Shown here: in pieces, positions 1-64,000 of the stretch
Position numbering within the stretch: the stretch's first letter is position 1
Layout of the letters: the number at the start of each line of letters is the position of its first letter
Assembly: GCF_055900595.2 (NCBI RefSeq)
Contig: NZ_CM148325.1
Length of the DNA stretch: 64,000 nt
Direction: 5' to 3' (one strand)
The notes under the pieces: generated by a model
What the model was told of the DNA's origin: nothing
The model's input: only the letters and a program-made list of their open reading frames with translations
Databases searched by the model: none
Position numbers and translations under genes: made by a program

Positions 1-10110: not shown

Positions 10111-10755
10111 TCAGCCGGTGCGCAGACCGGCTTCGGTGAAGGTGTATTCGTTGATGAGAAGGGCCTCATCCACAGGGGCATCTGAGGTCAGCCTGTTGTG
10201 CTCGTTTTCCAGTTGACGGTACAGCCATAAGGCCAGGTCGCGCAGGGCTTCGCTGACAGCGGCTTCCGCATCTGTTGTCATAGTCTGACCAGTCGGACTG
10301 TTCCGGGTAACAGTGATATCCATGCTGTACGGATGGCAGTAGCGTCCCCGGCGGTGGATTTCAGCCTGCAGTTGCCAGAAGTTACGCTTCTGCACCGCCT
10401 GCAGGGCATCCGCGATACGATGGAGTTCATGCTCCTGTGGGGCATACTTCCGGATTATCCGGGCTGTCGCCGGCTGCCAGTGCCAGCGTCCTTCAAAACA
10501 GGCTCCGTCCCCCTGGCTGCAGCATCCGCTGAACCAGATGCACGGCTCTTCCATAAACCTGCCGTTGCTGAGCCGGAAAACGCGCTGGCGGAGGTCAATT
10601 CCGAAAATGTCACAGACCGCCCTGAAGTCCTCATACACGTTTTCATACCAGTTGCTGTCAGCATGATGCTGACGGTACCCGTCGCGGGCTTTTCCCCGTA
10701 CCGGGCAGGAAAGTTCATCCAGCGTATACACTGTGATGGTGATAATGCTGCTCAT
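10111..10755 (-). CDS. Hypothetical 214-aa protein inserted between the yeeT-like gene and cbeA; unrecognised family with Cys-rich central motif
   Basis: Clean 214-aa ORF in the same orientation, 18 bp after the yeeT-like stop and 50 bp before the cbeA start; central motif CIWFSGCCSQGDGACFEGRWHW. Confidence 0.55.
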   Translation of the reverse strand: MSSIITITVYTLDELSCPVRGKARDGYRQHHADSNWYENVYEDFRAVCDIFGIDLRQRVFRLSNGRFMEEPCIWFSGCCSQGDGACFEGRWHWQPATARIIRKYAPQEHELHRIADALQAVQKRNFWQLQAEIHRRGRYCHPYSMDITVTRNSPTGQTMTTDAEAAVSEALRDLALWLYRQLENEHNRLTSDAPVDEALLINEYTFTEAGLRTG

Positions 10756-10773
10756 CAGAATCCCCTTTCTGAT

Positions 10774-10995
10774 TCAGTTCAGGGTGACGCTCATCAGCCG
10801 GACATACGGGCCAAAACTGTCCTTACGGCGTTCAGCAAACACGGCCAGCACACCGGGAATATCCTGTACTTCACGACCGGTATACGTCTCAGCACTGCCG
10901 TGCCAGCGGTACTTACCGGTGCAGAACGGAAATAGACGGGATGCAGGATGCTGTTGGTGAATACGCATGGCTTCACCACGGGTGATAATTTTCAT
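10774..10995 (-). CDS. DUF987 family protein (YeeT-like)
   Basis: 73 aa, same length and position as yeeT in the CP4-44 module. Confidence 0.7.
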   Translation of the reverse strand: MKIITRGEAMRIHQQHPASRLFPFCTGKYRWHGSAETYTGREVQDIPGVLAVFAERRKDSFGPYVRLMSVTLN

Positions 10996-11408
10996 AATGG
11001 GATACCTCTGAAGACAGAAGATAAAAGTGAAAACAGGTGTGATGTGGTTGTGACGGGTTAAAGCAGACCATGTTCGGCAAAGGAGAAAACCTGGCTGCCA
11101 CCGACTATCAGATGGTCCGGCACCCGGATATCCACCAGGCCCAGTGCCTGTACCAGACGTTCCGTGATAAGGCGGTCTGCCTTGCTGGGTGTGACTTCAC
11201 CGGACGGGTGATTGTGCGCCAGCACCACGGCAGCGGCATTGTGGTACAGGGCGCGTTTAATCACTTCCCGGGGATGGACTTCCGTGCGGTTGATGGTGCC
11301 GGTGAAGAGGGTTTCACCGGCAATCAGCTGATTCTGGTTGTTCAGATACAGCACCCGGAATTCTTCACGCTCCAGTCCCGCCATGTTCAGAATCAGCCAT
11401 TGTAGTGG

Positions 11409-12659
<1,251 letters not shown>

Positions 12660-12810
12660 ATTCCCGTGCCGCATGCGTGGAGGTGAAGGCCACGCCGGGT
12701 TCATGAAGATGGCGGTCCAGGGCTTTCAGGGCCCGCTGAATGAGGCTGCGCTCTCTGGTTGTCATTTCTCCGGGCAGAAAGGAAATCTGTTGCATTGTTC
12801 CGGCCCCCTT

Positions 12811-13290
12811 TCAGTCAATGATGCGCATAATGGCGCTGCATTCCGGATGCTGCAGGGCGTAATCCCGCAGACGGTAATAATGAACCGTCATGGCATAACA
12901 CTCCGTACGGCAGGCGTGATGACTGTACGTCATCAGACAGGCAGCAATGCCGGCGGCTTCCGGGCTCATTTCAGCGCGGTTACCGTTCATGGCATTGAAC
13001 AGTACCCATGTTTCGTCATCATCATCATCCGGTTCGGGGGCCATAAATGCCCCGCCGTTGTTCAGGGTGTACAGATTCCAGATACCACCGCAGTAGTCTT
13101 CGCACAGACGGTCCATCCAGCCGAAGACACGGGGCTCCAGGGTCACCCACTGTGGAATGAGGCCAAAATGCTGCGGCCAGAAGCTGATGCGCTGTTCATC
13201 AGGGACGAGGCTGGCAACCAACTGAGGCGGATTATTCTCTGGTGTTGTAGCTGAATAAATTGTGGGGGTATTCTGAGAAACGGTTTTCAT
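12811..13290 (-). CDS. Antirestriction protein (ArdB/KlcA, YfjX-like)
   Basis: 159 aa with the acidic PEPDDDDDETW stretch typical of island antirestriction proteins. Confidence 0.7.
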   Translation of the reverse strand: MKTVSQNTPTIYSATTPENNPPQLVASLVPDEQRISFWPQHFGLIPQWVTLEPRVFGWMDRLCEDYCGGIWNLYTLNNGGAFMAPEPDDDDDETWVLFNAMNGNRAEMSPEAAGIAACLMTYSHHACRTECYAMTVHYYRLRDYALQHPECSAIMRIID

Positions 13291-13371
13291 GAGATAACGC
13301 CTTAAATAACAAATAAATGTGTGTTTTTCAGGAACGAAAGCTGAATGATTCCCTCACTCAGGGAAACGGCA

Positions 13372-14190
13372 TCAGCGCATGCTCTCCAGCAGCGTTTCTG
13401 CCATCACCCACAATGCGCGGTTGAGTTTTATATCGGTATCAATGCTGTGAATGGCCCGGGTATGGATACGTTTTCCTTTTGCACTGCGACCGGAAATCCC
13501 GCCTTTCAGCATATTCTCCTGGATGGTCTGATAAGCACTCCACAGGTCCTTACCGTAATCCTCCCGGCGTCGTGGTGTCAGAATGTCGGCGGTGGTGACG
13601 GGCTGATGTTCGTCACCATAACGGTAAGTCAGTGCCGCCTGTGCCAGCGCCTGGCGTGCCGGTGGCGGCAGGACCAGCGACTGCATGGCATCACGCTTCT
13701 CCTCTATCCGGTCAAACACGCCCACCACCTCGTAAGCCCCTTCAATGACTCTGTCCACCACATTTCCCCGGTGCGGAACACGCACTTCCCCCAGAGACTG
13801 ACCGCAGACGCATCCGTTCTGGCAGACGAACCTGAAGTAACCCGGCAGCATCTGGTAGCTGGAGGTACCGTCATGGGAGTTCAGCAGGATGATTTCAGGG
13901 ACATGTTGTCCGTTTATCTCCCCGTCACGGCGCAGACGCAGCATGTGTTTGGTATACCCCCGGCGGCCCGGGTCACGTACGCGGGTCTGGCAGGCGAAGA
14001 ATGGCTGAAAGCCTTCCCGCTGCAGGCTTTCCAGCACGGTGATGGTGGGGATGTATGTATAGTTCCGGCTCCGGGAGGTGTGTTTATCTTCCCCGAAAAT
14101 CCCGGGCACATGGTGCATCAGCTCTTCACGGGTCAGCGGACGGTCACGGCGTATCTGGTTCGCATAACCAAAACGACTGGCTAATCGCAT
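13372..14190 (-). CDS. DUF932 family protein (YfjQ-like)
   Basis: 272 aa; position and sequence consistent with yfjQ-type genes of CP4-57-like islands. Confidence 0.65.
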   Translation of the reverse strand: MRLASRFGYANQIRRDRPLTREELMHHVPGIFGEDKHTSRSRNYTYIPTITVLESLQREGFQPFFACQTRVRDPGRRGYTKHMLRLRRDGEINGQHVPEIILLNSHDGTSSYQMLPGYFRFVCQNGCVCGQSLGEVRVPHRGNVVDRVIEGAYEVVGVFDRIEEKRDAMQSLVLPPPARQALAQAALTYRYGDEHQPVTTADILTPRRREDYGKDLWSAYQTIQENMLKGGISGRSAKGKRIHTRAIHSIDTDIKLNRALWVMAETLLESMR

Positions 14191-14448
14191 ACTTTGCTCC
14201 TTATCAGTGGTTAAGACTGAATGACGTAATCAATGAAAAAGCCGCGTCTCACGGAGAAGACGCGGCCTGATGGATGAAATGAATGAGGGTTTACCGAAGC
14301 CCTTCAGCATTGTGGTGACGCAACCGGAAATGCGTTCCCTGATCATCTTCAATAAGCACATTGCGGTAAGCTGTTGTGACAGCCATCGCCTGTTCGCGTG
14401 AGAAAGGGCCTTCGGGCAATAAAACAGGGTGACAGTCCGACATACCGG

Positions 14449-15126
14449 CTATTTTCCGATAAATTCAACGCTGGCGCCGGTGGCATTACCGTCAGCACCA
14501 ACCGTGACGGTCACTTTGTCGTACGCACGGTCTTCAGGATTGAACACTTCAAACTCAACCTTATTGCCTTTTACTTCGTAAGAGCCAAAATCAGCGGTTT
14601 CTGTTATTTCCTCGTCATATTCCCGGGCGTATGCCTGCCGGGCAGCCTGCAGGACGGAATCTTTATTAATAGTGGTCGTCTGTTTCGGGGAAAAACCGGC
14701 AAGTGATGTGACAAATTTCGGACAGACCTTCAGCATATCACCGCGGGTGAATTCCATTCGTACACCAAATGCCTGTAAAACGGACACATCACGCTCTGCT
14801 ATGGAGTGAACGGCTTTTTTGACCATTTCCGGCGCCTGTCCGACTTCCACCTCAACAGCCCTGAATCCTGTCTGCTGATTACACATTTGTGATGTGGGGA
14901 TCAGGTTACCGTTAATGCTGATACGGTTGCCCAGGAGCGTCTGTACGCCATTCGGGCATCCCTGCATCAGGCCGGTAATACCAATCGTGCCATTTTTCAG
15001 CATTACCAGCGCCTGACCATCTTCCGTCATGGTCTGACACCAGCCGTTTTTGACAGCCCAGTTGCCGGCGGAGGCGGAGAATGATGCCACAGTGAACAGC
15101 AGGGGAAAAAGAATTCTGGTATTCAT
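14449..15126 (-). CDS. Hypothetical exported protein (signal peptide)
   Basis: 225 aa with N-terminal hydrophobic signal sequence; lies between the GTPase and DUF932 genes where other islands carry flu or yafY. Confidence 0.5.
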
Positions 15127-15244
15127 GACTGACCTCTGAAATTAAAGAGCGTGTTATTGATAATGACAGACGGTATACGGCAGTGGTTACCGTAATCCGT
15201 TGTCGTGTAAAGGTATACGGTTGCCACGGGGGACTCCGGAGCGT

Positions 15245-16129
15245 TCAGAACAGGTGATCCCACAGTGTGACCAGCAGGTGGATAATGCGGTCCCGGGTTT
15301 TGCGCAGAAGCTGTAACATCCAGGCCGGAAAACTGAAACGGGCAACGGCGTCGTCAAAACTTTTCCCGATGGTTTCACCAAAAGTCTGTTGTGCGTGTTT
15401 CTGGACCCGTTCAGAGCGGTTTTCCCCCCGGATATGTGAATAAACCGCGCTGGTTGCCTGTGGCGGCAGGGCGTGGATCATCAGTGACACCAGTGCCGGA
15501 ATATTCCAGCCGACAGGCGCGGCAACGGGGAGTACCGGAAATGATGAAGGGAACAGGGTTGCCACCCGGGCTGTCACCGTCGCCAGCGAGAGTTCCTGGT
15601 GACGGGACGGGCATTTTTCTGTGTCGTTCCATTCTTCAGCAGGAAATACGCGATCGGCATGGCTGAGAACAAACAGAAAACGCGAGGGATCTGCACCTTC
15701 ATTCAGTAAAAACTGATGCATGGCGATGTCGGCAGCATACGCACGTTCATCAGCCCGCAGGATCCAGATAATCAGATCCAGTTCGGGCAGTAACTGACTG
15801 TAAAGTGCCCGGTATTCCTGATCATGCTGTGGTGTTTCGCCAGTGCCGGGCAGATCGACCAGCGTCATTCTTCGTTCACCGGGCTGAAAGGTAAGACGAT
15901 GAGCCTGACGGGTGCAGCCGTTCAGCGGATGCGTGGCGCAGACACGGGACTGAAAAATGGCATTGCACAGGCTGCTTTTTCCGGCACCGGATTTACCCAT
16001 AATGCCAATCACGGGCTCGTAATGAATAACACTGTGGAGATGTTCAAGGATTTTCTGGCGAATTTCTTCAGGAAGAAACGTCAGATATGATTTCACTTGT
16101 GCGGAGAGGGAAGAATGGCTGAATGACAT
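15245..16129 (-). CDS. Island-encoded GTPase (YeeP/YfjP/YkfA family)
   Basis: 294 aa with P-loop GIMGKSGAGKSS and DLPG motif. Confidence 0.8.
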   Translation of the reverse strand: MSFSHSSLSAQVKSYLTFLPEEIRQKILEHLHSVIHYEPVIGIMGKSGAGKSSLCNAIFQSRVCATHPLNGCTRQAHRLTFQPGERRMTLVDLPGTGETPQHDQEYRALYSQLLPELDLIIWILRADERAYAADIAMHQFLLNEGADPSRFLFVLSHADRVFPAEEWNDTEKCPSRHQELSLATVTARVATLFPSSFPVLPVAAPVGWNIPALVSLMIHALPPQATSAVYSHIRGENRSERVQKHAQQTFGETIGKSFDDAVARFSFPAWMLQLLRKTRDRIIHLLVTLWDHLF

Positions 16130-16234
16130 ACCGGTATCCTGTTGATTTCACTGAACCGGATCACACTAATCCGGTTTATCATTCAGGTAATATGGGCGTG
16201 AAAAAATCTGGAGTGACAAAGTTCGGGAGGAGTG

Positions 16235-17185
16235 ATGGCATCACTGTCGATTAATACGCTACGCCGAATGAGCATTTGTAAAAGTCAGGCCTGGAAAGAT
16301 ACCCAGCGAATACTGAAGCGTAGTGGACTTGTGTACAGAGGGGAACGGTCAGAATCGTTTGATCCTGAGAAACATTTTAATCGTTATACGGTGCGTTATC
16401 TGTACCTGCTTAACATAATTGCGCTTAAGATAAGGTCGGTTAGTAAATTTTCCTGTTGGATCGAGGTGGGACAATGCCATCGTATGACTGGTAAACATTT
16501 ATCTCTTAATGCCCCGCCTTTTATGCTGATTCCGCGTAGTATCCGGAGAAAAGTGGATGGATTCAGACAGTCAAAAGGTGAAGCAACCCCAAAATCGGCT
16601 CAACCGTTCACGGGCAGTTTGTATGAGGTTTTGAGAAAGGAGAGCGATTCAGCTAAGCTGGACGCATGGATTGCTGAACTGCCTCTGAACTTGCAGGAGG
16701 AGGGAAAGGAAATCTCAGTCATGGGATTTAGTCCACGGGCTGTGGCCCGACCTGTTCTTCGGTCAGCATCCCCGACGTTTGAACTGTTTTATCAGGAGTA
16801 TCAATCCCTAAGATTAAAATCTGTTTTTAAATTTGAACCAAGATTTGAACAACTTTTAACAAGACTGAGCTTTAGAAAACAATCAATTCTCAGAAAACAA
16901 CAATACAGGGTTAAATCGCAATTACTGGAGAGACTGGGGAATGTGTTGTTTTTCACGTCGCTTTATAACCAGGGATGTTTAGAGGAGTTTATAAATGCAC
17001 TTGTGGAAAAGGAGGACATTTATCTGAAAATGTCCCCTGGGGAGGAAAAGGTGAAAGCACACCAGAAAATGGTTAACTACATTGAAGCGTTCTGCAACAA
17101 AATGACGGAAAAATACCTGATGCCCGCAGCAAGCAGACACTACAAAAAGAAGAAAATCGCCAGGAGCGAAAGTGGTGAAAGTTAA
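16235..17185 (+). CDS. Hypothetical protein, unrecognised family (AT-rich cargo gene A)
   Basis: Long ORF in a visibly AT-rich region; ATG 16235 preceded by GGGAGG at 16225-16230; no motif recognised. Confidence 0.55.
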   Translation: MASLSINTLRRMSICKSQAWKDTQRILKRSGLVYRGERSESFDPEKHFNRYTVRYLYLLNIIALKIRSVSKFSCWIEVGQCHRMTGKHLSLNAPPFMLIPRSIRRKVDGFRQSKGEATPKSAQPFTGSLYEVLRKESDSAKLDAWIAELPLNLQEEGKEISVMGFSPRAVARPVLRSASPTFELFYQEYQSLRLKSVFKFEPRFEQLLTRLSFRKQSILRKQQYRVKSQLLERLGNVLFFTSLYNQGCLEEFINALVEKEDIYLKMSPGEEKVKAHQKMVNYIEAFCNKMTEKYLMPAASRHYKKKKIARSESGES

Positions 17186-17970
17186 TCCAGTCTATCGTAC
17201 AGAATCAGTTGTTCCAGAATAGCCTGCTGTGTTGTTTTCCGCTCTCTGGTCAGTCTGTCCAGAGCGCTTTTTGCGGATGGCGATATCTTTACGTTGATTT
17301 GTACCCGTTTATCTTTTTTTCCATCGATAAACTGTTTTCTGAATGCATTGTGCATCTTGTCGAAAAATCTTTCTTTTGCAGCGAATCCTAGGTGAAATTC
17401 TTTTGGCGTCAGTAAACAGGGTGTGTCTGTGGGGAATAACATTTTTAGTAAAACTACAATGGCAATATATCTTTCGTTATCATTTACAGGATTAAACCAG
17501 GAAAGATATGTGGGTGAGATACGTGCATCAATATATTCCCATGCCCATTTCAGTTGTTCGGTATTCTTTTTAAGCCATTTGGCTTCGTTTCTCTTTTCGA
17601 GTCCCAGCCAGTTTTGATGCATTATTGAGATAATCCGATCTGCTTCCCCATAAAGGATTAACGCATTAATCCATTTCCCTATAACATTCAGTCGTGTTTC
17701 ATGACTTGAAGGAATAATTGTCATGGGGTTATCCTTCATAACGATCACCCCCTTCAAGGCAGAGTTGAACTCAGATTCATTATTAAGTTTAAGTTTTTCG
17801 GGAACTGTATGAGACATAATTAACCAGAACCAGAATGCTGCAATTTCATTTTTTCTGATCCATTCAGGTATGTGATTATCTGCCAGATTATTATCATTCA
17901 ATAAATGCTCGGTTGTTTTATTTTTCCAGTCATATCTATTCACGTTATAACCGCCTTTATATTGTTTCAT
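17182..17970 (-). CDS. Hypothetical protein with C-terminal ribbon-helix-helix-like DNA-binding domain (AT-rich cargo gene B)
   Basis: Start at ATG 17968-17970 with GAGG upstream; the track ORF extends to 18057; C-terminus RVQINVKISPSAKSALDRLTRERKTTQQAILEQLI looks like an RHH fold; stop overlaps the gene A stop by 4 bp. Confidence 0.55.
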   Translation of the reverse strand: MKQYKGGYNVNRYDWKNKTTEHLLNDNNLADNHIPEWIRKNEIAAFWFWLIMSHTVPEKLKLNNESEFNSALKGVIVMKDNPMTIIPSSHETRLNVIGKWINALILYGEADRIISIMHQNWLGLEKRNEAKWLKKNTEQLKWAWEYIDARISPTYLSWFNPVNDNERYIAIVVLLKMLFPTDTPCLLTPKEFHLGFAAKERFFDKMHNAFRKQFIDGKKDKRVQINVKISPSAKSALDRLTRERKTTQQAILEQLILYDRLD

Positions 17971-18595
17971 CTGATTACGCCTCAATCGTTTTCTTTTCTG
18001 GTGATTTTCACCATCACATGTCAGTTGTATATGCAAGGGGATCAATAAAAATATCACCCTGCAAGCACTTCAAAGCTGATTATGGGGATATTCTAGAACT
18101 ATTCACAAAACTATTCCAGACATATCAAGAACTATTTCTTGACCTATTCATAATAAAATAAAACATGCTATCAACTACGGCTCATATTCTCCTTGGGGGT
18201 GTCGTTGTACTGTTCGACTGTTCTTGTGGTCAGATTAACAATCTGAAGAGTAAAAGCGACAGTAATCTGTCTGTTATAGTGGCGATAAAAACACTGAATG
18301 CGCATCCTGTATGTGAAATCCTGTCATGTAGAGCAGTAAGCAATGACAGACATGCATGTTATATGTGAAGGGGGCCGGGAGACGACATAATCAGTATGGC
18401 TGTCATTCTGGTTGTAAAACGCGATCACTTTCCGGGGGTAAAAGATGATATGGAGGTTGACAAACGGTTTGCTTCGGATTGTCTTTTCTGGGGCCTGAAA
18501 TACGAGGGCAGAAAAATAATTCCAGAGTAAATCTGCTCTGTTTTTAGGACAGAAAACTCCATGCTGGCTGTAAAAGTGAAAAATTAACACCCAGT

Positions 18596-19925
18596 ACTGA
18601 TGAATCCCCTAATGATTTTTATCAAAATCATTAAGTTAAGGTAGATACACATCTTGTCATATGATCAAATGGTTTCGCCAAAAATCAATAATCAGACAAC
18701 AAAATGTGCGAACTCGATATTTTACACGACTCTCTTTACCAATTCTGCCCCGAATTACACTTAAAACGACTCAACAGCTTAACGTTGGCTTGCCACGCCT
18801 TACTTGACTGTAAAACTCTCACTCTTACCGAACTTGGCCGTAACCTGCCAACCAAAGCGAGAACAAAACATAACATCAAACGAATCGACCGATTGTTAGG
18901 TAATCGTCACCTCCACAAAGAGCGACTCGCTGTATACCGTTGGCATGCTAGCTTTATCTGTTCGGGCAATACGATGCCCATTGTACTTGTTGACTGGTCT
19001 GATATCCGTGAGCAAAAACGGCTTATGGTATTGCGAGCTTCAGTCGCACTACACGGTCGTTCTGTTACTCTTTATGAGAAAGCGTTCCCGCTTTCAGAGC
19101 AATGTTCAAAGAAAGCTCATGACCAATTTCTAGCCGACCTTGCGAGCATTCTACCGAGTAACACCACACCGCTCATTGTCAGTGATGCTGGCTTTAAAGT
19201 GCCATGGTATAAATCCGTTGAGAAGCTGGGTTGGTACTGGTTAAGTCGAGTAAGAGGAAAAGTACAATATGCAGACCTAGGAGCGGAAAACTGGAAACCT
19301 ATCAGCAACTTACATGATATGTCATCTAGTCACTCAAAGACTTTAGGCTATAAGAGGCTGACTAAAAGCAATCCAATCTCATGCCAAATTCTATTGTATA
19401 AATCTCGCTCTAAAGGCCGAAAAAATCAGCGCTCGACACGGACTCATTGTCACCACCCGTCACCTAAAATCTACTCAGCGTCGGCAAAGGAGCCATGGAT
19501 TCTAGCAACTAACTTACCTGTTGAAATTCGAACACCCAAACAACTTGTTAATATCTATTCGAAGCGAATGCAGATTGAAGAAACCTTCCGAGACTTGAAA
19601 AGTCCTGCCTACGGACTAGGCCTACGCCATAGCCGAACGAGCAGCTCAGAGCGTTTTGATATCATGCTGCTAATCGCCCTGATGCTTCAACTAACATGTT
19701 GGCTTGCGGGCGTTCATGCTCAGAAACAAGGTTGGGACAAGCACTTCCAGGCTAACACAGTCAGAAATCGAAACGTACTCTCAACAGTTCGCTTAGGCAT
19801 GGAAGTTTTGCGGCATTCTGGCTACACAATAACAAGGGAAGACTCACTCGTGGCTGCAACCCTGCTTACTCAAAATCTATTCACACATGGTTACGTTTTG
19901 GGGAAATTATGAGGGGATCTCTCAG
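18596..19925 (+). mobile_element. IS10 (IS4 family), copy 1
   Basis: Outside end CTGATGAATCCCCTAATGATTTT at 18596; inside end ...GGGGATCTCTCAG at 19925; flanked by 9-bp direct repeat CACCCAGTA (18587-18595 and 19926-19934). Confidence 0.95.
18704..19912 (+). CDS. IS10 transposase
   Basis: 402 aa; matches the Tn10/IS10 transposase sequence from memory. Confidence 0.95.
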   Translation: MCELDILHDSLYQFCPELHLKRLNSLTLACHALLDCKTLTLTELGRNLPTKARTKHNIKRIDRLLGNRHLHKERLAVYRWHASFICSGNTMPIVLVDWSDIREQKRLMVLRASVALHGRSVTLYEKAFPLSEQCSKKAHDQFLADLASILPSNTTPLIVSDAGFKVPWYKSVEKLGWYWLSRVRGKVQYADLGAENWKPISNLHDMSSSHSKTLGYKRLTKSNPISCQILLYKSRSKGRKNQRSTRTHCHHPSPKIYSASAKEPWILATNLPVEIRTPKQLVNIYSKRMQIEETFRDLKSPAYGLGLRHSRTSSSERFDIMLLIALMLQLTCWLAGVHAQKQGWDKHFQANTVRNRNVLSTVRLGMEVLRHSGYTITREDSLVAATLLTQNLFTHGYVLGKL

Positions 19926-21005
19926 CACCCAGTATGTATGGAAGTCTGAAGATGTTGAGAATGTCGGTATGATACTATATACACATATTTTACTAAGTAT
20001 TTTTACTAAGCATTTCAGTAAGTGTTATACACGTATTTTCTACTAAGTGTTTTACCAGACATACACGTGTTTTCATAAACAGCCCTATAAGTGTTTTCAT
20101 TAAGCATTGCTGTACACATTGCTTTGTCTGAAACACATCCAGTTTAGTAAATCTTTACGTTAGCTAAAATCAGTTTAAAGCTGCTGTAAAACCTTTCTGT
20201 TTAAGCAATCAATCTGCTATTCGATTTTACTGATGTTGCGTTTAACCTTTTCTGAGATTTCGAGTTTCGACGTTAGCATGAGAAAAGTATCTTTACGCTA
20301 AATCAACCCGAACTTTCCTGAAGTAATCTGACGTTTTTTTCGATGTGCTTACGACGATTCTGTTAAACGACTTTCTGGATGTTTTGATAACAATCAGATT
20401 GAGGCATTAACGATTCCTGACGTTTTCTTTTCCGTGTAAGGTCATTCTTTTTGTCATGAGGTTTCTTCTTGCATTGCGAAAGTGTGATGAACGGTTTTGG
20501 TGTTTTTGATTCAGATAAGGTTTACGTTATCGATGGTTAACCGTTTTTATGGTGCGTAGTGAAACGTAACTTTTTCAGGATGAGAAAATCGATTCTGATG
20601 TTGGTGATTTTTGTTCTTGTGGCGGGGTTTATCTGTAAACAGGTTTTAAACGTGTCATTCACATCCGTGATTGAGTTGTGTGATTAAGCTGTAGGTTTTG
20701 GGGTTGTTGTTGATTTGCATTACCAGGAAGCGTTCTGGTTGCGTTTCTGGTGTTTTGTTCGAATGTTCTGTGGATCCTTTTCCCTTCTGACTTTTCTCGT
20801 TGTCCATGTCGTTTTTAAATCCATTCGCTGTTCTTGAGTGTTTTTACCCTGCGTGTAGAATTATCTTTTCGTTCCGGGATGGTTTGTTCCGTTTCAATCA
20901 CTCTTAATCAGAGAGTTGTAGCATTGCTCAATGCCGGATGCCGTAAAGTTTTACCGCGGTGATTAATGATGTGAAGTCAATCCAAATCAACGGAGATCTC
21001 TCATC

Positions 21006-21737
21006 ATGAATCAACCAATACACAATGCTTACTGGTTATCCCGTTTTGAAAGTATTCTCAACAGTGCCCTGGCGCAGCACCGTGCCGTCTCGTTAATCCG
21101 GGTGGATTTACGTTTCCCTGAGTATATGCCTGCCACCATCATGGATACCGATTTAGATTCAGCGGTGATTTCTCGTTTTTTTGCATCCCTGAAAGCAAAA
21201 ATTCAGGCTTACCAGCGACATAAACGACGTGCCAACAAGCGTGTGCGTGCAACCACTCTGCGTTATTTCTGGTGTCGGGAGTTTGGCAAGGAAAAAGGCA
21301 GGAAACATTATCACGTGATATTACTGCTCAACAAAGATACCTGGTGCTCGCCAGGGGATTTCACCGTTCCTTCTTCGCTGGCGACACTGATCAAGCTGGC
21401 ATGGTGTAGTGCTCTGCATCTTGAGCCCTGGCAGGGTAATGGACTGGTTCATTTTTCCAGGCGGACGCCTTTCCGTAAACCGACATCATCTGATGCTCGC
21501 CCTTCTTCCGATGATACGCCTTTGTCGGGTGGATGTTCTGATACCAGGAAGGCTTCAGACAAAAAGCCGGGTGAAGCCGCTGTTCTCTGGATCAAGCGTG
21601 GTGATGTGGAAGCGCTGCAGAAAGCCCGGAACAGAGCCAGTTATCTCGTGAAATATGAGACGAAGCAGCATGACGGTTCCGGGCAACGTAATTATGGTTG
21701 CAGTCGTGGGCCGGGGCGTCTGCTGGATGGCAGGTGA
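21006..21737 (+). CDS. YagK/YfjJ family protein (inovirus Gp2-like domain)
   Basis: 243 aa with the RVDLRFP motif typical of YfjJ-like island proteins. Confidence 0.65.
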   Translation: MNQPIHNAYWLSRFESILNSALAQHRAVSLIRVDLRFPEYMPATIMDTDLDSAVISRFFASLKAKIQAYQRHKRRANKRVRATTLRYFWCREFGKEKGRKHYHVILLLNKDTWCSPGDFTVPSSLATLIKLAWCSALHLEPWQGNGLVHFSRRTPFRKPTSSDARPSSDDTPLSGGCSDTRKASDKKPGEAAVLWIKRGDVEALQKARNRASYLVKYETKQHDGSGQRNYGCSRGPGRLLDGR

Positions 21738-22093
21738 GCCCTGTAAAACGACATCCGGTGTCTGAGCTTATGCTACAGGACGTTGGCTGACGCCCTTAGC
21801 TCGTTTTCTGAAAAAGTCGTCCTGAAGTCATGCAACGGTATTTTTCTCTGCTTTCGCTCCTGGAAACACTCCGTCGGTAAAACCTTACTGTCCTGCTTAA
21901 TGATGTGAACCGAAGTCAACGGAGATCATTCATTCTGAACCTGCATCCGGTGTTCTGTCCCTTGTCGGTTACCTGATCTTCCCGTTCTGCCGCGGTTTTT
22001 CACTTATTCCATCAACCCCATACGCAAGCCATAACACGTCAGCGCATCCACGGGCAGGACGCGTTGTGGGCTGCGTATAACGGAACATATCTT

Positions 22094-22666
22094 ATGAATG
22101 CTATCCCTTATTTCGACTATAGCATGGCGCCCTTCTGGCCATCTTATCAGAACAAAATCATCGGCGTTCTCAACCGTGTGTTGCGCGAGCAGTCCGGCTC
22201 CAGGATACGGCGGATCCTGCTTCGTCTGCCGGGGGAACATGGCAACATCTTCAGCGACAGAAAAACCTGGTTCGGTATGGCCTTTATCGAAACCGTCAGT
22301 GCGCTGATGAATGCAACCCCCGGACGCGACCTCTGCTGGCTCCTGACACGTCATCCTGAAAAACCGGAATACCACGTGGTGCTGTGCGTCAGACAGGAAT
22401 ATTTCGACGGCCCTGAGCTGGACCGGTTGATTCTGGATGCCTGGAGCAACGTACTGGGCTTCGCGTCACCGGGTGAAGCAGCACCGTACCAGAAACAGAT
22501 AACCCGGGATGTGGTGCTGGACAGTTGTTCACCGGACTGCGAAGAGAGACTCAAAGAGCTGATATGGGCGTTCAGTGATTTCGCCCGCGATCGTCGTGGT
22601 GTGCGCGATCCGGAAGCCCGTTACCTCGCCGGTAATCCCTGGTATCCCGTAGCAGGCCAGCTCTGA
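22094..22666 (+). CDS. YagK/YfjJ family protein (inovirus Gp2-like), second paralog
   Basis: Start taken at internal Met (MNAIPYF); the track ORF begins at 22064; upstream leader is similar to that of the gene at 21006. Confidence 0.55.
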   Translation: MNAIPYFDYSMAPFWPSYQNKIIGVLNRVLREQSGSRIRRILLRLPGEHGNIFSDRKTWFGMAFIETVSALMNATPGRDLCWLLTRHPEKPEYHVVLCVRQEYFDGPELDRLILDAWSNVLGFASPGEAAPYQKQITRDVVLDSCSPDCEERLKELIWAFSDFARDRRGVRDPEARYLAGNPWYPVAGQL

Positions 22667-22734
22667 AAGCTCAGCTCAGCAGATTCACCCGCATTTGCCC
22701 AACATTCATAAATCTCACAGAGGACATTCTGACC

Positions 22735-22971
22735 ATGTTGACCTCAATGACAGGTCACGACAGCGTATTGCTGCGTGCCGACGATCCCCTGATCGACATG
22801 AACTACATCACCAGCTTCACTGGTATGACCGACAAATGGTTTTACAAGCTGATCAGTGAAGGCCATTTCCCTAAACCCATCAAACTGGGGCGCAGCAGCC
22901 GCTGGTACAAAAGTGAAGTGGAGCAGTGGATGCAGCAACGAATCGAGGCATCACGAGGGGCAGCAGCATGA
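22735..22971 (+). CDS. AlpA-family phage/island transcriptional regulator (HTH)
   Basis: 78 aa; SFTGMTDKWFYKLISEGHFPKPIKLGRSSRWYKSEVEQW resembles the AlpA HTH family. Confidence 0.7.
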   Translation: MLTSMTGHDSVLLRADDPLIDMNYITSFTGMTDKWFYKLISEGHFPKPIKLGRSSRWYKSEVEQWMQQRIEASRGAAA

Positions 22972-23171
22972 AACGTGTTGTAATGCCGGTACGCTGGCAA
23001 TGTGCAAAATACCAGCGTTGGTATTGTGGAAATCAGCCCTGTCCCTGGTGCTGGCGACCTGCTGCCCCCGTCTGTCATTCCTCGTTCTTCGCTGTAACAG
23101 GCATCGTACCGGTCTCGGCGTGCTTTCCTGCGTACCGACACCGGTTCAGCAACATTCAAGGGGATCAAATC

Positions 23172-23720
23172 GTGCAAATAACCGAAACCGTACTTTCAGA
23201 GCCGGTGGAAATCCGGCGTTTTATTCAGCAGGCGGTGGATCACTGGCCGCGTCTGCTGGCCGTCCACTTCACACTCCATTCGGCAGAAGGAAACATCAAC
23301 GGACAACAGATTCATGCATTCTGTACTTCCTTTTACCGACAGGTGCACGAGCGTATTACTGAACGTAATCACACGGCCAGTCCAGCACCACCGGTGGTAT
23401 TACGCTGGTTGCGGGAACAACATGGAGGAGCAACAATGCGATGCCTGTTGCTGCTCAGCCAGACGAGCATTTGCCATCCACGGGTCAGTGCCACGGTTGA
23501 TGAAGAATGTTCGCAACGGGTGGATTTATTGCAACAGACATGGCGGGTGATAAGTGCTGACGGACAATGCCGGGTGGAAAGGTGTTTTCAGGCTGCCCGG
23601 GGTGATACATCCGGCCAGTATATTGCGTTAAAAACAGTTGCATTGTCTCTGGGGTTACCGGTTGTGACCGGTATTACCCATCGCCCGGTACAGCGCTGTA
23701 CATTGATTACAGCTCAGTGA
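23172..23720 (+). CDS. Island protein related to the YfjJ/Gp2-like family (third paralog); start uncertain
   Basis: GTG 23172 with AAGGGG upstream; the track ORF reaches back to 22926; a degraded copy of the same sequence lies at 52140-52500. Confidence 0.45.
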   Translation: MQITETVLSEPVEIRRFIQQAVDHWPRLLAVHFTLHSAEGNINGQQIHAFCTSFYRQVHERITERNHTASPAPPVVLRWLREQHGGATMRCLLLLSQTSICHPRVSATVDEECSQRVDLLQQTWRVISADGQCRVERCFQAARGDTSGQYIALKTVALSLGLPVVTGITHRPVQRCTLITAQ

Positions 23721-23737
23721 ACAGCGCTGTTGTGCAG

Positions 23738-24040
23738 TCAACGAGGTTTTCTGTCTTTTCGTCGGTCATTCAGCATCATTAAACGGGTCTCTGCCTCTTT
23801 CTGTTCCTGTGGTGTCACTTCCCCGCACGGCTGACCGTTCAGGTTGTAACGGGCGCCACCTGCTATTAACGCACGGTAATAGCGCGGAGACTGCACATAA
23901 GACGCCACTGCTGCATGTAATGTACCAGCGCCAAACGCCAGTTCTCGGATGGCGATATCCTGTATCAGGTCGTCAGGTATCCCCACTTTAAGTGGTTTTG
24001 TTTTTTTCCCGGTTGAATGACTCAGGCCAGAGTTCCACAA
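23738..24040 (-). CDS. Hypothetical protein (100 aa)
   Basis: ORF only; no recognised motif. Confidence 0.3.
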   Translation of the reverse strand: MWNSGLSHSTGKKTKPLKVGIPDDLIQDIAIRELAFGAGTLHAAVASYVQSPRYYRALIAGGARYNLNGQPCGEVTPQEQKEAETRLMMLNDRRKDRKPR

Positions 24041-24604
24041 GACGAATAATGCGCTTACGGTTTTTGCTCTGGCGTTTTGTCATGTCGCCACGGTGTTTTA
24101 TCAGCAGGTTTCTGTTTATCGTTCAACTGTGGTATCTGGTCACCGGCCTTCATTTTGTATGCTGTGTCCGTTTTATCCTGCAGCGGCGTTGCCGGTGATT
24201 TACTGAAAATACCCTGCGGTTTACGGTTAATGGTCAGAGTTACCATCAATTTTGTTACCTCGCGCTGTCAATGGAAGTAGTACCTCATCCGATATCTGAA
24301 AATGTTTTCCGGTGGATGTTACAGCGAATTTCATGTAAGACATGTTGTTGTCGGTATTGTTCAGTACTGTGCGTTGTGAGCGTATTCGTTATCAGACAGA
24401 GGGGCAGGGAACAAATGGCGTAAACGGACATCTCAGTGCCTGAGAAACAGTACAGGTCAGGCCATCATGGCCTGCAAACAGAGCCCTGGCGACCCCGTGG
24501 CCGAAAACGAAACAATAACCCGCGCGCAGTGCGAGGAATCCGGATGTGAAGCAATCAGCAGGTAATATTAATGGCAGGACCAGCAGGTTCTTTAAACAAA
24601 CGAA

Positions 24605-25367
24605 GGTGGTGACTCCAATTAGTAGAACATATATTTTTCGATAAAGGCACCGATGACTTTTTCATGAAGTTCTACAGAGCGCGAGAAACAGATAGTTCTG
24701 CGGGCCAGACGTTTGATTCGGGTTCTCAGAGGTAGATGTTGCGCTCAATGCGCTGAGTAAAAATCTTACCAGTCAGATGCTTCTCCTTCGGTAACTCTCT
24801 GGTGTAACTACCCCATTCGTCAGTGGTCAACATACCGATGGTAAAAGGGCAAGCAGCGCCAGCAATTCACGACAGGTTTAATCAGTCCGTAGGCCAAAAG
24901 TGTAGGCCAGAACGCCACCAGTTTTCGTGTTGTACGTGTACCAGAGCCAGTGCTGTCGCGCTTTACTGCCGACAAAACTCCATTGCTCATCAAGTTCGCA
25001 GATGAGTGCCATATCAGCATGAGCGACCGGGTATGACGTTATTCTTCGTGGCGAGAGTTTTTTAAAGTCCGGATGACAGTATTAATGCCGATTTTCAGCG
25101 TACGGGCAGTATCGCGAACTCCGGCACCGTTGAAAGCCATTTCAGTGATTTGCTCTTTAACTCCCGGTTTACGGGCCTCGTAACGGTAAGTGAGCTGAAG
25201 CACTCGATGACAGTCACGGCAGCGAAATCGATCATGTCCTTTGGGTTCTTCCCGTGACGGTAAACCTGAACGGACTGGCAACAGGAGCAATGAAGGTTAA
25301 CTGTGACCATGAAAGAACCTTAAAAGTGGCTATTATACTCCTAATTCAACTAATTGGAGTCATTACC
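24605..25367 (-). mobile_element. IS1-family element, diverged, with inverted repeats GGTGACTCCAATT...AATTGGAGTCATTACC
   Basis: Terminal inverted repeats read directly; InsA-like ORF at 25039-25290 and InsB-like C-terminus near 24610-25020. Confidence 0.7.
25039..25290 (-). CDS. IS1-family InsA-like protein
   Basis: 83 aa; zinc-finger and HTH pattern like IS1 InsA (CRDCHRVLQL...NGAGVRDTARTLKIGINTVIRTLK). Confidence 0.65.
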   Translation of the reverse strand: MLLLPVRSGLPSREEPKGHDRFRCRDCHRVLQLTYRYEARKPGVKEQITEMAFNGAGVRDTARTLKIGINTVIRTLKNSRHEE

Positions 25368-25789
25368 GTATTCATAATGGATTAGGTTCAGCAGTTGCTG
25401 AAGTGCTTGTAGAAACTTGTCCTGTGCCCATGCGTCGGGTGGGGGTTAAAGAGCGGTATGGCCAGGTTGAAACTCAGGACTTTTTACAGAGAGAGTACGG
25501 GTTAACCGCGCAAGCTATTGTGGCGGCAGCCAGAGAGCTATTGTAATTCATGGAGTTTGTTTACCATTCTGTTTTTCTTAAAAGTGAGTGTCTGTGCGGT
25601 CACTAAACTCGGTAATAAAGCAGTTCATTGCAGGATAAGAAGCGTTTGGTTGTGTCGTTTTACCGTAAGAACCGACCGCCGTATGTATCCATTAAGCCAG
25701 TATTGGTAACGTAGGTGCCCACCTTTTCAAACTGGTGGGCGCCTGTTATGGAGCAAAAACATTATCCGCAGAACCCCGCAGATCATTTT

Positions 25790-25920
25790 CAAATGAGTTA
25801 AACTTCAAATGGTTAAACTGGTTTTGCAACCAGGAGCCTCTGTTGCCCGTATTGCCCGGGAACACGATATCAATGATAACCTCCTGTTCAAATGGCTCAG
25901 ACTCTGGCAGAACGTAAGGT
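25790..25920 (+). mobile_element. Short remnant of an IS OrfA (IS3/IS66-like HTH fragment)
   Basis: Translation ...VARIAREHDINDNLLFKWLRLWQ resembles IS OrfA helix-turn-helix segments. Confidence 0.35.
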
Positions 25921-26744
25921 AAAGGGAGATGAAAAAGGCAATAGCAGAACTGAGTGACAGTGAAACCATTCTGGCGTACAGGGTTGGATGGTGAAACTGA
26001 TAAAAAACCCTCTGAAAATTCTGTCAGAGGGTGTAGTCAAAAATGGTAGATATTTACGATGCAGTAATGCTTTCACTCCGGTAATTAATTTCCGTGATTA
26101 ACTGCTTTCGATCAATAAAGGAATTGCAAAAGTGTGATCTTGTTCACGACATCGTGGATGATAATATGCCTGATGTCTGAATCCGGAAACAGTGCTCTGG
26201 CGGGTTTCATGTGAAGTTGACGGATAAAAAATCCGCACGACCAGACAGACGTGCGGTTTACGAAATTCGTAACAAGAGGCTTTTCTACGGATCACGTGGT
26301 GCGTGCCACGTGAAATTTTTGTAGCGCAAAATGTGCAATGTGTAAATACAAGGAAGGAAAAAAGTTAAATTGGTAGAAGTCCATGCCTGCCACATGTACG
26401 TCTGCATTCCTCGTTTTGAACAGAATTCTCACCAGACATCGTGAATTTCTCATTCAATCATCAGAGATATTAACCAGGATTTTTATTGTTTTGTGATATC
26501 AGCAGTGCAGGTATACAGACGTTAAAGTAATCAGGTTTATTATAACCACCTTTACAAAGTTGTATATGTTTATAATTTAATGATTTTAATGCCAGTCGTT
26601 TTCTGCTGCTTAAATTGAGGTCGCATATTATACACAATAATATTCCTGGCATTATTAAATTAATAAAAGAGGATTCTTATCACTGTATTTTTGCTCCGCA
26701 CTACCGTTCTGGCTGGTGAAGTAATAATACAGGAGAATAACAGA

Positions 26745-28385
26745 ATGCTTAAAAGACGTGATGCTTTTTTAAAGAAAAGCGCGCTGGCAGTGAGTGTGGC
26801 CCTGCTGCTCTCGGCTCAGGCTCAGGCTGTTTTGACAGGGCCTGTTGATGCTAATTCTTCCAGCTTACTGATTGGAGAAAACTCTTTTATTACGAATTCA
26901 ACTGGTACAGCTAATAACACTTTCCTTTTGGGAGGTGGCGCTTTTAACATGGATTCACCAGGAAGTCTTCAGTTTGGCTCTTTTTCGGGAGTGTATAATT
27001 CTCCACACAGTGTCACCCTGGGAAGGGATGCCGGTCAGGCTGAGTCAAAATATGGTGTTGCCATAGGTAAGAGCGCTGAGGTACTTAATTCACAGCAGAG
27101 TGTTGCTATTGGGGGATGGGCTGGAATAGAAAATTCTTCAGGCTCTGTAGCTCTGGGCCATGGCTCACAGGTGTCGGGAGAAAATAACGTGGTATCTGTT
27201 GGTGCCGGGCCTGAGGGATATGGAGAGAGTGTCAAAGGAGCACCGGAAACCCGCCGGATTATAAATGTGTCTGATGGTATCAATAACACAGATGCAGCGA
27301 CGGTAGGGCAACTGAATGAACGATTTGATGATGCACAGGTCTTTTTGTTGCAGACGAATGAAAGAATTGACGAGACAGATAAACGTCTTTCAACAGTTCA
27401 TGCTGAACTCAGCAGGGATATTATTGCAGGCACATCGGCAGCGGTGACGTATACAGATGTAACAGCGCTTGCACTTCAGGATGAGATAAAGGATGGGACG
27501 AACAAAGTACGTGATGAGTTGAAATCACAGGGAGACAGTCTGCGTGGTGAGATAGGCGGTGTATACAGAGATGCCCGTGCTCATACTGACAGTCAGGTCA
27601 CAGCAGTACGTGATGAACTGAAGGCAGAGGGAGACAGTCTGCGCGGTGAGATAGGCGGTGTATACAGAGATGCCCGTGCTCATACTGACAGTCAGGTCAC
27701 AGCAGTACGTGATGAACTGAAGGCAGAGGGAGACAGTCTGCGCGGTGAGATAGGCGGTGTATACAGAGATGCCCGTGCTCATACTGACAGTCAGGTTACA
27801 GCAGTACGTGATGAACTCAGCAGGGATATTATTGCAGGCACATCGGCAGCGGTGGCGTATACGGATGCATCTTCTCTTGCTCTTCAGGATGAAATAAAAG
27901 AAAAAGCGGATGAAACAGTTCAGGTTTCCCGGGCTTATACAGATAAAAGTGTACGGGATGCCCGTAAAGAAGCGAAAAGCCAGGCAGAACATCTCAGCGA
28001 TGTGCTTGTGAAGAACAGGGCGCAGACGGATGCAGCAATAGCCTCAAATACAGCAGCGATAAGGAATAACAGTCATCGTCTGGATTTGACGGAAGCCTGG
28101 CAGAAGATGGCGACAGAGAGAATGAATAATATGCAGGAGCAGATTAAAGAGAACCGGAAGGAGTTAAGGGAGAGTGCAGCCCAGAGCGCGGCACTGGCAG
28201 GTCTTTTCCAGCCATACAGTGTTGGAAAATTTAACGCGACAGCAGCCGTTGGTGGTTACCGTGATGAGCAGGCCATTGCGGTGGGCGTGGGCTACCGTTT
28301 CACAGAGAATGTGGCAGGAAAAGTTGCAGTTGCTGCAGGTGGGTCATCCGCATCGTGGAATGCTGGTGTGAATTTTGAGTTCTGA
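26745..28385 (+). CDS. YadA-type trimeric autotransporter adhesin (Saa/Eib-like) with internal tandem repeats
   Basis: Signal peptide [28 protein letters not shown], head and coiled-coil stalk, C-terminal beta anchor ending [16 protein letters not shown] before ATG 26745; the track ORF begins at 26691. Confidence 0.75.
27511..27807 (+). repeat. Three tandem 99-bp in-frame repeats (33-aa units [33 protein letters not shown]) inside the adhesin stalk
   Basis: Period of 99 bp measured between 27511, 27610 and 27709; copies 2 and 3 are near-identical. Confidence 0.9.
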
Positions 28386-28446
28386 CAGGTCAGGATTTAG
28401 ATATCTGTCCCGGGGGGAGTCCCCCGGGATATAATGAGGTACAGAG

Positions 28447-28902
28447 ATGCTGGATATAATCCTGGCGACGAGAGATATTTATTTTGAAAAAGCCCTGCGA
28501 GAGATATTTGGAACCGTAAGCAGTCGAATCAGATATATAGAAGATGCCATATCAGACAGAAGAAGGGTGCAGTCAGGCAGGTCATTCAGATATTATTTTG
28601 TATTCTGTGATGATGAGTATACAGATATTGTTCGTATTCTTTTTACCGGAGAGGCCTGCTGTATTCTGAATAAGTCGATGCTGAATCTGAGAGCGGCCGG
28701 AGGTGTGTTGACGCTGGAAGAGCGCAGAGCGGTACTGAACCGGTATTACAGAGGTTTAAGTATTGCGGAGATTACAGAAGAGACGGGGCAGAATGACAAG
28801 ACGGTATACGGTCATCTTCGTCGTGCACTGCAGCGGTCTGGATTCCGGAAGGGGCGTTTTATAAAGGGGAGAGAAGCGGCGGGGGATTCAGGTGTTGAAT
28901 AA
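28447..28902 (+). CDS. Small putative regulator with sigma-70 region 4 / LuxR-type HTH
   Basis: 151 aa; LTLEERRAVLNRYYRGLSIAEITEETGQNDKTVYGHLRRAL resembles ECF sigma region 4. Confidence 0.5.
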   Translation: MLDIILATRDIYFEKALREIFGTVSSRIRYIEDAISDRRRVQSGRSFRYYFVFCDDEYTDIVRILFTGEACCILNKSMLNLRAAGGVLTLEERRAVLNRYYRGLSIAEITEETGQNDKTVYGHLRRALQRSGFRKGRFIKGREAAGDSGVE

Positions 28903-29169
28903 TGTATCTTATATTGTGATATCGGTGCTGCTGCTGTTATTTTTTGTTGTATTTGTGACGAATGGTTAAGAATAAAACATGAGTTGGTGATTATCAGGAC
29001 AGGTTGCTTGTATATGAAGATAACAAAGGCGGCATTTATTTTTGCGCTGTCAGTGTGGAGTGTTGCTGTGATATGTCTTTTATTATTTGTACTGGTTGTT
29101 CTGGGATAGCCATAGTGAAATAAAAAGCTGTCTGAATTAAATTATTTTGAACACATATTTTAATTCTGC

Positions 29170-30480
29170 ACTAAATTCAGAATGACCCTGTAAATAATTC
29201 TGTGTAACTGCCGCCGTATTAAAGGTGCTCGCTAAGGCGGTCACCGAACTCGATAATAAAACGGCTCATTGCCAGCCGCCAGTTCTGGATTGGCATACTC
29301 CATTTTTTGACGCCGACTGTATCGCCAGATAAATCACTTTTCGCACCGAGTCGTCCGTTGGGAACACCTTGCGCTTCTTTATCGCCTGCCGAATGACACT
29401 GTTCAGCGATTCGATGGCATTCGTCGTGTAGATGGCCTTGCGGATATCCGGTGGGTAACCGAAGAAGGTGTTGAGATTTTCCCAGTGTGTGCGCCAGCTC
29501 TTGCTGATTTGCGGGTATTTTTCATCCCAGACGCCTGCAAACTTATCCAACGCCATCAACGCCGTTTCCTCTGTCGGGGCCTGATATACCGCTTTCAGCC
29601 CGCTGGTGACGGCTTTGTAATCCTTCCACGACACGAATTTCAGGCTGTTGCGCACCATATGGATGATGCAGAGCTGAATATGCGTCTGCGGGTACACGCT
29701 ATTTATCGCTTCCGGGAAGCCTTTCAGGCCGTCCACGAAGGCGATAAGGATATCGTTCAGGCCGCGATTTTTCAGTTCCGTCAGTACATTCAGCCAGAAC
29801 TTTGCACCTTCATTTTCGGCCAGCCACATATCCAGCAGCTCTTTCTGACCGTCGGTATTGATGCCCAGCGCGAGGAACACCGCTTTGTTAATGACACTCC
29901 CGCTGTGACGAACCTTAACCACAATACAGTCAAGATAAACAATGGGATACAGTGCATCCAACGGTCGGTTTTGCCATTCAGAGACCTGTTCTTTAACCGC
30001 ATCGGTCACTTTGGATATCAGCGTGGGCGAGACATCGGCGTCGTACATTTCTTTGAAGGCTGAGGTAATTTCGCGGGTAGTCATCCCTCTGGCATACAGC
30101 GCCAGGATCTGGTTGTCCATGCCGGTAATGCGGGTCTGATTTTTCTTCACCAGTTGTGGTTCGAAGGTATTTTCACGGTCACGCGGCGTGTTAAGTTCGA
30201 TCTCGCCATCATCGCACAATACCGTTTTTGACGAGTAGCCATTACGGGTATTAGAGCCTGATTTAGGAGCATTTTTCTCATGACCTAGATGGTCAGTCAG
30301 TTCTGCATTGAGCGCCGTTTCGACGGTAAGCTTTGTCAACATGCGTGAAAACTGGTTGAGGTCGGCTTCGGTTTTAAGGCCTTTGGCCAGTTCAGCCGCA
30401 AGGACTTTAAGTTTCTTTTCGTCCATCGTTTGCCTGTCTCCGTTGTTGGAGTGAACATATCAAAAACAGGCAATTACACA
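29170..30480 (-). mobile_element. IS256-family element (approximate ends)
   Basis: End motif GAACATATCAAAAACAGGCAATTACA near 30455-30480, shared with remnants at 51865-51900 and 62391-62420. Confidence 0.6.
29266..30426 (-). CDS. IS256-family transposase, C-terminal end frameshifted
   Basis: 386 aa mutator-type transposase; the expected ending ...KKWSMPIQNWRLAMSRFIIEF is encoded in another frame near 29240-29300. Confidence 0.8.
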   Translation of the reverse strand: MDEKKLKVLAAELAKGLKTEADLNQFSRMLTKLTVETALNAELTDHLGHEKNAPKSGSNTRNGYSSKTVLCDDGEIELNTPRDRENTFEPQLVKKNQTRITGMDNQILALYARGMTTREITSAFKEMYDADVSPTLISKVTDAVKEQVSEWQNRPLDALYPIVYLDCIVVKVRHSGSVINKAVFLALGINTDGQKELLDMWLAENEGAKFWLNVLTELKNRGLNDILIAFVDGLKGFPEAINSVYPQTHIQLCIIHMVRNSLKFVSWKDYKAVTSGLKAVYQAPTEETALMALDKFAGVWDEKYPQISKSWRTHWENLNTFFGYPPDIRKAIYTTNAIESLNSVIRQAIKKRKVFPTDDSVRKVIYLAIQSASKNGVCQSRTGGWQ

Positions 30481-30539
30481 ATTTTAATTACAGTCTCTTC
30501 AGAATGGGTAATCAGTGACCGTCCTGACGGTCACTTTAA

Positions 30540-31230
30540 AGAAAATGCATATTACACAGAATGGTAAACAGGCTCAACATAGAGCTTGAAGGTAGTTGTT
30601 GCCTTGTAATAAAATGTGTGATTCATAGACATCGTTTCAATTTTCTCAGTTCAAGTTCAGGCTTGTAATTCTGTTCCTGTATATGCTCTTCATTGGGCTG
30701 ATAGTTTGCATGAACGGCATCGGAGTATGGTGTTTTCTCAGCAAGTTCAAAGTAGCGTTCCATCGGAGTTTTACCGTTGTGAGCGCTATGAGGACGTTCC
30801 CTGTTATAGTAATGCTACCATTCTGCTAGCAATCCCTTCAGGTCATCAGCAGAAAGATCTACGGTAGCGTAAAACTCAGCTTTGTCTGTCTTTTGGGAAC
30901 GTCCAACCTTTATTACATCAGGCGACAACTACCTTGAAAAACGCCGTTACTCACCGATCCCCTTCACGGTAATACGCACTATTGCCAGTGAGATTGAATG
31001 AAGTCGTTTTAACTCGCTTTGAATACGTCTTGCACCCAGATTTCGCTGAGAACGTAACTTCCAGAATCAGAGCGACTTCGCAAGTGCTGGTTTTCGTTGA
31101 TGGTGAACGCTTGGAGCGACGGCTGTAGCTTTCCAGACCAGCGATGCCCTGAGCCAGATATCTGCGCCACCATTTACACAATGTGGGCCGAGAAGTGCCA
31201 CAGTGACGGCATACAAATGTCAACGACGGA
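30540..31230 (-). mobile_element. Degenerate IS remnant (IS3/IS481-like HTH and integrase-core fragments)
   Basis: Fragmentary translations only (GTSRPTLCKWWRRYLAQGIAGL... and ...HSAHNGKTPMERYF). Confidence 0.4.
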
Positions 31231-31266
31231 TGAAAAGTGGCTCTTACGCAACCTGGATGGAGATTT

Positions 31267-32284
31267 TCATGCCAGTGGACTCATGACCCTCTGCCTGAGT
31301 AGTTCAAATCCGGCTCGACCATACATCTGGCCTTTCAGCATTTTTAGTCGATTTACATGACTTTCGACAACCCCCATTATTCCAGCGACTGCTGATTGCC
31401 TCACATATAGCCGCAGCATCAGCTGCCATCCTTGCAGCCACGCGCCGAAGTTACCACTTTCTCGTTGCTCTTTTAACCACTCCCTCCATGGGGCCAGAAG
31501 TCCTCGCTCTGGAGGCCGGGTTGACATTTCAGGGAATGTTCCTGAACACACCCAGAGACTGACTGTCACACGTGATAAGCCTGTAATACGGGATATTTCC
31601 CCTGAACCCACATCCCTTGTTATGTAGTGCCATAACCTCTGTCCAACGCTGATGCCGTTTTTGGCGGGTTTGCTGTTTAAGGCGTTCCGGACGACGGAGC
31701 GATGCTACAGGCACAGACAGTACTGGCTTAGGTGATTTCTTTGGTGACAACCCACTGGCAACAAGACGTATCAGAGGCATCTGTCTGTACATCATTCGTT
31801 CAGGCGCATCGCCAATATTTTTTAGCAGGTGCCATCGATCAGCTATCTGTCTGGCCTGAGGTGCACCTTCACGTGCTGCTGTCGCATAGACTCCGCCACG
31901 GTCACGTGAGACAACCTGTATTTCCGGATATTTTCTGAACCAGGTCGCCAGCGTACTCTGATCGCAACCGGGAAGCAGGACGAGGGGACGGTGAGTATCA
32001 AGATTGACGATTAACGTGCCGTAATGGTGGCCCCGATGCCACGCCCACTCATCAATACCGACATGAGGCGCGCCCGACTGTTTCGTCTCCGGGGTATTAA
32101 TAACCCTGCGAAGAAGAGTATCAGCACTGCAACGTAGCCCCACTGCCGTTGCTGCCTGTTTCCCGGCCTCACCTCCGGCTATTAATCCCGGTTGACGTTG
32201 TAAATTTTGTAACGCCTGTGAATACTGCTGATGTGAACTGTGAAGGGAGGCTGAGACTCGGCAAAATTTTTCGTTAACAGGCAA
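31267..32284 (-). pseudogene. ISL3-family transposase fragments
   Basis: Two overlapping ORFs with ISL3-like motifs (DEWAWHRGHHYGTLIVNLDTH). Confidence 0.55.
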
Positions 32285-32710
32285 GGGTTATGGCAGCACC
32301 AGAGTAAGATGCGTCTGGGCTGAGCAGGGTAAGTGCTGTATCTGGAGGCGATGGCATCTATGAACTGAGTAGCTGTGCTTAAGGTATTCAACACATAGTG
32401 CTGTTTTGCATTTTCCGGGGAGATGGAGGGTTATATACCGTCAGTGCTAATAACTTCTTGACCGTATTGCCATCAGCAAAGTAACCGTAGAAATCTCTTA
32501 AGTGAGTGTATTAAGTTACCCATAACTTAAAACGGCTTCACTGGTAAGCCTCATACATTTTCTTTCACTCAAGTTGTGGAAGCCCTCTTTCGTCGAACCG
32601 TTCGTTATAAATGCAAAAGATGTATGCTGACCCTCTCAAAGCCGAAATCATACAGAGTTTATGGAAAAGTGGTGAACCAGTCGCGTCGAAAGTAGATTGA
32701 GCTCATATCA

Positions 32711-43413: not shown

Positions 43414-44648
43414 TCAAAACGCCATATTCAGTTTCCCGTAGTGGAACATCACGCCCAGCTTAAAGCGTTCCCGATTGCGGTATCCCCTGGCTTTTATCCT
43501 CAGCAGCCTGAGCTTACTGTTAAGCGCCTCCGCGTTTCCGTTTGAGACACGGTGTCGCATGGCATTCAGGATCCCATACAGCCTTTTTCCTATCGTTTTC
43601 GTGGCGTTTTTCATCATAGTAATGTCACTGTTGGCCGCCAGAGCCAGCAATCTCTCCCACTCATTACGTCTTTCCTCACTTCATGGCCTGTTCCAGATAT
43701 TCTTTGCCAGCTCTTTCAGCGCCCAGCACAGGCTTGTCAGCTTCATCTGTGCACGCAGCCATATCAGCTTTTCCTGCCTGGATTCGGTCATCCATTTATC
43801 GTTGTACTGCCACAGGAAGCGGGTCCCCTTTGCCTGACGCCGACTTTCAACAGGGAGGTGTGGATGTTCATCCTGACGGATTTTATCAACCACTTCACCA
43901 AGTTGCTTTGCTACATGGAAGCGGTCGAAGGCGATTTTCTCAACCGCACAGGGTAAGTGGATACGCGCTGCTCTTATACAGCCTGCATTCATGTCCATTG
44001 AGAGCGTTTTGATAGCCAGCAACTGCCCGTCAGTAAGCGTGCGAAGATAGCCGGCGAGGCTCTCTGTGCCACGATCGTCCGTTAAGGCCAGTGCACGACC
44101 ATCGCGATCGGAGATCACAGTTATATAACAATGTCCTTTTTTAAAGGCGACCTCATCCACATTCATATGACGGGCGGATAATGGCTTTTTTATCCGGGCA
44201 AGACCTCGCTTAACTGCCCGGGTCATAATGCCGTCAACCGCATTCCAGCTGAGCTTAAGTTGTTTCCTTACAGCATCAACAGTGCTGATTTTCAGCCATG
44301 AGAGAACGAGTCGAACAGCAGCGTATACCGCCTTCCGGGGCCAGCCCAGGGAACTAGCAACGTCTGGCAGCCATGCTCCGGGCACATAATGCGGGGCACA
44401 TCGGCTTCGACAATAGTGGTGAACTGGCAGATATCAAGATGACGCCATTTACGATGACGGTGATCGTGAACAGAACAGGATTTACCGCAGGTCGGACAGG
44501 CTAACCGGGCATTTTTAGCGATTCCAACTGTGACGGTAACAGAACCGGCGTTTTCATCGAGAGAAAGATATTTAACCTGCCATGGAGCGGTCAGGTTGAT
44601 AATATGAGCGTAGAGGGACCTTTCGTCCATGGCGGTGACCTTTGGCAA
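43414..44648 (-). pseudogene. ISL3-family transposase broken into three frames
   Basis: ORFs 44292-44648, 43681-44385 and 43414-43650 together resemble one ISL3 transposase. Confidence 0.7.
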
Positions 44649-44929
44649 TTAAAACACCATCATCATGCCTTCAGCCACCATAACAAGGGAAAACCCTGAT
44701 ATACGGCCTTAAAAAGATATTCCGTCTCCGGAACGGACTGCTCACCACTGAATAACATTATGCCTGTTTTATGTATCTTTGACTGAAATTTATCGCATAT
44801 CCTCATTTCATTGCCCGTATGAAAAGGTAAGCGAAAACCTACTGCCGTAGTAGCCATTGAGTAGTATTGGTAACATAGGTGCCAACATTTCAACTGATCT
44901 GCGCTAAGATCTTGGGTATTCTATGAAAA

Positions 44930-45700
44930 ATGTGGTAGTGCTTCCAATCAGTAGAACATGTTCTTTTCAATGACGGAACCGATGACTTTTTCGTTGATTT
45001 TCACGGAACGCGAGAAGCAGATTGTTTTACGTGCCAGCCGCTTGATGCGGGTGCGGAGGGGCAGGTTGTTAAGTTCAATAGGTTGCGTGAATATTTTACC
45101 GGTCAGGTATTTCTCCTTCGTCACTTCTCTGACGTTGCAGCCCCTGTCATTGCTGGTCACTATGCCGATATAGAACGAAGTCAACAGGGCTAACAGTTCC
45201 CGACAGGTCTCATCATTCCGTGGCCCGAAAGAATAAGCCAACACACCGCAGTTTTAGTGTTGTAAGCAGACCAGTGTTGTTGCGCCTTGCTGCCAACGAA
45301 ATTTAACTGCTCATCAAGTTTCAAAGATAAGGGCAACATCAGCGTGAACGACTGGCGTAGATGTTATCCGCCGGGGCGAAAACATTTTTAATGTCCGTAT
45401 GACGGTATTGATGCCGATTTTCAGTGTTCATGGGTATCACGGGCACCTGCGCCGTTATGTGCCATTTCAACGATCTGCTCCTTAACGCCGGGTTTCCTGA
45501 CTTCACCAAGAGTAAGTGAGCTGGAAAACATGTTTTACATGAGCGACAACGGAAACGCTCATCTCGGGAACGTGTTCTTAACGGTTAGACTGGCCCCCCT
45601 GAATCACCTGCAGTTGAAGGACAGTAACAGGTTAAGTGATAACAGATGTCTGGAAATATAGAGGTAAATCCAAGGAAGTGCCACTTTTCATCCGTTGTTG
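44930..45700 (-). mobile_element. Degenerate IS1-family remnant
   Basis: InsB-like C-terminal ORF 44948-45244 and IS1-like end at about 44930; no intact reading frames. Confidence 0.5.
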
Positions 45701-45938
45701 ACAATACAGCAAAACTTGATGCTATTCGTACGCCCACAATGGAATGTGGATTCAAACTGAATATTCCGTTTGTTGATATGAGTGATTTGGGCAACGGTGG
45801 CAACAAATAACTTTATACAGGAGCTGACGGTGTTTTCCTGATCATGCCGCCCATATTTTCTTCGGAGGTCGGGGACTTTCAATACCTTCCCCCGACACTC
45901 TATGACTTCACAAGATTGTCTCCATGACTGCTATGTGC

Positions 45939-46817
45939 CTACAGATGTTGCTCTCTGGTTGTTGTACTAGTCGGGAGATCCTGTGGATCGACATTTTCCT
46001 TCGCGTGAGCATTGATGCTGGAAGCGGTAAACGTCAGGATGAATACAACCGTGAATAAGATAACAATCGTTGGTGCTGGTGCGCTGTCTATAAAAAAGGA
46101 GAGCCATACACCAGTCATTGAGACCATTACCGATATACCGAGCGCCAGCAGGAGCGCAATATGAAAGCGTTGCGTCAGGAGTACCGCAATGGCGCCAGGC
46201 GCAATGAGCAGAGAAATGGAGAGAATGATACCTACCGCTTTCAGCGTCGCCACAATGGTCAGAGAGACCATGCACAGCAGCCCATAATGCAGCCATCTCG
46301 TATGCAAACCGCTTACCTGCGCCTGTTGATAATCAAAGCTGAACAGCAAAAAATCCCGCCATTTTACGCTAATAACAAGTGTAACCAGCCCGGCAATAAT
46401 CACCGTCTGGATTATATCGCCGATGGTTACCCCGAGCATGTCGCCGAAAAGAATATGGTCAAGATGTACGTCGGGTTTGACTGCAATATACAAGATCAGA
46501 CCTGCGGCAAACATGCCAGAAAAAACAATCCCCATCACTGAATCTTGCTTGATTCGGCTGTTGTCTTTCAGGTATCCCGTCGCCACCGCGCAGAATACTC
46601 CGGCGACGAATGCTCCTCCCGCCAGAGGAAAACCCAGTATCCACGCAAGCACGATACCAGGAAAAACCGCATGACTCATCGCGTCTCCCATCAGTGCCCA
46701 ACCTTTCAGGACCAGAAAGACCGACAGCAGCGCACAGGGTATGGAAACTACCAGTGAAATCAGCAGTGCGTGACTCATAAAGGTGAACTGCAGTGGCTCC
46801 AGTAATAATGCCATCAT
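45939..46817 (-). CDS. sitD: Mn/Fe ABC transporter permease SitD
   Basis: 292-aa permease, last gene of a four-gene operon. Confidence 0.85.
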   Translation of the reverse strand: MMALLLEPLQFTFMSHALLISLVVSIPCALLSVFLVLKGWALMGDAMSHAVFPGIVLAWILGFPLAGGAFVAGVFCAVATGYLKDNSRIKQDSVMGIVFSGMFAAGLILYIAVKPDVHLDHILFGDMLGVTIGDIIQTVIIAGLVTLVISVKWRDFLLFSFDYQQAQVSGLHTRWLHYGLLCMVSLTIVATLKAVGIILSISLLIAPGAIAVLLTQRFHIALLLALGISVMVSMTGVWLSFFIDSAPAPTIVILFTVVFILTFTASSINAHAKENVDPQDLPTSTTTREQHL

Positions 46818-47671
46818 GAGCGATCCTCCAGCACCTTATGCGCACGCTGACGATTTGCCAAAAGCCCATGGGTGGGTGCAAAGACAAATGCTAAAAGAAA
46901 CAGCAGTGTCTGCGCCACCACGATGATTCCACCTGTCGCTCCGTCCAGAAAGTAACTGACCCACGCGCCGAGGAAACTGGTTACACTGCCAATAGTTACA
47001 GCAATCACGAGCAGGCGGGGAAAACGATCGGTTAACAACCATGCTGTTGCGCCAGGGGTCACTACCAGACAGATCACCAGAAAAGCCCCAACCGTTTGCA
47101 ATGCTGCAACGGTCGATACCGCCAGCAGTGTGAAGAAGAGGATTTTTAATCTTCCTGGATATAATCCAATAGCACGGGCGTGATTCTCGTCGAAAAAGGT
47201 CACCATAAGATCTTTCCATTTGAAAAAGAGCACTATGACTGAGACAATGCCAATGATAGTGAGTTGCAGGATATCCGCCGGAGCGATTGCCAGAATATTG
47301 CCCAGGACGATGGTCTGAATATTTACGGATGTCGGGTTTAATGACACCATAAACAGCCCCAGGCCAAAAAAGGACGAGAAGATCAGGCCGATGATGGCAT
47401 CTTCTTTTAAGCGAGTGCGTTGGTTAAGAAACAGCATGCTGCCCGCAGCCAGTCCACCGGAAAAGAAGGCCCCCAGAGAAAACGGAAGCCCCAGCATATA
47501 TGCCCCCGCAACACCCGGGACGATAGAGTGCGACAGCGCATCGCCAATCAGCGACCAGCCTTTTAGCATCAGATAGCATGACAGGAAAGCGCAGAGACCG
47601 CCGACCATCGCCGCGACCCACATCGCATTGAGCATATATTCATAGCTGAAGGGTTCCAGTAGCACGTTCAT
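46814..47671 (-). CDS. sitC: Mn/Fe ABC transporter permease SitC
   Basis: 285-aa permease; 4-bp overlaps with both neighbours. Confidence 0.85.
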
Positions 47672-48495
47672 CTTTCTTCCCTCTGCACCGCTGATGGTCG
47701 ATAAGCCACAAAGGGGCGTTCATCGTCAGTAATAATGCTTTCTTCCGAGCCTTTAAGTGTGACATGGCGTAGTACGCCGCTAAAAGCCAGCTCCAGGTTC
47801 TCGGCTGTAAAAGTGGTGTCTGTCGGCCCGCTTGCCAGGACGGTGCCTTTGACCATGACCGTATAATCGCAAAATGTCGTGACGGATCCGAGATTGTGCG
47901 TTGAGACAAGCATCGTTTTGCCTTCCGCGCGTAACTCCCTCAACAGGCTGATGATTTTGGCTTCGGTTTTCACATCAACGCCGGTAAAAGGTTCATCCAG
48001 CAGGATCACATCACCCTGCTGTGCAATCGCTCTCGCCAGAAAGACGCGTTTCTTTTGTCCACCGGAAAGCTCGCCGATTTGTCGATGGCGAAAATCTACC
48101 ATATCGACACGTTCCAGCGCATCGGTGACAACCTGACGATCCCTCTTATTGGCTATACGCAACATACCCATATGCCCATAGCGGCCCATCATCACCACAT
48201 CTTCCACCAGTACAGGAAAGGACCAGTCCACTTCTTCTGACTGCGGGACGTAGGCAATCAGGTTTTTCTGCAGAGCCTGCCGCGTGGGAATACCCAGAAC
48301 AGATATCTTTCCGGTAGTCAGACGCACGAATCCCATAATCGCTTTAAATAACGTCGATTTTCCGGAACCGTTTACCCCAACCAGAGCGGCAATAGATCCG
48401 CCTGGTACTGTGAAGGATGCATCGCGCAGTGCTGTGTGCCCGTTACGCCAGGTGACAGTAACGCCATTAACGACAATACCCGCAGATTGCATCAT
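47668..48495 (-). CDS. sitB: Mn/Fe ABC transporter ATP-binding protein SitB
   Basis: Walker [10 protein letters not shown] and LSGGQKKR signature. Confidence 0.9.
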
Positions 48496-49409
48496 TACTT
48501 CTCCCTTTTCCCGGCTTTAATTCCCTGCACCAGCGTACTGGTAGTAACCTTCAGAAGGTCGATATACGTAGGTACCGGGCCGTTTTCTGTGCTCAGGGAA
48601 TCGACATAGAGCACACCGCCGTAGTGTGCGCCGGTTTCACGCGCAACCTGACGCGCTGGTTTATCGGAAACCGTACTCTCACTAAATACCGCTGGGATAT
48701 TATTTTTCTTCACTATATCAACCACTTTACGTACCTGCTGGGGTGTTCCTTGTTGATCGGCATTTATCGGCCACAGATAAAGCTCTTTTAGCCCCAAATC
48801 GCGTGCGAGATAAGAAAAAGCCCCTTCACTGGTGACCATCCATCTTTTATTCTCAGGGAGTTCAGCAATCTGCTTACGCAGGGGGGCAAGGGTTTGGGTA
48901 ATCTTGGCTTTATAAGTATCGGCATTACGTTGGTATGTTTTTGCATTTGCCGGATCGTATTTTATCAACGCATCACGAATATTATCGACGTAAATCAAAG
49001 CATTATCTGGCGACATCCAGGCATGAGGGTTAGGTTTTCCCTCGTAGGGGCCTTCGGTGATCCCTACTGGCGTCACACCCGAAGAGACAATCACTTCTGG
49101 AACACCATTGAGATGCTGGTAAAAGCGCTGGAACCACAATTCCAGATTCATTCCATTGGCGAGAATCAGTTGTGCCCCCTGCGCACGTTTAATATCGCCA
49201 GGGGTAGGCTGATACTCATGAATTTCCGCACCGGGCTTGGTTATGGATGAGACTTCTGCAACATCTCCAGCCACGTTTTTGGCCATATCTGCGATGATGG
49301 TAAATGTTGTAATGACCTTGAATTTTTCAGTTGCACTCGCCTGAAATGCGATCGAGCAGGTGAGGGCGAGGAACCCCAAGAGCATGGTTAATTTTTTTAT
49401 TGAGTGCAT
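48495..49409 (-). CDS. sitA: Mn/Fe ABC transporter periplasmic binding protein SitA
   Basis: 304 aa with signal peptide; TroA/PsaA-type metal-binding family. Confidence 0.9.
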
Positions 49410-49643
49410 AATTCAGTACCTATAGTGAGCAAAATTAGAACAAACATAGCAACGGCTATGTTTTATAGCATAATCTATACAAATGCAAATGGTTATCATT
49501 AATGTATTTGTTTGTAAGTGATGAGATGCTCTTCCTCTCCTTCACGACAGCCTTCAATTACGCCATGATGGATAAACTGTAACCATAAAAGGAGAAATGT
49601 ACTGAACACATCCTGCCCTGTTAAGAGAGGTGCACTGTGATGG

Positions 49644-50790
49644 ATGAAGGGTAAAATTGTCTGCTGTGGAGCCTCTCAGATTTCCGGCATCATAGTGCCC
49701 AATACGGGATGCAAAAGCGCCCTCAGACTGGCGACTCCACAAATGAAATATACACCGGTTGGCGTTGATATCGCAAAGTATCTGATTCAGGTTCACTTCA
49801 TCAATGAGTACACGGGCGAAGTGGTGGACAAGCAGCTACGTAGCAAGGATTTTCTGACGTTCTTCAGCAACCGGGAACCCTGTCTGATAGGTATGGAGGC
49901 TTGTGGAGGCTCCCAACATTGGGCGAGGGAACTGGAAAAAACTGGGACACAAAGTTCGGCTGTTGCAAGCTCGCTTCGTTAAAGCATTCGTCATGGGCAA
50001 CAAAAATGATGTGATGGATGCGCGTGCTATCTGGATGGCGGTACAGCAGCCCAGTAAAGATATCGCTGTTAAAACGGAAGAGAAGCAGTCAGTTCTGGTC
50101 CTGCACCGTTCGCGCAGACAACTGGTGAAGTTCAGAACCTCGCATATTAATACCCTTGGCACGCTCCTCGAGTTTGGTGAAATCCTCCACAAAGATCGGA
50201 CAGCGATGGACAGAAAGCTACCGACAGCCCTAGAGCGAATGAAGACGAACCTGCCGCCGTATCTCATCACTGTGCTTGAATACCAGTACAACAGACTGAG
50301 TGAGCTGGGCATGCAGATAGATGGCCTTGATAAACAGATTAACAGCGTGGCACGGCAGAGCGAAAACTGTAAGCGCCTAATGGAAATCCCCGGTGTGGGG
50401 CCGTTAATCGCTACGGCGGTGGTCGCCACCATGGGCGAGGCCTCAGCATTTAAATCCGGACGTGAGTTTGACGCTTATGTCTGTCTGGTGCCGAAGCAGA
50501 CGGGGTCCGCTGGGAAGGTTCGCATGCTGGGGATAAGCAAACGTGGGGATACCTACCACCGGACATTATTTATCCATGGGGCAAGGGCGGCAGCATTGCT
50601 GACCAAAGAACCCGGCCCATGGATCACGGAGCTGAAAAAACGGCAGCCGACAGGTGTAATGCCGATCAGTTTAGGAGCAGTTGACCGATCCAGGGTCTGT
50701 TTAAGAATCCTGAAACGCTCACTCGTTTCCGGATTTTTGTGCACAGAAAACCCCCAGCTAGGCTGGGGGCCGGAAAGCTTTCAGCTTTGA
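49644..50790 (+). pseudogene. IS110-family transposase split into two frames
   Basis: ORFs 49644-49982 and 49903-50790 together resemble an IS110/IS1111-type transposase. Confidence 0.65.
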
Positions 50791-50879
50791 GCCAGTTATT
50801 AAAACCCCTTTTGATTTGTTAAAACACCTTGCGGTCTGGCAACTGCAAGTGTCAAACAAGAAATCAAAAGGGGGTCCCA

Positions 50880-51119
50880 ATGGGGAACGAAAAGAGCTTA
50901 GCGCATACCCGATGGAACTGTAAATATCACATAGTTTTTGCGCCAAAATACCGAAGAAAAGTGTTCTACAGAGAGAAGCGTAAAGCAACAGGCAGTATTT
51001 TGAGAAAGCTGTGTGAGTGGAAAAGTGTACGGATTCTTGAAGCTGAGTGCTGTGCAGATCATATCCATATGCTTGTGGAGATCCCGCCCAAAATGAGCGT
51101 ATCCGGCTTTATGGGATAG
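50880..51119 (+). pseudogene. IS200 TnpA (Y1 transposase) truncated at its 3' end by the IS256-like insertion
   Basis: MGNEKSLAHTRWNCKYHIVFAPKYRRKVFY... matches IS200 TnpA; the frame ends at the junction with IS256-derived sequence near 51120. Confidence 0.8.
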
Positions 51120-51850
51120 ACGGCATTAATCGCTTCCGGGAAGCCTTTCAGGCCGTCCACGAAGGCGATAAGGATATCGTTCAGGCCGCGATTTTTCAGT
51201 TCCGTCAGTACATTCAGCCAGAACTTTGCACCTTCATTTTCGGCCAGCCACATATCCAGCAGCTCTTTCTGACCGTCGGTATTGATGCCCAGCGCGAGGA
51301 ACACCGCTTTGTTAATGACACTCCCGCTGTGACGAACCTTAACCACAATACAGTCAAGATAAACAATGGGATACAGTGCATCCAACGGTCGGTTTTGCCA
51401 TTCAGAGACCTGTTCTTTAACCGCATCGGTCACTTTGGATATCAGCGTGGGCGAGACATCGGCGTCGTACATTTCTTTGAAGGCTGAGGTAATTTCGCGG
51501 GTAGTCATCCCTCTGGCATACAGCGCCAGGATCTGGTTGTCCATGCCGGTAATGCGGGTCTGATTTTTCTTCACCAGTTGTGGTTCGAAGGAACCATCAC
51601 GATCAGGTGGAGTACGTAATTCCATCGGCCCGTCGGTAGTGGTGACGGTTTTCGTGGAATAGCCATTACGGAAGTTGGTTCCCGATTTGGTCTGATTTTT
51701 TTCATGTCCCAGATGGTGAGTCAGTTCAGCGTTGAGAGCTGCCTCAACACTTATTTTCTTGAGCAGGCGATCGAACTGACTGAGATCTTCAGGGGTTTTG
51801 AGATTTTTGGCCAGTTCGTTAGCCAGAGCCTGCAATTGTGTGTCGTCCAT
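51059..51850 (-). pseudogene. IS256-family transposase, truncated copy
   Basis: 263 aa; 3' portion missing; 5' portion differs from the copy at 30426 while the rest is identical. Confidence 0.75.
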
Positions 51851-52139
51851 AATTTAGCTTTCATTTGATGTTGAATTGAACATATCAAAATCAGGCAATT
51901 ACATAAATCTATGTACAGGCTCAATGCCGGCGCTGGTATTGTAGAAATCAATCCTGCCCCTGATGTCGGAGATACTCTCGTTAACCTTCCTGATTGTATC
52001 CTCTGCTCAGTCAATGGGTTGCCAATGGGGGCACCCTTTCCTGACTGATTCGTCATTTCATTCTTATTGTATGTTACTGGCATTACACCAGTGCTGGCAT
52101 ACTTTCCTGCGTGTCTGCACCGGTTTGACAAAATTCAAC

Positions 52140-52500
52140 AGGGATAAAATAGTGCAGGAAACTGAAGCATTACTTGCAGAGCCGGGAGACATCCGGCGTT
52201 TTATTCAACAGGCAGTGGATCACTGGCCGCATTTTCTGATTGTCCACTTCACACACAATTCGACAGAAGGAAACATCAACGGACAACAGATTCATGCATT
52301 CTGAACTTCCTTTTATGAACGTATTACTGAACGTAATCACACTGACAGTCCATCCTCGCCGGTGGTATTACGCTGGTTGCGTGAACAACATGAAGGAACA
52401 ACAATACCTGTTGCTGCTCAGCCATGTGGTGGCATGCAGCGGCACTTTAAGCAGCACAGGGCACTTTGAACTGCTCCGGGAATCCTGGAGACTAAACTCC
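52140..52500 (+). pseudogene. Degraded copy of the YfjJ/Gp2-like gene seen at 23172-23720
   Basis: Broken frames translate to ...IRRFIQQAVDHWP...EGNINGQQIHAF, matching the gene at 23172. Confidence 0.6.
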
Positions 52501-52770
52501 CTGAGAAAGAGGTAAACAGGATGAGTATGATTCACAATTGGGGTAATTTGTTCCATTGCCTCAAATGCTGGCTGTACGCCACAGACTCTGCGTGTCTGGG
52601 TTAGCCAGTATGAGCGGGATACAGGGGCGCTTCACACATAACATTCCTTCTAATTTGCATAATTAATTACACTGATAGTCACATTCAATAACTATCATAA
52701 GCTATCATCTGGCTGACTGTTATTTCGCAACAGTTATTGAGTAAATCTTTAACCTGTTAACAGAGGGTTT

Positions 52771-53295
52771 ATGAAACGTAAACTTATTGCCTTTGTGATT
52801 CTGGCTACATCATCCTGTGGATATGCAGCCACCAAAGATGTAACAATGAATCTTGTTGATAGTGACGGAAAAGAGCGAAATATTGGTAAAATAACCATCC
52901 AGAAGACACCCTACGGGCTGCTGTTCACCCCTGATCTTCACTCCTTACCCGCCGGCATTCATGGTTTTCATGTACATGAAAACGCAAGTTGTGCTCCTGC
53001 CCTGAAAGATGGAAAAACTGTCGCTGCTTTATCTGCAGGTGGTCACTTTGACCCGGAAAAAACAGGGAAGCATCTCGGTCCATGGTCTCCTGATGGCCAC
53101 CTAGGTGATCTCCCTGCGCTTTATGTCACTCATGACGGAAAAGCAACCTACCCGGTGCTTGCGCCAAGACTATCTGAATTAAAGGAGCTCGATGGCCGTT
53201 CGCTAATGCTCCACGCAGGAGGTGATAATCATGATGACCATCCTGAACCTCTAGGTGGCGGTGGTGCAAGAATTGCCTGTGGTATCATCCCATAA
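52771..53295 (+). CDS. sodC: Periplasmic Cu/Zn superoxide dismutase (horizontally acquired SodC paralog)
   Basis: 174 aa with signal peptide and Cu/Zn SOD motifs ([24 protein letters not shown]); clearly diverged from K-12 SodC as remembered. Confidence 0.85.
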
Positions 53296-53423
53296 TCAAT
53301 CAGGTAAGGGATATCCTCCCTTACCCTTAATCTTCCCTGGCGGCATGTGCATATCTTTCAGTTACTGTGAGATACCTGTATTACGGTGTCTTTTTAGCTC
53401 ACAGAAATATCAGACAGCCCGTT

Positions 53424-53648
53424 TCAGTGTTTTATTACCTTAATCTTTTTACGGCATTCTTCAGCTCTTGCGCATGCTATTTTTTCACCTGTTTCATAAC
53501 ATTGCTGGCAGCCTAATCCAAATTTCATCGCCATATCATAACCTTCCCGAAAACCTCGGAACCACGCGTTACGAAGGTATTCATCATATTCCCCGTAGTC
53601 AATAATAACCATTTTATTTTCATGGGATTTTCCGGTATTCTCACTCAT
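53424..53648 (-). CDS. Small hypothetical Cys-containing protein (74 aa)
   Basis: Start at ATG 53646-53648 with GAGGT upstream; the track ORF extends to 53783; AT-rich region. Confidence 0.35.
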   Translation of the reverse strand: MSENTGKSHENKMVIIDYGEYDEYLRNAWFRGFREGYDMAMKFGLGCQQCYETGEKIACARAEECRKKIKVIKH

Positions 53649-54489
53649 TTTCGATACCTCAATGCTTACAACAGAAAAGTATACTTTTACGAAGTTCGCC
53701 TTTGCAGGACTATATAAAGTTATCACTGGATGCAAGAGCCGGAAATCATGTATATCAGGATCAACTTTGTAATTCAATAACATATTATCCAGTGAAAAAG
53801 TAAGTATATTTAAGCTGGGGAAGGAGAAGGGGGACTTAATTTGATATTTTCATCAATAATATTATTTTACCTCCTCCATTATTCATTCAGGCCTGGTTCC
53901 GGGCGTAATTCCGATTTCTCTGTTGAAGCGATGCATTTATATTTAAATATTCACCTGTCATTGAATTTTATTTGAAATAGGAGAAAATCTCCTCCTGTAC
54001 TACAGATAACCCGGAATGTTCCTCGAAAGAAAATTCTGGCGCAGAATTCACGCCCGGTTCTGTTCAACATCATGCAGGATAACGATACCGAAACGTTAAA
54101 CTCTGGCAATTCTCGTGTTATACACAGGCAGGAGTGATTACTACGGTAAGAATTGCTGAAAAGGGGAGAACACTGAAGGCCTTATTCGCGAAGAATAAAG
54201 GAGACATTTCATGTAAATTATTATCAGAGATAACCTTCTCCAGGCGCTTTTGTTCGCTTCCTGAATTGCTACCTGATACATATTTACGGGATGCCAGCCT
54301 GGTGACTATAACTCCGAAAAGACCGATTATTGTATTGCGTGCATCCGGCATGTTTACAATGTACGCTGGTATCTAACGGAGTCTGACACAGATGCACGCA
54401 GGTGTATATTTTAACGTAATTATCCGGAAGGAACAGTATATTTTAATGCGGGAGTTGCATGAGCGGTATACGGGAGAAACTATCAGACC

Positions 54490-55250
<761 letters not shown>

Positions 55251-55777
55251 CTAACGATGAGAAACCCAACAATCCCATCGGGTGTGACGGTGGAGTGATC
55301 CTACCCACGTAATGTGGACACGGCCCTAAGCGAGATTATGGTTTTCAAATTGTTCCGGGCTGAGACCGCCACAGGCACTGTGACGACGCCAGCGATTGTA
55401 ATCACACTCGATATAATTAAACACCGTTGCCCGCATTATTTCCCGGCTGCTAAAGCGTTCCCCGTGGATACATTCCACCTTCAGCGAATGAAAGAAGCTT
55501 TCCACACAGGCATTGTCATAACAGTAGCCTTTCGCACTCATACTGCCACGCAGGTTGTGTCGCTTCAGCAGCGCCTGATAATCCCCTGAACAGTATTGAC
55601 CACCACGGTCCGTATGAGCAATGACGCTTTCCGGGCGTCTTCTCCGCCACAACGCCATTTGCCGTGCATCACAGGCCAGTTGTGCTGTCATTCGCGGTGA
55701 CATCGACCAGCCAATGACGGCGCGTGACCACAGGTCGATGACTACTGTGAGATACAACCAGCCCTCATCGGTACGCA

Positions 55778-64000: not shown

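What the first reader, a model, noticed from the sequence alone, without database searches (positions are those of the whole stretch)
10111..10755. Unrecognised 214-aa gene wedged between the yeeT-like gene and cbeA in a conserved toxin-antitoxin module
In the CP4-44 arrangement as I remember it, yeeS, yeeT, yeeU and yeeV are contiguous. Here an extra gene sits in the same orientation with tight spacing (18 bp after the yeeT-like stop, 50 bp before the cbeA GTG start), so it is probably co-transcribed with the antitoxin and toxin. Its Cys-rich motif CIWFSGCCSQGDGACFEGRWHW suggests metal binding. It could be a third component or alternative partner of the CbtA/CbeA module.
Basis: partly seen in the sequence, partly recalled or inferred. 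Interest (0 to 1): 0.6.

Follow-up and report, generated by a model that had tools for sequence, protein, structure and literature searches.

The report
Known uncharacterised mobile-element gene (DUF8835)
The 214-codon gene is real and intact but not new: it belongs to a catalogued, functionally untested protein family (DUF8835) carried by conjugative elements, virulent phages and E. coli islands, and the familiar K-12 layout without it is a deletion derivative.

Summary
The ORF exists at 10111-10755, on the minus strand. It has 214 codons, lies 18 nt after the DUF987/yeeT-like stop and 49 nt before the cbeA GTG. Its product is identical to RefSeq WP_045146861.1, which is annotated as DUF8835, "hypothetical protein" or "antitoxin of toxin-antitoxin stability system" in different records. 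Full-length copies occur in 1942 of 5426 complete E. coli genomes.

The "contiguous" yeeT-cbeA layouts are deletion scars. K-12 CP4-44 keeps the ribosome-binding site, the ATG and about 7 codons of the gene. O104:H4-type islands keep its last ~113 bp.

The family is large (2753 representatives at 50% identity). Most members have no CbtA/CbeA nearby: 79 of the 80 best genome loci are alphaproteobacterial integrative conjugative elements (ICEs), and 57 phage records also carry it.

The gene is probably co-transcribed with cbeA and cbtA. A role as a dedicated third toxin-antitoxin (TA) component is poorly supported. My best inference, untested, is a stand-alone protein that helps a mobile element establish in a new host or counter its defences. 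Interest is low to moderate.

The parts
10111..10755 (-). The gene in question ('X'): 214-aa DUF8835-family protein, identical to RefSeq WP_045146861.1
   Evidence: ORF. Identical translation to the annotated CDS in L001. PHROG phrog_5162 matches at E=6e-31 over the full length. AF2 pLDDT is 96.2.
10762..10767 (-). Shine-Dalgarno-like AAGGGG, 6 nt upstream of the ATG of X
   Evidence: Read directly from the sequence. The same RBS-ATG stretch survives in the K-12 CP4-44 scar.
10489..10542 (-). Codons 72-89: family signature xIxFSGFxSQGDGA(C)FEG. The window allele reads CIWFSGCCSQGDGACFEG.
   Evidence: Q81, G82, D83, G84, A85, F87 and G89 are conserved in 92-98% of 119 diverse members. The model places this as a loop between two strands.
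10774..10995 (-). DUF987 / yeeT-like gene, immediately upstream of X (18-nt spacer)
   Evidence: ORF. RefSeq annotation of the collinear locus. phrog_14887 matches at E=1e-37.
9693..10061 (-). cbeA / YeeU-family type IV antitoxin (GTG start), 49 nt downstream of X
   Evidence: ORF, annotation, 90% identical to K-12 CbeA.
9229..9603 (-). cbtA-family toxin gene
   Evidence: ORF, annotation.
8807..9232 (-). DUF5983 (yeeW-like) gene, overlapping the cbtA stop by 4 nt
   Evidence: ORF, annotation of the collinear locus.
7937..8722 (-). DUF4942 gene, distal end of the array next to ynjB
   Evidence: ORF, annotation.
11058..11384 (-). 3' part of the RadC/JAB gene, cut off from its 5' part by an IS element
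   Evidence: ORF. The gene is intact in the otherwise collinear TUM9803 locus.
11402..12658 (.). 1257-bp IS3-family insertion, absent from near-identical genomes, lying upstream of yeeT-X-cbeA-cbtA in the direction of transcription
   Evidence: Alignment break against L001. Transposase ORFs at 11409-12155 and 12275-12622. Single copy in the window.
12643..12795 (-). 5' part of the split RadC/JAB gene
   Evidence: ORF, collinearity.
12811..13290 (-). KlcA/ArdB-type antirestriction gene (PF03230 family in homologous islands)
   Evidence: ORF, annotation, Pfam assignment in homologous loci.
13372..14190 (-). DUF932 gene, head of the compact same-strand array
   Evidence: ORF, annotation.

Best explanation
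SHOWN: the ORF is an intact gene for a member of a large, already catalogued but functionally untested family of mobile-element proteins (RefSeq 'DUF8835'; PHROG 5162; often mislabelled 'antitoxin of toxin-antitoxin stability system'). It is an ancestral member of the compact same-strand array DUF932 - KlcA - RadC - DUF987 - X - CbeA - CbtA - DUF5983 - DUF4942 at the end of enterobacterial genomic islands. The K-12 and O104:H4 layouts without it are two different deletion derivatives. The protein is a single-domain, soluble alpha/beta protein, acidic in most of the family. Its conserved surface feature is the loop SQGDGA together with E14, H112 and H141. It has no conserved Cys cluster and no solved structural relative.

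INFERRED (about 40% confidence): it acts on its own, not as a CbtA/CbeA partner, as an establishment or counter-defence factor expressed when a mobile element enters a new cell. It would most likely bind and block a host protein or nucleic-acid-directed defence through the conserved loop and pocket. The reasoning is that the family sits in three kinds of place. One is the conserved backbone of alphaproteobacterial ICEs, next to ArdC, a ParB-like protein and a giant AAA_34/Helicase_C_4 helicase. The second is arrays of small genes, including the terminal repeats, of virulent phages. The third is next to KlcA-type antirestriction genes in enterobacterial islands. In the window it is probably transcribed together with yeeT, cbeA and cbtA.
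For: Identity: the translation is identical to an annotated RefSeq CDS. phrog_5162 matches full length at E=6e-31. There are 2288 and 2753 homologues, nearly all about 214 aa.

Ancestral state: the last ~113 bp of X directly follow the DUF987 stop in O104:H4-type islands, and this junction occurs in 3072 genomes. The RBS, ATG and about 7 codons of X survive in K-12 CP4-44, and this junction occurs in 2820 genomes. No repeats flank X.

Independence from the TA pair: 79 of the 80 best genome loci are alphaproteobacterial and none of the 79 has a CbtA or CbeA match. In those loci, counting only loci with enough flanking DNA, the helicase lies downstream in 62 of 62, the ParB-like gene upstream in 49 of 55, ArdC (ArdcN + MPTase-PolyVal) in 34 of 50, and Toprim/DUF7146 in 42 of 46. 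A conserved 138-aa gene abuts or overlaps the X start in about 75 loci. There are 57 phage records, all from large virulent or jumbo phage genomes; the Caulobacter phage copies lie in the terminal repeats, and the two copies inspected lie in arrays of small genes. There are 110 plasmid records, 41 of them conjugative. CbeA proteins 88-90% identical to this one exist where X is deleted, and the K-12 pairs work without X (PMC5371832).

General principle: leading regions of conjugative elements are enriched in anti-defence, methyltransferase, TA and SSB genes, a third of the commonest families there are uncharacterised, and about 10% are shared with phages (PMC11541004).
Against: No experiment and no homology links the family to any known anti-defence protein. 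There is no hit in Pfam-A as held here, in NCBIfam or in PADLOC, and no ArdA-, KlcA- or Ocr-like fold. I did not show that X lies in a leading region relative to oriT. The one plasmid I inspected shows no relaxase within 14 kb. A KlcA-like gene upstream of X is not general in the alphaproteobacterial loci (1 of 64). The window copy is less acidic than the family (pI 5.9). It carries substitutions at well-conserved positions (A19V, F78C) and a one-codon deletion, and dN/dS among E. coli alleles is 0.47. X was lost repeatedly in E. coli, so it may be dispensable or decaying once an island is fixed in the chromosome. Tight embedding in the TA operon in enterobacteria, including a position between antitoxin and toxin, leaves a TA-related role open.
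Confidence: 0.5

Rival explanations
1. One reading: X is a third component or alternative partner of the type IV CbtA/CbeA module, for example a second antitoxin, a chaperone or a regulator of toxin activity. It would be co-translated with the pair.
For: In enterobacteria X is always inside the operon. E. coli has DUF987-X-CbeA-CbtA. Klebsiella and Salmonella have DUF987-CbeA-X-CbtA, and in Salmonella the X start overlaps the cbeA stop by 4 nt. An in-frame X-CbeA fusion ORF (343 aa) is found in 455 of 5426 E. coli genomes. On one Frigidibacter plasmid X directly precedes a different TA pair, MbcA/ParS antitoxin plus RES toxin. Databases call it 'antitoxin of the YeeV-YeeU system', but that name appears to come from adjacency only.
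Confidence: 0.12
2. X is an enzyme or ligand-binding protein of mobile-element DNA metabolism. The conserved polar residues (E14, D43, Q81, D83, E88, D108, H112, H141, R172) would form a catalytic or metal/nucleotide-binding pocket. X would work with the neighbouring ICE genes (up138, the giant helicase, ParB-like protein, Toprim) rather than against host defence.
For: Near-invariant polar residues are concentrated in loops. Sequence conservation is very strong across classes: about 57% identity between E. coli and alphaproteobacterial copies, and dN/dS 0.18. In ICEs X is fixed between a translationally coupled 138-aa gene and the AAA_34/Helicase_C_4 protein in 62 of 62 loci with enough flanking DNA.
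Against: There is no similarity to any enzyme family by sequence or by fold. Phage and enterobacterial copies lack up138 and the helicase as neighbours. I could not inspect 3D clustering of the conserved residues because model coordinates are not returned.
Confidence: 0.2
3. In this window X is an evolutionary leftover. It was inherited with the island, is no longer under effective selection in the chromosome, and is on its way to loss, so it has no current function here whatever the family does elsewhere.
For: Loss was repeated: junctions of two scar types occur in 2820 and 3072 genomes, and a stop-codon-removing fusion occurs in 455. dN/dS is 0.47 between E. coli alleles against 0.18 at depth. 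The window allele has A19V, F78C and a one-codon deletion in a conserved helix, and is rare: 46 genomes at 99% identity or more. An IS3-family element splits radC just upstream and may be polar on the operon. Neighbouring genes in the same array are often pseudogenes.
Against: The ORF is intact. 21 of the 22 positions that are invariant or at least 90% conserved in the family are retained in the window allele. Full-length copies persist in 36% of complete E. coli genomes. dN/dS is still below 1.
Confidence: 0.15
4. X is a Cys-based metal-binding (zinc-finger-like or Fe-S) protein, as the motif CIWFSGCCSQGDGACFEGRWHW suggested.
For: Four Cys lie within 15 residues in the window allele.
Against: Across 119 diverse members the frequencies are C72 29%, C78 2% (Phe in 89%), C79 18% and C86 58%. 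No pair of Cys is conserved. Other E. coli alleles read FSGFCSQGDGAC.
Confidence: 0.03

Closest known systems
DUF8835 family (RefSeq product name) = PHROG phrog_5162 = proteins named 'antitoxin of toxin-antitoxin stability system' in NCBI and UniProt
   Same: The translation is identical to WP_045146861.1. The profile match is full length at E=6e-31. Length is the same at about 214 aa, and the SQGDGA signature is shared. AFDB models of members superpose at TM 0.9-0.98.
   Different: Nothing differs in kind. The window allele is a rare variant (A19V, F78C, one-codon deletion). The family has no demonstrated function, and I found no evidence behind the 'antitoxin' name.
CbeA/YeeU type IV antitoxin (PF06154)
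   Same: Adjacent gene in the same operon. The two are fused in frame in 455 genomes. Databases label both as antitoxins.
   Different: No sequence, profile or fold similarity. X is 214 aa against 122 aa for CbeA. X occurs mostly without any CbtA toxin.
Antirestriction and establishment proteins of conjugative elements: KlcA/ArdB (PF03230), ArdC (ArdcN + MPTase-PolyVal), ArdA
   Same: Same neighbourhoods: KlcA lies about 2 kb upstream in the enterobacterial islands and ArdC about 5.7 kb upstream in alphaproteobacterial ICEs. X is small and soluble, usually acidic, and is shared between conjugative elements and phages.
   Different: No homology and no fold match. Antirestriction activity is untested. 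The resemblance is in context and composition only.
[not shown]
   Same: Helix packed on an antiparallel sheet; about 100 residues superpose at 3.3 A rmsd.

Membership tests
DUF8835 / PHROG 5162 ('antitoxin of toxin-antitoxin stability system' proteins) | Full-length sequence homology to family members | tested here: met
   phrog_5162 matches at E=6e-31, residues 3-212 of 214. 2288 homologues. Identical to WP_045146861.1, annotated as DUF8835.
DUF8835 / PHROG 5162 | Conserved signature FSGFxSQGDGA(C)FEG plus E14, L15, G52, H141, W177, F206 and G210 | tested here: met
   The window allele keeps 21 of the 22 positions that are invariant or at least 90% conserved. The exception is A19V. F78 (89% conserved) is Cys here.
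DUF8835 / PHROG 5162 | Match to the Pfam DUF8835 model itself | not testable with these tools
   The held Pfam-A copy returns no hit for X or for any of 119 members. The DUF8835 label is taken from RefSeq product names.
CbeA/YeeU antitoxin family (PF06154) | Sequence or profile similarity to CbeA | tested here: not met
   No Pfam hit. hhalign of the X profile against a CbeA profile gives probability 0.15%.
CbeA/YeeU antitoxin family (PF06154) | YeeU-like fold | tested here: not met
   [not shown]
Dedicated component of the CbtA/CbeA type IV TA module | Co-occurrence with CbtA/CbeA throughout the family | tested here: not met
   Co-occurrence is seen only in enterobacteria. It is absent from 79 of the 80 best genome loci, from the two phage loci inspected and from three further metagenome contexts.
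Dedicated component of the CbtA/CbeA type IV TA module | The TA pair needs it: it is retained wherever the pair is retained | tested here: not met
   Two independent deletion scars sit next to intact cbeA-cbtA. CbeA is 88-90% identical with and without X. The K-12 pairs function without it (PMC5371832).
Dedicated component of the CbtA/CbeA type IV TA module | Effect on CbtA toxicity or CbeA neutralisation; physical interaction | not testable with these tools
   This needs co-expression and interaction assays. The only proxy was the AF2 model of the natural X-CbeA fusion, which gives pTM 0.67 and no confident packing.
Cys-based metal-binding motif proteins | Conserved set of Cys (or Cys/His) ligands | tested here: not met
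   Cys frequencies are C17 2%, C48 36%, C72 29%, C78 2%, C79 18%, C86 58% and C140 21%.
Known antirestriction families (ArdA, KlcA/ArdB, ArdC) | Homology to the family profile or fold | tested here: not met
   [not shown]
Leading-region / anti-defence-island genes of conjugative elements | Position within the first genes to enter the recipient, relative to oriT and the relaxase | tested here: inconclusive
   X lies in the conserved ICE backbone with ArdC, a ParB-like protein and a helicase. oriT and the relaxase were not located. The inspected plasmid shows no relaxase within 14 kb.
Leading-region / anti-defence-island genes of conjugative elements | Anti-defence activity | not testable with these tools
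   This needs conjugation or phage-plating assays against defence systems.
Anti-phage defence systems (PADLOC) | Match to any defence-system protein model | tested here: not met
   0 families at E up to 1.

The most novel reading that the evidence does not exclude
DUF8835 is the founding member of a so far unrecognised class of establishment or counter-defence effectors with a fold that has no solved relative. The class is shared by conjugative elements and virulent phages. In enterobacterial islands the gene has been drawn into the CbtA/CbeA operon, where it may additionally tune the toxin-antitoxin pair.
Probability: 0.3. Interest if true: 0.6.

Novelty: already known. Interest (0 to 1): 0.3.

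Why it matters
For genome annotation, the label 'antitoxin of toxin-antitoxin stability system' on thousands of these proteins appears to rest on gene adjacency only and should not be read as a function. The textbook K-12 yeeS-yeeT-cbeA-cbtA layout is a degraded version of a longer ancestral array.

For biology, this is a large, strongly conserved, single-domain family: about 57% identity between E. coli and alphaproteobacterial copies, and 2753 clusters at 50% identity. It has a confidently predicted fold with no solved relative. It occurs in ICE backbones, conjugative plasmids, virulent phages and pathogenicity-island ends, which is the kind of distribution seen for establishment and anti-defence genes. 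That makes it a reasonable, cheap candidate for such screens. The 455 genomes with an in-frame X-CbeA fusion, and the many natural deletions, are ready-made comparisons for testing any link to the toxin-antitoxin pair.

Tried and rejected
1. No hits for X, even at permissive E-values, in Pfam-A (single protein and all 119 members), NCBIfam, PADLOC, or PDB by sequence and by profile.

3. Literature searches found nothing about this family. I searched for the product name, 'DUF8835', 'SQGDG', DUF932+DUF987, and yeeT/yeeU/yeeS.

4. I tested whether the gene upstream of X in ICEs (the 138-aa 'up138') is a divergent CbeA or YeeT, which would have made an ancient X-antitoxin pairing. hhalign probabilities were 0.3-0.4%, so I rejected this. 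up138 also has no Pfam or PHROG hit.

5. I tested whether a KlcA-like gene generally accompanies X in alphaproteobacterial ICEs. It does so in 1 of 64 loci, so I rejected this.

6. I looked for informative domain fusions among longer homologues (P0140, P0155, P0134, P0222). The extensions are uninformative or look like frameshift read-through.

7. The AF2 model of the natural X-CbeA fusion, used as a proxy for an interface, gave pTM 0.67 with a disordered linker, so it offers no support.

8. No repeats flank X, so there is no sign of an inserted cassette.

9. The only Rfam match near X lies inside the IS element.

10. My first dN/dS run for the window against L094 was invalid because of a one-codon indel. 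I redid it with a codon alignment.
Full report
1. THE OBSERVATION

An ATG-initiated ORF of 214 codons occupies 10111..10755, on the minus strand. On that strand it follows the 73-aa DUF987/yeeT-like ORF (10774..10995) after 18 nt. It ends 49 nt before the GTG start of the cbeA/YeeU-family gene (9693..10061). cbtA follows at 9229..9603. An AAGGGG Shine-Dalgarno-like run lies 6 nt before the ATG. The quoted motif CIWFSGCCSQGDGACFEGRWHW is at residues 72-93.

The gene is one of a compact same-strand array: DUF932 (13372-14190), KlcA-type antirestriction (12811-13290), RadC/JAB (split here), DUF987, X, CbeA, CbtA, DUF5983 (8807-9232) and DUF4942 (7937-8722). The array abuts ynjB. Spacers along the array range from -4 to 89 nt, so the spacing around X is not special. 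No terminator-like or sigma-70-like site is predicted on the minus strand between yeeT and cbtA. Co-transcription is therefore plausible but not shown. No repeats flank X.

2. IT IS A REAL GENE AND IT IS ALREADY CATALOGUED

The translation is identical to the RefSeq CDS WP_045146861.1 in the collinear locus of E. coli TUM9803. Different RefSeq records annotate identical or near-identical loci as 'hypothetical protein', 'antitoxin of toxin-antitoxin stability system' or 'DUF8835 domain-containing ...'. PHROGs holds the family as phrog_5162, with unknown function; the match is E=6e-31 over the full length.

The copies of Pfam-A, NCBIfam and PADLOC held here give no hit. Neither do PDB sequences.

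A full-length copy is present in 1942 of 5426 complete E. coli genomes. The exact window allele, at 99% identity or more, is in 46. I found no paper on the family.

3. THE GENE-LESS LAYOUT IS THE DERIVED ONE

Some 1760 further genomes match only bases 533-645 of the gene, and nothing is annotated there. In O104:H4 and strain 2013C-3342 this remnant begins immediately after the DUF987 stop and fills most of a 162-nt yeeT-cbeA spacer.

In K-12 CP4-44 the 73-nt yeeT-cbeA spacer keeps the RBS, the ATG and about seven codons of X (GGGAATTCTGATGAGCAGAATTATCGCCA). It then joins the sequence just upstream of cbeA, leaving a 16-codon stub, MSRIIATTGPFLADFL.

The two junction types are found in 3072 and 2820 genomes respectively. 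Genomes carry several island copies, with a median of 3.

A third event is a 31-nt deletion that removes the X stop codon and fuses X in frame to cbeA, giving a 343-aa ORF. Its junction occurs in 455 genomes, and PGAP calls X a pseudogene there.

K-12 CP4-6 and CP4-57 have 18- and 37-nt DUF987-antitoxin spacers and no X.

X is therefore ancestral to this island type and has been lost at least twice, while cbeA-cbtA was kept. CbeA is 88-90% identical with and without X.

4. THE FAMILY AT LARGE

Searching every representative of 1.84 billion clusters gives 2753 relatives at E up to 1e-3. Nearly all are about 210-220 aa single-domain proteins.

The genome collection yields 542 loci. Of the best 80, 79 are alphaproteobacterial, at about 57% identity to the E. 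coli protein, and one is Salmonella diarizonae. None of the 79 has a CbtA, CbeA or DUF987 match. Instead X sits in a conserved conjugative-element backbone. Counting only loci with enough flanking DNA:
- An ArdC protein (ArdcN + MPTase-PolyVal) is present in 34 of 50 loci.
- A ~720-aa ParB-like protein is present in 49 of 55.
- A conserved 138-aa gene of unknown family abuts or overlaps the X start in about 75 loci.
- A ~1440-aa AAA_34/ResIII/Helicase_C_4 protein lies downstream in 62 of 62.
- A DUF7146/Toprim_3 protein is present in 42 of 46.

PLSDB holds 110 plasmids with the gene, 41 of them conjugative, again mostly alphaproteobacterial. Fifty-seven phage records carry it. All are from large virulent or jumbo phage genomes: Caulobacter phiCbK-like, Acinetobacter Saclayvirus, Pseudomonas Lana/PMBT3, jumbo phages of Serratia, Erwinia, Salmonella and Klebsiella, and E. 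coli Av-05. In the Caulobacter phages the gene lies in the terminal repeats, and in the two phages I inspected it lies inside arrays of small genes. Other metagenomic contexts are similar arrays of small unknown genes near recombinases or methyltransferases.

In enterobacteria two orders exist: DUF987-X-CbeA-CbtA in E. coli and DUF987-CbeA-X-CbtA in Klebsiella michiganensis and Salmonella. In Salmonella there are two cbeA paralogues and the X start overlaps the second cbeA stop by 4 nt.

5. THE PROTEIN

With a 119-sequence alignment AlphaFold2 gives mean pLDDT 96.2 and pTM 0.89. The fold is alpha/beta. Two N-terminal helices are followed by a six-stranded meander, two helices, a beta hairpin, a long helix (163-189), a short helix and a terminal strand pair.

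Two positions are invariant (L15, G52). Twenty more are conserved in at least 90% of members: E14, A19, A23, G77, Q81, G82, D83, G84, A85, F87, G89, L111, I114, L118, H141, W177, Y179, L182, F206 and G210. The signature is FSGFxSQGDGA(C)FEG, a loop between two strands.

The 'CC' is due to F78C in this allele.

The family is typically acidic, with median pI 4.78 and net charge -15. The window copy is less so, at pI 5.9.

dN/dS is 0.18 against the Salmonella copy but 0.47 against another E. coli allele. The window allele also has A19V and a one-codon deletion in the first helix.

6. WHAT IT MOST LIKELY DOES

Shown: X is a stand-alone, strongly conserved mobile-element protein whose distribution does not depend on CbtA/CbeA.

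Inferred: the places where it occurs are where establishment and counter-defence genes are typically found. These are ICE backbones next to ArdC, conjugative plasmids, phage terminal repeats and small-gene arrays, and the KlcA-RadC arrays of enterobacterial islands. Leading regions of conjugative elements are enriched in anti-restriction, methyltransferase, TA and SSB genes. A third of the commonest families there are uncharacterised, and about 10% have phage-associated annotations (PMC11541004).

I therefore favour, at roughly 40%, an entry-phase factor that binds a host target through the conserved loop and pocket.

Against this reading: there is no homology or fold link to any known anti-defence protein, the position relative to oriT is not established, and the gene is repeatedly lost once islands are chromosomal.

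7. RIVALS

(a) Third TA component, about 12%. It is supported by operon embedding in two orders and by the in-frame fusion lineage. It is contradicted by the family's distribution, by repeated loss with the TA pair retained, by K-12 pairs that work alone (PMC5371832), by the lack of similarity to CbeA, and by an AF2 model of the natural fusion with no confident domain packing (pTM 0.67, linker pLDDT below 50). That last test is weak.

(b) An enzyme or ligand-binding protein of element DNA metabolism that works with up138 and the helicase, about 20%.

(c) A decaying passenger in this particular island, about 15%. This is not exclusive of the other readings.

(d) A Cys-based metal binder, about 3%, effectively refuted.

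8. COMPARISON AND NOVELTY

The gene is a member, by identity, of the DUF8835 / PHROG 5162 family. It is not a member of the CbeA/YeeU, ArdA, KlcA or ArdC families. It is 'already known' as a catalogued entity.

Three points are not documented in anything I could find:
- the 'antitoxin' name lacks support;
- the K-12 layout is a deletion scar;
- the family spans ICEs, plasmids and virulent phages, with a fold that has no solved relative.

I score interest at 0.3. This is a sound candidate for an anti-defence or TA-modulation screen, but not a surprise to a specialist.

Noticed in passing
window 11402-12658: A 1257-bp IS3-family element (transposase ORFs at 12275-12622 and 11409-12155, minus strand) splits the RadC/JAB gene into 12643-12795 and 11058-11384. 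It is absent from otherwise near-identical genomes and is single-copy in the window. It may be polar on yeeT-X-cbeA-cbtA, or may drive them.
   Followed up: partly
window 12468-12590 (-): A full-length Rfam isrC (RF01387) match at 145 bits lies inside the IS3-family element, over its first transposase ORF. This 'sRNA' family is apparently IS-borne here.
   Followed up: no
window 18597-19925 and 36112-37440: Two 1329-bp IS copies, 99.7% identical and in inverted orientation, with ends CTGATGAATCCCCTAATGATTTT (IS10-like, from memory). Both are absent from the collinear TUM9803 island. Together they bracket about 16 kb in a composite-transposon-like arrangement.
   Followed up: partly
window ~7900-61700 (by collinearity with L100, NZ_CP135671.1): The array containing X is the ynjB-proximal end of a large pathogenicity-island-like region. 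In the collinear genome this region carries aerobactin (iucABCD-iutA), sitABCD, a YadA-like adhesin, sodC, a group II intron and many IS remnants.
   Followed up: partly
L004 2040-2112 (K-12 MG1655, yeeT-cbeA spacer): The K-12 CP4-44 spacer contains an unannotated 16-codon stub ORF (MSRIIATTGPFLADFL) with the original RBS and start of the deleted gene. The same junction occurs in 2820 of 5426 genomes.
   Followed up: yes
L002 2501-2613 and L003 2501-2613: An unannotated ~113-bp 3' remnant of the gene directly follows the DUF987 stop in O104:H4-type islands; the junction occurs in 3072 genomes. I did not examine whether this retained piece carries a signal for cbeA-cbtA expression.
   Followed up: partly
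L094 5001-6032; L095 912-1943: A 31-nt deletion removes the stop of X and fuses it in frame to cbeA, giving a 343-aa ORF with junction ...AGLRAG-LPEDFI-VSDK.... It occurs in 455 complete E. coli genomes at an island next to cadC. The cbeA Shine-Dalgarno sequence and GTG are retained, so both a fusion protein and free CbeA could be made.
   Followed up: partly
L088 6293-8081 (Salmonella); L102 5610-6996 (Klebsiella michiganensis): In these genera X lies between the antitoxin and toxin genes. Salmonella has two tandem, partly overlapping cbeA paralogues, and the second overlaps the X start by 4 nt.
   Followed up: partly
L085 1740-2156; L101 13589-14008; about 75 of the alphaproteobacterial loci L005-L084: A strongly conserved 138-aa gene (MADYfTHFSCLLDVG...GGGAHvlDL...) abuts or overlaps the start of X in alphaproteobacterial ICEs. 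It has no Pfam, NCBIfam or PHROG hit and no profile similarity to CbeA or DUF987. It is a possible functional partner of X.
   Followed up: partly
L101 14001-15810 (Frigidibacter mobilis plasmid pcai42A): Here X is directly followed by a different toxin-antitoxin pair (MbcA/ParS/Xre antitoxin plus RES-family NAD+ phosphorylase) instead of the usual helicase.
   Followed up: no
RefSeq product names: The product string is printed as 'DUF8835 domain-containing pootine', apparently a typo propagated in RefSeq annotation. Identical loci are named in three different ways across records.
   Followed up: no
AFDB entry A0A4P9WST2: A 969-aa 'DUF4326 domain-containing protein' of the fungus Blyttiomyces helicus contains a region 56% identical to X. 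This is probably bacterial contamination or a merged gene model rather than a eukaryotic homologue.
   Followed up: no
L091 (Acinetobacter phage vB_AbaM_CP14, OP585105.1): The X homologue is annotated 'RNA polymerase binding protein'. Its 50-70-aa neighbours carry names such as DNA polymerase, sliding clamp and clamp loader. These labels look like mis-transferred annotation and should not be used as functional evidence.
   Followed up: no
L107 2420-3369 (K-12 CP4-57): The KlcA-like and RadC-like genes of CP4-57 are now named lfgA and lfgB. LfgB is reported to be a protease that cleaves antitoxin MqsA (PMC10846083; title and abstract seen only). This suggests that the RadC-like members of these arrays can act on unrelated antitoxins.
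   Followed up: no

What the first reader, a model, noticed from the sequence alone, without database searches (positions are those of the whole stretch)
19926..21005. 1.1-kb non-coding, repeat-containing region with a duplicated leader before two YfjJ-like genes
No ORF of 60 aa or more occurs for 1.1 kb after IS10. The region contains clustered TACTAAG-type motifs (about 19990-20060). The roughly 60 bp immediately before the YfjJ-like gene at 21006 (TTAATGATGTGAAGTCAATCCAAATCAACGGAGATC) recurs before the next YfjJ-like gene at about 21895-21945. This may be a shared promoter or operator, a small RNA, or a remnant replication or packaging region of the island.
Basis: seen in the sequence. Interest (0 to 1): 0.45.

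Follow-up and report, generated by a model that had tools for sequence, protein, structure and literature searches.

The report
Long control region before island Rep-like gene
This is a real, widespread but unannotated stretch of non-coding DNA in E. coli genomic islands that sits in front of a replication-type nuclease gene; its two ends look like control sites (including a short leader that folds over the gene's start codon), while its long T-rich middle shows no sign of encoding a protein or a structured RNA.

Summary
Window 19926-21005 has no ORF above 50 aa, a cluster of TACTAAG-type direct repeats, and a roughly 65-nt leader that recurs at 21877-21939.

It is the larger part of a 1.6-1.7 kb intergenic region split by IS10 (18597-19925). 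Homologues occur in 1875 of 5426 complete E. coli genomes, median two copies. They always lie upstream of a 243-aa YagK/YfjJ ("inovirus Gp2") gene, which I show has an HUH Rep-nuclease fold.

The region is non-coding and is not a structured RNA. Its T-rich body evolves at about the synonymous rate, and other islands replace or interrupt it.

The constrained parts are the two ends:
- a 5' block with a variable repeat array and the palindrome GTAAATCTTTAC;
- a 155-nt gene-proximal module with GTAAAGTTTTAC, a mini-uORF (ATG ATG TGA) and a hairpin pairing AUGAUG with CAUCAU across the start codon.

An upstream ATGA and a segment paired with the ribosome-binding region recur before YfjJ-family genes in many genera.

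Best reading: an operator plus translational-gating leader for a Rep-like gene, preceded by an AT-rich spacer. An origin function for the HUH protein is not excluded. Function is untested.

The parts
18512..18596 (+). 5' start of the conserved non-coding module, now separated from the rest by IS10. The last 9 nt (18588-18596, CACCCAGTA) are the IS10 target site.
   Evidence: Homology among all island lineages begins here (AAAATAATTCCAGAGTAAA...), whatever gene lies upstream. Junction sequence read.
18597..19925 (.). IS10 (1329 bp) inserted into the non-coding region. It interrupts the feature and is not part of it.
   Evidence: 402-aa transposase ORF 18704-19912. RNA-OUT at 18642-18711, 97 bits. 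Ends and 9-bp duplication read.
19926..19985 (+). Conserved 5' block (19926-19934 is the duplicated IS10 target). It contains an extended -10-like TGATACTAT, a candidate distal promoter (inference only).
   Evidence: Majority conservation 0.86-0.94 over 29 representatives. The consensus promoter scan did not pick it up.
19986..20110 (+). Array of 12-13-nt direct repeats (TTTTACTAAGTRT / TAAGTGTTTT, interleaved with TACACRT). Copy number differs between islands.
   Evidence: TRF period 13 x 5.2. Repeat families D3, D4, D7. Motif counts. 2-6 copies among lineages with the array intact, and indels of whole units. Conservation drops to 0.17-0.57 here.
20147..20158 (.). Palindromic box 1, GTAAATCTTTAC.
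   Evidence: GTAAANNTTTAC occurs twice in 64 kb against 0.02 expected. Identical in about 33 lineages; one lineage has it duplicated 17 nt apart.
20160..20852 (+). T-rich, A-poor body (T up to 46%, A down to 10%). No ORF, no RNA structure, near-neutral divergence. Positions 20521-20852 are replaced by a segment carrying a 176-aa gene in other islands.
   Evidence: Composition. Divergence against 4-fold sites. Folding z-scores and SCI. Replacement variant. The best conserved sub-block, 20506-20545, scores 0.97-0.98.
20853..21005 (+). Gene-proximal module that stays attached to the gene when everything upstream is replaced. The last 65 nt or so are invariant.
   Evidence: Loci where only region positions 928-1083 remain homologous. 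Conservation 0.94-1.0 (the sample was selected with a pattern inside this block).
20943..20954 (.). Palindromic box 2, GTAAAGTTTTAC, about 60 nt upstream of the start codon.
   Evidence: Related boxes (GTAAATCATTAC, GTAAAGAATTAC) lie at -57 in the Erwinia, Hafnia and Limnobaculum loci, and a degenerate form (GTAAATAATAAC) at -57 in the Yersinia loci.
20966..20974 (+). Mini-uORF ATG ATG TGA, lying in the 5' arm of the leader hairpin.
   Evidence: Read from the sequence. ATGA at -42..-24 in 32 of 48 family leaders against 23 of 323 control leaders, Fisher p 9e-20.
20961..21012 (+). Leader hairpin. GAUU and AUGAUG (20961-20971) pair with CAUCAU and AAUC (21002-21012), burying the main AUG (21006). 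The Shine-Dalgarno GGAG is at 20992-20995.
   Evidence: strand folding: -14.1 kcal/mol, z -1.85, MFE equals centroid. Family-wide excess pairing between -44..-21 and the initiation region: 8.5 against 5.4 pairs, p 8e-7.
21006..21737 (+). 243-aa YagK/YfjJ ("inovirus Gp2") family gene: an HUH Rep-like nuclease with motifs IRVDLRFP, HYHVILLL and YLVKYETK.
21877..21939 (+). Second copy of the leader: box GTAAAACCTTAC 21877-21888, uORF ATG ATG TGA 21900-21908, GGAG. It has no start codon behind it.
   Evidence: The same copy precedes the gene-2 homologue in another island (L002 23056-23086). Its hairpin is not better than shuffles (z +0.5).
22020..22078 (+). Strong hairpin between leader copy 2 and the Shine-Dalgarno site of gene 2.
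   Evidence: Inverted repeat I1. -32.9 kcal/mol, z -4.4, 0 of 200 shuffles as stable.
22094..22666 (+). 190-aa degenerate YfjJ paralogue. EYHVVL replaces HYHVIL, and there is no Tyr motif.
   Evidence: No Pfam or PHROG hit. BLASTP E 0.022. hhalign against the family profile: probability 85%, E 6.6e-6.

Best explanation
The finding is the cis-control region of an island gene cluster headed by a YfjJ/Gp2-type HUH (Rep-like) nuclease gene. It is DNA that encodes neither a protein nor a structured RNA, and it has three parts.

(a) A distal block (18512-18596 plus 19935-20160). It holds a well conserved 50-60 nt, an array of 12-13-nt direct repeats whose copy number drifts, and the palindrome GTAAATCTTTAC. 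I read these as binding sites for an island-encoded DNA-binding protein, which is inference.

(b) A T-rich, A-poor body of about 700 nt. It is 37% G+C in a 50% genome and drifts at roughly the synonymous rate. Other islands cut it, replace it or fill it with genes or IS elements. It most likely acts, if at all, through composition, as an AT-rich and probably H-NS-coated spacer or long untranslated leader. That too is inference.

(c) A 155-nt gene-proximal module that always travels with the gene. It carries a second palindrome, GTAAAGTTTTAC. It also has a two-codon uORF whose AUGAUG pairs with CAUCAU over the main start codon, so the initiation region is locked in a hairpin (shown by folding). 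Opening the hairpin would let the Rep-like protein be made. A ribosome on the mini-uORF or a trans factor could do this, which is inference. This resembles the way leader-peptide coupling gates plasmid replication-initiator genes.

The second leader copy, in front of the degenerate paralogue, is the paralogous version of the same control element.
For: Shown:
- Non-coding. ORFs are 50 aa or less. Indels among lineages are not multiples of 3, and candidate small ORFs lose their starts or frames. No protein-level similarity to neighbouring ORFs of 70+ related loci, or to the 176-aa gene that replaces part of the body.
- Not a structured RNA. No Rfam hit. Folding z-scores are about 0 along both strands. 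SCI is 0-0.39 on 29 representatives.
- Linked to the gene. The same order, backbone - long gap - Gp2-family gene - cargo, appears in all 10 annotated E. coli homologue loci examined. The region is present in 1875 of 5426 genomes.
- Ends constrained, middle not. See the conservation profile. Non-coding identity is 0.81-0.96 against 0.85-0.97 at 4-fold sites, with mosaic relationships. The last 155 nt are retained when the rest is replaced, and the first 600 nt or so are retained when 20521-20852 is replaced.
- Palindromes. GTAANNNNTTAC occurs three times in 64 kb, all here, against 0.43 expected. Box 1 is identical in about 33 lineages.
- Leader hairpin over the start codon.
- Family-wide layout. 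ATGA lies at -42..-24 (p 9e-20). There is excess pairing of -44..-21 with the initiation region (p 8e-7). Stem sequences differ between genera, for example CAGTAATT/AATTACTG, CCTATGA/TCATAGG, ACTCCT/AGGAGT and CCACGGG/CCCGTGG.
- Gene 1 has an HUH fold.
Against: - No promoter has been located. The only sigma-70-like site in front of the gene (20834-20861) is not conserved.
- The E. coli leader hairpin is only moderately better than shuffles (z -1.85). It cannot show covariation because it is invariant in E. coli.
- The family-wide tests use sequences that are phylogenetically related, and start codons that I assigned myself.
- Accessibility of the Shine-Dalgarno site alone is not significantly lower than in controls (p 0.08).
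- Most mini-uORFs lack a Shine-Dalgarno site of their own, so their translation is doubtful. The upstream ATG may simply follow from complementarity to CATG.
- No binding protein is identified for the boxes or the array.
- There is no 10-11-bp A-tract phasing that would indicate curved DNA. H-NS binding is untested.
- A neutral middle does not explain why about 700 nt persist at similar length (box-to-box distance 722-808 nt), nor the strong T>A skew.
Confidence: 0.5

Rival explanations
1. The region, or its conserved ends, is the cis-acting origin for the adjacent HUH protein. Under this reading the direct repeats and palindromes are the protein's binding sites, and a nick site lies nearby. 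After excision the island would be replicated by rolling circle, or nicked for transfer or packaging. This resembles HUH replicons (geminivirus and circovirus intergenic regions, the pMV158 dso, the Ff intergenic region before gene II), where origin and rep promoter overlap.
For: - Gene 1 has all three HUH Rep motifs and an HUH fold.
- The non-coding region sits directly upstream of it, as in Ff phage and CRESS viruses (established knowledge).
- An array of direct repeats with variable copy number is present.
- Palindromic boxes are unique to this locus.
- A hairpin with genus-specific stems lies next to the rep-like gene in many genera.
- The T>A, G>C skew of the + strand is the sign expected for a strand often left single-stranded.
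- Related Pseudomonas islands with a Gp2-like gene excise and form circles or concatemers (PMC12595487).
Against: - The only family-wide hairpin overlaps the Shine-Dalgarno site or start codon, which fits translation control better.
- Some stems use G-U pairs that work only in RNA (L052, L045).
- No loop motif is conserved across genera.
- No strong single-strand hairpins of the kind a single-strand origin would need.
- No IHF consensus site.
- The array and the body are deleted or replaced in many islands that keep the gene.
- No phage or viral contig carries the sequence.
- The one plasmid record examined of the four that carry it is an IncF replicon holding a fragment, not an excised island.
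Confidence: 0.2
2. Apart from the last 155 nt or so, the stretch is decaying DNA with no function. It would be the eroded remains of genes of the ancestral element, kept only because deletions have not yet removed it.
For: - Divergence is equal to or above that of 4-fold sites in the neighbouring gene.
- It tolerates IS10, IS1, IS66 and a gene insertion or replacement.
- The T>A skew on the + strand matches that of a minus-strand gene that occupies the same place in other islands.
- PGAP calls small minus-strand ORFs there in some genomes.
Against: - No residual protein similarity in any frame.
- No ORF above 94 codons in any of 29 lineages, and the frames differ.
- Length is held within about 10% across lineages 20% diverged.
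- Sub-blocks such as box 1 and 20506-20545 are far better conserved than the average.
- The region is present at 80% coverage or more in 1309 genomes.
Confidence: 0.2
3. The region encodes a long non-coding RNA or one or more small RNAs acting in trans, perhaps with the ProQ/FinO-like protein encoded 3 kb downstream.
For: It is long, conserved and unannotated. A ProQ/FinO-domain gene lies at 23738-24040 (PF04352, 4.9e-17). The + strand is G>C and U-rich, which is poor Rho-loading sequence (inference).
Against: No Rfam hit at E of 1 or less. No folding excess. SCI is 0-0.39 with no supported covariation. No conserved promoter-terminator pair. The ProQ-like gene is frameshifted in the closest genome.
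Confidence: 0.05

Closest known systems
Leader-peptide-coupled translation control of plasmid replication initiators (IncFII tap-repA; IncI-alpha/IncB repY-repZ)
   Same: A replication-type gene whose ribosome-binding region is shut in a hairpin, with a very short upstream ORF lying in the sequence that closes it (sequence). An IncF plasmid fetched here happens to annotate tap-repA.
   Different: No antisense RNA or pseudoknot was found. The uORF has only two codons and usually lacks its own Shine-Dalgarno site. The regulated protein is an HUH nuclease, not a RepA-type initiator. The element is integrated in the chromosome. Nothing has been tested experimentally.
Origin-plus-promoter intergenic regions of HUH replicons (Ff phage IG region before gene II; geminivirus/circovirus common region; pMV158 dso)
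   Same: A non-coding region immediately upstream of an HUH Rep-like gene, containing direct repeats, palindromes and a hairpin.
   Different: Much longer, at 1.1-1.7 kb. No conserved loop or nick motif. The hairpin overlaps the start codon. The array is dispensable in many copies. No evidence of replication.
AT-rich, H-NS-silenced regulatory regions of horizontally acquired islands
   Same: 37.5% G+C against 50% for the window, located at the backbone/cargo junction of an island, and a frequent IS target.
   Different: Strong T>A strand skew. No helical phasing of A/T tracts. H-NS binding is not known.
oriT-only islands (iOriT) proposed for E. coli pathogenicity islands (bioRxiv 10.64898/2026.01.13.699239)
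   Same: The same class of island: P4-type backbone with antirestriction, RadC and toxin-antitoxin genes. A large intergenic region lies next to a nuclease-type gene.
   Different: The tellurite/Iha island (SpLE1 of O157 Sakai), named there as carrying oriT_rM6, has no homologue of this region in the 50 kb I checked. The backbone genes run away from this region, which is not the orientation expected of a leading region. That orientation argument rests on my own reasoning from established knowledge of F-type leading regions. The published oriT profiles could not be run here.

Membership tests
Any Rfam RNA family | Match to a curated covariance model | tested here: not met
   cmscan of 18000-24000 at E of 1 or less found only RNA-OUT of IS10 and one chance-level hit inside gene 1.
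Structured non-coding RNA (undescribed) | Conserved secondary structure with covariation, or excess thermodynamic stability | tested here: not met
   Sliding-window z-scores are mostly between -1 and +1. SCI is 0-0.39 on 29 representatives, both strands. The exception is the local hairpin over the start codon.
Protein-coding gene or recent pseudogene | Conserved reading frame or residual protein similarity | tested here: not met
Iteron-type theta replication origin | Perfect DnaA box(es) and IHF site next to iterons and an AT-rich unwinding element | tested here: not met
   No perfect TTATNCACA in the region, only four one-mismatch sites. No WATCAANNNNTTR. Only two GATC sites (read from the sequence). 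The adjacent gene is an HUH protein, not a RepA-type protein.
Iteron-type theta replication origin | Tandem direct repeats (iterons) | tested here: inconclusive
   A 12-13-nt array is present, but it is only 66% self-similar and its copy number varies from 2 to 6.
Rolling-circle double-strand origin of an HUH Rep | Adjacent gene is an HUH nuclease with motifs I-III | tested here: met
Rolling-circle double-strand origin of an HUH Rep | Conserved hairpin presenting a conserved nick sequence | tested here: inconclusive
   A hairpin next to the gene is family-wide, but its stems and loops differ and it overlaps the Shine-Dalgarno site or start codon. ATGA is the only shared motif.
Rolling-circle double-strand origin of an HUH Rep | Nicking by, and replication dependent on, the Rep protein | not testable with these tools
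   The one plasmid record examined of the four that carry the sequence has an IncF replicon. No viral contig carries it.
Conjugative oriT (iOriT) | Similarity to an oriT family of a helper element | not tested
   The oriT HMMs (figshare 10.6084/M9.FIGSHARE.31047685) are not available here. A distant blastn in E. coli genomes finds only copies of this same island region. SpLE1 lacks it in the 50 kb checked.
Leader-peptide / hairpin translational gate | Initiation region base-paired with an upstream segment | tested here: met
   E. coli leader: -14.1 kcal/mol with the AUG inside the stem. Family against controls: 8.5 against 5.4 pairs, p 8e-7. Accessibility of -14..+3: 0.405 against 0.465, p 0.004.
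Leader-peptide / hairpin translational gate | Translated upstream ORF overlapping the closing arm | tested here: inconclusive
   An ATG is present at -42..-24 in 35 of 48 leaders against 28% of controls. The ORFs are often only 2-6 codons (some read through into the main frame) and most lack a Shine-Dalgarno site. Translation cannot be tested here.
H-NS-silenced xenogeneic DNA | A+T content well above the host genome | tested here: met
   37.5% G+C against about 50% for the window.
H-NS-silenced xenogeneic DNA | H-NS occupancy; often phased A-tracts | tested here: not met
   No 10-11-bp periodicity of AAA/TTT. Occupancy is not testable here.
YagK/YfjJ (PF11726) for the two flanked genes | Match above the Pfam gathering score | tested here: met
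   Gene 1 scores 125 bits against a cut-off of 25.8. Gene 2 fails Pfam and is linked only by profile comparison. "Two YfjJ-like genes" is therefore true only loosely.

The most novel reading that the evidence does not exclude
The YfjJ/Gp2-family protein is an active HUH nickase, and this upstream region holds its origin: direct repeats and GTAA-N4-TTAC boxes as binding sites, with a nick site in or beside the leader hairpin. If so, the P4-type pathogenicity and fitness islands found in a third of E. coli genomes would replicate by rolling circle, or be nicked for transfer or packaging, after excision. That would be an unrecognised mobility module for islands whose spread is unexplained.
Probability: 0.15. 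Interest if true: 0.8.

Novelty: new variant of a known kind. Interest (0 to 1): 0.42.

Why it matters
Conserved non-coding stretches longer than 1 kb are rare in E. coli. This one is present in about 35% of complete genomes, often in several copies, and carries no annotation. It lies at the junction between the conserved backbone and the cargo of islands that carry aerobactin, IreA, adhesins and defence genes.

It precedes a gene that I show to be an HUH Rep-type nuclease of unknown role. If the leader gates that protein, it is a handle on whether and when these islands become active. If the region is the protein's origin, it would explain how such islands multiply or move.

The family-wide leader signature gives a concrete, testable cis element for a protein family listed among the uncharacterised E. 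coli y-genes. The signature is an upstream ATGA plus a segment paired with the initiation region, seen in Enterobacterales, Vibrio, Psychromonas, Alcaligenes and others.

Tried and rejected
- **Small membrane peptide (20559-20687, MKRNFFRMRKSILMLVIFVLVAGFICKQ...).** Rejected. Both ATGs become ATA and a 1-nt deletion shifts the frame in other lineages.
- **Minus-strand small ORF annotated by PGAP in some genomes (57-82 aa).** It is a low-complexity K/N/E/T-rich translation, and frame and length vary.
- **Decayed copy of neighbouring genes or of the 176-aa replacement gene.** No tblastn signal.
- **Homologue in K-12.** yagJ has the same length (732 bp) but no DNA similarity. yfjJ and yagK regions show no similarity either, so K-12 data cannot be used.
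- **Phage or satellite origin.** No match in 50,697 phage records or in IMG/VR.
- **Excised island seen as a plasmid.** CP088396.1 is an IncF plasmid carrying a fragment.
- **Link to the oriT proposed for tellurite/Iha islands.** SpLE1 lacks the region in the 50 kb checked. The SGI-4 oriT paper is not held.
- **Curved DNA.** No helical phasing. There is only a weak 12-13-nt signal that reflects the repeat unit.
- **Other motifs.** TTCTG is enriched (9 against 2.3 expected), but that is not convincing after multiple testing. The sigma-28 -35 look-alike TAAAGTTT in box 2 has no matching -10 (read from the sequence).
- **Promoter at 20834-20861.** The -10 is not conserved.
- **Literature search for the sequence strings.** No papers.
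Full report
**1. What is at the coordinates**

Window 19926-21005 contains no ORF longer than 50 aa. It is 37.5% G+C against about 50% for the window. The + strand is strongly T-rich and A-poor: T is 39% overall and 42-46% between 20400 and 20900, where A falls to 10-18%.

The stretch is the right-hand part of a longer intergenic region.
- IS10 occupies 18597-19925. Evidence is the transposase ORF, RNA-OUT at 97 bits, and the terminal sequences with a 9-bp target duplication CACCCAGTA at 18588-18596 and 19926-19934.
- Without IS10, the gap runs from the divergent upstream gene (annotated end about 17970) to the ATG at 21006. That is about 1.7 kb, as seen intact in other genomes.

**2. Distribution and context**

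Megablast finds the 1080 nt in 1875 of 5426 complete E. coli genomes. Of these, 1309 have at least 80% coverage. The median is two places per genome and the maximum eight, almost all chromosomal. A distant search adds essentially nothing. PGAP annotates nothing there, or only tiny hypothetical ORFs.

In all 10 annotated E. coli homologue loci examined the order is the same:
- the conserved island backbone (toxin-antitoxin, RadC-like, antirestriction, DUF932 and GTPase genes) reading away from the region;
- one or two hypothetical genes;
- the long gap;
- a 243-aa "inovirus Gp2 family" gene;
- variable cargo, such as ireA, a restriction enzyme, pseudouridine genes, or aerobactin as here.

Other collections give little:
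- K-12 has no DNA homologue.
- Phage records and IMG/VR contigs have none.
- Four plasmids carry it. The one examined is an IncF plasmid holding a fragment.
- Protein relatives at 30-45% identity occur in many Gammaproteobacteria and some Betaproteobacteria. Their upstream ORF-free gaps are also long, mostly 400-800 nt, and AT-rich. They lack the T>A skew. Gaps above 1.2 kb occur only in the E. coli type and three Budvicia loci.

**3. What the flanked gene is**

Gene 21006-21737 matches PF11726 (YagK_YfjJ_C, 2.9e-36) and PF23343 (REP_ORF2-G2P, 3.4e-10). It also matches PHROG replication-initiation families.

A 12-sequence family alignment keeps three motifs: IRVDLRxP, the HUH motif KHYHVxLLLN, and RAxYLxKxxTK with an invariant Tyr.

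The gene therefore encodes a stand-alone HUH Rep-like nuclease domain.

The next gene (22094-22666) has no Pfam or PHROG hit. It aligns to the family profile over motifs I and II (hhalign probability 85%, E 6.6e-6). However, EYH replaces HYH and the Tyr motif is missing. It is a degenerate paralogue. A third ORF (23172-23720) aligns only at chance level.

**4. The region is non-coding and not a structured RNA**

*Coding tests*
- Among nine, then 58, homologous copies, indels are of 1, 2, 4, 5, 11, 12, 13 and 20 nt.
- The most gene-like small ORF is a hydrophobic 35-42-aa peptide at 20559-20687. It loses both ATGs and its frame in other lineages.
- No lineage has a stop-free stretch above 94 codons, and the positions vary.
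- ORFs from 70+ related loci, and the 176-aa gene that replaces part of the body elsewhere, give no translated similarity.

*RNA tests*
- Rfam finds nothing.
- Sliding 120-nt windows fold no better than dinucleotide shuffles on either strand.
- On 29 representatives less than 97% identical to each other, the structure conservation index is 0-0.39 everywhere.

**5. Pattern of constraint**

Pairwise identity of the non-coding DNA is 0.81-0.96. That is no higher than at 4-fold degenerate sites of the adjacent gene (0.85-0.97). The two compartments give conflicting relationships, so the region is a recombination mosaic.

The conservation profile picks out these blocks:
- 19946-19985;
- 20146-20185;
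- 20506-20545, scoring 0.97-0.98;
- 20666-20745;
- above all 20926-21005, scoring 0.94-1.0. This held in the BLAST-selected sample as well as in the pattern-selected sample.

Natural variants show what can be lost.
- One group keeps only the last 155 nt or so (window 20853-21008, 82% identity). Unrelated DNA, an IS66 or an integrase fragment lies upstream.
- Another common variant keeps region positions 1-57, 94-595 and 928-1080. It replaces 20521-20852 with about 1.2 kb carrying a 176-aa minus-strand gene.

The two ends are therefore the retained modules, and the T-rich body is replaceable.

**6. Repeats and boxes**

The TACTAAG-type cluster is real.
- All three exact copies in 64 kb lie within 57 nt.
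- TRF gives period 13 x 5.2 copies.
- TAAGTGTTTT-like units number 11 against 3.8 expected in the window.
- Units are gained and lost between lineages, with 2-6 copies where the array is intact.

The palindrome GTAAANNTTTAC occurs twice in 64 kb (0.02 expected), at 20147 and 20943. The relaxed form GTAANNNNTTAC occurs three times, the third (21877) in the second leader copy (0.43 expected).

Box 1 is letter-perfect in about 33 lineages. Its distance to box 2 ranges from 722 to 808 nt with no preferred phase.

Other origin- or silencer-type signals are absent:
- no IHF consensus site;
- no perfect DnaA box;
- no 10-11-bp A-tract phasing.

**7. The leader**

The last 65 nt or so read as follows: GTAAAGTTTTAC, 11 nt, ATG ATG TGA, 17 nt, GGAG, 10 nt, ATG.

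Folded as RNA, GAUU.AUGAUG (20961-20971) pairs with CAUCAU.AAUC (21002-21012). The main start codon therefore sits inside the stem. The energy is -14.1 kcal/mol, the MFE equals the centroid, and z is -1.85.

The copy at 21877-21939 keeps the box, the uORF and GGAG but has no start codon. A very stable hairpin (22020-22078, z -4.4) and a second GGA-type ribosome site follow before gene 2. The same copy precedes the gene-2 homologue in an island where a different, short Gp2-type gene lies upstream. So it belongs to gene 2.

Leaders of family members from other genera cannot be aligned outside a few anchors, but they share a layout. It consists of an A/T tract ending in TTAC or TAC, then about 14 nt, then (Y)ATGA, a loop, a segment complementary to the 5' part that overlaps the Shine-Dalgarno site or the start codon, and the ATG.

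Statistical tests against 323 other genes in the same loci:

| Measure | Family leaders | Controls | p |
|---|---|---|---|
| ATGA at -42..-24 | 32 of 48 | 23 of 323 | 9e-20 |
| Predicted base pairs between -44..-21 and -18..+5 | 8.5 | 5.4 | 8e-7 |
| Unpaired probability of -14..+3 | 0.405 | 0.465 | 0.004 |
| Unpaired probability of the Shine-Dalgarno site alone | 0.402 | 0.449 | 0.08 (not significant) |

Stem sequences differ between genera while staying complementary. Examples are CAGTAATT/AATTACTG, CCTATGA/TCATAGG, ACTCCT/AGGAGT, CCACGGG/CCCGTGG, and CTTACTTATG/CATAGGTAAG, which includes a U-G pair.

Caveats: the sequences are related to each other, and I assigned the start codons.

The upstream ATG often opens a 2-6-codon ORF (ATG AAA TAA, ATG AAC TGA, ATG ACA TAA and others). 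It usually lacks its own ribosome site. It may partly be a by-product of complementarity to CATG.

**8. Interpretation**

The best-supported reading is a composite control region.
- *Shown:* it is non-coding, it is physically tied to the HUH gene, its ends are constrained, its palindromes are specific to this locus, and its leader sequesters the start codon in a way that recurs across the family.
- *Inferred:* the boxes and array bind a regulator, possibly the HUH protein itself. The hairpin gates translation and could be opened by a ribosome on the mini-uORF. The AT-rich body acts as a silencer, spacer or long leader.

The functional analogy is the gating of plasmid replication-initiator genes by leader peptides and hairpins.

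The main rival is an origin for the HUH protein. It is attractive because origin and rep promoter overlap in many HUH replicons. Related Pseudomonas islands with a Gp2-like gene excise as circles or concatemers (PMC12595487).

Nothing here demonstrates a nick site, and the array is dispensable in many copies. A recent preprint proposes that many pathogenicity islands carry helper-type oriTs (10.64898/2026.01.13.699239). The island family it names (SpLE1/TAI) lacks this region in the 50 kb I checked, and its profiles could not be run here.

**9. Novelty**

I found no description of this region or of the leader in the held literature. It is not in Rfam. In kind it is a regulatory intergenic region and 5' leader, so it is not categorically new. 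What is unusual is its length, its spread, its link to an uncharacterised HUH family, and the family-wide leader signature.

Noticed in passing
window 18597-19925, with 18588-18596 and 19926-19934: Complete IS10 (1329 bp) with a 9-bp target duplication CACCCAGTA. The first 9 nt of the finding are therefore the duplicated target, not unique sequence. Other genomes carry IS1A, IS3 or IS66 in or beside the same intergenic region.
   Followed up: yes
window 18096-18153: A second array of four direct repeats, (A/C)CTATT(C/T), lies in the distal part of the same intergenic region, 130-180 nt upstream of the annotated start (about 17970) of the divergent 263/291-aa gene. The array differs in sequence but is also present in another lineage (L006). 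It may be an operator for that gene.
   Followed up: partly
window 22020-22078: A very stable hairpin (-32.9 kcal/mol, z -4.4, 0 of 200 shuffles as stable) immediately upstream of the ribosome site of gene 2, between it and the second leader copy.
   Followed up: partly
window 22094-22666 and 23172-23720: Gene 2 is a YfjJ paralogue that has lost the first His of HUH and the catalytic Tyr motif, so it is probably non-catalytic. The next ORF but one aligns collinearly to the family only at chance level. An AlpA-type HTH gene (22735-22971) lies between them, so the cluster looks like an excision/replication module.
   Followed up: partly
window 23738-24040 (minus strand): A ProQ/FinO-domain ORF (PF04352, 4.9e-17). 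It is annotated as frameshifted in the closest genome. An RNA chaperone gene lies 3 kb from a long non-coding region, but I found no RNA partner.
   Followed up: no
L162 7613-8143 and L163 7711-8241; also L097 and L124: In a common island variant, the middle of the non-coding region (window 20521-20852) is replaced by about 1.2 kb carrying a 176-aa minus-strand gene of unknown function (WP_000778605.1).
   Followed up: partly
window 21006-21737, residues 153-188: The E. coli protein has a Ser/Pro/Asp-rich insertion of about 40 residues. It is absent from relatives in other genera (about 190 aa) and is modelled at pLDDT below 50. Several database members of the family are frameshifted within it (P0048, P0058, P0083).
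   Followed up: no
window 20171-20209: Three consecutive 13-nt units (CAGTTTAAAGCTG, CTGTAAAACCTTT, CTGTTTAAGCAAT), plus a weak 13-nt periodicity of A/T triplets across the body (z about 4). The body may have grown by expansion of the same 13-nt unit as the array.
   Followed up: partly
L090 7501-8232 (K-12 yagJ): K-12 yagJ is exactly 732 bp, like gene 1, and sits next to an IS1. It has no DNA similarity to gene 1, and I did not compare the proteins. Only yagK and yfjJ carry the family name.
   Followed up: partly

Follow-up and report, generated by a model that had tools for sequence, protein, structure and literature searches.

Two adjacent genes on the forward strand of the window (the whole 64,000-nucleotide stretch of DNA analyzed here) raise the question of what kind of adhesin the first one encodes, how its repeat-bearing stalk varies between strains, and what the small protein encoded directly behind it might do. 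The adhesin gene (26745-28385) encodes 546 amino acids and the second gene (28447-28902) encodes 151 amino acids; the coordinates of both open reading frames agree with the RefSeq coding sequences in NZ_OY754371.1, a 100% identical record. RefSeq lists the adhesin as WP_106652286.1, 'YadA-like family protein', and its neighbor as WP_000884153.1, 'sigma factor-like helix-turn-helix DNA-binding protein'. A literature search found no paper describing the adhesin or the 151 amino acid partner. The locus is quite probably a degenerate, prophage-derived adhesin cassette of the eib type, consisting of a trimeric autotransporter adhesin (TAA) with a variable stalk and a partner belonging to the ORF-156 family.

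The adhesin and its relatives

The adhesin starts with a putative Sec-type signal peptide (amino acids 1-28, read from the sequence) that leads directly into a small YadA-like beta-roll head (amino acids ~29-165; 26829-27239, forward strand). A neck (amino acids ~166-195), a coiled-coil stalk (amino acids ~196-487) and a YadA-type membrane anchor (amino acids 488-546; 28206-28382, forward strand) follow. Pfam matched the anchor to YadA_anchor (PF03895, E value 3.8e-16, amino acids 488-546) and residues 171-192 to YadA_stalk/neck. Among PDB structures, the YadA anchor 2lme matched with an E value of 2.2e-17, and the head and neck structures of SadA matched amino acids 131-201. The AF2 monomer model was of low confidence (pLDDT 59.6) and was taken for secondary structure alone; it placed strands within residues 40-152, helices at 184-231, 243-394 and 402-487, and four strands within 496-544. 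A C-terminal YadA-type anchor with four beta-strands per monomer was thus found by Pfam, by the PDB match and in the model, and the signal peptide, head, neck and coiled-coil stalk stand before it in the order typical of a TAA. The two anchor matches bear out the earlier note, which had named the protein a TAA from its letters and translation. The protein is predicted to be a lollipop-type TAA, exported by type Vc secretion, that would form trimers, be displayed on the surface and mediate adhesion.

The same note had called these stalk repeats typical of Saa- and Eib-type adhesins, a comparison that stands for the variable stalk repeats (as in Saa) and the Eib-like anchor and coil, and falls for Saa kinship and for canonical Eib membership. 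The adhesin shares type Vc secretion and a YadA anchor with the Eibs, and this anchor is its most Eib-like portion: together with the last coiled-coil segment (amino acids 429/434-521) it is 57-62% identical to EibA and to prophage TAAs. Identity falls to 39.6% with EibC/D over the C-terminal 225 amino acids, and to ~34%, a weak match, in the beta-roll of the head. The best Eib match was EibC, which aligned to 57% of the query at 36.4% identity; EibD and EibE aligned only to amino acids 332/373-521. Both the N-terminal domain and the saddle of the Eibs are missing. The alignment leaves the entire saddle segment gapped and opens a second gap, of 10 residues, in the coil just beyond the saddle position; the model shows helix, with short breaks only at 232-242 and 395-401. 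The stalk also differs from that of the Eibs in being much longer, in its hendecad pattern and in containing a 33 amino acid module of variable number. Comparison with the chains of the EibD crystal structure gave an E value of 0.2 or no match. Membership in the canonical Eib family was rejected on these grounds, namely 36-40% identity lying mainly in the C-terminal part, no saddle or N-terminal domain, and unmatched EibD structures.

Saa, the STEC autoagglutinating adhesin, aligned to amino acids 124-521 at 24.6% identity over 73% (E values 5e-7 to 2e-6). Its C-terminal stalk repeats differ in number between strains according to a passage of PMC6024878, and the resemblance is limited to that phenomenon, since the repeat units of the two proteins are unrelated in sequence. 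Saa is borne on a plasmid (pO113), whereas our adhesin locus was chromosomal in all 373 matching genomes; with this and the low identity, orthology with Saa was rejected. Orthology with YadA was rejected as well. Our adhesin has the head-neck-stalk-anchor layout of this Yersinia protein, the prototype lollipop TAA, but its head is smaller and its stalk unrelated in sequence, and the NCBIfam YadA model scored 77 bits over amino acids 367-545, far under the cut-off of 750 bits.

A closer counterpart may be found among the Cla and Yal proteins, recently recognized EibG-related TAAs of E. coli that lack the Eib N-terminal domain and, in the case of Yal, also the saddle (10.64898/2025.12.25.695649). 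The published description of Yal fits our adhesin, a comparison made by description rather than by sequence. The strains of that preprint were LEE-negative STEC (10.64898/2025.12.25.695649), whereas our locus occurs mostly in isolates from poultry and of the human extraintestinal type. We regard the adhesin as a further lineage among the Eib-related TAAs of E. coli, and one of an ordinary kind.

These comparisons bear on whether the protein might still function as an Eib or Saa, either by binding immunoglobulin or as a Saa-orthologous autoagglutinin. Such a function would suit the Eib-like anchor and membrane-proximal coil, the stalk repeats shared as a phenomenon with Saa, and the older NCBI name 'immunoglobulin-binding protein' given to fragments of this adhesin family. 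The low identities to Saa and Eib, the latter confined to the C-terminal part, the failed EibD structure matches, the gaps at and beyond the saddle and the missing N-terminal domain speak against it, as does the finding that ClaA and ClaB, which are EibG-like with limited similarity, do not bind IgG-Fc (10.64898/2025.12.25.695649). We therefore consider an Eib or Saa function very unlikely and, from the Cla precedent, immunoglobulin binding by this adhesin unlikely. The IgG-binding residues reported for EibE, D378 and Y388 (10.64898/2025.12.25.695649), failed to fit the numbering of AF151676.

The 99-bp array and stalk length

The stalk contains three in-frame 99-bp tandem units on the forward strand (27511-27807), each encoding 33 amino acids that open with RDELK[SQ/AE]. 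Tandem Repeats Finder reported the region 27506-27817 with a period of 99, 3.2 copies, 96% matches, no indels and a score of 575. Together with the alignment of the units, this gives the exact coordinates proposed in the earlier note. Units 1 (27511-27609) and 2 (27610-27708) differ at 6 positions, and units 2 and 3 (27709-27807) at just one, a C/T difference at 27698/27797; this single mismatch supports the recent expansion that the note had suggested. Its further suggestion of length variation also proved correct: the 33 amino acid unit is present 0, 1, 2, 3 or 4 times among 120 relatives, although counts taken from short-read assemblies may be too low, and on 13 protein backbones the unit number differs while the sequence outside the array is identical. 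Among complete genomes the locus spans 2601, 2502 or 2403 bp, and forms with one and two units were found at the same locus as the form with three.

Tandem repeats that exceed the length of short reads are frequently mis-assembled, and an array of three nearly identical copies could in principle be an assembly artefact. The identical three-unit array recurs, however, in complete genomes that are independent of one another (H2, H3, H36 and H38) and in a protein cluster drawn from 18 contigs, and the substitutions that distinguish the units keep a consistent order, with the SQ-type first and the AE-type after. With variants also lying at the same locus, we give an artefact practically no credence.

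The hydrophobic period was 3.67 residues in the array (33/9) and 3.66 over the whole stalk, which points to a hendecad-type periodicity; six [Y/H]TD motifs accompanied this analysis. The near-identity of the 99-bp units would let whole units be gained or lost through replication slippage or unequal recombination. A unit of 33 residues makes up nine turns of a helix with 3.67 residues per turn, so that the register of the coiled coil would be kept on each change. Each unit gained or lost would shift the length of the stalk by ~5 nm (33 x 0.15 nm), and the outcome would be a head displayed at varying distance rather than on/off switching. Variation of this kind bears on the reach that the head needs to pass O-antigen or capsule.

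A direct repeat of 106 nucleotides that the earlier note had not recorded brackets the array on the forward strand (27388-27493 and 27796-27901). The two copies are 86% identical and are spaced 408 bp apart. Relatives of 410 amino acids have one copy of this repeat and no 33 amino acid unit (546 - 136 = 410), and recombination between the bracketing copies could delete the entire array and yield this shorter form.

The head varies too. Two head alleles, ~53% identical, occur in the population on genes that are otherwise 99-100% identical when compared region by region, which suggests that the head is swapped between genes as a cassette. The locus thus gives unusually clear evidence for three layers of variation on a single gene, namely exchange of head alleles, alternative stalk modules, and the rapid gain and loss of 33-residue units that preserve the register. 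The array can be sized by PCR as a typing marker, and its variation bears on the choice of vaccine antigens.

The probable eib-type cassette and its surroundings

The order of elements around the adhesin gene is that of the prophages P-EibA/C/D/E: ORF-191, TAA, hairpin and an ORF-156-type gene of ~155 amino acids. An ORF-191-type gene, encoding a tail fiber or tail fiber assembly protein, stands before every eib gene in the prophages of ECOR-9, and ORF-191C matches phrog_1141, tail fiber protein. In the window, only a C-terminal remnant of such a gene was found by tblastn, directly after an IS fragment (25911-25991, forward strand). It is 55.6% identical to ORF-191C over 27 amino acids (166-192 of 195; E value 1.6e-4), and its translation ends ILAYRVGW*. 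When the upstream DNA was compared with the eib loci, the similarity to the region upstream of eibA consisted of this remnant, and neither a promoter nor an operator was found in common. The remaining upstream region, bounded by a terminator-like hairpin at 26292-26313, is AT-rich (26314-26744, forward strand; 33.6% GC as compared with 49.8% for the window) and presumably holds the adhesin promoter and a silencing region. A scan of the forward strand for sigma-70 consensus sequences found no convincing promoter for either gene. Ribosome-binding sites were apparent for both, AGGAG directly ahead of the adhesin ATG and GAGG 7 nucleotides ahead of the ATG of the 151 amino acid gene.

The gap of 61 bp between the two genes contains a G+C-rich hairpin with a 10-bp stem (28407-28430, forward strand; RNA fold centroid -22.2 kcal/mol, z -2.3). 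It occupies the position of the stem_loop features annotated between eib and orf-156 in P-EibA/C/D/E. The eib stem-loops are true intrinsic terminators with a U-tract, whereas no U-tract follows the hairpin in the window, and because of this the TAA and 151 amino acid genes are probably co-transcribed.

The cassette also differs from the eib loci in its setting: eib genes lie in intact prophages, while this locus lies in a decayed chromosomal island. No intact prophage was seen around it, and no homologue of ORF-60, which is part of the eib prophage cassette, was found at the locus, where only short hydrophobic open reading frames were present. The cassette would now be fixed in a mosaic, IS-riddled island of the E. 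coli chromosome beside the aerobactin and sit genes for iron uptake. Approximately 40 of 5426 complete E. coli genomes carry the TAA of the window, mainly poultry-associated strains and strains of the human extraintestinal type, and every complete genome with the locus keeps the TAA and the 151 amino acid gene together.

An IbrAB-like pair lies on the same mosaic island, beginning 31.6 kb past the end of the 151 amino acid gene. It comprises an IbrA-like gene (60503-61729, forward strand; 408 amino acids, PAPS-reductase-like) and an IbrB-like gene (61714-62358, forward strand; 214 amino acids, ParB-like, 'IbrB-like domain-containing protein' in RefSeq). The earlier note had pointed to this pair as a reported type of regulator for eib genes; the pair is indeed present ~32 kb away, and the regulatory link to our adhesin appears weak. 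IbrAB is reported to activate prophage eib genes in ECOR-9 (Sandt et al. 2002, as cited in a passage of PMC6024878), and an ibrAB allele of at least 99% identity was found in 47 genomes, including the TAA-positive ones, at a similar distance. However, ibrAB-like DNA is far commoner than the adhesin, at 2143 (39%) as against ~40 of the 5426 complete E. coli genomes, and aerobactin, sit, sodC and more than 10 IS remnants separate the adhesin from the pair. In strain 702/18, ibrA is deleted and ibrB truncated while the TAA and HTH genes are intact. Since our adhesin is moreover only distantly Eib-like, its regulation by this pair seems unlikely.

The 151 amino acid partner

The earlier note had described the downstream product as a small sigma-like regulator. 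Its helix-turn-helix was confirmed, as Pfam matched Sigma70_r4_2 to amino acids 87-130 (E value 4e-7); as a label for the whole protein, 'sigma-like' does not hold, since sigma region 2 is missing and the model gives the N-terminal half the form of a truncated receiver-like domain. That the protein might be a small alternative sigma factor of the ECF kind is suggested by this Pfam match, by the RefSeq name and by weak NCBIfam ECF matches to region 4. Those matches span just amino acids ~80-130 and score at most 21 bits against cut-offs of 42-226 bits, and the beta-alpha, receiver-like fold of the N-terminal half in the model argues against it; the ECF reading is effectively refuted and we hold it to be extremely improbable. 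A role in defense was also discarded, as PADLOC returned no match for the protein.

In the AF2 model (pLDDT 77.8), the only strands are at residues 2-7, 28-30, 49-54 and 70-75, and the fold resembles those of the NarL-type regulators RcsB and EvgA. The modeled protein would thus combine a truncated receiver-like domain (amino acids 2-79) with an HTH of the sigma-region-4/LuxR type (amino acids 90-131). As compared with regulators of the NarL/FixJ class (RcsB, EvgA, NarL and StyR), its receiver stops after strand 4, with no alpha4-beta5-alpha5, and lacks the acidic pair (DD) after strand 1 and the conserved lysine, while D55 is invariant. A full NarL/FixJ receiver was rejected, since beta5, the lysine and the acidic pair are missing in the model and the alignment. 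No partner kinase was found near the gene, and the modeled protein is probably phosphorylation-independent.

The relationship to ORF-156 was spotted from the annotation of the eib records and then tested by alignment and profile. BLASTP against ORF-156C gave a full-length alignment (E value 4e-5), and hhalign against an ORF-156 profile built without the 151 amino acid protein gave a probability of 95.4% (E value 1.8e-8, 129 columns). A PHROG search with the N-terminal domain hit phrog_6585 (E value 3.3e-4). By sequence, the protein belongs to the uncharacterized ORF-156 family (phrog_6585) as a divergent member, the homology being remote at about 19-27% identity. Residues R40, D55, F66, G68, L88, E92, KTV118-120 and L124 are invariant across the family and this protein. 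The similarity is collinear over the full length, and the proteins are of the same size and stand in the same place after a TAA gene and hairpin. Our protein differs from the family in lacking a 15-residue insert ahead of the HTH and in scoring on Sigma70_r4_2, which typical members do not; Pfam found no domain in the ORF-156 family. This family can now be described as truncated receiver and HTH proteins.

Queried alone, the 151 amino acid protein recovered only near-identical E. coli copies from 5.8 billion proteins by word-indexed search, and an exhaustive HMMER search of 1.84 billion representatives returned its own fragments and four marginal HTH matches only. A tblastn search against phage records found nothing at an E value of up to 1. 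One ORF-156 locus, P0172, was present in 2 complete E. coli genomes.

The orf-156 genes directly follow eibA/C/D/E and other Eib-like TAA genes. Because the 151 amino acid protein belongs to the same family, the suggestion in the earlier note that it could be a dedicated regulator gains support, and we infer a regulatory role. Most likely it would be a phosphorylation-independent DNA-binding regulator whose synthesis is coupled to transcription of the adhesin gene. Such a regulator would act back on the AT-rich promoter of the adhesin gene or, alternatively, tune genes for motility or other surface features. In 9 of the 12 ORF-156 lineages inspected, a small sample (the window and 8 others), a YadA_anchor gene lies immediately upstream; three lineages are stand-alone, and a search of the DNA adjoining them found no TAA remnant. 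Tentatively, we propose that the ORF-156 proteins, including ours, form an unrecognized class of phosphorylation-independent pseudo-receiver/HTH regulators that co-evolved with Eib-type TAAs in two-gene modules and act as the missing cis-encoded switch of the adhesin or as a coupler to motility and surface functions. This partner is the modestly new part of the locus and a more useful lead than the adhesin itself, and it offers a concrete candidate in the poorly understood regulation of Eib-type adhesins.

PapX and MrpJ, whose genes stand at the 3' end of fimbrial operons, are cross-regulators that repress motility or other adhesins. By analogy, the 151 amino acid protein might be made with the adhesin for such a purpose, a possibility that we regard as somewhat doubtful. 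Its gene lies at the 3' end of an adhesin gene, beyond a hairpin without a U-tract, the modeled fold is of the NarL type, and some ORF-156 members survive without an adjoining TAA. Complementation plasmids carrying eibG, claA or claB with only 168 bp of upstream DNA expressed Eib and Cla without an ORF-156 gene (10.64898/2025.12.25.695649), so that a role as essential activator is unlikely. The association with TAA genes in most lineages is, however, equally consistent with a role in cis.

A passenger role would dispense with any functional tie to the adhesin: the 151 amino acid gene would be the vestige of a prophage, co-inherited in a moron cassette. This would agree with the prophage origin of the cassette and with the result that no homologues were found outside the Enterobacteriaceae among the 1.84 billion representatives. 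In other strains IS421, IS5 and IS3 are inserted between the TAA and 151 amino acid genes; these insertions are tolerated, and coupling of the two genes is therefore dispensable, at least in those strains. Two observations make a mere passenger rather unlikely. The 151 amino acid open reading frame is intact in every strain examined, with the listed copies 94-100% identical, while its neighbors are pseudogenes. Further, the two genes have diverged jointly from the Eib/ORF-156 pairs, the TAA to ~40% and the partner to 22-27%, and have retained their order, spacing and hairpin, which argues for long-term co-retention of the pair.

The adhesin and its place among Eib-like proteins

The open reading frame at 26745..28385 (+) encodes 546 aa and coincides with the RefSeq CDS 'YadA-like family protein'; that at 28447..28902 (+), directly behind it, encodes a 151-aa protein and coincides with the CDS 'sigma factor-like helix-turn-helix DNA-binding protein'. 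The earlier note had placed both exactly, and its identification of the first as a trimeric autotransporter adhesin (TAA) gene is upheld by hits to YadA_anchor (E value 3.8e-16) and to the YadA anchor structure (E value 2.2e-17), together with SadA head and neck matches. The AF2 monomer, a low-confidence model (pLDDT 59.6), has a beta-rich head at residues 40-152, helices at 184-231, 243-394 and 402-487, and four anchor strands at 496-544. For a specialist this is an ordinary kind of adhesin.

The note had likened the TAA to Saa and Eib-type adhesins. Saa was rejected (24.6% identity), and the immunoglobulin-binding Eibs are its closest named relatives, in part only. EibC showed 36.4% identity across 57% of the query, EibC and EibD 39.6% over the final 225 aa, and EibA-type anchors 57-62% to the TAA anchor. 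The crystallized fragments of EibD gave no significant match to the TAA, the Eib saddle is gapped in the alignment with a further 10-residue gap just past it, and the TAA lacks the Eib N-terminal domain. A relative on an Enterobacter cloacae plasmid (316 aa, 43% identical) has a short stalk. Three groups of EibG-like adhesins, Eib, Cla and Yal, are distinguished in a December 2025 preprint (10.64898/2025.12.25.695649): Cla proteins have the saddle, adhere in a chain-like pattern and do not bind IgG, and Yal proteins lack both the saddle and the N-terminal domain and have no known function. The TAA fits this account of Yal, given in a text that contains no sequences. The TAA is a distinct Eib-related lineage within a probable decayed eib-type cassette, and 'Saa/Eib' is too loose a label for it.

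Repeat array, length variation and mosaic structure

Tandem Repeats Finder reported an array at 27506-27817 with a period of 99 bp, 3.2 copies, 96% matches and no indels. In the register of the earlier note, units 1, 2 and 3 occupy 27511-27609, 27610-27708 and 27709-27807 (all +). Units 1 and 2 differ at six bases, giving the peptide SQ versus AE, and units 2 and 3 at only one, in agreement with the three in-frame copies, the last two nearly identical, that had been described. The array is flanked on both sides by copies of another direct repeat, 106 nt long (27388-27493 and 27796-27901), which are 86% identical and spaced by 408 bp (136 codons).

The hydrophobicity spectrum peaked at 3.67 residues in the array and 3.66 in the whole stalk. 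Since 33/9 = 3.67, one unit makes up nine turns of helix in a hendecad-type coiled coil, and gain or loss of a whole unit leaves the register of the coiled-coil core intact; each unit gained would lengthen the stalk by about 5 nm (33 x 0.15 nm). A [Y/H]TD motif is found six times in the stalk, once per unit, and is reminiscent of the YxD motif known from right-handed coiled coils in TAA stalks. Because unit changes are in frame, they modulate stalk length and antigenic surface rather than switching the gene on or off.

Among the best 120 relatives, full-length proteins fell into classes of 410, 480-484, 513-519, 546-550 and 555-557 aa, corresponding to 0, 1, 2, 3 and 4 units, respectively. The bracketing repeat is present once in the 410-aa form, the expected product of recombination between the brackets (546 - 136 = 410). 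Thirteen backbones, 100% identical outside the array, were each seen with two or three unit numbers; the unit number thus shifts faster than point mutations build up, and has done so repeatedly. Length variation, which the note had called likely, is therefore real. An assembly artefact as the source of the array is ruled out by complete, mostly long-read genomes in which this 2.6-kb locus measures 2601, 2502 or 2403 bp. Units may be gained and lost by unequal recombination or replication slippage between the 93-99% identical 99-bp copies, and their number would alter how far the head projects, with functional consequence.

Region-wise comparison revealed two head alleles (aa 29-165; window 26829-27239) that are about 53% identical, with the signal peptide, neck, distal stalk and anchor 99-100% identical, and an alternative proximal stalk module of about 66% identity. 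These divergent heads and the alternative module indicate that the TAA gene is a mosaic built by recombination. The recombination boundaries are sharp, which suggests cassette-like head exchange.

The 151-aa partner and the probable eib-type cassette

Queried alone, the 151-aa protein had the look of an orphan: near-identical E. coli copies were all that 5.8 billion proteins yielded, and 1.84 billion representatives gave only fragments of the protein itself and four marginal HTH matches. It aligned end to end with ORF-156A/C/D/E, encoded behind the eib genes of the ECOR-9 prophages, at 22-26% identity (pairwise E value 4e-5), and a profile of 21 ORF-156 family proteins from which it had been left out matched it over 129 columns (95.4% probability, E value 1.8e-8). 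PHROGs independently assigned ORF-156C to phrog_6585 (unknown function), which the N-terminal domain of the 151-aa protein also matches (E value 3.3e-4). Every member of the family is a 'hypothetical protein' from E. coli or Citrobacter, and no Pfam domain was found in them.

A YadA_anchor gene lay immediately upstream of the ORF-156-family gene in nine of the 12 lineage contexts inspected: the four ECOR-9 loci, the window, a prophage tail-spike context (L008), a plasmid-like context carrying a second TAA of 1439 aa (L014), and the loci L027 and L028. The gap between the two genes was 83-92 bp in four fetched loci. No TAA remnant was found beside the remaining three lineages, whose genes stand alone. 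On the plasmid-like contigs L014-L016 (1-3918), the 1439-aa TAA gene and a BamE/OmpA-domain gene precede an Eib-like TAA gene, itself before the ORF-156 gene, and this two-adhesin module adjoins vapBC- and ccdAB-type toxin-antitoxin genes.

The modelled fold of the 151-aa protein resembles whole NarL-type regulators (RcsB, EvgA, NarL, StyR). Strand 3 carries an invariant Asp (D55) at its end. The protein has none of the acidic pair, strand 5 and conserved Lys that mark true receivers, so that the model makes it a pseudo-receiver/HTH protein. The note had called it a small sigma-like regulator, and RefSeq names it 'sigma factor-like'; a sigma factor was rejected, there being no region 2 and NCBIfam scores far under the cut-offs. 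The ORF-156 family consists of truncated-receiver/HTH proteins found repeatedly behind Eib-type adhesins, and the 151-aa gene belongs to it. This placement in an uncharacterised family, and the description of that family, are the modest novelty here.

The prophages P-EibA, C, D and E have one arrangement in common in their GenBank records (orf-191, stem-loop, eib, stem-loop, orf-156, orf-60). Of an ORF-191-type tail-fibre gene the window retains the final 27 codons (25911-25991; E value 1.6e-4), and a G+C-rich hairpin of 10 bp lies at 28407-28430, 21 nt after the TAA gene and 16 nt before the 151-aa gene. U-tracts follow the eib hairpins, marking them as intrinsic terminators, whereas the window hairpin has no U-tract and is not one; read-through into the 151-aa gene is thus likely, and the partner would be co-transcribed with the TAA through the hairpin. 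A 25-aa hydrophobic ORF with a GTG start (28893-28970, +; VLNNVSYIVISVLLLLFFVVFVTNG) overlaps the stop of the HTH gene, just as in eib loci the orf-156 stop is overlapped by a 60-aa ORF whose tail is hydrophobic, and a second short hydrophobic ORF of 31 aa follows (29014-29109, +; MKITKAAFIFALSVWSVAVICLLLFVLVVLG). No sequence homology was detected.

The 430 bp 5' of the adhesin (26314-26744) are 33.6% GC, against 49.8% for the window, as is typical of horizontally acquired promoters under nucleoid-protein silencing, and a consensus scan of the + strand found no strong sigma-70 consensus there. The partner may be a DNA-binding regulator whose target could be this region, or alternatively other surface or motility genes. 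That it is an essential activator of the adhesin is argued against by eibG, claA and claB, which work from plasmids with just 168 bp of upstream sequence (10.64898/2025.12.25.695649), and by the insertion of IS421, IS5 and IS3, in different strains, between the two genes. The 61-bp gap (window 28386-28446) holds IS421 in SFE8 and GZ2408C, IS5 in PK8275 and PK8261, and IS3 in 2020N21-246 (compared loci L021 7196-8308 and L022 3471-4451). Three different elements in one gap suggest a hot spot for insertion in or close to the hairpin, or else selection that favours uncoupling of the two genes.

Island setting and the IbrAB-like pair

Across the 2.6 kb that were tested, the window matches the chromosome of isolate F374 of E. 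coli (NZ_OY754371.1) at 100% identity. The gene pair is embedded in a mosaic island, with a CP4-type segment carrying CbtA/YeeU-type toxin-antitoxin genes on one flank and, on the other, iucABCD-iutA and an MFS transporter gene, beyond which come sitABCD, sodC, a group II intron and over 10 IS remnants. The locus was present in about 40 of the 5426 complete genomes of E. coli, chromosomal every time and many from chicken isolates. Island genes also decay: a frameshift breaks the adhesin of strain L26 (L019 9344-10886), and iucD of the adjoining aerobactin operon is annotated as frameshifted in F374 (L001 32052-33385, approximately window 38451-39784). Adhesin codons 1-168 and the upstream island segment occur at 99.9-100% identity on plasmid pNDM5_LS003 (NZ_OP290546.1, 6001-6850; IncI-gamma/K1, NDM-5), where the fragment ends abruptly beside a floR module. 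Its annotation as 'Tat pathway signal sequence protein' is probably due to a KRRDAFLKK motif in the signal peptide.

The IbrAB-like pair noted about 32 kb away is present at 60503-61729 and 61714-62358, and TAA-positive genomes carry the same allele, at least 99% identical, with the island. Similar ibrAB-like DNA occurs in 2143 of the 5426 complete genomes (39%), with 84 places on plasmids, and strain 702/18 lacks ibrA and half of ibrB, with both cassette genes intact. For IbrAB and the TAA, no more than co-residence can be claimed. The IbrA-like protein (60503-61729) also gave weak PADLOC matches to BrxP (E value 2.4e-7) and DndC (E value 9e-4) through its PAPS-reductase-like domain.

Follow-up and report, generated by a model that had tools for sequence, protein, structure and literature searches.

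The pgm locus of Yersinia pestis is flanked by IS100 and exemplifies the deletion of a block of iron-uptake or virulence genes by recombination between directly repeated IS copies on either side. Lawrence, Ochman and Hartl (Genetics 131:9, 1992) reportedly described mosaic IS1 and IS3 elements generated by intragenic recombination. Gene conversion among non-functional IS copies is credited to Cordaux 2009 (Mol Biol Evol 26:1679) in PMC3205602, and gene conversion has also been noted between variants of IS26 (PMC7885326). For ISEc39, as NCBI PGAP and ISfinder call an IS256-family element of E. coli, only passing mentions were found in the literature, with no description of the mosaic reported here. 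A ColV-plasmid paper contains nothing on the chromosomal sit/aerobactin island described here.

The window, a stretch of 64,000 nucleotides from contig NZ_CM148325.1, contains two IS256-family open reading frames, at 29266-30426 (386 aa) and 51059-51850 (263 aa), both on the minus strand. Both encode Transposase_mut (PF00872), the single DDE transposase of the Mutator type that characterizes the IS256 family. The positions and the family assignment agree exactly with an earlier note on this DNA. The elements that carry these frames are called copy A and copy B below. It is very probable that A and B exchanged sequence by non-reciprocal gene conversion, and that the resulting 463-bp repeat then permits deletion of the block between them.

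Copy A is a complete ISEc39-type element of 1314 bp (29184-30497, minus strand) and a pseudogene with two imported patches of the type of copy B (B-type). Its ends are imperfect terminal inverted repeats of roughly 29 nt, GAGACTGTAATTAAAATTGTGTAATTGCC and GACCCTGTAAATAATTCTGTGTAACTGCC. An 8-bp target-site duplication, ATTCTGAA on the minus strand, was read directly from the sequence on the 5' side (30498-30505) and is identical on the 3' side (29176-29183). The match between these duplications indicates that the two flanks of copy A belong together. The length in the range of ~1.3-1.5 kb, the imperfect inverted repeats and a duplication of 8-9 bp are all features of the IS256 family. The PF00872 match in copy A covers profile positions 12-373 of 379 (E = 3e-114, 382 bits). 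Outside the exchanged patches, its backbone is 98-100% identical to four ISEc39 copies. Over the whole element the identity to ISEc39 is ~96-97%, with 51 differences in 1314 bp from the ISEc39 copy of 23AR1217, but inside the two patches it falls to 72-85%. Copy A appears to be an ISEc39 backbone with a chimeric interior. Alignment to the four ISEc39 copies located a frameshift at 29303-29308 (minus strand), where a run of six A replaces the seven A of intact ISEc39. This is the C-terminal frameshift that had been claimed for one of the copies; adding back one A restores an ORF of 402 aa. The 1-nt deletion deprives copy A of the intact frame of an active IS, and PGAP labels it "IS256 family transposase, frameshifted".

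Copy B (51114-51922, minus strand) comprises the 5' 809 bp of a B-type element, with an imported ISEc39 patch in its middle. It retains only its 5' end, at 51922, and lacks the pair of ends and the target-site duplication of a complete IS256-family element. The PF00872 match covers profile positions 17-246 (E = 5e-74, 250 bits) and is hence truncated. The homology to B-type references ends at about 51114, near the junction with IS200, and the 3' part is lost. The other partner of this junction is a truncated IS200 (50829-51116, plus strand; Pfam and PGAP) that preserves the 5' part of tnpA. Its ORF, at 50829-51119 on the plus strand, covers only positions 2-69 of 121 of the Y1_Tnp profile, and PGAP labels it "IS200/IS605 family transposase, incomplete", missing C-terminus. 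The two remnants are fused tail to tail (3'-to-3') at 51113-51116, so that the description of the second copy as truncated and abutting a truncated IS200 holds. The PGAP label of copy B is "IS256 family transposase, incomplete, missing C-terminus". With this truncation copy B has no intact frame of an active IS, and it is a fragment of an IS256-family member, not a complete element.

In blastn, A 29690-30497 pairs with B 51114-51922. Within this pairing is a mismatch-free block of 463 bp, at 29705-30167 in A and 51129-51591 in B (both on the minus strand), with a constant offset of 21,424. The 5' 330 bp show only about 65% identity with indels, so that uniform divergence along the length of the two copies is clearly absent. 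The earlier note had described proteins that diverge through roughly their first 90 residues and are identical from FEPQLVKKNQ onward. In BLASTP, 213 of 246 residues are identical; residues 88-242 (FEPQLVKKNQ...EAIN) show 100% identity, and 32 of the 33 differences are in the first 87 residues.

The canonical cores of the two parental lineages are only 80% identical, indicating that a perfect match of 463 bp is not due to chance; the probability of 463 consecutive matches at that identity is about 0.8^463, or roughly 1e-45. It is extremely improbable that no exchange took place and that the identity is due to repeats collapsed in the assembly, to chance or to purifying selection acting on the catalytic core of the transposase. 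The identical segment is indeed the most conserved catalytic part, with 80% DNA identity between the parents against 67-70% elsewhere. However, every synonymous site is identical over 463 bp in which the parents differ at 92 positions, both copies are pseudogenes, and the same structure is present in more than 50 independent complete assemblies. Copy A is observed in 65 records and copy B in 51, from independent complete assemblies of many hosts and countries, and this recurrence indicates that neither is an assembly artefact. Assembly artefact and selective convergence were ruled out on the population evidence and the synonymous-site identity.

The identical block is itself a mosaic of three segments and not of one origin, a point that goes beyond the earlier note. 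About 110 bp of B-type sequence is followed by about 239 bp of ISEc39-type and about 114 bp of B-type sequence, and this pattern is stable against four independent references for each parent. In copy A (all segments on the minus strand), patch 1 at 30058-30167 contains 27 B-type informative sites and one lone ISEc39-type site, at 30059; at 28 positions it differs from all four ISEc39 copies, but from the B-type references at only 0-2. The middle, at 29819-30057, contains 42 ISEc39-type sites and one lone B-type site, at 29968. Patch 3, at 29705-29818, contains 12 B-type sites at 29743-29818. The return to ISEc39 lies somewhere within 29705-29742, a 38-bp run alike in both parents. The corresponding ISEc39-type patch inside copy B is at 51243-51481 on the minus strand, as judged against four B-type references and ISEc39. 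In windows of 50 columns, the middle of both copies is 98-99% identical to ISEc39 and 62-88% identical to the four B-type references.

With E for ISEc39-type and T for B-type sites, the order of informative sites in A is E105, T26, E1, T1, E14, T1, E28, T12, E78. In B, it is T129, the same core as in A, and T16. These parental alleles are clustered in 9 runs (266 informative sites in A, 190 in B; permutation p at most 1e-5 for each). The core has four breakpoints, or five if the single-site switches are counted; those at 30059 and 29968 may have arisen by point mutation and not as repair patches. Three of the four breakpoint intervals coincide with long runs of parental identity. The run at 30057-30041 measures 17 bp and that at 29832-29819 measures 14 bp; the one at 29742-29705, of 38 bp, is the longest in the element. 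Breakpoint 1, at 30158-30167, has only about 10 bp of parental identity.

The two parental lineages are about 73% identical overall. The B-type is an unnamed IS256-family element related to IS1414 and distinct in lineage from ISEc39; its copies are common as pseudogenes, both chromosomal and on IncF plasmids of E. coli. None of the B-type copies examined has an intact transposase, and that of EC11p is multiply frameshifted. One canonical core is common to the four ISEc39 copies, each of which occupies a different locus or replicon, and the four B-type copies agree among themselves. Copy A resembles ISEc39 in its ends, its length (about 1.3 kb), its single Mutator-type gene of 402 aa and its 8-bp target duplication, with 98-100% identity outside the patches. 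It departs from ISEc39 by two tracts of B-type sequence, one of about 110 bp and one of about 80-114 bp, which change 12 residues, and by a 1-nt frameshift. Outside the middle patch, copy B is 95-100% identical to the copies of JML285, GB089p, RHB07p and EC11p. Over its 5' 440 bp and its final stretch of about 130 bp, it shows 95-100% identity to the copies in JML285, pCFSAN004181P, pRHB07-C12_2 and the EC11 plasmid, whereas its identity to IS1414 itself is only 72-92%. Unlike the B-type, copy B has a replacement of 239 bp by ISEc39 and is without the 3' 500 bp. That recombination or gene conversion had occurred between two distinct IS256-family elements was the central claim of the earlier note, and the ISEc39 and B-type parents and the mosaic of their alleles bear it out.

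The occurrence of the mosaic was surveyed in 5,426 complete E. coli genomes and, for plasmids, in PLSDB. The mosaic core is found at at least 99% identity in just 70 of the genome records. There is no match to the core at 95-99%; canonical ISEc39 shows 90.5% and the B-type 87-89%. The number of records with at least 99% identity matches the number of A, B and hybrid loci, and from this match, with individual loci sampled, the mosaic core appears to be confined to those loci. The canonical core as a query matched 160 records at at least 99%, although the non-core part of the query, roughly 1040 bp, also contributes to this count. Three alleles, at 29904, 29831 and 29738, are common to A and B and absent from both parents. 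Such private alleles indicate that the last exchange involved A and B themselves, and they are compatible with either order or direction of conversion. A separate mosaic IS256-family element with the same B/E/B core could instead have converted A and B independently, which is improbable. Such a donor would place the same three-part core in both copies without any particular order of events between A and B, and several other IS256-family copies are present in the same genomes (3-8 places per record). However, the restriction to 70 records, the gap at 95-99%, the lack of such a core on PLSDB plasmids (best match to B 92%) and the need for three events instead of two all argue against it.

States preceding the exchange were also searched for. 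A synthetic query of the ancestral A locus, which combines the flanks in the window with a canonical ISEc39 core, found no such locus among the complete E. coli matches listed; all 60 listed are full-length and mosaic-core, at 96.8-97.1%, the best of them at 97.1%. In the complete E. coli genomes, no B locus has a middle of B-type sequence alone; all 51 B loci show at least 99% identity. Neither unconverted nor mosaic B was found on PLSDB plasmids, where the best match, at 92%, represents ordinary B-type copies. No intermediate state of conversion was observed in SMS-3-5 and AHS8C65RI, which have divergent variants of the island and a core identical to that in the window. The Danish poultry (729) strains have an A copy with an additional patch of 7 bp and 4 substitutions. 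Its allele, TG.T..C, equals the JML285 and IS1414 allele at the corresponding columns, as read across two separate alignments, and the patch appears to be a further short exchange.

Spaced 21.4 kb apart in direct orientation, A and B flank sitABCD and iucABCD-iutA in an E. coli pathogenicity island. The segment between them (30498-51113) contains, according to the annotation of the identical region in NZ_CP033635.1, remnants of IS3 and ISL3, an MFS gene, iucABCD-iutA, remnants of ISL3 and IS1, sitABCD, and remnants of IS110 and IS200. The product expected from deletion between the repeats (B 5' + core + A 3') is observed at 99.9% identity in NZ_CP063492.1 and NZ_CP074701.1. In this hybrid IS, each of the 115 informative sites on the 5' side is B-type and each one on the 3' side is A-type, and the changeover lies within the repeat. 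These genomes lack 21,424 bp, one period of the repeat, which consists of the segment and parts of A and B. The sit-iuc block is absent, and sodC now adjoins the sigma-like/YadA genes. The two genomes share one extra SNP (window position 51883) and may represent a single deletion event, not two.

The sit and iuc genes are typical cargo of ColV plasmids, and some genomes do have one hybrid IS while lacking the sit-iuc block. Both points are in line with the opposite reading: a circular or plasmid sit-iuc segment with one IS256 copy entered a chromosomal IS256 by reciprocal crossover, and the hybrid of EF5-18-41 and 702/18 represents the empty site in its ancestral state. This is very improbable. 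A perfect 8-bp duplication, ATTCTGAA, borders copy A on both sides, and foreign flanks would match by chance about once in 65,000, whereas the hybrid has the 5' flank of B and the 3' flank of A with no duplication. Besides, pure parents that undergo a single crossover cannot yield two products that both have the B/E/B core. A tandem duplication, or an excised circle captured elsewhere, would contain the reciprocal joint (A 5' + core + B 3' + IS200), but this joint was not found anywhere searched; the top two matches to this query are unrelated neighbours of ISEc39 and IS200C. Integration by crossover was set aside on the argument of the target duplication.

Returning to gene conversion between A and B, the shared core of B-type, ISEc39-type and B-type sequence implies that each copy is recombinant and requires no fewer than two non-reciprocal exchanges. 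The matched 8-bp duplication of A, which leaves the flanks of this recipient unchanged, implies that its ends were never separated and that the exchange was non-reciprocal. Host homologous recombination would have acted on the central catalytic region, the most conserved part with 80% parental identity. In one order, B would first receive about 239 bp of ISEc39 sequence, giving perfect identity with A, and a longer tract, of 463 bp, would then pass from B to A, in which the ISEc39 segment, now returned, is bordered at either end by B-type sequence. In the reverse order, patchy conversion from B to A would be followed by conversion of the middle from A to B. Either way, the outcome is a perfect direct repeat of 463 bp, a substrate for an ordinary RecA-type crossover that would delete the 21.4-kb iron-uptake block and leave one hybrid IS. 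The sequences themselves show the mosaic and its parental lineages, the unbroken duplication of A, the confinement of the mosaic to this locus and the product of the deletion. The enzymology would be RecA-dependent recombination with tracts shaped by mismatch repair. The number, order and direction of the events are inferred, because the complete E. coli genomes searched contain no "before" state. E. coli mismatch repair normally strongly suppresses recombination between sequences 20% diverged, and the first event must therefore have been rare.

More tentatively, dead IS256-family copies in E. coli that have diverged by 20-30% might nonetheless routinely swap very short patches, of 7 to about 240 bp. 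The perfectly identical stretches so created would then permit larger rearrangements, among them the loss of virulence modules, although this generalization is rather doubtful. The three-part core, the switches at 30059 and 29968 and the Danish 7-bp patch are consistent with routine short exchange, while its frequency and generality are not established. If true, IS pseudogenes would be natural reporters of homeologous recombination and of mismatch-repair tract lengths, and would also seed instability of pathogenicity islands.

The A/B mosaic explains the inability of PGAP to classify copy A as ISEc39, and also why IS typing of the island by partial matches can mislead. The repeat explains how lineages of avian and human extraintestinal E. 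coli can lose chromosomal aerobactin and sit. Mosaic IS and IS-mediated deletion are textbook phenomena, and A/B is a new and well-resolved instance with nothing conceptually new: the parents, the four breakpoints, the non-reciprocity and the downstream loss of sitABCD and aerobactin are all legible from the sequence alone. As in the IS1 and IS3 cases reported by Lawrence et al., there are nested recombination tracts between diverged relatives of the same IS family in enteric bacteria. Unlike in those cases, both partners are dead and located in one island, and the donor, recipient, breakpoints and consequence can be read. The non-reciprocal homogenization of IS copies unable to transpose is common to the IS26 case and to that of Cordaux as cited in PMC3205602. 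There, the partners are near-identical copies of one IS, whereas here they are 73% identical and the tracts are short and patchy. As at the pgm locus of Y. pestis, direct IS repeats bracket siderophore and metal-uptake genes, and a crossover removes the block and leaves one IS. Unlike at pgm, the repeats are not the same IS, and the only usable homology is the 463-bp segment derived from the earlier conversions.

The two ORFs at 29266-30426 and 51059-51850, pointed out in an earlier note, both encode Mutator-type (IS256-family) transposases. Copy A spans 29184-30497 (1314 bp) and copy B 51114-51922, and both are on the minus strand. Their proteins are ~63% identical before residue 88 and identical from 88 to 242, as the note had described for a divergent start and an identical later part. 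At the DNA level, a core of 463 bp is shared without a mismatch (29705-30167 in A and 51129-51591 in B), and the preceding ~330 bp show ~65% identity with indels.

Copy A is bounded by imperfect terminal inverted repeats and flanked by a perfect 8-bp target duplication, ATTCTGAA. Over the 5' 330 bp of A, identity to copies designated ISEc39 by PGAP, such as those from CFT073 and Nissle 1917, is 99%. The frameshift noticed earlier in one copy is in A, where the A-run at 29303-29308 is one A short; the restored frame encodes a 402-aa protein. The 5' part of B belongs to another lineage, left by PGAP as "IS256 family" and here called B-type. Its closest copies (95-100%) are from strain JML285, pCFSAN004181P, pRHB07-C12_2 and an EC11 plasmid, and IS1414 is a more distant relative (72-92%). 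The identity between canonical ISEc39 and B-type sequences is 73% overall and highest in the core (80%), against 67% for the 5' third and 70% for the 3' part.

The 5' end of B (51821-51925) corresponds to a ~105-bp remnant, 94-95% identical, that most E. coli chromosomes carry, among them K-12 MG1655 (near 2.038 Mb of NZ_CP010442.1); it often bears the annotation "hypothetical protein". A third IS256-family fragment (62374-62591, plus strand), which shares 74% identity with the first 223 nt of A, lies directly downstream of an IbrB/ParB-like gene (61714-62358). The B-type element of the EC11 plasmid likewise adjoins an ibrB/ibrA-like pair.

For comparison with A, four ISEc39 copies were taken from as many different loci or replicons; two of the four are intact. 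Against all four, the differences of A cluster tightly at 30157-30058 (28 sites) and 29818-29738 (13 sites), where A is identical or nearly identical to B-type references; elsewhere only scattered single differences were seen. Copy B is B-type throughout except 51243-51481 (30057-29819 in A), which is 98-99% identical to ISEc39 and just 62-88% to B-type in 50-column windows. At informative sites, those that distinguish the consensus sequences of the two parents, A reads E105/T26/E1/T1/E14/T1/E28/T12/E78 (E, ISEc39-type; T, B-type) and B reads T129, a core identical to that of A, and T16. So few runs appeared in none of 100,000 shufflings of the sites. Three of the four breakpoint intervals fall inside runs of 17, 14 and 38 bp shared by both parents, the last being the longest parental identity run anywhere in the element. 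The recombination or gene conversion between distinct IS256-family elements proposed in the note is borne out.

Alleles at 29904, 29831 and 29738 are common to A and B and found in neither parent, linking A and B themselves to the last exchange. At 30059 and 29968, where only one site switches type, either a short repair patch or an ordinary mutation may be the cause. In Danish poultry isolates (NZ_CP160121.1), A has an extra 7-bp patch of four substitutions at 29953-29947, and its allele, TG.T..C, is that of JML285 and IS1414 copies at the corresponding alignment columns. The patch looks as if a very short tract had been converted by another member of the family, suggesting that such short exchanges continue.

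Because A retains a matched target duplication, its interior was replaced without separation of the ends, by gene conversion or, equivalently, a double crossover, and not by a single reciprocal exchange. Both copies depart from their parental types, so one simple tract is insufficient and at least two events would be required. In one economical order, ~239 bp of ISEc39 sequence would have entered B, and 463 bp from B would then have entered A, with the newly formed perfect identity as its seed. Patchy conversion from B to A, followed by conversion of the middle from A to B, fits equally well. The presumed enzymology is strand exchange of the RecA type, the short tracts between 20%-diverged sequences being shaped by mismatch repair.

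Among 5,426 complete genomes, the core is found at >=99% in only 70 records, with no match between 95 and 99%; canonical ISEc39 is 90.5% and B-type 87-89% identical to it. A synthetic unconverted A locus, used as a query against complete E. coli genomes, did not recover an ancestral state: all 60 matches listed are full-length and have a mosaic core, with 96.8-97.1% identity to the query. Each of the 51 full-length B loci reaches >=99%. PLSDB plasmids have ordinary B-type copies only (best match, 92%), and no separately transposing mosaic element is evident in the complete genomes or PLSDB. Divergent variants of the island, SMS-3-5 and AHS8C65RI, share the core of the window. This distribution indicates that the exchanges predate the spread of the island. 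The same mosaic structure across many genomes excludes an assembly artefact.

The DNA is E. coli chromosome, and both segments compared, 29000-30600 and 50700-52300, match NZ_CP033635.1 and dozens of other complete genomes of poultry and human origin at 100% identity. The annotation of NZ_CP033635.1 depicts a pathogenicity-island segment rich in IS debris, with genes for a YadA-like adhesin and a sigma-factor-like HTH protein, copy A, IS3 and ISL3 remnants, an MFS gene, iucABCD-iutA, ISL3 and IS1 remnants, sitDCBA, IS110 and IS200 remnants, copy B and sodC, in this order in the window direction. Being on the same strand, A and B are direct repeats around the aerobactin and Sit iron/manganese uptake genes. 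The iucD gene (39789-41122, plus strand) has an ORF stop at 41066 (425 aa), and PGAP calls the same gene frameshifted near its 3' end in NZ_CP033635.1 and SMS-3-5; aerobactin synthesis from the island may be impaired, or the shorter IucD may serve. Beyond sodC, at ~54500-57300, lie several IS3-family fragments and an ltrA pseudogene (group II intron reverse transcriptase/maturase) with an internal stop, as annotated in NZ_CP033635.1.

The other copy was said to be truncated and to abut a truncated IS200; indeed, B ends near 51114 in a 3'-to-3' fusion with an IS200 itself lacking its 3' half. This joint implies that a single deletion removed the 3' parts of both. Next to B (49743-51116) lies the truncated IS200, followed by an IS110-family gene, frameshifted and also truncated, immediately upstream of sitA.

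The conversions made the sole long perfect homology between A and B. The product predicted for a crossover there (B flank, B 5' part, core, A 3' part and A flank) was found full-length at 99.9% in NZ_CP063492.1 (chicken, Laos) and NZ_CP074701.1 (human, Germany). In both genomes, the order is sodC, this hybrid IS, and then the sigma-like and YadA-like genes, and 21,424 bp with sit and iuc are missing. The hybrid is B-type at all 5' informative sites and A-type at all 3' ones, placing the crossover inside the 463 bp. The hybrid could instead represent an empty integration site; this was rejected, as it has no matching target duplication and A has one, which makes the two-copy state ancestral and the hybrid a deletion product. 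The reciprocal joint, a mark of duplication or of a captured circle, was searched for and not found. Another island variant (NZ_CP125885.1) has copy A with the same mosaic core; the annotation of the 12 kb upstream of A lacks the aerobactin genes and shows an ISL3 copy and unrelated metabolic genes, while sit and copy B would be located farther away, an arrangement indicating that other IS in the island also drive rearrangements.

The earlier note is extended by the three-part core, the need for at least two conversions, and the loss of the sit/aerobactin block in nature via the resulting repeat. IS-flanked deletion of iron-uptake loci is classical, as in the pgm locus of Y. pestis. In enterics, nested intragenic recombination between diverged IS relatives was reportedly described for IS1 and IS3 (Lawrence, Ochman and Hartl, 1992). 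Cordaux (2009), cited in PMC3205602, described gene conversion between IS copies that are no longer functional, and such conversion has been noted for IS26 (PMC7885326). The mosaic was not described in the ISEc39 literature searched, and the exchange between A and B adds a well-resolved new case to a known type of event.

Follow-up and report, generated by a model that had tools for sequence, protein, structure and literature searches.

A second, mobile-clade sodC and a convergent orphan gene in a probable foreign block of an IS-riddled Escherichia coli iuc-sit virulence island

Background

Is the Cu,Zn superoxide dismutase gene (sodC) that lies among insertion sequence (IS) remnants in an E. 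coli virulence island the genome's ordinary sodC, a leftover of a prophage, or an additional copy that travels by other means, and what is the small cysteine-containing gene beside it? The question arises from a 64,000-nucleotide stretch of DNA (hereafter the window), for which an initial annotation, made from the letters alone, had reported a diverged periplasmic sodC and a 74-aa open reading frame (ORF) nearby, both of which exist at the positions given in Table 1.

Extra phage-type SodC enzymes are established fitness or virulence factors in Salmonella, and in EHEC the phage-type SodC proteins are better enzymes than core SodC. Two of them, SodC-F1 and SodC-F2, were characterised by D'Orazio et al. 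2008 (PMC2569942) as dimeric enzymes with about three times the activity of core SodC and a thermal stability about 10-14 °C higher, resistant to proteinase K and chelators, produced independently of RpoS during log phase and under anaerobic conditions, and enriched in intracellular bacteria. They are also partly membrane-associated, their leader, which has an AASC lipobox and a signal peptidase I site following residue 20, being processed by signal peptidase I or II, and the same study already noted an extra sodC-F-like copy in strain SMS-3-5 (PMC2569942).

Here, we consider it very likely that the locus is a 1.2-kb foreign block (~52629-53820) within an IS-riddled iuc-sit virulence island, composed of a second sodC cassette of the mobile clade and a convergent orphan gene, which we call orf74. 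The island SodC is a member of an already characterised clade, new only in its setting outside phage DNA and in its association with the iuc-sit island and poultry plasmids; orf74 is the unexplored part of the locus. Our literature search found no dedicated study of this island sodC in APEC or ST117 contexts.

Results and discussion

A complete Cu,Zn superoxide dismutase precursor

The 174-aa product of the island gene scored 111.3 bits against Pfam PF00080 Sod_Cu (cutoff 28.9) and 218.4 bits against the NCBIfam SodC equivalog NF007628 (cutoff 165; K-12 SodC reaches 365), and its strongest library match, at 299 bits, was the phage moron family phrog_1975. The top PDB sequence matches were to Salmonella SodCI (1eqw, 6d52), with E. 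coli SodC (1eso) behind. Across a 34-sequence SodC alignment, which takes in K-12 SodC and SodCI, residues H67, H69, H92, H101, H110, D113, H148, C74, C170, and R167 were invariant; we take H67, H69, and H148 to be the Cu ligands, H92 the bridging His, H101, H110, and D113 the Zn ligands, C74-C170 the intrasubunit disulfide pair, and R167 the active-site Arg. The gene is under purifying selection, with dN/dS of 0.09 against the Klebsiella copy and 0.09-0.12 overall.

By inspection, the leader comprises a KRK n-region, a hydrophobic core, and a GYA/A site, and in the alignment it matches the SodC-F leader (AASC-GYA/A) as well as the leaders of exported homologues. The motifs YGLLFTP and GPW/Y-xxxG are present in the island SodC, SodCI, and SodCIII, and absent from monomeric core SodC. 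From the equivalent leader and these clade motifs, we infer a stable dimer, periplasmic or membrane-tethered, that would scavenge exogenous superoxide. The GC3 values of sodC and orf74 are 0.35 and 0.33, respectively, and such low values in both genes fit a common foreign origin.

Table 1. Features of the sodC-orf74 block and its surroundings (positions in the window)
Feature	Position	Strand	Basis and remarks
iucA-D/iutA aerobactin genes	34040..43349	+	RefSeq annotation of NZ_CP054368.1
sitABCD iron/manganese ABC transporter	45939..49409	-	RefSeq annotation of NZ_CP054368.1
IS110, IS200/IS605, and IS256 transposase remnants between sit and sodC	49903..51850		RefSeq annotation
Weak IS3-type HTH fragment abutting the left edge of the block	~52540-52628		HTH_Tnp_1 E = 0.006, below threshold
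Conserved sodC upstream region, presumed promoter/operator	52629..52770	+	84.5% identical to Klebsiella copy
sodC-like gene, mobile SodC-F/SodCI clade	52771..53295	+	ORF listing and raw sequence; complete 174-aa precursor of a Cu,Zn superoxide dismutase, predicted to be periplasmic
Putative signal peptide of island SodC	52771..52830	+	By inspection; TSSC16-GYA19/A20, GYA fits a signal peptidase I cut, TSSC is lipobox-like
Hairpin GGTAAGGGA-TATCC-TCCCTTACC, likely terminator	53303..53325		Between convergent sodC and orf74; weak T tracts on both strands
orf74, 74-aa (8.7 kDa) hydrophilic, presumably cytoplasmic protein, orphan family	53424..53648	-	RefSeq WP_001470144.1, 'hypothetical protein'
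orf74 upstream region	53649..53820	-	78% identical to Klebsiella, then homology lost; conserved block ends at ~53820
IS3-family transposase remnants right of the block	54574..55757		Annotation; ORFs 54876-55217 and 55326-55757 with IS3-like translations
Group II intron reverse-transcriptase/maturase pseudogene downstream of the sodC block	56150-57391	-	
Intact PAPS-reductase/DUF3440 and IbrB-like (ParB-like) pair, ibrA/ibrB-like, downstream of the sodC block	60503-62358	+	

Relationship to core and mobile SodC proteins

The impression conveyed by the initial annotation, that this protein is clearly different from K-12 SodC, is borne out by an amino acid identity of 57%, and identity rises through Gifsy-2 SodCI (61%), Fels-1 SodCIII (62%), a metagenome copy (71%), and the SodC proteins of EHEC and other lambdoid prophages (80-82%) to a Klebsiella pneumoniae copy (91%), with the SodC of Serratia and Pseudomonas (~65%) as the nearest chromosomal species-level relatives. 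A phylogeny of the paralogs had been proposed as a check on the resemblance to phage- or island-borne sodC genes, and it upholds that resemblance: in a neighbour-joining (NJ) tree the island SodC groups within the mobile clade, alongside EHEC prophage SodC, the Klebsiella copy, and Fels-1 SodCIII, apart from K-12 SodC, and the phage moron family is the best library match. Its sequence thus places the island SodC as a member of the mobile SodC-F/SodCI/SodCIII clade. Within E. coli, the gene's nearest relatives are flanked by lambdoid tail genes (gpI-like and gpJ), an arrangement also seen for sodCI and sodCIII, and a prophage sodC paralog about 76-78% nucleotide-identical to it was found in a further 571 records.

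The closest characterised relatives are SodC-F1 and SodC-F2 of E. coli O157:H7 lambdoid prophages, with which the island SodC shares, besides the clade and an identity of 80-82% in amino acids and about 76% in nucleotides, a Cys-containing leader with GYA/A, a homologous upstream region and terminator stem, and coexistence with core sodC. It differs from them in being one residue shorter (and 20% diverged from SodC-F1), in being accompanied by orf74, in lying outside a prophage tail module, within an IS-bounded 1.2-kb block of the iuc-sit island, and in occurring truncated on plasmids. Salmonella SodCI (Gifsy-2) and SodCIII (Fels-1) are likewise horizontally acquired second Cu,Zn superoxide dismutases with motifs in common, but are only 61-62% identical to the island SodC and are both phage-borne. 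Regulation of sodCI is by PhoPQ; no PhoP-box-like repeat was seen by eye at the island sodC. Core E. coli SodC (b1646) and Salmonella SodCII share family, ligands, length, and, presumably, periplasmic location with the island protein, whereas b1646, apart from its low identity, is monomeric, RpoS-dependent, and located at ydhF-ydhK.

Stress genes were also seen near other mobile-clade sodC copies, namely katG in the metagenome contig that also has an orf74 homologue, orf75 (contig L012, 2177-4348), and, in Salmonella, a ScsC-type thioredoxin gene near the sodC of a TraX-bearing, plasmid-like contig (contig L018, 1197-1982).

An additional gene, not a substitute for core sodC

A 1.3-kb sodC-orf74 block was present, at an identity of at least 99%, in 125 of the 5426 complete E. 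coli genomes (2.3%); the copies were nearly all chromosomal, and many of the source isolates came from chickens. The core K-12-type sodC (at least 95% nucleotide identity) was present in 5425/5426 complete E. coli genomes. Coexistence of the two was assessed with a chimeric query, the block plus K-12 sodC, compared with the block alone, for the 60 carriers listed of the 125, and every one of these 60 gained one extra match on the same chromosome (e.g., from 1 to 2 matches in SCU-115 and from 2 to 3 in NZ_CP033635.1). Since core and island sodC thus share one chromosome in 60/60 listed carriers, the island gene is a true second copy, additional to core sodC and not replacing it. The search for the canonical gene that the initial annotation had advised found it almost everywhere, and the reading under which its proposal would have fallen, a sole sodC orthologous to the core gene, does not describe a genome in which both coexist at 57% identity.

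The island and its other carriers

The surroundings were annotated from the RefSeq genome NZ_CP054368.1 (strain SCU-115), which is 99.9% identical to the window over 31261-64000 save one IS. This annotation corroborates the earlier description of a gene set among IS remnants and adjoining iron and manganese uptake genes, namely sitABCD, iucA-D/iutA, and remnants of IS110, IS200/605, IS256, and IS3 elements. No phage genes were annotated within ~20 kb on either side of the sodC block, and sodC is encoded outside a prophage here.

In the window, as in SCU-115, the island comes after ynjB (6540-7709), and its edge lies at 7700-8000. Strain SMS-3-5 (NC_010498.1) carries the same sodC allele at 3,245,951-3,246,475 with 99.8% nucleotide identity to the window's gene, so the extra copy already noted in 2008 is this allele. 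There, the iuc-sit-sodC module falls inside GI-pheV, an island of 92 kb as delimited in PMC11537424 (compare NC_010498.1 3,197,159-3,289,098). The two locations of the module, in GI-pheV in SMS-3-5 and after ynjB in the window and SCU-115, suggest that a large segment was rearranged or that the module integrated at a second site.

In poultry E. coli and E. albertii, the block is also found on six plasmids, of IncF and other types, in a form reduced to 52707-53519, at 99.8% identity: CP099079.1 (2892-3704), NZ_CP070298.1, NZ_CP130159.1, CP070400.1, NZ_CP070294.1, and NZ_CP119581.2. Here the block is cut by an IS3 element inside orf74 and lacks most of that gene, along with some of the conserved sequence upstream of sodC; carriage of sodC without an intact orf74 indicates that orf74 is dispensable for it. 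The IncF plasmids with the truncated block are described as conjugative. Plasmid searches with the Klebsiella and metagenome contigs found no further context.

Elsewhere, an IS5 element lies inside the 1.3-kb block in some carriers (NZ_AP038236.1, NZ_CP087290.1 of APEC 102026, and NZ_CP134389.1), and in SMS-3-5 an IS2 (NC_010498.1 3,246,929-3,248,157) lies ~450 bp upstream of sodC. These insertions point to continuing IS traffic around the cassette.

A probable foreign block with a proposed promoter-gene-terminator cassette

Alignment to the Klebsiella contig delimits a homologous block of ~52629-53820, with homology stopping abruptly at ~52628. Within it, nucleotide identity is 84.5% upstream of sodC, 88.6% in sodC, 76% in the spacer, 86% in orf74, and 78% upstream of orf74, and outside the block it is about 40%. 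Pieces of the sodC upstream region (130 bp) are also kept in the prophage and metagenome copies. Neither a promoter scan, which was not above chance, nor a regex search gave a convincing sigma-70 promoter upstream of sodC. The hairpin between the two convergent genes is terminator-like on both strands (-14.4 kcal/mol on the plus and -19.8 kcal/mol on the minus strand; z-score -3.4); its stem is kept in the Klebsiella copy, and its GGTAAGGG...CCC core is kept in the prophage cassettes. Two prophage loci, when aligned to the block, match it in parts of the 130-bp upstream region and in the terminator stem (GGTAAGGG...CCCTTACC), and lose homology directly after the hairpin, which points to a relocated moron cassette of promoter, gene, and terminator.

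These observations bear on two other accounts of the gene. The view that a rearrangement has merely placed the genome's usual sodC, or a diverged ortholog, in this region deserves hardly any credence: the score of the island gene does pass the NCBIfam SodC equivalog cutoff and RefSeq does name it sodC, but the near-universal core gene, found on the same chromosome in all 60 listed carriers, the 57% identity to that gene, the occurrence in 2.3% of genomes, and the grouping with the mobile clade all argue for a separate gene. Somewhat less remote, though improbable, is that sodC is a prophage moron still residing in a decayed lambdoid prophage, as sodC-F, sodCI, and sodCIII reside in prophages. 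Such an origin would account for the position of all its nearest E. coli relatives between prophage tail genes, for the homology of its upstream region and terminator to those of prophages, and for the PHROG match as the strongest library score; yet the neighbours over ~20 kb are IS remnants, sit, iuc, a group II intron, and ibrAB-like genes rather than phage genes, the homology to prophage loci stops at the cassette borders, the Klebsiella and metagenome copies are likewise outside phage contexts, and orf74 is without a phage homologue. A cassette relocated into a foreign block of the island remains our preferred explanation for sodC.

orf74 as an orphan protein-coding gene

The second gene of the block was described in the initial annotation as having no recognisable family and lying in very AT-rich DNA. 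Both descriptions stand: no match was found in Pfam (to E 10), NCBIfam, or PHROG, and GC content is 0.34-0.39 over 53400-54000 (0.39 in orf74 itself) against 0.50 for the whole window. Relatives are few. A word-indexed search with single sequence and profile gave 7-8 matches among 5.8 billion proteins, exhaustive phmmer gave 5 among 1.84 billion cluster representatives, and no match was found in 100,044 species-representative genomes (GTDB) or in viral contigs; over all protein, genome, viral, and plasmid tblastn searches, relatives were confined to E. coli, Klebsiella, and one metagenome lineage. A 382-aa repeat protein, P0129, was treated as a spurious relative on account of its seven low-identity repeats.

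The Klebsiella homologue (74 aa, 81% identity) and the metagenome homologue orf75 (75 aa, 57-65% identity) both keep frame and length. Substitutions are biased towards synonymous sites, with pN/pS of 0.097/0.33 against Klebsiella (Fisher p = 3e-4) and 0.24/0.88 against the metagenome copy (p = 1e-13), and the orf74 frame is the sole frame open in both the E. coli and Klebsiella copies. Judged by this pattern of sequence change, orf74 is a real protein-coding gene under purifying selection. In E. coli the same frame can also be read over 119 aa (to 53783); in Klebsiella an indel of 1 bp disrupts this longer version, and the form given in RefSeq is the 74-aa one. By inspection, 8 nt separate a conserved GAGG Shine-Dalgarno sequence from the ATG, and the gene is preceded by a promoter-like element, TTGAAT-N17-TATACA (-35 at 53777-53772, -10 at 53754-53749), which is below the scanner threshold; the pattern TTGAAT-N17-TA(T/G)A(C/A)A recurs in 3/3 homologous orf74 loci.

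The protein has cysteines at C47, C50, C59, and C65, of which the C47-x-x-C50 pair and C65 are invariant among homologues. AlphaFold reached a pLDDT of 46 from the single sequence, and AlphaFold2 with a 4-sequence alignment reached 79, with helices at 18-42 and 47-73, so that orf74 is predicted to form a helical hairpin with a conserved CxxC. A Foldseek search of this model against the PDB returned nothing at E <= 0.001 (best E 2.1).

Three candidate identities were rejected. Ribosome modulation factor (RMF, PF04957) resembles orf74 in a short R-x-x-W-x-x-G-[FW]-R-E string and in being a small helical protein, and hhalign gave it a probability of 7% over 13 columns, with no Pfam match. By inspection, a ZAS-type HxxxCxxC motif and twin-CX9C hairpins are contradicted by a helix 1 without Cys and by the lack of a His four residues before C47.

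Linkage of orf74 to mobile-clade sodC

All three full-length orf74 homologue types lie within ~0.75 kb of a mobile-clade sodC, a count that covers two or three independent lineages. The genes are convergent in the E. coli island and in the Klebsiella contig, where the pair adjoins a FecCD-type ABC transporter; in the metagenome contig, orf75 and sodC are divergent, with an IS3 remnant between them and katG downstream. The linkage is real. Prophage sodC copies are without orf74, and with so few lineages, and with plasmid and prophage sodC genes that do without it, a functional tie can be put forward only as a hypothesis.

How, then, should orf74 be read? It is quite improbable that it is a chance ORF in an AT-rich spacer, or a decaying remnant, and not a gene. 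The ORF is indeed short, GC-poor, and without a family, its single-sequence AlphaFold model is poor, and the flanking non-coding DNA is also 76-78% conserved against Klebsiella, but chance would hardly preserve length and frame in two other lineages at 81% and 57-65% amino acid identity, with a strong synonymous excess in both comparisons, no other frame open, a conserved Shine-Dalgarno sequence, and a core that is confidently predicted once four sequences are used. Granting a real gene, we put even chances on its being a mere hitch-hiking neighbour from the donor genome with no functional tie to SodC, and regard hitch-hiking and functional coupling as about equally likely. The convergent arrangement with a hairpin between the genes, which are therefore transcribed separately, the plasmid and prophage sodC genes without an intact orf74, and the changed relative orientation in the metagenome contig, with its intervening IS3 remnant, are what hitch-hiking would lead one to expect; against it, the linkage holds in every full-length homologue type and has outlasted both synonymous-site saturation and a rearrangement, and the third locus adds katG, another oxidative-stress gene. 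A specific form of coupling, which we offer tentatively and think rather unlikely as it stands, is that orf74 is an unrecognised partner of mobile Cu,Zn superoxide dismutases, a cytoplasmic CxxC hairpin that may sense redox state or metal and control sodC or support oxidative-stress defence, co-inherited with the sodC lineage and lying beside katG in one locus.

Proposed function and significance

Taken as a relocated cassette, the sodC unit would be self-contained, with its own promoter, gene, and terminator, and its product would be a second periplasmic Cu,Zn superoxide dismutase. By analogy with SodC-F1, to which it is 80% identical, the island SodC is probably a dimeric, protease-resistant, and highly active enzyme; its leader may allow export to either a soluble periplasmic or a lipid-anchored form, and its expression is probably RpoS-independent and growth-phase-independent. 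Such an enzyme would convert extracellular superoxide, e.g., from phagocytes, to H2O2 and O2 in the periplasm, and would add to the action of core SodC, a monomeric stationary-phase enzyme that this genome has retained. The orf74 product, we would guess, is an accessory or regulatory protein that depends on a thiol or a metal and was inherited along with the sodC lineage.

The allele suggests that the sodC cassette has left prophages; it is now carried alongside siderophore genes and Mn/Fe uptake genes in islands (GI-pheV in SMS-3-5), as well as on poultry-associated plasmids of E. coli and E. albertii. Since it is present in ~2% of complete E. coli genomes, with chickens the source of many, it could plausibly mark extraintestinal and avian fitness or contribute to it. 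The island sodC further provides a natural case for asking whether SodC-F-type properties matter outside EHEC, and orf74 is a small, cheap knockout target.

Other features of the window

An Rfam scan of 51800-55000 gave only a sub-threshold match to the Hfq-binding sRNA isrC, at 54565-54647 on the plus strand and at the start of the IS3 remnant (30.8 bits against a gathering cutoff of 39; E = 6e-4). Two 1.3-kb IS copies, absent from SCU-115, lie in inverted orientation at 36118-37440 (ORF 36125-37333, minus strand) and 18597-19925 (ORF 18704-19912, plus strand), each encoding a 402-aa DDE_Tnp_1 transposase of equal length and Pfam score. With iucB interrupted by one copy ~350 bp from its start, the window's strain probably lacks an active aerobactin operon; in addition, the iucD ORF stops short (39789-41066), and the annotations of SCU-115 and SMS-3-5 mark iucD as frameshifted. 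In both the window and SCU-115, the island starts after ynjB with a CP4-44-like module (DUF4942, cbtA/yeeU, antirestriction, DUF932). At 26691-28385 (plus strand), a 564-aa Eib-like trimeric autotransporter with a YadA anchor is encoded, whose central part (26829-27604) differs from SCU-115, where the Eib-like gene is followed by a sigma-factor-like HTH gene.
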